DNA from: Euprymna scolopes
Taxonomy: Eukaryota
Assembly (NCBI GenBank): GCA_053919585.1
Contig: CM132807.1
DNA length: 64,000 nucleotides
Strand: one strand, 5' to 3'
In this document: in pieces, positions 1 to 64,000 of the stretch
How the letters are laid out: each line of letters begins with the position of its first letter
Position numbering within the stretch: position 1 is the first letter of the stretch
Made by a program: the position numbers and the translations under genes
The notes under the pieces: generated by a model
Told to the model about the DNA's origin: nothing
The model's input: only the letters and a program-made list of their open reading frames with translations
Database searches by the model: none

Positions 1-12427: not shown

Positions 12428-12868
12428 TGTGGAAAAAATATAAGTTACTGGTTGCTCAGGAGAGAGGGGAGTATGTGCACTTACCTTGTTACTAACCAAA
12501 AGAGTTGTTGTTTCCTAGAAGCGTTATAAAGCTTTACCTTGGTCATGTGATGGTGATCACATGACCTTTTCAGACTTATAAAGGGAGGTAATAAAACTCT
12601 AGGGGGAGGTTACAATTTCAGTTGTATTTACAAATTTGCTGCTGAAGGTAACAATTTCAGTTGTATTCACCAATTTGCTGCTGATGGTTACAATTTCAGT
12701 GGTGTTTACTTTTGCTGATGATACTGATGATTACATTGATTACTTATTTTGTTAACTGACTGTCACGTCGCGGAAGAGGCAATTCTTTCGCAACTCTAAA
12801 GGTGAGTGTATCTTGCTTCCTTCTCGACTGAGCAGTCTTATTACTTCTTGGAAATTAAATTTTCCACA
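12428..12868 (+). repeat. 3' LTR of BEL/Pao family A
   Basis: Direct repeat of 6528-6970 with TG...CA ends. Confidence 0.97.
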
Positions 12869-12959
12869 GAATGTCTCCATTTAGTCTCTGAAACTAGTGG
12901 TATTCATAGGACTGATTGACTCCACTTTGTTCGAAAATAGGGATGGCTTGCTATTCATT

Positions 12960-15900
12960 CTCCTGGGATAATTGTATAGTGCTTTTTCCTGAGGTTGATC
13001 TCTATCGGGTCGGTTCTTTTCCTTTTCCTGGAGGACCGAAGTTGTCCGGTTACTTGTGTTACCACGTCGAACGGGTCAGATATGTTGCCCATTAATACTA
13101 CTTGTTCAACAGGCGGTTGTCTGTGGTCATCAGTTATACTTTTCCGACTTTCTGTTTAAATGTTTCTTCTGCGTAAATCTTCGATAATGTAGATCATCCG
13201 GCCGATCCTTTTCTGGACCTTTACTAGTTCCTATATTGCGCTTTTGTTTTTGTGTAGCTGGAAAAAATATATTTTCACCAGGTAAATAGCTCTTTTTAGG
13301 AACTATAGTATTTGACGGTTTCACCTGTTTTAGTAAAATTTTCTCGAAGATCAGCCTAATTTTCCCCGCGAACATTAACTCTACCGGCGACATCTTCGAT
13401 GGAGTCTTTTCATTGGGCGTAATTCGTTAAACTTGTATAAATTGTTGTAACGTTTTTTTACGGGGACGTTTCTGTAGCCTTATTCAGAGCTCTTTTCAAC
13501 TTGTCTACAACCCTCTCTGTCTGACCGTTCGATCGGGGATGATAGGTTAGCGCCGCCGATTTATCCGATTGAATGTTTTGTTTACTTTCCTTGACGAGAC
13601 TCTTCAGTCTTCCTTATTACGTCTTCCAAAGTTACTGGTAGTTCCTTGATCGTGTTATATCGTATTTGCGTATAGTAATTTTCACTTTATAGTGACGCTA
13701 TTACTGTGTCTTCTAGCGGTTCCCTTGATTTTGGGATTAATCGCGACAATCCGTCTGTGTGATTAACTTCATAGATGTAAGAAATTCCGTACCGAAATCG
13801 TAATTCAATAGAATTGCCTCCCATCTTTGCAGTCTGTTTGTTATGCAAGGATGTAGAACTCTTTTAGAGCTAAATATGGTTATAAACGGCTTGTGGTCAG
13901 TTTACGATTTAAACTTACGACCGATCGATGGAATTTTGTTACACCGAATATGGTCGCCAGTGCTTCTTTTTCGATTCTTATCGGCAGGAAGTAAAGATCT
14001 TGACGCATGGGCGATCTGCTTAGTGGGCTCATCAGGACTCTTGTGTACAATGCAAGTCTCTATCCCATAAGAACTTGCATCAGTTGCGATAATAATCTCT
14101 TGTTTTGGATTGAAATGAGTCAGGGATAAATCTGACGGTAATACATATTTTAATTTTTTTAAAGGCGGCTATGTTTTGTCCTTTTTATAATAATGCATTC
14201 AATGGTGCACGCAATTCATGAATGGTCTTAATGAAAATTGTATAATGGTTCGCGATCCCTAAAAAAAACTCTGCAATGTAGTTGCATTATGAGGTTCAGT
14301 CATGTCTTTTATGGTTGTGAACCTGTCTGGATCGGGTTTCCTCCCTTTCTTATATATGATCTGACCCAGGCATTTAATTCGTTCCAAAAACTAAAACCTG
14401 CATTTTCTTCTTTCAAGGCGAGGCCGTGTTCTTTTATTCTATCAAGCTTTTGAAATACATGATCTCTATGTTGTTCAACAATATAACTACGCAAAAGTAT
14501 ATCGTCCAGATAGTTCATTGCGAAATCTAAACCGTTTAGCAAAGTATCAATTACCTGTTGGAATATTGCAGGTGCAACTTTTATAAGAAATGCTAATCTA
14601 TTGAATTATAAAGTCCTTTGTGTGATGAGAGACACAAACGTTTCGAGCTATCTTTCTCTACTGGTATTTGTAGGTACGTCTCGCTTAAGTCTATTTTGGA
14701 AAAATATTTTTAGCCATTTAACTTAGCGAATATTTCATATTATGGATGGTAGCAGGTAGTGATGGTCCTTGAGCGCCGTATGTAATCCGATCGAAAATTT
14801 CGAGTATACCCTAATACCTTTAGATATTTTTTCACATATAGGGTGGGGGCTGACTAGTTAATAGAGGTAAACATCCCAGTGTTAAGTAGCCTTTTCGATT
14901 CTTTTTCAATTTTTCCATCGAAGCGAACAGAAGGCTCCGTGGCTTTTTGAATATTGGTTTTGCTTCGTCCAACAATTCGAATCTTGCTATAATTTTTGTG
15001 CAGCATCCAAGCTTTTCGGAGAAACCAATTGCGAAATATTTTTGAGATCCCCTTTGAGTTTGTCACGTCGGCCGTTAGCTTTTTGATTTTGTGACAAAAT
15101 CACTCATTGACGAGTCCAATAATTCAAATTCCTGAATCCAATAGGTCCCGGTTAATTTCGTTGCTTTGCTTAGAACGAACACGTTTAGATTTGCTGTCGT
15201 TCCTTTTAGTGACACATTAACACATAACTCACCCTCCCAATTTATTTTTTCACCAGTTACTATCTTGCGACTTTATTCGTCTTTGTCATCGGGGGATTTC
15301 CTCTTATCTTCCACGTGTGAAAATTTATATTTGAAAAATTCAACGCTAAATCGAGCTGCAATTTTACTTTTTTTTTTCTGATCCTGACCGTAACATATTT
15401 CCTATGTTCTCTGTTGGTGAAGGGTCCATATTTGCAGTCGTTACGTAGCTCTATTTTGTTACTTTTGCTCTCCAGAATGAGGTGCTGTGACCTGCTTGCT
15501 TAATTAGGACACATATTATTTTCCTTTGAAACTGACATGCATTTTACCCATGAGGTTCTTCCATTTGCTGCAAGAGGTCTTAGGATTTTTTTCTATTCTG
15601 ATAATTGTATGAAGGGTTTTTAGTCTCTTCGTTGGTAATTGCTGGCGGGCGGGTGTCCTTTATTTTAGAAAGTACATTTTTAATGTGATAAATACCTGTT
15701 CCTCTATGTTTCAGGAATTTGCTTCATTGTCACGAACCACTGACATTCTTCAGTCAGTTTCTGAAGCGTCAAATCAGGTTATAATTTCTATTTATATAGA
15801 TAGGCACGTCTTATATCGGTGTCTTTTGTGGCTATAAATCATTGTGTGAATATTAAACATTTGAAATTGTCCGCCGTTGATGACGAAAATTTTAAATCTT

Positions 15901-16662
15901 CACAGTGCTTATTAATATAAGACACAAATGTATAGTTCTGACACTCTTTACGTGTAAGATTAATGCATTTCCATCTTTTATGAAAAAAAACACCCTTCTT
16001 TTTGGACAGCATAACTCCATCAATAGTTTTACTGCCTCGTCAAACGACAATTCGTTGTTTTTTCTTAGTAAAATATAGTCCACCAATTTATTATGTTTTG
16101 ATGTACGTAACTTCTGTAGCAAATTTGATCAGCCAATGCACTGCAACCAATCTTAAAAAGATCTTCAAATCTTCTGAAATATGCCTCAAACGTTAGGTAT
16201 TCCTCATGAGCACAGTGAAATATATCAATAGCTGACCAGATCGCATTTTGGGAAAAGGCCGTGCTGGTTTCTTCTCCGCTCTATTATTCACTAAAACTTG
16301 CGTTATCAAATCCATGTTTTATCTGACTGGTATGTCGCTCTAAATGCATTTTTTTTCAATTCCAATATTTGTTCATTCATTTCTTTCCTTTCGCTTTCCT
16401 GTTTTTCATTGAAGAATTTCATAAATGTAACTGCTTTTCCAATTTGTGTTCGTACATCTTTTTCTTTTCTCTTCATCGTTTTTGTTCCAGATATTTTATT
16501 AAATTCAACTGTTTCTCTTCGATTTATTTCTGTATTGGCATTTGTTTCTCTTTGTTTTGTTTCTGTATTGCCAATTTCTCTTCTGAACATTTTTTCAAGT
16601 TATAATTGTTGACTTTATTGAAATTTCACCATTTCAAAAATTTGTTTCGCAAACTCGTCCAT
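12960..16662 (-). mobile_element. Decayed Ty3/Gypsy retrotransposon (gag-pol, Mag/K02A2.6-like)
   Basis: Minus-strand motifs: gag LQKLRTSKHNKLVDYIL..ELSFDEAVKLL; RT FSKIDLSETYLQIP and MNYLDDILL; RNase H ATDASSYGI; integrase HPRSNGQTERVVD and SPVELMFAGKIR. There are many stops and frameshifts, and the LTR pair is not resolved. Confidence 0.85.
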
Positions 16663-19454
16663 TTTAATTTTTTGGGAAGTATGGAATTACTTAATATGAC
16701 AAAACAACCAAATTCGTTTATTTACTTTTTCTATAGTACCAACTCTTTGAAAGAAAATAAGAATTTAGAGGGTGGGCCATTTTTATATGGAATTTCTATG
16801 CAAAACAATCAATATTCGAGCTATTCTAGCGTTTCAGGGCAACGTTTATATCTTGAAATCTAAATCTTAATATTTTTTTCGAACTTGAAAACTTCAGTGA
16901 CGACACTACACATTGTACAAATTTTTTACGATTTGATTGCTTTTAACTGAACCACAACATTTGTGAGGTGTGAAGGAGGTTGCCATTAATAAAAGCATAT
17001 TTTATATTTTTAAATAACTCAAATCATCCATTCCTTGTTGAAATTTGACTAACATCCTACGCAAGCTGGCGGCGGCGAACGAATGTAAAAAGTGGAACAG
17101 AAGGAAAATTCTAGCGAATCGAAGTTTGCTAGTCGATTTTTCCGCCTACAAAAAGAAAAAAAAACACTCCGACTTCTGATAACAACTAATGAGAAGCGGA
17201 TTTTTATTTTTGACTATTCTGTACTTGCTATCAATGTGATAATAATAAAATTAAATAACTAAAAAGTATTATTTATTTTAAATAAACTAATTCTACATAA
17301 CATTTCAATAGACAAAAGATACGGTAAAAATGGAATTCCATCGCTATTTTCTGCATAATTGCTTAAACAAAGTAATGGCATTGACAAAAAAAAACTTAGG
17401 ACGTTTTTTTAGAACGGTATATGTATTGGAGTACGGTACAAAGTTTACCACTAACAGCACCGGTCTAAAACTGGGCCCTTGATTGTATTTCTTTTAAAAG
17501 GAAGACTTTTTATAATTTTGGACGGTTAACAGGTAAACACAATATATATATATAATAGGGGGGGTTGCAGCTATTACGGTTGCCTTGATCAGCAAAAAAA
17601 AAAAGCTACCTCACTCAAATAAGGTTGCTTTTTATTGAGCAATATTATCTTATGATTTTTTATGTCTCCAGTAAACTAATGCATTTTGTAAGTCTACGAT
17701 ATTCTAATAGGTCAGACCCTGACCTTTTAGTGATGTTGAAAAGATTTTTAAATGACATGTTTTTGAAGTGCACACTTTTGCTAATAGTATCTAACATACT
17801 TTCCAACTTGAAGTCAAATGGCTGACGATGACCTTTTTCTTTGTTTTACGTTCTGTGTTCTGTCATTGTGTTAAGTCTAGTCGATTTGCGAAGACACTCT
17901 TTTTTACCGAATAGACGGCTGACTTTTAACACGAGACAATGTAAATCGATAAAAGAACACCGGTTTTCGAACTTATGTAGTTCTCATATTATTTCTTCTT
18001 AAAATTTCCTGATACATCTTTATATGTGTAAACAAAACTACAATTTAGAATGGATATATACACGCATGTGAAGTGAACTACAAAATGAATAAACTAAATT
18101 TTATGAACTTTATAACAGTTAGTTATATAGGCAGTGCGTTCAGTGTGAATGCTCATGAAAATAAAAGACACAATTTATAGTTAATTAGAATGGGGCAATA
18201 AAGACATAATTGAAAAAGAAGGTTATAGGTTTCACAGGAAAACAAAGCAAAATTTAAAATCACATAAAAGTTTATTTTATCTTCACCTGATGATGAAACG
18301 TAGCAAGGTAATATACATAATGCTTTAATACCAGAGTGCGTTTAAAAGTACATTGGCCTATTTCTCACTCAAAAAATTGAAAGACCACCAAAATGGAATA
18401 CTAATATTTAAACCTGCAATATTTAGGGATTCAGAATTTATTTTTTTTCATAATCACCACCATTCTCAATAGATTGTTGTCAGAAATTAAATGCGTATAT
18501 CTGTTCCTAAACCAAGCTAATTACAAGTGTCAGTACCTGTAGCAGAGTGATGAATTTAATGGTAATGAATAAATAAATAAGAGTTCATAACTGCTTAGTT
18601 TATAATATATGCTTGCTCTATTCGTAGGTATTGTGTGGCTCTAATGTTAAGAATTAATGCTGAAACTATAGAATGTTTGTTTGGAAATGAAAGGCATTCA
18701 CAGCAATAAAAATGTACTCCATTAAAAGAGGAACTAATTTTATTTTCTTCTAGACATAAAATATGCATTCATTACCTTGGTTCTTTCTTAAAATACATTT
18801 TCGATGATAAATATAAGAACTGAATTGTGTTAATGACGCTTACCAAACGATACTTGCTAAATTAAAAATCACATAACACTTTTCACAAGCTTTAGCACTT
18901 AAACATCAGATTCCGATTACAAAATTAGTAATCTACAAACGTTTAAATGTATTTTCAAATGACAATGCATAAAATTAACAACATTCGTCTACTTGCTGTG
19001 CGGATCGATGAAGAATAATTAATTTAATTAACGAAAGACACACTTTCTCATAAATTATATATTTAAAATATATATTAAAGCTATCGCAGTACATCATTAA
19101 AAATGAATACTTCTGAAAACAATTGATACAATTCCATATTTTATGCTAGGTATAAATTTACACTTGTGATTTAGAGAAAAGAACACATCCATAATTACAT
19201 TTCACAAAAATATGCCAGGCGTTCGCTTTGTATAATATAGTATTCTCGGCAAGATTTCCAACTGTGTTTCCTTTGCTGTGTTTGTTAAGAGTTTCTCGAG
19301 GGCTTACCACGATTAGATGCAAATAGCAATATTATAAACATGTAAATAAACAAAACTTCAGTTCGATTTTTTGTAAAGTAATACAGTTATTAATAAAGCA
19401 ATGCACCTATTCACGGAACATTAAATAGAACAAGACATTAGCCTATATATATAC

Positions 19455-19519
<65 letters not shown>

Positions 19520-19573
19520 GCATGTATATATATACCGCATTTATATAAGTTGATGTATTGTTCCATTTAATGT

Positions 19574-19632
<59 letters not shown>

Positions 19633-20959
19633 GCAAAACATCAATAGGAAAAAAAGTAAGTGTTTATATCATTTCTGTACTTATTTTCTATGTGTTGACC
19701 CGTTGTAAGACTAACGATCTTTAGAAGAAAAAACGAATGTGGTTCTTTCAAAAGCATATATTTTCGACCGAACCTTCGATCTCCTTAAGTATGAATGACA
19801 AAAATATGATTGCGGACGGGAAGGGTAAGCAGCAGAAGGGGTCCGTGTATAGCAAATAAGATAAAGATCTACATGAATATGACCCTTCCAATTTTATTGA
19901 CTGTCAACAAATTGTGGCCTCCATTCAAAACCAAGTCTTTCATAAAACGTTCAATTGGACACATACGCACCACACGCACACACTCGCATATGTGAAGTGA
20001 ACTACTTTATTGGGGAAACTGAGGATTAAAAAATTGTGATCGGATACTGTTTTAGATTGTCAAAGGCTGGACCTAAGATTTTATGGAAAACTGAAAAATA
20101 ACAAATTGTCGCCATTTACAACTGTGTAGCAGAGTTTGTTGAACTTTCGTTTTCAGCCCAAGAAGATTTTGTTTTCTAAACACCTATCTAAAATCTATTT
20201 ACCACATAATCGAGGTAAAAGAACATAAAAATTAATTGTGATAACCAAAGTAGTCTTTTATTAGCAAATAACTCTATGTATTTAAACAATCAAATAAACA
20301 ATGGCATGCCGTCCTCTTACAATTTACACGCTCTGCATATGTCCGTATAAAGTCCCGTACTGTATGAATTTGTGTATATATTAGTTGTGTATTCATAAAA
20401 AAGAAAAAGAATCTTAAACCAATGTATTAAAATTTGCATCTTTTGACACACACATGCTATATCAATATATTTTTCACAGACATTCTATATTTATATATTT
20501 TCTGACCTATAAAAATAAAGATGATTTCATATTAATCCGCACACTTCCACATACGCTTCTACAGTTTACAGTTGTGCGTACGCATGCACATGGATACTGA
20601 TTAATTCATGTAAGCCGATAAGATAAGCGGACACTTCTGACCAAAACTTGTTTACACACACGCATACACACATTTTTCAACTGCTTAGTCTTGATTCCAA
20701 TGCCTTTATTTAAATTAATAATGTTTTAAAAGTATATGAAGACCATTGTTCTTTGTGTTCATTATTTTTTATTTAATTTATTTCTACCTTTGTTACAACA
20801 AGGTAAAAAATCAGTGTAAACATTTTTTATTTCGGGCTACTTATGCATAACATTGCTCTGCCCGTCTGTGTTTTCATATGTCTCTCCCTTTCTTTTCCCA
20901 CACAAAAGCTCACTCATGTGTGCACATATATACTCATGCATGAATTTATATATGAAGAT

Positions 20960-22235
20960 GATTGATGATTACAAGATCTTTTCAGACGAGCGCCAATCCC
21001 TCCGACACGAAAATGACTTATTTAGTCCTGCCCGCAAATTCACACGCTCAAGCAGACATGACACCACAGAAGGCCATTGGTATGCATATATATATATATA
21101 TATATGTACGCATATATACATATACACACATAGGTACACATGCAAACAAACATATCTATGAACACATACGTATATATACTTTCATACACAATACATAATA
21201 CACACACATATACATACATATACATACACTTACGCACATGCATACACCAACATATGCATGCATACACATATATACACAAATATACAAACACAACCACACA
21301 TATACATACATATACACATGCAAACACGCACACATATGCACATATATACATACACATACATTTACANNNNNNNNNNNNNNNNNNNNNNNNNNNNNNNNNN
21401 NNNNNNNNNNNNNNNNNNNNNNNNNNNNNNNNNNNNNNNNNNNNNNNNNNNNNNNNNNNNNNNNNNNNNNNNNNNNNNNNNNNNNNNNNNNNNNNNNNNN
21501 NNNNNNNNNNNNNNNNNNNNNNNNNNNNNNCACAAACGTATGTAAATATATAAGCATACATACATACATACATATGATGATTGCAACGTCTTCTCAGACG
21601 AGTGCCACTCCCTCAGTCACTGAAGGGTCATAAGCCCGAAAATAACCTTCGTTTTTTTTAGTCCTGCCAGCGAATTCACAGGCTCAAGCAGACATGACAT
21701 TGAAGACGGTCCTTGGTATACATACAGATATTTACACATACACACAAACATACACATACATACCCATGAACATACACACATGCACACATCCATACATGCA
21801 TACACACAACACATATAACACATACATACAAACATATACATACACACATGCACACACATATACATATATAGTCATACACATATATACTACCATATACAAA
21901 TACATACATACATATACATATATATTTACATACATATACGGACACATGTATGCACATATACATGCATACACATAAAGTTACCTACATATACGTACGCATA
22001 CATATATATGCACATATACACATACATATATATGCATATACACATATACATACACACAAATATATATATATATACCTATATACATGCAAACCCACATAAA
22101 CATGTATACACAATAAATAAATACATACATAGATACATACATATACAAATAGGTATACATACACATACATACACTAGTAGATATATTAACATACATGCAT
22201 ACATACACACATACGTATGCATATGATGATTGCAG
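20960..22235. repeat. Complex tandem: ~130-bp conserved core alternating with CA/TA-rich low-complexity DNA
   Basis: The core GATGATT.CAA..TCTT.TCAGACGAG.GCCA.TCCCTC...TAGTCCTGCC.GC.AATTCACA.GCTCAAGCAGACATGACA occurs at about 20965 and about 21576, and its start recurs at about 22224. Confidence 0.75.
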
Positions 22236-23529
22236 ATCAATTATTACGTGCTTCCAGCATTTTAGGCCTACGCGTGCCACAACTTTTCCATTTTCACACA
22301 CTATTTTTTATAGACTAATGTCTGAGAGAGTATCTATACAAAGATGATGTTACAGAGTGTTAGTTATGTACGACAGCTAAATCTCTCTCTCGGTTCAAAA
22401 TTTTAGAGCCAGCAACAATCAAAAGCAGGATAACAAACAACAAGTTAAACTGAACCCAGCTTGATGCGGGTTCTGGTCTCCCGCTTTATGTTTTTTTGTT
22501 TTAATCTGAGAATTGCTTCTCCAGAAGGGGTTGTCTTCACCACGACTTACGGTAGCACTCTCCAACCTACATGCATATGAAAACAAATACATGCATGCAC
22601 ATATACATGTATACATAGAGAATGCACACAAACATACAAACACATGTATACACACATGAAAATATACACACATAGAAGCACGCATATACGCATGCACATA
22701 AATATGCATATACACATGTATACATAAACATACATGTAAAATAGACATTAAGGAACGTTCCAAAAGTTATGAATCCTCAATGATCAGGATGAAGGTGATG
22801 GGCAAGATTCAATGAGTTTGACATGGATAAAAAACAAAAAAAATAAAAACAAACAATTTGTAGAAGATACAGTCACTCGATGAAGTGTCTGTGCAATTTT
22901 ACAAATTTGTGAACATAGGATTCAGACGAATATAAATTCCAACAAGTTTGTACTGAAACCACCTGAATTTTGTTTATAAATAAAATGTTTATTTATAAGA
23001 CTCACACTTCTGCTTTATTTTACAAGTAAATAACTGTAGAAATTATATAAAAACAAATTCTAACTGATCAGTGCTTAAACGCCTGGACTTTTTTTAAAAT
23101 AAAAATTGGGATCATAAGACTCACACTACTGCTGTAGATAATGATGACGAAGATGATGACAAATTCCACACATATTTTCCAAATATGTGGACGTAGGAAT
23201 CGAAAGAAAACAAAATCTAACCGATCAGTACTAAAACGCAGTGAGGTTTTAACTTTAAAAAGTGTTTGCATAATACTCACACTTCTGATGTAGACAATGC
23301 TGATTATGAAAAATTTCACGCATTGTTTTACAAATAAATGGACGTATTAATCAGACAGTGGAATTAAATATACGTTGAATATTAACATATGTGGAAATCA
23401 ATTTAAAAAAAAAGCAACAAAACAGGCAAACTCCCAGTGAGGAATGCTTAGCAGTTCTTCCACTGTAAGAAAAATGTTTTCGGTTTGTTTAGTTTTTTAT
23501 AAAAAGAATAATCAGTTAGCTGTTCCAAC

Positions 23530-23788
23530 ATTTATAAGACCCGATATGTGGCTAATAAGTCTCAGGATGAGTTTCTTTCATATTGTATTCTTCTTTGTTG
23601 TGTTTTTTGCAGCATCTTATGTTGTCTATGCTGTGGTCCAGGAAGTTGTACTTAATTGCTATTGTGTGCTGTGCGGATTTTTCCCTGTTTGCTTGTTTGT
23701 GGTTTTTGAATCGTAGGCGGAACTCTCGGACTGTTTGGTCCACGTAGTTACCATTTTTGCACCTGGTGCAATATATTATGAAGAATAC
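23530..23788 (-). mobile_element. Penelope-like element, GIY-YIG endonuclease fragment (downstream half, split by BEL family B)
   Basis: VFFIIYCTRCKNGNYVDQTVREFRLRFKNHK is a degenerate GIY-YIG (IY..C..C...YVG.T...LR.RF..H). It joins in frame to 30345-30570 once the BEL insertion is removed. Confidence 0.75.
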
Positions 23789-24162
23789 TATGAGAATTTT
23801 CAATTGGTTGACTTGCCGACGGTAGGTCGGTGGGGAAGAAAGGAGTGCTGGTAGCTGTAACCAACAAGGCTAGTGGTCCGTTAATCAAAGAACCTGAGTG
23901 CCTATTCCTTACAAGTTAAATAGACATTTCAGTCACGCGTGAATCTCGTTGACTGAGAGTTGGAGTAGATAAAAGGGGTGGCCGCTATACTGTTTTTGTT
24001 GTAGTTGTTGCTGTCTTTTAGACAAATTACACTTCGACCATCGTTACCTATTTGTTACTTTTACGAGGAAAGACTAATTGTAAGCAACATCGACATTTCA
24101 TTGCAAGACTTAAACCGTCTTTTCTTCTCCCCCCCATACTTGTCGGTATGCTAATTCCGACA
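23789..24162 (+). repeat. 5' LTR of BEL/Pao family B
   Basis: Direct repeat of 29974-30344. It starts TATGAGAATT (the 3' copy starts TGTGAGAATT) and ends AATTCCGACA. Confidence 0.95.
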
Positions 24163-24164
24163 CA

Positions 24165-24176
24165 TTGCAACGAAAT
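24165..24176 (+). promoter_or_regulatory. Non-tRNA primer-binding site TTGCAACGAAAT, complementary to own LTR (putative self-priming)
   Basis: Lies 2 nt after the LTR end. It is the exact reverse complement of ATTTCGTTGCAA in the 3' LTR (30277-30288). The 5' LTR copy at 24095-24106 has one transition. Confidence 0.8.
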
Positions 24177-24375
24177 TACTTTATTTTATTTGGAGGAGGG
24201 TCTTTTTTCTTTATCCGCGTCAGCAACGCACGTGCTTTTATAAAACTGTAATGGGCGTCACCTTATGAAACAAAGTGTAACTGATTATTTTCCGGTTTAA
24301 AATACATACATTGGAACGAACTTGATTTCTCCTCTTTGGAGTTGGATTATTCTAGTGTACAACGGAATTCATAAC

Positions 24376-27300
24376 ATGGATGAGGCAGTCTCAATGGAGG
24401 ACCTGAAGCTGAAACAAGAACTTCTTGAAAGAAAAATACTAACTACACTGGAAGGATAAGTAAAGGAAGAGAAGAGTTATTAAGAAGTGATTTCTCTATT
24501 TAAGGTAGAAATAGAGGACTGGTTGGAAGAGCTTGAGGGCGTTTCCTTTGACATGGAGGGACACTTGGCTCCAAGAGGAGAAGCAGAAGCATTGGCTAGC
24601 TTAAGTCTAGCTTCATTTCGCTTTAAATATGGAGCGAGACAGCGTTTAAGTTCTCTGCGTAAAGCTGACCAGAGTGAACACCCAGCAGTCACCTCGATGG
24701 AAGATGTTGACTCAATCTCTAGTCATGGGAAACCGGTTACTCCAGAAAATGAGAGATCGCCATCCTACAAACCAACAACCCATTATTCATTTTCTGTGGA
24801 GCCATTTAAAATAAAGTTGAAGGGGCCACGCTTTGATGGGAAGGACTTCGACACCAACTAGAGGAGCTTCAAGGACTTCTTGACAAAGTTCGAAAATTGT
24901 GCCAGGTCCATAACATCACTCAGTGAAAGACTATATTTTTTGAGGTGCTCCTTGGAAGGTAGGCCCCTCCAACTTATAAATCATCTCTCCCCCTCTGAAG
25001 ATATTTACGGTATGGCCCTTAAGCAATTAAAGGACCAATATTTGGACGGGGAGGAGACAAGAGGTGAAATAATTAAGCAAATATTAGATTTCCAGTTAGA
25101 TAATCACAAAAAACTTTAAGGATTAAAACATTTTATAATAAAGACCCATGCGGATATGTGGGACCTAAGGGCCTCGTATAGTTGTGACTTATATGACGAT
25201 AAGTCAGCTGGAGCAATAATAATAGCACAAGTAAATGGAGAACTCTTACGAATCTCTGGGACTACCTACCCGACATTTTCCACACTATTGAAGGAAACAC
25301 CAAGAATTGTGAAACAGATGCTAGTTGCCAGACAGCCGACCAAGGTACTGATGCCCAAACCTAGGCTAAACCTAAGACAGAGGAGACGATCGAAACATCG
25401 TCTCTTAAAACTTTTAATACCGAATTAAGACCCGAGGAAAGATGCGACTTTTGCAAAAGCAATAAACATTTGTCTGAGGACTGTGGCAACTATACGACCC
25501 ATGAAACCAGGACACCCCGGTGTAGAGAGCTACGTCTTTGTTTTCGGTGCCTAAAGAGATCCCACTTGGGGAATATGTGACCATTAAGGACATCAAGAAA
25601 AAGTGTTGTCATATTGCAACTCTAAATGACACATAACTGTTATGTGCTCAACTGTTACGAGTAGTATGCAGGTTGATACCTGTCTACATACAAAAGACGA
25701 TAGTGCTTTCCTTTCTTCCATAATTGAAATAATAGTGCAAAGAGGAGATAAAATGTGAAGATAAACTGCCTGTTAGACACTGGTAGTCAAATAACTTATT
25801 TGGACTTTAATTTTAAAGAAGCTAAATTGTCTCTCCTTCCCAAAGGATAAAATAATGGAAGTAAATACCTTTTTAGGAACAACTCCATAAACCTTTAAGG
25901 AAATCTCGTTGGGATTGAATTTGATGCCAGGCAAAACAAATACTCTTCAGATTCTTGCGACCAAGTTGAACTTGTCTTACAGCCTTGAATGACTTACTCA
26001 GAATCTTGGAAATTTAAAGAATCACAGACTGGCTGCAAAGTTTAATGCAAAGGAGATTTGGTTACTATAGATGTATTACTAGGACTCGAGGCAATCCAGT
26101 ACCTAGAACCTTTCAAGATAGTCCCTTGCATGTATGGAGCAGCATTCGAGACCAAAAAAGGACTAATTCCCTTTGGAAACAGGTGTTCTTTTCTATATAA
26201 ACACCAGATTAAAAACCAAAAAAGAACAGATTAATTATGCAGAGGTGTTTGCGAAAACTCCACCACTTCCATCGCCCAGAATCAACTACGTGATTCACCC
26301 AGAGGAATCCTATCCAGACGCTTTAAAAAATTGGTTTGAAGAGAGTAGTGTCACACGAGGGTTGGAAAACATGTTCAACCTTGAATCTATTGGATAACCC
26401 ATTGACGAGAAATGCTCCACCTTGAATGAAGAGAAGGTTAAGCAGTTTAGAGATTCCGTCACATACAAAGATGGTCTCTATCATGTACAACTTCAGTGGT
26501 ATGAAGATACATTAAAATCGGTACCTTCTAATTACAATGCTGCTATTCGGGTGCTAGAAAATGTTAATAAGGATCTGGAGAAGAAAAACTTGTATAATCA
26601 GTATCTGCAAGTTTTCCAACAACAAGAAGACGAGGATATTATTGAAGAAATAATTGTGCCTCCTGAACAATTTAATATTTATATGTGGATTCCTCATAGG
26701 CCAGTGATAAAACTAACATATCAGAATACTACCAAGGTGAGGCCAGTATTTAATTATTCTTATAAACATAAGGGTCCAGTATCATTGAACGAAGCAGCAT
26801 ATCCTGGAGTGAACCTGATGAGCGACATGTTAAAATTGATGATCCGATTCCAAACAAACCGATATGTCTTGTTGGCTTATATTAGAAAAGCCTTCTGATG
26901 ATTCGTCTGGTATCGGAAACGGATCGTAATCGGTTTTGCTTTTTTCTGACGAAAGGTTAAAAATTGCATTGCTACAGGTAAAAAAACCCTTATTTTTGGC
27001 TTCAATGCAAGCCCTTTTATTGTAAATTATCCATTAAATTTCATGCAGAGAAATTCCTTTTGGATGAATGGTGGGAGGCGCTAAAATCCAGTGTTTATGT
27101 TTACAATCTAGTGAAACCTGCGAATAATGCAGAAAATCTATCTGATTTGTATACCTCTGCGAGAGAGCGTCTGTAGAAGGAAACTTCTAATTTACAGTCT
27201 TGCAATTCCAACTGTGTAACACTCCAAAGGAAAATGGAGGCTGATGGAACGTTATCATGATTCAACTCTGGTTGGGAAAAAGTGCTGGGGTATCAATATG

Positions 27301-29914
27301 ATCCTGTCCAAGATTCTATAAGAGTATCCCCCCCATCATGCGACTTGGAGGCATCAACTAAGAGGAAAATATTATCGGAGACCTCAAAGGTATTTGCTCC
27401 TTTGCCTCTGTATCTACCTGTGACAGTGCGAGGTCGTTTATTGATGAGATAAATATGGAGACAAAAACTGAATTGAGATGATATAGTTCCTCAAGATATG
27501 ATTTCAGTTTGGAGAACGTTGGCAAAAGATTTATCAGCGTTAGAATCTGTATCTTTCCCCAGGAGGGTTATAGATGAAGGAAAGGATACAACATTATTCT
27601 TTTTCTGTGATGCGTCTAAAGCCGCATATGGGTTTGCGGTATATGCCGTACAGGATGGAAATTCATTCTTGGTATTTGCCAAAGCGAAAATGGCTCCTTT
27701 GCAGGGAAAATCCCTCCCAACGTTGGAACTTCTAGCAGTATTTCTAGCACTGAAATGCTTCCCTTTTATAAAAGAGTCCCTAAAGGACATTCCTATAAAA
27801 GGCGTCTATGTAATCACAGATGCTCAGGTAGTGCTGTCTTGGATTTTGGCTGACTTCGTCAAAACGAAAAATGTATTTGTACGGAATAGATTGCAGGACA
27901 TAGGTCAAATGTCTGAGAAAGTTAAATCTGATTTTAACATAAAGATAAACTTTCAGTACACTTCAACAGATGACAACCCGGCCGAGTACATAACCAGAGG
28001 TTTGACTATCAAGAAATTTAAGGAAAAAGTTTTTTCTTTGTTATGAGGGACCGAAATGGATAAGGCAAGAAGAATCCTCCTAGTGCCATCGTGAGTAGGG
28101 TTGCCTTTCTAAAGTTCTAATGGAGCGGATTAGCGCTTCAGTAAATTATGCCGCAGAGAATGAAGTGGCTACATCAGAAGTCAAATTGGAAAAATTCTTC
28201 AGTTCAGGAAAGTTGATCAGTGTAACTTCATTGATATTCAAGTTCATCAACAAGTTAAAAAAGAGGGTGATTGATCCTGAGTTACAAGCAAATGCCTACC
28301 TGATCAAGACAATGCAAAAACAATCCTTTTCAAGGGAGTTGGGTTTTTTGTTGGACCCTGGAGGAAATTGCATGCCTAAACTGGTGAAGAATTTACATCT
28401 CTTTTTGGACTACAAGGTAATTATACGATCGATGGGAAGAATAGGAAAATCGGAATATCACTCATATGTGACCCAAATCCCATTTTATTGGTAAAAGAGC
28501 ATCATCTAACAAGTTTGATTATTCAAGAATATCACCAAAGAAGCCAACACTTAGGTTTGACCACAGCATTAAATGAAATACGATTGGCAGGTTACTGGCT
28601 ATCACAAGGCAGACAGGCTGTTAAAAATGTGGTTAGTACTTGTGTGAAATGTAAACGCTATAAGGCCGTTTCTTGTGCAATACCAAATTCGACCAACTTA
28701 CCAGCCCCTCGGGTGAATTTTGTCAGGCCCTGTCTACATACCGGTGTGGATTTTACCAAACATATCTATGTTAAAGGACAAGAGAACGACTATAAAATGT
28801 ACATTCTTCTATTTACATGTATGAGTATTAGGGCTGTACATTTGTAACTGGTTCAGGATATGACTGTGAAATCATTTATTCAAGAATTCATTAGGTTTCC
28901 GAACGTGAATGGAATCCCTACACACCTCTATTCGGATAATGCTCGCACATTTAACGCTGCTGCCAGAATCATTAACCGGGGCATGATAGCCGATTAATTC
29001 AATGAAAGATTAAGCCCATATGACTTAAAACATTGCACAATTTCACTGTTTTCACCTTGGTACGGTGGTAGTTGGGAGAGGTCCATCAAGGCCATAAAAT
29101 CTTGCTTGCATAAATCATTAGGAAGAGGTAAAGTAGACTATTTTGGTCTAATAACAATTTTGTCTGATGTGCATAGGGAAGTAAATAGCCACCCCCTGAC
29201 ATATAGGAGCTCTGATGATGCTAATCTGAATGTCTTAACCTCTAACTCTTTCATGAATGCGAACGTTGGTCAGGGAATAATAAAGCGGTTGGAAAACCAG
29301 GACCAGGAAACGATCGATCCTGTTAGTCGAAGTGACTTGATTCAAACCCTGCGTTCCCGGGAAGAAAGCCTGACTTAATTTAGAAAAGTTTGGAATAAGG
29401 ACCATATGTTGAGTCTCAGAGAAAGATCAAGGAGCTTGGCTGGTTGTTCTTTTGAAGATAAAGTAAAACCAGGGGATATAGTGTTCATAAAAACCCTCTG
29501 AAAACAAGGCCTTTGTGGTTCCTAGGTGAAGTTCTGCAGCTAATCCAAGGAAGTGATGAATTGGTGCGCATGGTGAAGGTGAGGAAAGGGAATGGAGCTA
29601 TAGACACATACTCTATCAAGCATCTCTTTTCCTGGAAATCACTCAACAGCCTGGAGAACCTGACCCGATAGGCACGAGTTTACAGAATATAAGCCAGGAC
29701 CCTCAACGGAGAGAGTATTATAATTTGGATCTGTCCTAGCTGTAACAGACCTGAAGGTACCAGACCTATGATAAACTGCGTTAGATGCAATGACTGGTTT
29801 CACTTCAGCTGTGTGGGTCTAACTGAAGCACCACCAGAAGATGGACAATGGTTCAGTCCGACTTGCAACATTCAAGGTGTTGTAACTGTTAGACCCAGTT
29901 TATCAGGAGTCTAA
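24376..29914 (+). pseudogene. gag-pol: BEL/Pao gag-pol polyprotein of family B with C-terminal PHD finger (many stops and frameshifts)
   Basis: ATG at 24376 sits in the same TAACATGGAT context as family A. Successive ORF fragments 24487-29378 match gag, PR, RT, RH and IN. The PHD frame stops at 29912-29914. Confidence 0.92.
29726..29866 (+). other. PHD finger (TAF3-like) at the integrase C-terminus, family B
   Basis: Manual translation: WICPSCNRPEGTRPMINCVRCNDWFHFSCVGLTEAPPEDGQWFSPTC (C4HC3, with the 7th Cys changed to Ser, AGT). It is not in the ORF track. Confidence 0.9.
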
Positions 29915-29973
29915 ACAAACTGTTTTATTCTCTTATAGATTTTTTTTCTTTTGTGGGGAATGTGTGGGGAATG

Positions 29974-30344
29974 TGTGAGAATTTTCAATTGGTTGACTTG
30001 CCGAGGGTAGGTCGGTGGAGAAGAAAGGAGTGCTGATAGATGTGACCAACAAGGCCGGTGGTCCGTTTATCAAAAACCTGAGTGCCCATTCCTTACAAGT
30101 TAAATAGACATTTCAGTCACGCGTGAAACTCGCTGACTGAGAGTTGGAGTAGATAAAAAGGGGTGGCCGCTCTACTGTTGTTGTAGTTGTTGCTGTCTTT
30201 TAGACAAATTACACTTCGACCATCGTTACCCATTTGTTACTTTTACAAGGGAAGACTGCTTGTAAGCAACATCGACATTTCGTTGCAAGACTTAAACCGT
30301 CTTTTCTTCTCCCCCCCCTACTCGTCGGTATGCTAATTCCGCCA
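29974..30344 (+). repeat. 3' LTR of BEL/Pao family B
   Basis: Direct repeat of 23789-24162, preceded by the GGGGAATG PPT. Confidence 0.95.
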
Positions 30345-30575
30345 ATACGCAGGTGAACGGGGAGAGTTTTACTTGAAGATTTGTTCTTGGAAGTGTGAAT
30401 TTGTCGTCAGTATTAATGTGTTTGCACACTTAACATATGGGTTATTTGTAGTAAAATACAATTGGTACGCGTGTGGATGATTTGTTGCGTTTGGATGTAA
30501 GTAGATTAACCCTGCTCAAATTTTCTGATTTCTGAATTAATGTGTTTATTATTTTAAAGGGGTAATTTCTATGAA
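30345..30575 (-). mobile_element. Penelope-like element fragment (RT C-terminus and linker, upstream half)
   Basis: The minus strand reads RNYPFKIINT... and C*VCKHINTDDKFTLPRTNLQVKLSPFTCV, which continues into FFIIYCTRC at 23788. Confidence 0.7.
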
Positions 30576-30971
30576 GAAATTTTCGCTTTTCGTACTCGAT
30601 GGGGCATGACCAGTTTATAAATATTTAAGATTTTGTTTATTTATTTCAGTTATTCAAGAGCTTAAGGATTTAATATTTGTAAGGGCATATATATATAATT
30701 CCTCCACATCCTTCTAGCTGTCCAGGGATTGATATGCTTAAAGTTATATATATTTACGATTATATACATGCAACTTTGTATGTCTCTGAGTTCGTTCCTT
30801 GTAGACCCCGAAAGTGCTGAATAGATGTTCTCTAAAAATTACAGAATATTAGTACATATTTCTGGGAGTGATCTTAATTAAGTTTTGTTTTAGACTACCC
30901 TAAAAAATTACCGTGACCCGATAATTGAACCTGTTATTGTAATTAATTCATAATCGGTAAAGTTATTTTCC

Positions 30972-32564
30972 ATGTCGCTTAGCAACAATGGCAGACCAAC
31001 GAGCGGTGAAAATTTTACTGTTGGTATATCTGTACGTGATGTTGCCAAGCTAATCAAAAACCTTGATTCCAGTAAAGCAACTGGCCCTGATGGTATTCCA
31101 ATTATAGTACTCAAAAAACTTCAACCTGAACTAGCGCCCATACTTACAAAACTGTTTAAACGTTGTCTTAAGGAGAATAGTTTCCCATCTCCCTGGAAAA
31201 TCTCATCAGTATGCCCTGTATTTAAGAATTCAGGTGATCGCTCATCCCCCTCTCAGTACAGGCCAATAAGTCTCCTGTGCGTCATGAGTAAGTTGCTAGA
31301 ATCTGTATTAAATACAGAAGTAATCAAACATCTCAACAAAAATAACCTTCTTAGTGACACTCAATATGGTTTCCGTTCTGCTAGATCTACAGCAGATGTC
31401 CTTACAGTTATATCGCATAGGATTAGCAAATCTCTCGACGGTGGCAATCTTTCTAGGGCAATTGCTCTTGACATATCTAAAGCCTTTGATAGGGTATGGC
31501 ATAAAGGTTTACTTCATAAGATCGCTAGCTATGGTATAGCTGGAAAAGTCTTCTCAATTATTAAATCATTTCTTTCTGATAGATTCATAAGAGTAGTAGT
31601 TGAGGGGCAAAAATCAGAAGCTCACAATATTAATGCCGGTGTCCCTCAGGGATCCATCCTGGGCCCAACTCTTTTCCTGATCTACATTAATGATCTTCCA
31701 AATCATATCCTTACATCATTTGTAGACATTTATGCTGACGACACTACCATTTATGGTACCACATCTAAGACAGTAAACGAGCAAGTTCTCTCCAATTCTC
31801 TCTCCTCTGATCTTGAGCACGTAGTACAATGGGGAAAGGAGTGGCTGGTTACTTTTAATGCATCTAAAACCAAGCTTCTCTCTTTACATCATCAACATTC
31901 TAATCCACATTTGTCATCAATTGAAATGAATGGCTCTCGTCTTCAGGAGGCCTCAAGTTTTGACAAGCTTCTGGGCTTGACCATTACTCCTGATCTTAAA
32001 TGGAACACGTATATCAAATCTGTTGCCAAGGCCGCTGGAAAAATGGTGGGATCTTTCTATCGATCCAGTAAATATCTCACTGCTGATGCTATTCTCTATC
32101 TATATAAGAGCCAGGTACGTCCAAGGATGGAATACTGTTGCCACATCTGGGCAGGAGCTGCTAGTAAGAACTTGTCCTGCCTTGATAGAGTTCAAAATAG
32201 ACTTCGTAGCCTCGTAGGAGATGTCCTTTTCTCCTCCTTGCAACCTCTATCTCACAGAAGAGATGTTGCGAGTTTGTCTCTGATGTATCGTTATTTTCAT
32301 GGAAAGTGTTCAACTGAGCTTCAATCTATGGTCCCCCCTCGCCAAACTTTCACAAGAAACACTCGTCTAGCTGTAAACACTATCAATAATTTCCCCCACT
32401 CTTTATCTGTGCCTAAACCTAAACGTAGATTCCATGAACAAAGCTTCTTTCTTAGAACTGCACGCCTGTGGAATTGTCTTCCGTTTTCCTGCTTTCCGGC
32501 TGACTACAATATGGTTTTGTTCAAGTCTAAAGTAAATAAGTTCTTGATGAGCCGTTCAATATAA
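30972..32564 (+). CDS. Non-LTR retrotransposon reverse transcriptase (CR1/L2-group LINE ORF2, 5'-truncated, uninterrupted)
   Basis: 530-aa ORF containing KATGPDGIP, YRPISLL, QYGFR, ALDISKAFDRVWH, GVPQGSILGP, YADD and FNASKT. There is no endonuclease domain. The first ~17 codons probably derive from flanking DNA. Confidence 0.95.
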   Translation: MSLSNNGRPTSGENFTVGISVRDVAKLIKNLDSSKATGPDGIPIIVLKKLQPELAPILTKLFKRCLKENSFPSPWKISSVCPVFKNSGDRSSPSQYRPISLLCVMSKLLESVLNTEVIKHLNKNNLLSDTQYGFRSARSTADVLTVISHRISKSLDGGNLSRAIALDISKAFDRVWHKGLLHKIASYGIAGKVFSIIKSFLSDRFIRVVVEGQKSEAHNINAGVPQGSILGPTLFLIYINDLPNHILTSFVDIYADDTTIYGTTSKTVNEQVLSNSLSSDLEHVVQWGKEWLVTFNASKTKLLSLHHQHSNPHLSSIEMNGSRLQEASSFDKLLGLTITPDLKWNTYIKSVAKAAGKMVGSFYRSSKYLTADAILYLYKSQVRPRMEYCCHIWAGAASKNLSCLDRVQNRLRSLVGDVLFSSLQPLSHRRDVASLSLMYRYFHGKCSTELQSMVPPRQTFTRNTRLAVNTINNFPHSLSVPKPKRRFHEQSFFLRTARLWNCLPFSCFPADYNMVLFKSKVNKFLMSRSI

Positions 32565-32710
32565 GTTATTAAATTTACCAAATTTTCATTACTAATGATT
32601 ACTATATTGACCAACTTCTACTGTACACTCTTTAACCCTTATCCTTGAGTGGCCTCTGGGCCTTGATAATGTGGTGATGCCTTTGTAAAAAAAAAAAAAA
32701 AAAAAAAAAA
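31023..32710 (+). mobile_element. 5'-truncated LINE with 3' UTR and poly(A) tail
   Basis: RT ORF, about 120-nt 3' UTR and an A24 tail at 32687-32710. The 5' boundary is approximate. Confidence 0.9.
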
Positions 32711-34042
32711 GTAGATAGCGTGCTATTTTGTTTGCTTTTTTTATTTTTCATGGCGTGTCTGTAGGATCAAACTCCGCTCGTATTTTTTCTAGGTGCTAAG
32801 AATTTCATAAGACTTGTAAATTTACGTGTTTTATATATTGTTTTGCATCACGTGGTCGGTAGGAAGTGATGAATTGGGGCGCATGGTGAAGGTGAGGAAC
32901 ATAGATCTCTTTAATGTTTTTATTTGCTTTAATGGGAATGAAGTTTATAATAATTTTATAAAATTAACAGTAGTTTCTCTAGAATGCAATGGATAATAAC
33001 ATATTTTGGACTGCGTTACTGCATGGAGCATGTTAAGCTTCTTCCCGAGCGATTTCATGGATTTCAAAAAAAGGAGTGTGACCTATTCGTTGATGATCAT
33101 TCAATCCCGGGCAACGTCGGGTACCTCGGGTTGTATATACATTAAACACAGTTACACCTTGATACGCAAATACTCAGCTTCTTCTATTTGTTATAGTTTA
33201 AATTATCATACGGTCCTCCGGTAGAAACTCCAATAATATTTGATTTTCAAAACAGCACGTGCTGTTCGCACACATTCACTCAGTTAAGTGATGACGACAC
33301 CAAATTCGAATAATATCTTTTAACGCAAGAGATGCCGTATATTTACTTTTATTAGTACTACTGATAATTAAAAAAAATGTTTACATAGTCTTGAAAACTC
33401 GTTACTTGCAATGTCGTTAAACTCAAATCTTACTAGAAAAACGGTCGCTAAATATCCTGTTTGCTGTTTTACACTTGCTCTAGATGACTATGAATTTGAC
33501 ATTTTTTACCGACGACTACTGTAAATACAGAGTGGGATGGCCGCAGATTGAGAAAAAGTATGTGGTTGTGAGAGATATATAAGAAAACCTAGATTAATGG
33601 ACGTAGTGGGTAGAAAATTAAAGTGTGTGATCAGACTAGATATAAGTAATAAAATAGTAGAAGAGTATCAAATTTACCAACTCTCAGTATAAATAGCAAT
33701 GATGAAGAAATATGACCTAACATGTCAGTGATAAAGATGAAACCAGAATTGTCTTTTTATGTCAAGTAGTTCCTCACTTGGACGAGCACAAAACAGCGTT
33801 TGTATTGATTTACATGAGTATAGTGTTTCGATTTCCCCACTTAATGTGGGCGTAAAATACAATTAAAATATATATCTATCAATTTCTATTTAATTTTATG
33901 CTTAAATTCATAACGAACCTTTTTTCAAAATATTTGACAGTTTATTATTTAGTAATGACTGAATTTAGATTTATCGAAGTTCAGTGTAAATTTTACTGAA
34001 ATGGAAAAAAACAACATTTTTTTCATACTCCAATAAAACATC

Positions 34043-34377
34043 CGTCCGAGTCGCTGGGGCATTAGAATACGCCGATTGCCCCCCTGCAGAGGGTAAAATT
34101 CCCTCAATGGGGGTCCTGGATATGACCTTAATCTATATCCAGTGGTGAGGCCCCAGCTTATGGGTTTTGGGGAGTGTGGAGCCACCCTTCATTACCATTG
34201 CTCCCAGGTAATGGTAGTACCTGTTAGGGCCCCCACTATGGGTTAAATAGAAACTGACGTGAAAACAACAAATATATTCTATTAAAAAAAAATGTCTTCA
34301 AAATCTTTGCATTCGGCATTAAATAACCCGAAAAGGGTTGATATGCCGTAAAACAAAAACAAACAACCAACCAACCA
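34043..34377 (+). mobile_element. SINE-like interspersed repeat with (CAAC)n tail
   Basis: GC-richer body GCTGGGGCATTAGAATACGCCGATTGC...GGGTTGATATGCCGTAAAAC ending in CAACCAACCAACC. It is flanked by a TCCAATAAAA direct repeat (34029-34038 / 34378-34387). It resembles an abundant octopus repeat, from memory. Confidence 0.7.
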
Positions 34378-35589
34378 TCCAATAAAAAATCATCTAATCT
34401 CACATGCTTGTGTGTATATCATACCGTGTGTAACAAGTGAATTGTATTGAAATAGCTTCCTTTCAAAATATCAGCTTATTATAATAAATAGCTTTAAAGA
34501 AGTCAATGTTTCCATGACGTAATTTCGGGAATAGTCAAAATATATGGGATGTATGATATAGATATAAGATTAACCAATTTATGTTCTCAGAACAAGGTAG
34601 TCAGTCTGGAAATTGACTGATATATGTGGTTTCAGTGTTTGTTTTACCTTCCAGAGAGCTGTCTTCTGTAGAAGAATATGATATAAAGTTTATATTCCAA
34701 CGGCGAGTTTAAAATATATAGACTACATGCATCATATATTTTATTGGAATGCTTTGAGATGAGTTATTTGCTGACTGCTATCCTTCTTTTTTATAGTTGT
34801 TGTTATTACACCACGTTTCGCACAACTCACTCGCTGGCATTCATTAGGTTATTAACCACGTCGGGATAGAAATGCTGAGTTTTGTAACTGTATACCCAGA
34901 AATCACTGCCTTTTTTAGCTGTTGTTGTCACGCTATATTTTCGCCGACCAATCCTCTTCCTCTATCCATTAATCAGCCTACCTGTATAACCTTATCCTCT
35001 GGCTCCTATCCAGTTTTACGCTTGCTTCTATCAATTGCACCACGGGCCTCGAAGGTTCCAGATGAGCATAGTTTGTAGATAGCTATTTCGGTCCAATCCA
35101 AAGCAGTCCAGAGATTAATAAGCCAAAAACGTGGTGAGACAACAACAACTATAGAAGGCAGTAAGTATTGCGGATACAGTAGCCGGATTCAGTATTAATA
35201 TTCCGTCGCGGTAAATCACCAGAAGAATGCCGGAGGATGACTAGCCGAAATGTGGTAAAACAACAACGAGGAAGATGTAGATAACATGCCGCAAATAAAT
35301 AAATATAAAAAATATAAATGTAAGTACACATTTGCAGTATTGATCAAAATTATATTAGGTGAATATAGATGCGATTATAACATTTAATAAATCAATTTTA
35401 GTAATCGTTATTTTTTACGCGGTGTTGCACTTGTTAAATATCTATTTCATCAGTAATTTTTTTTGTCCAATAAAGTATTTTAAAGCTGAATTTATAGAAT
35501 ATATTACATATCTTGGCTGTTTAACTTTCAGCACAATGAATTATAATAAATTTAATATTATCAGTACCTTAATGAATTAGCATTGTAAC

Positions 35590-35660
<71 letters not shown>

Positions 35661-35934
35661 ATATACAGGGTGACCCATAAAAAAGAAAAGCTAAATGGAG
35701 GCCATCTAGAATCTAGAACATATGCTGTGGAACAGAGAAAAAAGGTCAAAAACCCTTGTGTTTTGATGTGATGTTTTGAATATAATAAACTAGTTATGAC
35801 GAAAAGTTCATTTCAGTCGGACCATACACTAAGAAACAGGGCCTTAATTAGAGATGTGCCCTTTCTTGTGTGGGGGGGCGGTAACCCTGTATATATTGTA
35901 ACAGTGTATTTATTGTAACATTATATATATATTG

Positions 35935-35988
<54 letters not shown>

Positions 35989-38900
35989 CAACATTATATT
36001 ATACATATACATATTGTAACATTTTATATATATATATATATATATAGTCGCGAAAAGCAAAGAACAACGTTGAGTCTGCAACTCAATAAAGACAGTGCAG
36101 AACGATTGATATAAACATGATGCAGATACCTGATAAATATCCATGAAGAAATTATCAGGCATACTAGAAAACTGGTTGGTCATAAACCAATATAGGGATC
36201 ACTTACAACCACCTGCAGCAATTAGAAAAAAATAGAGAATCGATGGTGAAGGTATAATGATGAGAGAGGCGTTCGGCAAGATAGGAGAAGATATGAAAAC
36301 AAACGCAGTTTATGCTGTCATGCAAGTAACGTGCGTGTTAAAATCGATTGTGCGATAGTCAAGAAACCGGAATAATTTAGAAAATTAACGTGATTATAAT
36401 CACATGAACCTGGGCTAATCTGAGATCTACGAAATGTGCGAACCTTACATTTAAATAGTATCTAATAGAAATCGGAATACCAACTGATTTACTTTTCAGA
36501 TAATATGGTTAAAATCAACTTAGTTATTATCGATCTATCTTTCTATCTATCTATTTATCTATCTACCCACTGATATTGTTAAAATAGTTTAGATTGAGAG
36601 TCATTTATTGTTTATTGAATAAAGTGTAGCAATGGGTAACAGCTGAGGAAGTTTATATAAATTTGCTAGGTAAAATAAACAAAATAACCTTGAGAAGGAT
36701 TCATGGAAATATCGCACATTAAGAGATATGTCCTTTTTAATGAATGACGTTACGGAACTGAAGTCAAGAGGTCAGGTAGGTTAGAGAAAGAAGTAGATTT
36801 TGAGTTTGGTCACGGAAGTTAACGGACTTGCTTCAAAAAGTCGGGAAGGGGGTTGTCCAGAGCAATTATGTAGACCAGAAATGCAGACTTAACGTGAAGA
36901 CTAAAACGTGACAGCTGATATAAATTAATATTTTAATAATAGAAAGTGTCGTTCTGTGGTTTTACTAAAGAAGGAAGAACTGATGTCTCCATTGGGTATG
37001 GTGTGTTCCATTTAATGCTTCATAACGTAGCCCAACAGTTAAGATAGAAGAGCTTTTGGAGGAAAAACACATTAAGCATATATTATTCTTTTTATATAAA
37101 ATGATACCTTTATGTAAATATGAAATGTAATGTATACTCGTGTTATAATTCTTTGGTGCAATATTATTCAGTTCATATGTAAATATTATATCCCCTGGCT
37201 AAACATCAACACATACAATTGATACATCAATAAGTGTATAACGAGTGTCGTTTGGAGAAACATCTCTACCTCCAATCTAGACTATATAACATAACTGTTT
37301 TGGTGTCAATTTACCTCTCAATGCAACATTGGTAGCTGCATTAATTTTATATGTGATTTGAAAAAAAGTATCTGAAAAATAGAGCGAAAGAATTAAAAGT
37401 AAGTGCAACGGTTCTCTTTTCTAGAAAAACTAAGGCCGACATACTACCAAGGTGAAAAAAAACGTTGGCTTAATACAGTAAGAAAGATACCGGCAGTCGA
37501 AGAGAATAAAGTTTAAGAGTTTCATGGGGTGCATTATATCGAAGTAGAAAGAACGCTTTATTTCGTGCAGAATGTCAAATCGGAGTTGGCAAGAGATAGT
37601 GTGTAAAAGATAGTCAGACACTGTAATCGATAACAGTCGATCGAATCCGCACCATCCATTCATGTATCAGATCAAATTGCATGGGATCGACCACTGACGT
37701 CACAGACTTATAGATAGAATATACTTATCTATCGAATATTGTGACTCAGAGCGATTTGCACTTTGGAGAGTTATTCGAGCGAAATCAGCAGACATTAATG
37801 GAAGAGAATATACTTTTTTGTGCACTGATTATTCTAAATTTCTAATGAAAAATTTAGCGAATTTCCGTTCGGAGATACCTAGGAACGTATTGGCTAAATA
37901 GACTACCACGCAGTATTTTTGAGCGACAGAACATCACAACTATGAACGCCATTCCTGTTAACAGGGAATAATTTATGCATAAGCAGTGTTTTGTTTCAAT
38001 ATGATATCTAAATTTAGACTTGCCGAGGAAACAATATTGCTTAAGGCAATTTTCAATTGTCACACCCTGGAAGTAATGTGTTGACAACAAACTGTGACGG
38101 GACAGAACATATACAAGTCAGAAATGAGATGTGTGTTAAACCGCTTGAATCCTGCTGCACAAAACTGGATAGAAGTAACTGTTATTGGAATAGTGACACA
38201 AGAATATCAAAATGGAGAAAATACCTATATAGTTTTTGAGAAGTTTGATTCGAGGAGATTCGTTATGAGCAACACCGAGTCGAACAGGAAACACCGCGAA
38301 GATCACAAATAGAGAGGTGTCTGTTGAGATCAAAGGACGTTAAAATGGAAAAGATCAGAACCCCAAAGCAATGAAAAGGAAATTGACAAAAAGTTTGGAG
38401 AATAAGATAAAGGGTTCCAAAATATGCATCACCATCACAGAAAATACAATGTGATATATGGAAATAAAACCTAATTGAAAGTGAATGATAAGACGAACAA
38501 CAATGAGTTTAGTGGGCGATATCCCTGCTGAAGAGTTAAATAAATTTGCATCTTTTTTAGAAACAAATATGCAAAAGTTCGTTATATTAATCACACTGCT
38601 AAATTAAAAGAAAGCCACCTTATTTTCCTGGGAAAATATACATTTACCACTTCCTAATTAAATAAGTGAAAAATTAAAACTCGTCTTTCTCTATTAAGAA
38701 AAAGTAAATCAATTCTATTATAATAAGGGCTATGAAGACAGCTTATTATTTCCCTTGCTTTGATTGTCAGCTATATATCCGTTGATATGTAGCATGTTAT
38801 TATGTATAGCGATGTGATATTCGGTTGATTAATGGTGTCTAACTCTGTCGAATATATACTCGAGAGTAAAAACAATGAAAAGTATATGTTGTGACATACA

Positions 38901-39109
38901 CCTAACTATAAACAGCATAATTATTTCTTGATTGATTTTAACCTCTATAGCATTTGTTGATTTTACTCAATTTCTCATGGAAGTCATACACTAAATATAA
39001 GTTAATATATATAAACATAATATTTAACCAATTTACAGTTTACGTGAACAAGCCTAAATGCATTAATAGATGCTGGCTTCGCTGAGATTACATAAAAATT
39101 ACGAATGAT

Positions 39110-40090
39110 GTGAGTTCTCTCAGATTCTCTCTCTTCTAATCTTGTGCACGTTGTACAATGTGAAAAGGGGTTGTATATATTTGCTTCCGCACTGAACAAA
39201 TAAGGCACAAGGGCGTTTTTGTACAATGTGAAAAGAGGTGGTTTGTTACAGTTAATGCATCTAAAACCAAGCTTTTATCTTTACACCATCAACGCTCTGA
39301 TTCCCATCTGACATCAATTGAAATGAATGGCTCTCGTCTTGGGGAGGCCTCATGTTTTAACAATCATCTGTGCTGGACCTTTACTCTTGATCTGAAATGG
39401 AAAATGTGCATCAAATATGTTGCCAAAGCCGCTGGAAAAATGGTCGGATTCTTTTATCGATCCAGTAGATATCTCACTGCTGATGCAATTCTCTATCTAA
39501 AGGAGAGCCAAATTCGTCCAAGGATGGAGTACTGTTGCCAGATCAGGGACGGAGCAGCTAGAATGATTTTATCCTGCCTTGACAGAATTCAAAATAGACT
39601 TCGCAGCCTCATAAATGATGTCCTTTTTTTTTCGCTGCAGCCTCTTTCTCACAGAAGAGATATTACGAGTTTGTCGCTGTTTTATCGTTATCTTTGTGGC
39701 AAGTGCTCGACTTAGCTTCGATTTATGGTATCCCTCGCCAAACTTTCACAAGAAACACACGTCTAGCTGAAAACACTATCAATAATTTATCCCACTCTTT
39801 ATCTGTGCCTAAACATAAACGTCGACTCCATGAAAAAAACTTCTTTCTTAGAACTGCGCGCCTGTGTAAATGTCTTCCGCTTTCCATGCTTTCAAACTGA
39901 CTACAATATGGTTTTCTTCAAGTCCAACGTAAACTATACTTGATAAGCCGTTCCCCTTAAGTTAACAAATTTACTGAATTTCCATTACTGACAATTACTA
40001 TATTGCCCAGTAAACTACTGGGCGCTCTTTAACTCTTATTCACGAGTGAGACCAGTTCTTTGATAAGTGGTGATGTCTATGTTAAAAAAA
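39110..40090 (+). mobile_element. Older, decayed copy of the same LINE family (3' part)
   Basis: Colinear with about 31785-32690 (MNGSRL.EAS, RPRMEYCC, LQPLSHRRD, shared 3' UTR, short A tail), with frameshifts. Confidence 0.92.
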
Positions 40091-40611
40091 GCTTTTAAGG
40101 TGAGAAATTAAACTAATTGCACAGGAAAAGACAAGAACAATCTGAAAATATTGTATATACTAATAAATTTACATAGGAATATTAACTGAAACATTTTTTA
40201 CACTTTGCGGTATTGCGAGTAACAGAATGACGTTCTTTCTGTTTTGCAAGATATAATCGCAGTAAACAATTCATTTGGAATAAAATATATTTTCGGATAA
40301 AGCTGTTTTATTTTGTTAACAAATAGATGAATGCAAGTTTTATATAAAATAATATAAATTTTGCATTACTGTGTATGTAAAGAAAAAATAAAAGTATGGA
40401 GTACATTATAGGTGAACGGGCGAATATAATATTTGGCAAGCAAACAGAATTAAAAATATGGATAAATAAAAATATACAGAATGGCTGGGGGTAATTTTAT
40501 CATTCAAACTTGAGTACAAGGTTTTTTGTCTGTAATGGTCTATTTACAATTCTGGTGAAATCATGTCTTACCCTCAAATCCAAATAAAATTTATATGAGA
40601 AATTGTACATC

Positions 40612-40687
<76 letters not shown>

Positions 40688-40692
<5 letters not shown>

Positions 40693-41552
40693 GGAGTAGT
40701 CACCAACAATGTGTACTTTTTTTTACATTATTTTATTATTCCGTGTCTTGGTATTTCATTGAGAATTATGTTTGGATCATTGCAATAATGTTTTTAAGTT
40801 ATTGAAATCGTGTTTACGATTTAGAAACATTAAAGATCCCCTATTTTAAATACACCCCTCTTTCTAAACAAACATAATATATGGAATACCCGAAAAGACT
40901 AAAACGAAAAATCACAATACTAAAATCCAAGGATCCAAAAAATAAATATCAAAATAGCATGAAAGCACCCATACACTTATTTCAGAAGAGCCAGCCCCCT
41001 CCACACGCATACACATTAGTAACGACCTCGGACCACAGCCGCCTTCCTAAGGAAGAAAATAACCCCAAAATACTATAAAACAATATACACATTCCCAAAC
41101 CAATAAAAGCAAACACCCACAAACACACGCGCACACACACATAAGCACACACAAACAACCGCACACACACACCCTACCCCACCCTAAAGGAAAGAAACAA
41201 ACATTAGTAGAAAGAGATAGCGACTACAACCAGGTCAACGTCTCCCTAAACAAACCCAATAAAAGAGAAATAAAAATTGAGTATACCAATGAATAATAAA
41301 CACTTAAAAGCTTCCACTCCTTGGAAAAACTTCAAATTAACTACGAAAATCGCCATTTTTACATCTCCAAAACATTTGAAAATAATTTCTGACGAGGACG
41401 CATCACTGACCGTCTGAAACGCGCGTAAAAACGATTTCATTGACTTAAAAACATTATTACAATGATCCAAACATAATTCTCAATGAAAAACCAAGACACG
41501 GAAAAATAAACTAATGTTACAAAATACACATTGTTGGTGACTACTCCCTTTT
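40688..41552. repeat. ~130-bp inverted repeat (40688-40818 / 41424-41552), Penelope-like pLTR arrangement
   Basis: The arms are reverse complements (AAAAGGGAGTAGTCACCAACAATGTGTA...) and are flanked by (TA)n. Confidence 0.85.
41377..41439 (+). ncRNA. Minimal type I hammerhead ribozyme motif
   Basis: CTGACGA-GGACG(catcactgac)CGTCT-GAAAC-GCGC-GTA: intact core, 5-bp stem II, palindromic GCGC loop III and a GUA cleavage triplet. Stem I is weak and AU-rich. Confidence 0.65.
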
Positions 41553-41590
41553 TTAAATATACATCATTCTTTCGTTAGAAATTCTTAACC

Positions 41591-41633
<43 letters not shown>

Positions 41634-41711
41634 CAAATAAATGCATTTTTTATTTTTAAAAACAGTAATCTACGGACACGCGTGTTTCGGAGCCCTTGTC
41701 TTCTGCAGCTA

Positions 41712-41778
<67 letters not shown>

Positions 41779-42899
41779 AGAAATAGTTAATAATACTTGT
41801 TAAAACACTTTGAAAAAGAGTTAAAACATATTTAATCTGAAAATGAAACACTTAATTAGTGGACAGTCCTTAATCTGTGGAGCTTCGAAGAAATCATTCC
41901 CTTCTCATCAGAGGGTAGGAACTTGCAAAAATGAGGGATCGGATTTTGCATACAAAAATATTTTATGAAACCGCAAGTAAGTCAAAGATCTTACTTGATG
42001 ACAAAATGTGAAGCAGAGTGAATATAGCGAGGAAAAAGGTGATTTCACGTGAATAGATAGTCAGGTGGAAGGTTACGTCTCCAATGACGGTAAAATCTAA
42101 AAAGGTAAGTCCAAGAAAGTTAATTAATCTTCCAATCGCACAAGTAAAATCCAAGAAAATCGCGTAATTTGAAGATTGTCCAACATAATCCAAAAGGCGA
42201 AAATGTGTGGAATAATACACAAATATGTACAAGGAAAAGGGGGAAAGTCCAATCATATTAATAAAAGAAACAAAATATATGATTTTAACACGGTTGCCGA
42301 GAACATGGTGATAGAATAAAATATAAATTAGAAAAGCAATTGTCAAAATGACCCATACAAGATAACGGTAAACAGTGCGAATAATATAGGGCATAAAGAG
42401 GTCAACTGAAATGTACAGGTTATTACTTAAGAAGATGTCAGAAGGGACCATTAACAGACACTAACTGGAAAAATTAAATAAATAAATAAATAAAATAAAT
42501 AAATAAATATTAAAATAAATATAAATATAAAATAATTTTTTGTAAGGGGAAGCGATAGCCGGTATCTTCGAATTCCGGATAAAGCAAGTAAGTATATAAG
42601 TAAATGCATATAGGAAAATATAAGTAAAAATTCATACTGGATATGAATGTGTACGTAAATTTATATAATTTATAGATATGAATATTTAAAGACTAAAATG
42701 GAAAGTGCAGATAAATACCGGCCAAGCAAAGAAAAATAAAGAATTAAAATAAATGATTATTAGGTTATAAAGTATTAAGAAAGTATGTAGAAAAAAAAAC
42801 GATAATTTTATAAGAAAAATTATATATATCTAAAAGGTTAAAGTAATAGCTATGTATTTTAAAAATTACCATAATTTAATTTGAACTTATGTATACAGA

Positions 42900-43360
42900 A
42901 AGAGATCAGTTTGTTTTTATAGTTTATTATATCGTTACTTTGAGGGAAAGTCATTATAGTTATAGGTTCGCTTGTGCAGAGGCGACAGGACTTAGAACCT
43001 GGAGTATAATACCTAACTTCCTTTACGATAGTCCATTTGATTGAGAAGGGGGTATTACTAAAGTTACGTTTTTTAATTAAAGAGGTTAGAGGAGGGAATT
43101 GGTAATTATTACAATTATGGTTGTTAAAAGAAGAAATGGGGTTTGATATTCTTTTCTTTATTCATGTTGAAGTAGCGCCGATATATGTTTGGACTTTATT
43201 AAAAGATCGAGGGCCGATATTAATATTAATTTGCTGATTTGTATTAGTTAAATAGTTTGGATTTTGTTCATTGTATTCAACAAAGGGTAGGGCAATGATA
43301 GTACAACTTTTTGGAGGGGATAACAAGTGTTGTTAGTGTTAGGATGACTGTTAGGAGCAA

Positions 43361-43406
<46 letters not shown>

Positions 43407-43950
43407 GCTAGTTGTTAGATTGTATATGGGGGCCTGCTCGAGTGGTATATTGGATTAATAACTATATCAGATGGAGTATGGGAAGAACGATAACTTGAAG
43501 ACGAACTATTGGTGTCTGTTATGGGAGGATTACGTTGGAGCTCAGTAATTGTGCATGAATATATACAATCTTTATGAATGCAATCATTATTAAGTAGACA
43601 AAGATTTGTGTTATTACGATTACAGTTTTTTGTGTTTGATTGGGAATGGGATTTTTTGGGCTGATTTATTTTTTTTCATTAGATGTTAAGATTCTTTGTG
43701 CTAAATTGGGCATTTGTGAATAAGAAATTCCTATTGAGTTTTTCTTAAAAATATAACTATATCTAGATATATTTGAAAGAGTTTTGTACAATGTTGAAGA
43801 CTTTCGTAGGTATATATATAATCTTGTGCATGTGCATAATAGTTTACGGAGACGATAATATCTCAATACAATCAATTCCTGAAATCTGAAAGCATAGTTG
43901 TGAAGTCTACTTTATTACTTATATTAGTTTTTTTCTTCTAAGTTGAGAAT
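42900..43950 (-). mobile_element. Decayed Penelope-like element (RT tail and GIY-YIG endonuclease)
   Basis: Minus strand reads YIGATST*IKKRISN (about 43140-43190) and TPFSIKWTIVKEVRYYTPGSKSCRLCTSE (about 42960-43060). Degenerate hammerhead-like cores occur downstream at about 41670-41710 and about 41885-41915. Confidence 0.7.
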
Positions 43951-44306
43951 TTGTCGATACTAGATCACTACTTTATCACAAGAATACAATGGTTTACAAA
44001 AAATATTGGCACAAGGTTGGCTGTTTTTACTCATAACATCTATTTTTTTTTAGATATGTATACTGTGCATTCTGTATAAATACCGCATATNNNNNNNNNN
44101 NNNNNNNNNNNNNNNNNNNNNNNNNNNNNNNNNNNNNNNNNNNNNNNNNNNNNNNNNNNNNNNNNNNNNNNNNNNNNNNNNNNNNNNNNNNNNNNNNNNN
44201 NNNNNNNNNNNNNNNNNNNNNNNNGCATATATCAAGGAATATAAATATAATCGTAATCTAAATGAAATCACAGACAGTATAAATTAGAAGTATGAGTTAT
44301 TGAGTT

Positions 44307-47300
44307 TGTTATGACTCGCAAGAAGCCACAAAGAAGAACAGAACAACAGATAACAGTTTAAACTATATTATATGAAAACAACTGAAAGCTTAAAAAAGAC
44401 AAGTGTAGGTAATTCACCAAAAATGCGAGGGTCGTTCTGAAATTGATCCCCGCCTGGGATCGCTATCACTAAAGTTTATATGGACGCTGGAATAGTCAAA
44501 GTGAAGGTGCCCCCCTCACAAGCGAATTCATCCAGCTGTGAAATCCGTATATTTTCTTTAAAGGGCAGACTAGAAAGAGGTTAGTTTGCTCCTTTTTCTG
44601 TCGGAGTTTATTGGTTCTGACATGATTTGAAGGTTTCACGTCTAAACAGTTTTATACTGTATCAATTGCTTCTCTGTCCTCCTTCGGTATTTCTTGATGC
44701 ATTTTCTTTATTTGGCTCAGGTGCCTTTAAGTTCGAATTTGGGACCTTGAATGATGTATGTAAGATGGCTCACTCTTCCCGTGTCTTGTTCCCGAACAGA
44801 ACCGTTATTCGTACAATGTTTAAAATATAAGTTATCGCAGCGTTTAAACAATTTTGTTTGAATTATATGTTTGGGCAGCAGTTTATTAAATATTGATTAT
44901 ATTCTTCGCCCAAAGATTATTTCAGCTGAAGATCCGGCATCTGGTGTGTTCAAATTTTTTCGTTATATTATAGATCTGCAGAAATTGTTTGAGGGCCTTT
45001 TCTGTCGGTGTGCCACACGCCTTCTTTAACGCCCTTTTTAGCGTGTCGACGAAGCGTTCGGTCTGGGCGTTAATCCTGGTAGGATACTGGAGGGTCGTAA
45101 TATGCTTAACTTGGTACGTCTCGCAGAATTGTGCCGACATTTACCGGGTACCGTTGTCGCTGAATAGAAAATCCACAAACCCAAAACAAGAAAACAACTA
45201 AAATAAAAAAAAAATTGTCGTCGTTTATGCATCTCAGGACATGTGGCCATTTCGAGTAGCTGTCTACTATTGCCAGGTAGAAACATCTTCTACTGGTCCC
45301 GCGTAGTCAACATGGATCCTCGACCACTGTTCTTCAGCTTTAAGCCAAGGCTTATGTGGTATACATTGTACTTTGGCAGCCAAACAATTGTCTTTGCAGA
45401 TATTCACCATATTAGTCAATGTCTTGGTCCATAGTTGGCCATTAAACGAAACTTATCACCAGGTTTTTCATCCGTTTGTTTTTTTCCTGAATGTCCCATG
45501 TGAAAGTCCTTGATAATCCTTTTTTGAAGGGTTTTGGGGATGACAACCCTTTAATCGTATAGCGGCATTTCCTCGCAAACAGAAAAATGTCTTAAACGAT
45601 ATCACCCAGTGTATATTCTGCTTAGTCGTTTGAATGAAATTGCCATTTTCGGATCCAGCCTAATTTCCTGACATGTGACTGGCAATTCGCGGATGATATT
45701 ATTAACCATGGTTTTCAATTAACTATTAATATGTAGTGTCCCGATGATTGAGTCTTCAACAGGTTCCATTTTGGCAGGAATTAGTCTGGACAGACTGTAT
45801 GCATGTGCCAGTTGTTTTAAGAAGAGAAAGTATATTGTAAAATTATAATTTAGAAGAATAGTTCCCTATCTTTTCAGTCAATTCTCAGTGAATATTAGTA
45901 GCCCTTTTTGGGGCAAAAATTGTATATAAAAGGCTTATGGTCGGTTTGTAGATAAAAATGCCTTCCGTACTGGAACCGTCGGAATTTCGAAACTGCAAAT
46001 ATAATTCCTAGTCCTTCTTTCTTTATCTGAGAATATTTTTCTCTGATTGGAGAAGAATCTGGGACTCGATAACCATTGGCTATTTTTAGCCGCCTTGCAT
46101 CCTATGTAACATACAGCCGCCAAGGCCATATTGGCTAGCGTCGCTATCCACTATTATATCCAACATCGGGTGTAAATGAGCTAGGAGCAGTTTTGAGGTA
46201 AGTGTCCTCTCCCAAGTCTTATCTCTCTTTCGTAATTGCTTTAGTCGCGCACGCAATTTTGCATGTTAGGGATAAACGCTTGACAATAATTTGTGAAGCC
46301 CAACATCTTTGTAATTGTACTATTTTTTCCGGTGCTGCATTTCTCTAATGACGGTCGCCCTGTCCGGATCTGGGGGTTCAGCCATCTTTATCATTGATAT
46401 TTCCTAGGTAAGTGAGTTTTTATAAAAAGAATTCACATTTGTATGCTTGGAGCTTAACCCCATAATTCTGTACTCGACTGATTACTTATCTAATATGGTT
46501 TGCGTGTTCCTACCAGCTTTTGCTCGCTATAATTATTTCATCTAGATATTCGATGGCGGTGTCTAGGTCGCTCAGTATGGTATCCATAACTTGTTTGAAT
46601 TTCGCGGGTTCTACCTTTACCCCGCACGCGAGCATTTCGTATCTGTACATACTCTGATGAGTAGGTTAGAGGAGGTTAGTGCTGCTGTCTTTTATATGGA
46701 TTTGTAAGTAAGCATCGCTCACGTCGATCTTGGAGGAAAACTTGCCGCCATTAACTTCCAGGAACACTTCCTCTGCGCTGGGTAAGATATAATGACATCT
46801 TCTAACGACCCGTTGAGTCCAATGAGAAAATCAACGCAAACGGGGATTTCCCCGGACCGTTTTTTATGTAGACTGCTGGAGCAGCCCACTCACCATATTC
46901 AAATTTTGCCAGCATACCGATGTTTTTAAATCTATCCAGTTCCTTATTGATCTTATTCGGCAATTTCTGAGCATCTTCCAAGTCCAGGAGAAAATACGTT
47001 TGAGAATTACTTTTTAAAACCGGGTATAAGTTTCTCAGATTCCGCTGGATGGGGTTCTATTTTTTGTCAAAATGTTGATTTAGGTAGAGCGCATATATGA
47101 AACTCATCTATGCTATCGAAACCAAACAGGTTCTCACTATATATAATACATACATTTTGAGTGTATTTCTTTTTCCAGGAAGATGACGTTAATGATTAAT
47201 TCATCCCCCCCCAATTAATGTTTGTACCATTGACGGCCGTAGCCGTTCTGATTGTTCCTAGCATCGTCAGTTCGTATTTTTTCCACGTTTTGAAATTCAT

Positions 47301-48724
47301 TATTTAAAGACCCGACCCATTGTCTGTTAAATTTAATATCTTTGTCGAGAATATTGAGTGTTACGTATTTGCATACATTTGCATCTATGATGTATTTAGT
47401 TATAGCTTGATGTACCCGGGTCTTGTTCTAATTTCTTCTCGAACGGTTTTTGTTAGTTATATTTTTTTAACTTTACCAGAACTCTGCGCCTGATTTCCGC
47501 ATCTTTTACTGAGGTTAACCCTTGTGTAATAAAGAAGGAATTTTAAATTATCTGCTCTTAATTCATATAATGCAAGGTCATCACAATACTTCTTCACTAC
47601 TGCTGCGTACGTTGTAAAGTCGTCATAATCGTGATTAGTTACACTAAAACGTCTCTATCGCTTATGAAAAAAAGAGACGTTTTCGGAGAGTACAGATCTG
47701 TTACCAGATTTACCGTTTCATTGAGCGATAAATTCGCGGTTTTCCGTGCCAAGATGTAATCCACGAATTTGTCATGTTCAACCGTTCCAAGTTTTCGTAG
47801 CATCAGCCTGGTCTTTTTCTGGTCAGACCAGTTACAGCTGTGGATATTGAAAAAATCATCCTATGTCCGGAAATAAGCTGCGAATGATTTTTCATGATCT
47901 TCCTAATAACACTTATCTATTGCGGACTATACAGCATTTGGAGAAAAAAGCTGAATCTTCGTTATTCTTCACGAATTCTGCAAGTAATTTCTTTGTTCGT
48001 AATGGACGCTTTTCTAATTCTATCTGTTTGACCTCAAACAGACCGAATTACAAAAACAGTTCGCCGAACGTCAATTAGGAAAAGAGTCATTACTTATGAA
48101 AAATATTATGCAACGATTTACTTTTAGTAGAGAAAGACAGTGTCCTACTTTTGCTTTCTTCGCAAAGTAAAACTTTACCATTTTTAGTAGCGACGAACTT
48201 TTTTTTTTACAAAGTACAGATTTACCTTTAAAGTAGCGACGAACGTTTTTCCAACTACATTTCGTTCCGTACTTATCTGAGTTTTTTTAGGGTAAATTAA
48301 TTAATAATCTGATTTTTTTTTCCGCGAGTCCTTCGGTCTCAAGTGTTATGCTACACTTTCTTAAGCGTGATAAACATTTGAGTCCAATGTCGTTAATGTT
48401 TTCAGAACATTATTTAAGGCGAGAGTATGTTTCTTGAATCCAATGTCGTCAGTGATTTTGCGAATAATGTTGCAGACGTATGTTTCTAGAATCTAATACC
48501 GTCAGTGTTATGGCTCGGAAGTAGCCACAAAACAGAAAAGAACAAAGGAGAACTGTTTAAAACATGTATTACATAAAAAGAACATACACTTTAGAAACGG
48601 AAAGTGAAGTAATAAACCGAACAGCCGAGGGTCGCTCTGGAAATTCATTCCCGCCTGGGATTGCCATGAGTAAAGTTTATATGGACGATGGGATAATCTC
48701 TTTGGATGGTGGTTCCCCACAACA
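44307..48724 (-). mobile_element. Old Ty3/Gypsy retrotransposon with diverged LTRs (about 44307-44523 and 48506-48724)
   Basis: The LTR pair shares TGTTATG.CTCG.AAG.AGCCACAAA and GGGTCG.TCTG..CCCGCCTGGGAT..TAAAGTTTATATGGACG. RT has SKIDVSDAYLQI and EYLDEII; integrase has NAQTERFVDTLKRALKK. Confidence 0.85.
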
Positions 48725-48900
48725 AAATTAANNNNNNNNNNNNNNNNNNNNNNNNNNNNNNNNNNNNNNNNNNNNNNNNNNNNNNNNNNNNNNNNNNNNN
48801 NNNNNNNNNNNNNNNNNNNNNNNNNNNNNNNNNNNNNNNNNNNNNNNNNNNNNNNNNNNNNNNNNNNNNNNNNNNNNNNNNNNNNNNNNNNNNNNNNNNN

Positions 48901-49022
48901 GTAATGTTTCGGTGTATCACAACTCATCAGTGCAGCACAACCAGCAAATCTCCCAGGCCGAGGATTGAACTTAGGACAACCACGTTGATAGTCGGCAGTT
49001 CTACCCATCGAACCACGTGAGC
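48901..49022 (-). mobile_element. tRNA-derived SINE head
   Basis: Minus strand GTGGTTCGATGGGTAG (A box-like) ... GTTCAATCC (B box) with tRNA-like spacing. It runs into an N gap. Confidence 0.55.
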
Positions 49023-49265
49023 AGCGCTCGTGAATAAATTCCGCAAATGCCTATTTCAAACAAACATCTGCCCATAATTTTATCATGCTGAAACTGTTTT
49101 GTTTATAAACCAACAGTTAACATCTTATTTACATCCAATTAAGTGAGCAGGTAAGATTATTTACGACAATGCTCTACCCAAAGAGGGGGGTGTAATATAT
49201 ATTTTGTAGTCATTCGCATACAGTAATGTTTCGTTATATCCAAACTCATCCGTTCAGCTAGACTA

Positions 49266-49332
<67 letters not shown>

Positions 49333-49602
49333 GTGTGTATGAGTGTATGTGCGTGTGTGAGGGTGTATGACTGTTTGTACATGTGGGGTGTATATGTATG
49401 AATATATGTCTTAATAAATATAAAAATGTCCAAAAAAATTAACTATTGAAGATTGCGATTGAATTATCTCCCTTTACTGGGTCTAATAAAACTTTAGATA
49501 TATAGAGATCCGGTCCAATAGATACTAACTAACGTCTACTTGTGTATCTAAAAATCGAATTTATACTGATTTATCTGATATACAATTCCGTTTTTAAATG
49601 TG

Positions 49603-49642
<40 letters not shown>

Positions 49643-49713
49643 GTATATATACATATATATATATATACATATATATCTATCTATCTCTCTATCCTTCTGT
49701 CTCTATTTCTCTC

Positions 49714-49772
<59 letters not shown>

Positions 49773-64000: not shown

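What the first reader, a model, noticed from the sequence alone, without database searches (positions are those of the whole stretch)
24095..24176. Family B: the same self-complementary PBS with a different sequence (covariation)
The LTR end (CGACA, 24162) is followed by 2 nt (CA) and TTGCAACGAAAT (24165-24176). This pairs 12/12 with ATTTCGTTGCAA in the 3' LTR (30277-30288) and 11/12 with the 5' LTR copy. Relative to family A both strands have changed while pairing is kept. Only the junction TTGC/GCAA is shared, which may be a recognition or cleavage determinant for the primer 3' end. A tRNA primer would not force the LTR interior to co-evolve with the PBS. The 2-nt spacer (CA) mirrors the TG between PPT and LTR, as expected for 2-nt cDNA overhangs processed by integrase.
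Basis: partly seen in the sequence, partly recalled or inferred. Interest (0 to 1): 0.85.

Follow-up and report, generated by a model that had tools for sequence, protein, structure and literature searches.

The report
Self-priming site in BEL/Pao retrotransposons
Two decayed BEL/Pao retrotransposon copies carry, two bases after their left repeat, an 11-12-base stretch that pairs with their own repeat instead of a tRNA, so they probably start reverse transcription with a piece of their own RNA, a trick known from yeast Tf1 but, as far as I could find, not reported for this group.

Summary
In family B the LTR ends at 24162. After CA comes TTGCAACGAAAT (24165-24176), the perfect reverse complement of 30277-30288 in the 3' LTR and 11/12 of 24095-24106 in the 5' LTR; the mismatch is a CpG>CpA change. 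Family A has the same layout: PBS 6973-6983, complement 6885-6895 and 12783-12793. A third family (Logan contig L082, Gag 59% identical to A) has it at the aligned position. Across the three, 4-5 of 11-12 pairs changed on both strands and stayed paired. Chance expectation is 3e-5 to 1e-3 per family.

Both window elements are BEL/Pao, not Ty3/gypsy. Twenty-seven BEL/Pao control elements from metagenome contigs all carry a TGG-type tRNA site and no self-complement.

Best reading: Tf1-type self-primed reverse transcription in a BEL/Pao clade, probably of molluscs. ICTV describes BEL/Pao as tRNA-primed.

Not shown: where transcription starts, where the RNA ends, and the cleavage. 'GCAA invariant' fails, since L082 ends ACAA. 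The 'TG spacer' holds for B only.

This is a new variant of a known mechanism, of moderate interest.

The parts
23785..23788 (+). Family B target-site duplication ATAC, left copy. The right copy is at 30345-30348.
   Evidence: Read. It flanks the T(A/G)TGAG...CCG(A/C)CA LTRs.
23789..24162 (+). Family B 5' LTR (374 nt).
   Evidence: blastn against the 3' LTR, 93% identity; repeat D4.
24095..24106 (+). Putative self-primer segment in the 5' LTR, ATTTCATTGCAA. It pairs 11/12 with the PBS; the G>A change at 24100 is in a CpG.
   Evidence: It is preceded by CA, giving an initiator-like YA(+1)TTY (direct reading).
24141..24162 (+). Predicted hairpin formed by the last 22 nt of the LTR, immediately 5' of spacer and PBS (U5-IR-like position).
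   Evidence: RNA fold. Equivalent hairpins occur in A (6952-6967) and in L082.
24163..24164 (+). 2-nt spacer CA between the LTR end and the PBS.
   Evidence: The spacer is TA in A and TT in L082.
24165..24176 (+). Family B self-complementary primer-binding site, TTGCAACGAAAT.
24177..29965 (+). Family B leader and degenerate gag-pol. It has many stops and frameshifts. Detected domains: Peptidase_A17, Integrase_H2C2, and a C-terminal PHD-like region at about 29567-29866.
   Evidence: Pfam. tblastn of family A pieces gives 27-75% aa identity per segment (33-56% for all but two short or weak ones), with 4 stops in the RT segment alone.
29966..29973 (+). Polypurine-tract region GGGGAATG next to the 3' LTR. 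GGGGAATGTG is duplicated just upstream.
29974..30344 (+). Family B 3' LTR (371 nt).
30277..30288 (+). Self-primer segment in the 3' LTR, ATTTCGTTGCAA. It pairs 12/12 with the PBS.
6522..6970 (+). Family A 5' LTR. The start is 6522 if the duplication is GAAT, or 6528 by homology with B. It contains 2.6 copies of a 39-nt tandem unit at 6708-6810.
6885..6895 (+). Family A self-primer segment TTCTTTCGCAA. A second copy is at 12783-12793 in the 3' LTR.
6973..6983 (+). Family A primer-binding site TTGCGAAAGAA. It lies 2 nt (TA) after the LTR end, and the gag ATG follows at 6998.
12426..12868 (+). Family A 3' LTR, preceded by the polypurine tract GGGGAA(TG) at 12420-12427.

Best explanation
Both elements are BEL/Pao LTR retrotransposons whose minus-strand DNA synthesis is most likely primed by their own RNA, as in Tf1 of fission yeast, rather than by a host tRNA.

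Proposed steps:
1. In the genomic RNA, a 11-12-nt LTR segment (B: AUUUCGUUGCAA; A: UUCUUUCGCAA) folds back onto the complementary site 2 nt beyond the LTR end.
2. The RNA is cut at the 3' end of that segment, after ...CAA.
3. The new 3'-OH is extended through the 58 nt (B) or 77 nt (A) between the two partners. This gives a short strong-stop DNA.
4. The strong-stop DNA transfers to the same region in the 3' LTR copy.

Because plus-strand synthesis copies the primer back into the site, primer and site are re-matched every cycle. That explains the co-variation.

Shown: the anatomy, its statistical significance, its positional conservation with compensatory changes in three families, the absence of a tRNA-type site, and the BEL/Pao identity.

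Inferred: the fold-back in vivo, the cut, the enzyme (RNase H of RT, by analogy with Tf1), and that the transcript starts at or next to the primer segment.
For: 1. Exact geometry in two unrelated LTR sequences of the window. An 11- or 12-nt perfect complement starts exactly 2 nt after the LTR end, and its partner lies 75 or 56 nt before the LTR end. Shuffles reach the observed length 50/20000 (A) and 2/20000 (B) times. Fixed-offset expectations are 1.6e-4 and 3.4e-5.

2. A third family, L082 (Logan contig; Gag 59% identical to A), has ...CAACA TT TTGTGAAAAA(G) at 220-230 and TTTTTCACAA at 130-139, 78 nt before the LTR end. MAFFT puts all three primers in the same columns.

3. Covariation:
- 91.7% of cells are paired, against 41-56% when the partner is slid by 1-3 columns.
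- 4 pairs changed on both sides. It is 5 if the intact 3' LTR copy of B is used.
- At most 3 of 500 shuffles reach these values.

4. No tRNA-type site.
- No TGG follows the LTR in A, B or L082.
- In A the gag ATG is 14 nt after the site, leaving no room for another site.
- There is no tRNA gene in the window and no Rfam match in the two LTR-leader regions scanned.

5. Control: 27 BEL/Pao elements with LTR pairs from metagenome contigs all have a TGG-type site (TGGTCCTTCGAGCC in most) 0-5 nt after ...CA. None has a complement of 7 nt or more to its own LTR.

6. Folds.
- The primer-site helix closes the minimum-energy structure in A (z -3.3), B (z -4.7) and L082 (z -1.5).
- Each has a hairpin made of the last LTR bases just 5' of the site. 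This is the position of the U5-IR stem-loop that the title of Lin & Levin 1998 names as required for Tf1 (cited in PMC5443660).

7. L066, an intact and distantly related BEL/Pao (identical 177-nt LTRs, 1845-aa ORF), has no TGG. It has a 10-nt self-complement starting 3 nt after the LTR, with the partner 62 nt before the LTR end and AATAAA 13 nt downstream of the partner.

8. Self-priming of this form is established for Tf1 and proposed for Tj1, Tf1/Sushi, Tcn1 and TAR elements (PMC4600332; PMC6317226).
Against: - There are no RNA or cDNA data, so the transcript 5' end, the poly(A) site and the cleavage are unknown.
- A conserved TATA-like box lies 64-205 nt upstream of the primer segment (TATAAAGGG at 6679 in A, GATAAAAGGGG at 23970 in B, ATTAAAAGCC at 36 in L082). 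In A it is followed by AATAAA at 6691. If this box sets the start site and that signal is used, the primer segment would be internal, or even in U5. A Tf1-like scheme would then need modification or would fail.
- No canonical AATAAA or ATTAAA lies downstream of the primer segment in B or L082.
- Both window copies are old and broken, so function is inferred from relics.
- Only three families of one clade plus one distant candidate support the pattern.
- The closest intact relatives I could read (L002, L003) gave no clear answer, because their LTR ends could not be located.
- Complementarity to an internal part of a host tRNA or another small RNA could not be tested.
Confidence: 0.7

Rival explanations
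1. Self-priming occurs, but from an internal segment. Transcription starts at the upstream TATA-like box, so the primer segment lies 64-176 nt inside the RNA. The primer is a long 5' fragment, or it is released by two cuts. This is a variant of the best explanation rather than an alternative to self-priming, and its probability is part of the 0.7 given there.
For: - A TATA-like box is conserved among A, B and L082, well upstream of the segment.
- Complementarity stops sharply at 11-12 nt whichever start site is used.
Against: - A long unmodified RNA primer gives plus-strand strong-stop DNA no defined stop. The second strand transfer would then carry a non-matching tail (inference from the standard scheme).
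- All three families have a YA(+1)TTY initiator-like motif exactly at the 5' edge of the duplex, and an AT-rich box at about -45 to -27.
Confidence: 0.2
2. The LTR-leader pairing is a long-range RNA structure with another role, such as packaging, dimerisation, genome circularisation or control of gag translation. The real primer is something else.
For: - A stable closing helix with conserved flanking hairpins is predicted.
- Retroviruses and Ty1 have U5-leader and cyclisation helices (general knowledge).
- In A the helix ends 14 nt before the gag ATG.
Against: - No other primer site exists next to the LTR. There is no TGG, and A has only 27 nt between the LTR and the ATG.
- The helix occupies exactly the place where the 27 control BEL/Pao elements have their tRNA site.
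- In B the gag start is about 215 nt away, so a translation role is not shared.
Confidence: 0.12
3. A host small RNA (an internal or half tRNA, as in copia, or another RNA) is the primer, and the LTR complement is coincidental.
For: - Half-tRNA priming exists in Ty1/copia lineages (PMC6317226).
- Host tRNAs were not available to me for a test.
Against: - Three families have three different sites, each matched by its own LTR at the aligned position. The product of the three chance expectations is about 5e-12.
- A host primer would not make the LTR change in step with the site.
Confidence: 0.05
4. It is a chance inverted repeat of no function in dead elements.
For: Both window copies are degenerate, and AT-rich sequence produces short inverted matches. 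One 12-nt match of B's AT-rich leader lies elsewhere in the window at another offset.
Against: - Shuffle and composition statistics argue against chance.
- The same offset and aligned position recur in three families with compensatory changes.
- None of the 27 controls shows such a match.
Confidence: 0.02

Closest known systems
Tf1, Tf2 (Schizosaccharomyces pombe) and Tj1 (S. japonicus): self-primed Ty3/gypsy elements
   Same: The site next to the 5' LTR is complementary to an LTR-derived part of the element's own RNA, about 11 nt long. There is no tRNA site. A stem-loop lies at the U5 end next to the site (PMC4600332; titles of the Levin papers cited there).
   Different: The window elements belong to a different superfamily, BEL/Pao (Peptidase_A17, DUF1759 Gag). 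The host is an animal. For Tf1 the primer is shown to be the first 11 nt of the mRNA, cut by RNase H; here neither is known. The integrase tail carries a PHD finger, not a chromodomain.
Tf1/Sushi group of vertebrates and fungi (sushi-ichi, Maggy, Skippy, Cft-1, Boty), the plant Tcn1 clade, and the plant Ty1/copia TAR lineage (Houba, Osr-1)
   Same: Self-priming was predicted from the same kind of sequence evidence, that is, a site complementary to the LTR (PMC6317226; PMC6934838).
   Different: All are Ty3/gypsy chromoviruses or Ty1/copia. None is BEL/Pao.
Canonical BEL/Pao elements (Belpaoviridae, genus Semotivirus)
   Same: The gene content and order match, as do TG...CA LTRs with 4-5 bp target duplications and a polypurine tract next to the 3' LTR.
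   Different: [quoted passage not shown] The 27 control elements fit that description. Families A, B and L082, and probably L066, do not.

Membership tests
Tf1-type self-primed LTR retrotransposons (mechanistic class) | The site immediately downstream of the 5' LTR is complementary to a segment of the element's own LTR-derived RNA (about 11 nt). | tested here: met
   A 11/11, B 12/12 (3' LTR copy) and 11/12 (5' LTR copy), L082 10 pairs plus one G-U. In all three the site starts 2 nt after the LTR end.
Tf1-type self-primed LTR retrotransposons (mechanistic class) | No site complementary to the 3' end of a tRNA next to the LTR. | tested here: met
   No TGG follows the LTR, and in A only 27 nt separate the LTR from the gag ATG. 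The 27 controls all have TGG sites. Complementarity to internal tRNA parts was not testable.
Tf1-type self-primed LTR retrotransposons (mechanistic class) | The complementary segment is the very 5' end of the transcript. | not testable with these tools
   There are no RNA 5'-end data. Hints for: a YA(+1)TTY motif at the duplex edge and an AT-rich box at -45 to -27 in all three families. Hint against: a conserved TATA-like box 64-205 nt further upstream.
Tf1-type self-primed LTR retrotransposons (mechanistic class) | RNase H-dependent cut at the end of the duplex creates the primer 3'-OH. | not testable with these tools
   This needs biochemistry.
Tf1-type self-primed LTR retrotransposons (mechanistic class) | A stem-loop at the U5 end next to the site (U5-IR-like). 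| tested here: inconclusive
   Hairpins are predicted at 6952-6967 (A), 24141-24162 (B) and about 200-216 in L082, with different sequences. This is prediction only, from three sequences.
Tf1-type self-primed LTR retrotransposons (mechanistic class) | Pairing is maintained by compensatory change among related families. | tested here: met
   4-5 pairs changed on both sides; 91.7% of cells paired against 41-56% in slid controls.
Tf1/Sushi chromoviruses (Ty3/gypsy, Metaviridae) | Ty3/gypsy-type Gag-Pol with an integrase chromodomain. | tested here: not met
   Pfam finds DUF1759, Peptidase_A17 (Pao), Integrase_H2C2 and PHD. No chromodomain is found.
BEL/Pao (Belpaoviridae) | Gag with DUF1759, and Pol with RT, the Pao-specific Peptidase_A17 region and an H2C2 integrase, between LTRs. 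| tested here: met
   Homologues are Pao-annotated. In the tree, A and B are sisters inside a BEL/Pao clade with L001-L003.
BEL/Pao (Belpaoviridae) | Primer-binding site complementary to the 3' end of a host tRNA (ICTV profile). | tested here: not met
   against PMC8742986 and the controls.

The most novel reading that the evidence does not exclude
A clade of BEL/Pao retrotransposons, probably of molluscs or cephalopods, has replaced tRNA priming by Tf1-like self-priming. Its integrase carries a PHD finger. A second, distant BEL/Pao lineage (L066) may have made the same change independently. Self-priming would then exist in all three LTR-retrotransposon superfamilies. That would argue that it is either ancestral or easily re-invented, and that automated PBS-based annotation systematically misses such elements.
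Probability: 0.6. Interest if true: 0.6.

Novelty: new variant of a known kind. Interest (0 to 1): 0.55.

Why it matters
- Priming is one of the few steps that define how a retroelement depends on its host. BEL/Pao elements are described as tRNA-primed (ICTV). A self-primed clade would change that description.
- It would add a third superfamily to the list of self-primers. This bears on the old question of whether hairpin or self priming preceded tRNA priming (raised in PMC3601003).
- It would explain why tRNA-based PBS finders leave some animal LTR elements without a site.
- The three families offer a natural compensatory-mutation series for studying how RT/RNase H recognises the duplex.

Tried and rejected
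- Close relatives. Seven of eleven encoding-contig look-ups returned 'no DNA, file too large'. The samples were ENA ERZ21867824, the Acanthosepion pharaonis assembly and one Logan run. Genome-wide copies of families A and B therefore could not be read.
- L083 (Logan; 87% identical to B at 24310-25286) starts downstream of the site.
- L084-L086 repeat the L082 family. L084 and L085 carry the identical site, and none of the three reaches back to the primer segment.
- IMG/VR scan: no relatives.
- L002 and L003 are the closest readable intact relatives. No LTR pair lies on either contig, so the LTR ends are unknown. L002 shows no inverted match of 8 nt or more. L003 shows an 11-pair match (229-239 with 372-382, 13 nt before the ATG), but in 25%-GC sequence with equally good decoys. 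I count it as inconclusive.
- tRNA test. Only one tRNA-like hit was found in all the DNA fetched (the loci plus the window), so complementarity to host tRNAs could not be examined.
- Rfam: nothing in either LTR-leader region.
- One-mismatch matches to the family A primer segment elsewhere in the window (1918, 16642, 54949, 62837) are not in an LTR context; three of the four were read. I rejected them as chance.
- The 31824/39221 repeat pair is not an LTR pair. It is two 3' parts of a non-LTR retrotransposon.
- The Levin 1995 and Lin & Levin 1997/1998 papers are not held. Tf1 details rest on PMC4600332 and on titles in reference lists.
- Literature searches found no paper linking BEL/Pao with self-priming. 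The library lacks most subscription journals, so an earlier report cannot be excluded.

Full report
**What is there**

The window is AT-rich eukaryotic DNA (27-46% GC). It holds 11 N runs, which I left alone. It contains two complete LTR elements.

| | Family A | Family B |
|---|---|---|
| 5' LTR | 6522/6528-6970 | 23789-24162 |
| 3' LTR | 12426/12428-12868 | 29974-30344 |
| LTR pair identity | 96% | 93% |
| Target duplication | GAAT (uncertain) | ATAC |

A third repeat pair (31824 and 39221) is not an LTR pair. It is two 3' parts of a non-LTR retrotransposon, one with a poly(A) tail.

Pfam identifies both LTR elements as BEL/Pao. It finds DUF1759 Gag in A, and Peptidase_A17 (the Pao-specific region) and Integrase_H2C2 in both. 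A also has a PHD finger after the integrase. B is homologous to A along its whole length, mostly at 33-56% amino-acid identity per segment, but it is riddled with stops. A is moderately broken. The best named Gag homologue is from the cuttlefish Acanthosepion pharaonis at 47%. The host is therefore probably a mollusc, perhaps a cephalopod; this is not established.

**The observation**

Every coordinate in the finding is right.
- The LTR ends ...CCGACA at 24162.
- The spacer CA is 24163-24164.
- TTGCAACGAAAT is 24165-24176.
- The perfect complement is at 30277-30288 in the 3' LTR.
- The 11/12 complement is at 24095-24106 in the 5' LTR.

The one mismatch is a G>A change in a CpG. This is the commonest kind of decay after insertion. 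The site keeps the C that pairs with the original G.

Family A has the same anatomy with a different sequence. The LTR ends at 6970, the spacer is TA, TTGCGAAAGAA is 6973-6983, and its complement is at 6885-6895 and 12783-12793. In A the gag ATG follows 14 nt later.

Chance does not explain this.
- Only 50 (A) and 2 (B) of 20000 LTR shuffles give a complement of the observed length at any offset from 0 to 10.
- At the single observed offset the expectations are 1.6e-4 (A) and 3.4e-5 (B).

**Relatives**

Close relatives in a large ENA assembly and in the cuttlefish genome could not be read because the files were too large. A Logan contig, L082, could be read. Its Gag is 59% identical to A and has the same N-terminus. 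It shows:
- LTR end ...CTCAACA at 217
- spacer TT
- TTGTGAAAAA(G) at 220-230
- TTTTTCACAA at 130-139, 78 nt before the LTR end

MAFFT aligns the three primer segments in the same columns and the LTR ends on a shared A(T)TTTC..ACA motif.

On an end-anchored alignment:
- 91.7% of cells form standard pairs, against 41-56% when the partner is slid by 1-3 columns.
- Four pairs have changes on both sides. It is five if the undecayed 3' LTR copy of B is used.
- At most 3 of 500 shuffles reach the observed values.

With three sequences this is a small sample, but the direction is clear.

Only CAA/TTG at the junction is shared.

**Controls**

A metagenome scan with an RT alignment returned 80 BEL/Pao loci.
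- In 27 elements with clean LTR pairs, the LTR end ...CA is followed within 0-5 nt by a TGG-type site (TGGTCCTTCGAGCC in most). None has a complement of 7 nt or more to its own LTR. This is the textbook BEL/Pao state. ICTV describes an 18-nt site for tRNA-Arg or tRNA-Gly and tRNA-primed replication (PMC8742986).
- One intact element is different. L066 has identical 177-nt LTRs, target duplication ATGAC and a single 1845-aa ORF. It has no TGG and only 25 nt between the LTR and the ATG. A 10-nt stretch starting 3 nt after the LTR is complementary to the LTR 62 nt before its end, and AATAAA lies 13 nt downstream of that partner.

In an RT tree, A and B are sisters (96/92) inside a clade with L001-L003 (100/97). 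L066 falls in a different major clade. The tRNA-type controls form their own clade. L002 and L003 gave no clear result because their LTR ends could not be placed.

**Mechanism**

The anatomy is that of Tf1-type self-priming. A segment of the element's own LTR-derived RNA pairs with the site next to the LTR, the RNA is cut at the end of the duplex, and the new 3' end primes minus-strand synthesis. This is demonstrated for Tf1 and proposed for Tj1, Tf1/Sushi, Tcn1 and TAR elements (PMC4600332; PMC6317226; PMC6934838).

Folding supports the fold-back.
- The primer-site helix closes the minimum-energy structure in A (-27.5 kcal/mol, z -3.3), B (-17.3 kcal/mol, z -4.7) and L082 (z -1.5).
- In all three, the last LTR bases form a hairpin directly 5' of the site (A 6952-6967, B 24141-24162). 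This is the position of the U5-IR stem-loop that Lin & Levin's 1998 title names as required for Tf1.

In the standard reverse-transcription scheme, the plus strand copies the primer to regenerate the site. A self-primer therefore re-matches the site every cycle, and co-variation follows directly.

**What is not shown**

The scheme needs the region just 3' of ...CAA to be present at the RNA's 3' end. It works most simply if the RNA starts at the primer segment.

In favour of a start at the primer:
- All three families have YA(+1)TTY at the 5' edge of the duplex.
- All three have an AT-rich box at about -45 to -27.
- L066 has its poly(A) signal downstream of the segment.

Against:
- A conserved TATA-like box lies 64-205 nt further upstream in A, B and L082. 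In A it is followed by AATAAA.
- B and L082 have no canonical poly(A) signal after the segment.

I therefore give self-priming about 0.7, with the position of the RNA 5' end left open.

The main rivals are:
- a structural helix with another role (0.12)
- a host small-RNA primer (0.05)
- chance (0.02)

**Spacer detail**

The 2-nt spacer between LTR and site is real in all three families. In A the only flank duplication (GAAT) would make that TG part of the LTR. The mirror argument is therefore not secure.

**Novelty**

Searches of the held library found self-priming reported only for Ty3/gypsy (Tf1/Sushi, Tcn1) and Ty1/copia (TAR) lineages. They found nothing linking it to BEL/Pao. The library lacks most subscription journals, so an older note cannot be excluded.

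I rate this a new variant of a known kind, of moderate interest. Broken genes were compared as separate pieces, or with X at the stops.

Noticed in passing
window 11879-12307 (A) and about 29567-29866 (B): A PHD finger (PF00628, E 7e-9) lies at the C-terminal end of pol, after the integrase, in both families. A neighbouring gene of a close ENA relative also has a weak PHD hit. It is absent from the intact BEL/Pao polyproteins of L002, L003 and L066. It sits where chromoviruses carry a chromodomain, so it may be a chromatin-reading targeting module.
   Followed up: partly
window 6901-6909 (also in the 3' LTR); L082 143-151: A consensus 5' splice-donor-like sequence (AAG|GTGAGT in A, AAG|GTAAGT in L082) lies 5-8 nt 3' of the putative primer segment. 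It is conserved between the two families and absent from B. It could be a real donor in the R/U5 region or a coincidence.
   Followed up: no
window 6708-6810: The family A LTR holds 2.6 tandem copies of a 39-nt unit (90% matches) between the TATA-like box and the primer segment. The related L082 LTR is much shorter and lacks them. This recalls the tandem repeats described in the LTR of Pao.
   Followed up: partly
window 6679-6696; 23968-23980; L082 34-45: A TATA-like box (TATAAAGGG, GATAAAAGGGG, ATTAAAAGCC) is conserved across the three families, 64-205 nt upstream of the primer segment. In A it is followed at once by AATAAA. It competes with the primer-proximal AT-rich box as the promoter, and it decides whether the primer is at the RNA 5' end.
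   Followed up: partly
window 30972-32710 and 39221-39885: A non-LTR retrotransposon lies directly 3' of family B, with a 530-aa ORF (RVT_1, E 3e-37) and a poly(A) tail at about 32680-32710. A second, 84-92% identical partial 3' copy lies 7.4 kb away.
   Followed up: partly
L066 1685-7951 (Ga0209562_1001061): This is an apparently intact BEL/Pao element with identical 177-nt LTRs, a single 1845-aa gag-pol ORF and a 5-bp target duplication. It has no tRNA-type site and a 10-nt self-complement, and it belongs to a different BEL/Pao clade from A and B. It may be a second origin of self-priming.
   Followed up: partly
L011-L079 (WLWD01 contigs): Dozens of very young BEL/Pao copies (LTR pairs 98-100% identical, 5-bp duplications) from several families share one site, TGGTCCTTCGAGCC. 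They sit in what is labelled a metagenome but is evidently an animal genome.
   Followed up: no
window 21080-22090: A roughly 1-kb low-complexity array of about 10-nt periodicity surrounds an N run at 21367-21530.
   Followed up: no

Follow-up and report, generated by a model that had tools for sequence, protein, structure and literature searches.

One of the questions raised by this locus is why a retrotransposon would end its coding region with a PHD finger, and why two divergent families would carry this domain at the same position with the same zinc ligand missing. The window that we analyzed is a stretch of 64,000 nucleotides from Euprymna scolopes (assembly GCA_053919585.1, contig CM132807.1). 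The DNA is eukaryotic, rich in AT and in microsatellites, and interrupted by N gaps; two full-length elements, termed here A and B, both lie on its plus strand. The original prediction, made from the letters alone, was that B holds a second, hidden PHD finger at the position where A has its own, and our analysis bears this out: in both elements the domain follows the end of the integrase (DUF5641) and stands just before the 3′ LTR. The two families are indeed divergent, with 24 of the 47 PHD residues identical and no DNA match between them (E 1e-10, at least 100 bases), and both copies lack the Cys at ligand 7, B having Ser there and A having Trp.

The PHD finger of element B lies at 29726..29866 on the plus strand, and the 47 residues translated from it match exactly those reported earlier. 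It is a TAF3-type finger with seven of the eight zinc ligands, Ser standing at ligand 7, and with Trp, Glu, Met and Trp at the cage positions. Against the Pfam PHD profile (PF00628) it reaches 39.4 bits (cut-off 24; E 6.2e-10) over 47/47 profile positions. As a control for chance, the PHD of a relative was compared with the window: the two best frames reach 69.1 and 61.5 bits, the next one 7.6 bits, and the maximum over 30 triplet-shuffled windows is 12.6 bits. A 73-codon frame between two stops (29693-29914) contains the domain, and the earliest ATG, GTG or TTG of this frame falls inside the domain itself (29768). Since no start codon stands ahead of the domain in its frame, it is missing from the ORF track, just as had been stated.

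In a sequence search of the PDB with the B finger, TAF3 is the best of the 43 entries matched (E 1.1e-17; next family 2e-7), with 58% identity over 48 residues and no gap. The finger of A also finds TAF3 as its best match, more weakly (E 2.8e-12), so that B is the nearer of the two to TAF3, in agreement with the earlier claim. The structure predicted for the B finger from a 13-row alignment has a pLDDT of about 90 across the domain, and the top Foldseek matches of this model are TAF3 PHD structures (PDB 5wxh, 2k16 and 5c13; rmsd 0.9-1.5 Å over 48-51 residues). Judged by the model, which bears on the fold and not on zinc binding, the domain of element B has the fold of a PHD finger. The full Cys4-His-Cys3 set is absent from this copy and, with only 7/8 zinc ligands kept, the B finger is a damaged member of the PHD family.

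The damage is not limited to the finger. Element B is a decayed BEL/Pao LTR retrotransposon on the plus strand, at about 23790-30344. The aligned part of its 5′ LTR covers 23791..24162, the true start being possibly 2 bases earlier, and is identical at 347 of 368 bases to the 3′ LTR (29976..30344). A purine tract precedes the 3′ LTR and falls within an 11-base tandem duplication (29952-29977) that spans the junction of the two. Between the LTRs, all on the plus strand, lie a decayed gag (weak DUF1759) and protease region at 24487..26219, and the reverse transcriptase with RNase H at 26230..28482 (Pfam Peptidase_A17 at 27477-27821), which holds many stops and frame changes and in which the catalytic motif of the reverse transcriptase is damaged. 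These are followed by the integrase at 28476..29495, with its H2C2 zinc-binding part (28500-28667), its catalytic core and stops at 28845, 28995 and 29376, and by the end of the integrase C-terminal domain at 29462..29626, where DUF5641 is matched at 29507-29602 with an E of 3.4e-4, below the curated cut-off. The linker from the integrase end to the PHD (29627..29725) is broken: the homologous reading exits and then re-enters the PHD frame, which has stops at 29669 and 29690. After the finger comes a C-terminal tail of 15 residues and a stop (29867..29914); intact relatives have a tail equally long, with the word RPSL common to both, and also a basic run that B lacks. In comparison with an unbroken relative, B has about 19 stops, a count inflated by a short out-of-frame stretch, and at least 7 frame changes. 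The candidate target-site duplication has only 4 bases, ATAC (23787-23790 / 30345-30348). At 26167-26394 a Chromo_PTM match that stays below the cut-off (E 0.0017) was taken as chance.

Element A occupies 6525..12868 on the plus strand, with LTRs at 6525-6970 and 12425-12868 that are identical at 428 of 444 bases. Its PHD finger (12116..12256) and the integrase end stand in a single open frame, and the basic C-terminal tail (12259..12303) is read in another frame, the frame change coming directly after the PHD. In the blocks that align with an unbroken relative, A shows 4 stops and changes frame 5 times. Both copies in the window are dead. In each, the order is DUF1759, Peptidase_A17, Integrase_H2C2 and DUF5641 (gag-PR-RT-RH-IN), a Pao-type Pfam set whose four profiles all pass the cut-off in A and in the unbroken relative P0002; DUF1759 and DUF5641 stay below it in B. 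P0002 has a single gag-pol frame, and A and B are colinear with it but broken. This Pfam set, and the presence of a PHD and not a chromodomain after the integrase, led us to reject chromoviruses as an assignment for A and B.

BEL/Pao elements (family Belpaoviridae) have TG...CA ends and a target-site duplication of usually 5 bases. In A and B the CA is present and the 5′ ends are ragged, and the candidate duplication of A has only 4 bases, GAAT (about 6517-6520 / 12869-12872). Directly after the 5′ LTRs (6971-6995; 24163-24187) we read TATTGCG and CATTGCA, where primer-binding sites usually start with TGG, which may point to a non-standard primer; a tRNA gene search across the window found none. 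The basic tail of the A sub-clade has an RGRP likeness to an AT-hook; this candidate was rejected, as no Pfam AT_hook was matched at E up to 1 in 7 proteins. In the available text of PMC6238403, BEL/Pao elements are described as not known from plants, fungi or mammals.

The window holds other repeats as well. A decayed LTR element fragment on the minus strand (13000-14400), Gypsy-like by eye (RT_RNaseH_2, E 3e-11), adjoins the 3′ LTR of A. A LINE-type reverse transcriptase frame of 536 codons lies at 30954-32694 (RVT_1, E 3e-37), with a second, partial copy at 39164-40090 that is 83% identical. Inverted repeats at 49803-50216 / 55244-55629 and 56102-56548 (76% over 418 bases; 91% over 149 bases) are possibly DNA-transposon ends.

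How widespread is the PHD among related elements? A search with the RT-RNase H part of A in proteins of 831-2370 residues gave 965 matches, of which the best 120 were examined. The top two are P0002 (1778 aa) and P0003 (1283 aa), each an unbroken polyprotein with a complete PHD at its end, and the domain is absent from the other 118. Among the best 120 of 135 matches to the integrase and PHD of P0002, 4 have the PHD. An exhaustive search with the last frame of A (144 residues) added 14 further proteins with an integrase end followed by a PHD among the best 150 of 560 matches; a word-index homolog search of longer proteins with the same frame gave no match among 488 candidates. In total, at least 20 database relatives carry a PHD after the integrase end, two of them unbroken polyproteins, with linkers of 27-54 residues. 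P0342 and P0374, which are host-like and had come in through a loose motif or match start, were left out of these counts. The zinc ligands are complete in P0002, P0003, P0123, P0129, P0180, P0243, P0247 and P0269. The database relatives found include no intact element from the family of B.

Among the matches of the RT-RNase H and integrase-PHD searches that reach the integrase end, together with P0259 (164 in all), the PHD is present in 7 and absent from 157, and hence we regard the PHD as a trait of a clade and not of BEL/Pao. Absence from most relatives was to speak against an ancestral domain; this is what we see at the superfamily level, with the PHD in 7/164, but not within the sub-clade. 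The PHD-less relatives mostly have an acidic linker and then a basic RP(K/R)R motif at the C-terminus, and in the PHD clade the finger stands between linker and basic tail, as though inserted into the PHD-less layout. Two relatives, P0243 and P0259, have a tandem pair of PHDs after the integrase end, and some host TAF3-like matches also have 2-3 PHDs. P0238, a gene model of the cuttlefish Acanthosepion pharaonis, was counted as PHD-less but ends abruptly inside a PHD; it is placed within the PHD clade at 97/99, which makes this cuttlefish the only named host there. Other named matches near the clade are crustacean (Palaemon, Meganyctiphanes and Trinorchestia).

Another question that is raised from the conservation of the domain is what it may do. 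In TAF3, according to the available part of PMC12238850, the cage for H3K4me3 is made of D877, M882, W868 and W891, and D889 or E905 holds H3R2; the portion of PMC8246079 at hand gives binding over 100-fold weaker for M882A. We mapped these residue numbers onto the elements by means of the PDB alignment and the same portion of PMC12238850. The equivalents of W868, M882 and W891 are kept in 19/20, 18/19 and 19/20 relatives, respectively, and in both A and B. The D877-equivalent is Gln in 11 of the 20 relatives, Asp in 4 and another residue in 5, and it is Glu in B; being mostly Gln, it may give the element domains an affinity or methyl-state preference that differs from that of TAF3. The D889-equivalent is Asp in 16/20 relatives and Asn in B, and the residue after Cys3, Asp in all 20 relatives, is Val in B; these departures weigh against a TAF3-like reader. 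In the predicted model of the intact P0123 (pTM 0.37), DUF5641 forms a beta domain, which a linker of low confidence joins to a PHD with pLDDT of about 90; this is consistent with separate domains, the PHD being carried on a tether.

A mechanism that fits these data is that one BEL/Pao lineage captured a TAF3-type PHD from a host gene as the last domain of Gag-Pol, where it would hang on the integrase through a flexible linker of 27-54 residues. Following protease cleavage the PHD would remain on the integrase and travel with it into the nucleus, bind H3K4me3 (or me2) tails and tether the integration complex to promoters or other active chromatin, thereby biasing insertion to such sites; in the A sub-clade, the short basic tail might aid DNA contact or nuclear import. 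At the level of sequence, the architecture, its restriction to one clade, the complete ligands of the intact relatives and the kept cage residues are established, and we lean slightly towards the view that the captured domain is an H3K4me3 reader which would tether the integrase to active chromatin. The broader proposal, that in several invertebrate genomes a BEL/Pao clade uses a TAF3 reader to steer its integration to active promoters and that some of its families have expanded this reader to tandem copies, is more tentative, and we would put it forward with some doubt.

The surroundings of A and B count against targeting. The DNA around both is rich in repeats, and a scan of 39 frames turned up no host gene domain; fresh promoter insertions would look different, though old survivors are a filtered sample. 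The position of the window copies in gene-poor repeat DNA would suit a PHD that is selected and reads H3K4me3 but does another job, whether a general hold on chromatin, protection or stimulation of the element's own LTR promoter, or competition with host readers. The conserved domain and cage also fit H3K4me3 reading without site choice, and PHDs occur as well on element proteins other than integrases, as in CR1-like non-LTR elements (Kapitonov and Jurka 2003, cited in the available text of PMC6673714). However, the PHD is fused at the very end of the integrase, where the chromodomains of chromoviruses direct integration (PMC6673714, available text); we judge a role other than integration targeting to be unlikely, if still the strongest of the alternatives.

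The capture itself may have happened once or several times. The RT-RNase H tree, built from A, B and 25 near matches (27 rows), unites A and B with P0002 and P0003 in a single clade at SH-aLRT 99, B being deepest, and a FastTree of the same region with 121 rows and an imperfect reading of B returns the same clade (0.989). In the integrase tree (38 rows, PHD left out) support for the A sub-clade is strong (97/99), that for B joining it is weak (46/64), and P0180 and P0259 take no settled place; a constraint that unites all 10 PHD-bearing rows lowers the lnL by 0.46 (AU p 0.46). The PHD-only tree (54 rows, 51 columns) groups 12 of the 13 element PHDs at 83/88, with one host intruder and with P0180 apart, and a single element clade is neither rejected nor shown by it (AU p 0.25). 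Based on these trees, a single capture probably accounts for A and B. The donor lineage cannot be named from a PHD-only tree of 51 columns. As for the gene, a Bromo_TP histone fold together with a PHD, which is the TAF3 architecture, was found in 14 of 28 host-like matches in a scan that left out short and 850-1000-residue single-PHD matches, and this layout points to a TAF3 gene as the likely donor. None of the reference elements for the named BEL/Pao clades (BEL, Pao, Tas, Suzu, Sinbad/Sailor, Dan and Flow) is among the listed matches.

If related BEL/Pao families took up TAF3-like PHDs more than once, with B or P0180, say, doing so separately, this would be compatible with the chromatin-targeting explanation as well. 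The finger of B scores higher with a host PHD (177) than with the best element PHD (165), and that of P0180 does so too (166 compared with 145) and is placed apart from the element group by the PHD tree. Such fusions also seem to recur elsewhere: the ESM Atlas holds an 80-member cluster of integrase and PHD without DUF5641 (score 0.82, a lead only, as are all ESM Atlas matches here, which scored below 0.9), and Ginger1-9_HM likewise has a C-terminal PHD (PMC2836005, available portion). The proteins of the 80-member cluster have the layout rve, Integrase_H2C2 and PHD, their commonest phylum is Mollusca, and they probably represent a separate integrase-PHD fusion outside BEL/Pao. Against repeated capture stand the RT-RNase H clade of A, B, P0002 and P0003 at SH-aLRT 99, the alignment of the A and B fingers over 47 codons without gaps, the equal tail length with the word RPSL, and the fact that a single clade is rejected in neither the integrase nor the PHD tree. 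We consider repeated capture improbable, and a single capture for A and B stays our preferred reading.

The missing seventh ligand had been attributed either to coincidental decay or to a relaxed ligand. Of the 20 relatives, 11 are in register at this site, and ligand 7 is Cys in 10 of them and Phe in one (P0248); a second Phe at this column belongs to an out-of-register row. In the database copies ligand 7 is lost in 1/11 and the other ligands in 8/131 (p 0.53), which means that these copies show no excess of loss at ligand 7. At RT-RNase H columns that are invariant among 119 relatives, A has changed in 6/73 and B in 8/68 (5/52 and 8/49 at a stricter threshold), a loss of 8-16% of otherwise invariant residues. 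Decay at this rate would be expected to remove 0.7-0.8 ligands in A and 0.9-1.3 in B, and one was lost in each. The chance that A and B lose the same ligand is 7.5-12% with the RT-RNase H rates and only about 1-6% with the lower rates that LTR divergence would imply, a figure that counts against shared decay. The most likely explanation of the shared missing Cys7 is thus coincidental decay after insertion, in each copy separately; of the two options, it is the one favoured by Cys7 in 10/11 in-register relatives and by a loss rate at ligand 7 like that at the other ligands. The sister clade and TAF3 both suggest that the ancestral ligand 7 of the B family was Cys.

For the seventh ligand to be relaxed, the second zinc site would have to tolerate, or to have lost, Cys7, so that Ser and Trp would be working variants. 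The same ligand is affected in A, B and P0248, and adding A and B to the database copies gives 3/13 against 8/145 for the other ligands (Fisher p 0.049), though A and B are the very copies that prompted this test. With no intact member of B's own family found, a site relaxed in the B family alone is conceivable. However, both unbroken polyproteins are among the 10/11 in-register relatives that keep Cys7, the expected decay losses agree with one in each copy, no spare Cys or His adjoins the ligand 7 site in B, and P0248, the other copy without Cys7, departs at further conserved places as a decayed copy would. A relaxed ligand is therefore not supported and seems to us quite improbable, leaving coincidental decay as the explanation that we adopt.

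Over the 47 gapless codons of the A and B fingers, 11 of the 24 identical residues are written with different codons, and pS is 0.84 (saturated) with a pN of 0.33. Saturated synonymous change at such a pN indicates that the PHD was kept by protein-level selection while the two families diverged, and this codon comparison establishes purifying selection on the domain between A and B. That the PHD is a neutral passenger, a functionless piece of host TAF3 mRNA captured in the 3′ region, may be suggested by the damaged B finger, severed from its integrase frame, but is largely refuted and highly improbable given the in-frame fusion in unbroken relatives, the protein kept while synonymous sites were saturated, and the tandem duplication in P0243 and P0259. 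The original prediction of an ancestral, selected domain rather than a one-off capture holds for the sub-clade, with its 20 relatives, its SH-aLRT of 99 and its pS of 0.84 against a pN of 0.33, and fails for BEL/Pao overall.

Compared with known systems, A and B resemble BEL/Pao elements in their two LTRs, the single gag-pol frame of their intact relatives and the order gag, protease, RT, RNase H and integrase, and differ from them in the extra PHD that follows DUF5641 in their clade. Some insect BEL/Pao polyproteins carry N-terminal PHDs, and REM1, an algal LTR element attributed to Perez-Alegre 2005, is said to have a PHD. The literature searched does not describe a PHD at the C-terminus of a BEL/Pao integrase; Repbase, GyDB and subscription journals lie outside this search, and a prior note is quite possible. 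In the main text of the BEL/Pao surveys PMC3118150, PMC8556966 and PMC6238403, as far as it is available, the term "PHD" is absent. PHDs are widespread on mobile elements (PMC6673714, available text); Ginger1-9_HM is similar in that its integrase-type transposase carries a C-terminal PHD (PMC2836005, available portion), but it and the Mutator and CR1-like carriers of a PHD on an element protein are DNA transposons or non-LTR elements. With the TAF3 PHD itself the element domains share the 58% gapless identity (in B), the rmsd of 0.9-1.5 Å and the Trp/Met/Trp cage, and they differ from TAF3 in the absence of a histone-fold domain, in a D877-equivalent that is mostly Gln in the clade, and in the loss of ligand 7 in A and B.

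The chromatin readers of LTR retrotransposons (chromodomain, MBD) have been described as a means of hiding in silent chromatin. A TAF3-type reader would point the opposite way, to promoters, and insertions there are better expressed as well as more mutagenic. The PHD would be the first candidate targeting device for BEL/Pao, as far as the literature searched reaches, and the claim is directly testable: the domain has only about 55 residues, intact natural versions exist, binding by the TAF3 PHD is well measured, and the PHD-less sister families offer a natural control for the mapping of insertion sites. A parallel in lifestyle is CopiaMBD of arthropods, which is also a lineage-restricted LTR clade with a captured host chromatin reader and a proposed steering of integration; it differs in belonging to the Copia superfamily and in reading methylated DNA, with binding shown experimentally there and predicted here (PMC6673714, available text). 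Chromoviruses (Ty3/Gypsy) likewise have a histone reader of host type at the integrase C-terminus, and their chromodomains direct integration to heterochromatin (PMC6673714, available text). They belong to another superfamily and read a heterochromatin mark, whereas the PHD of the A and B clade is predicted to read H3K4me3 of active chromatin; if this is true, an animal LTR retrotransposon would encode its own active-mark reader, as the mirror image of the chromoviruses.
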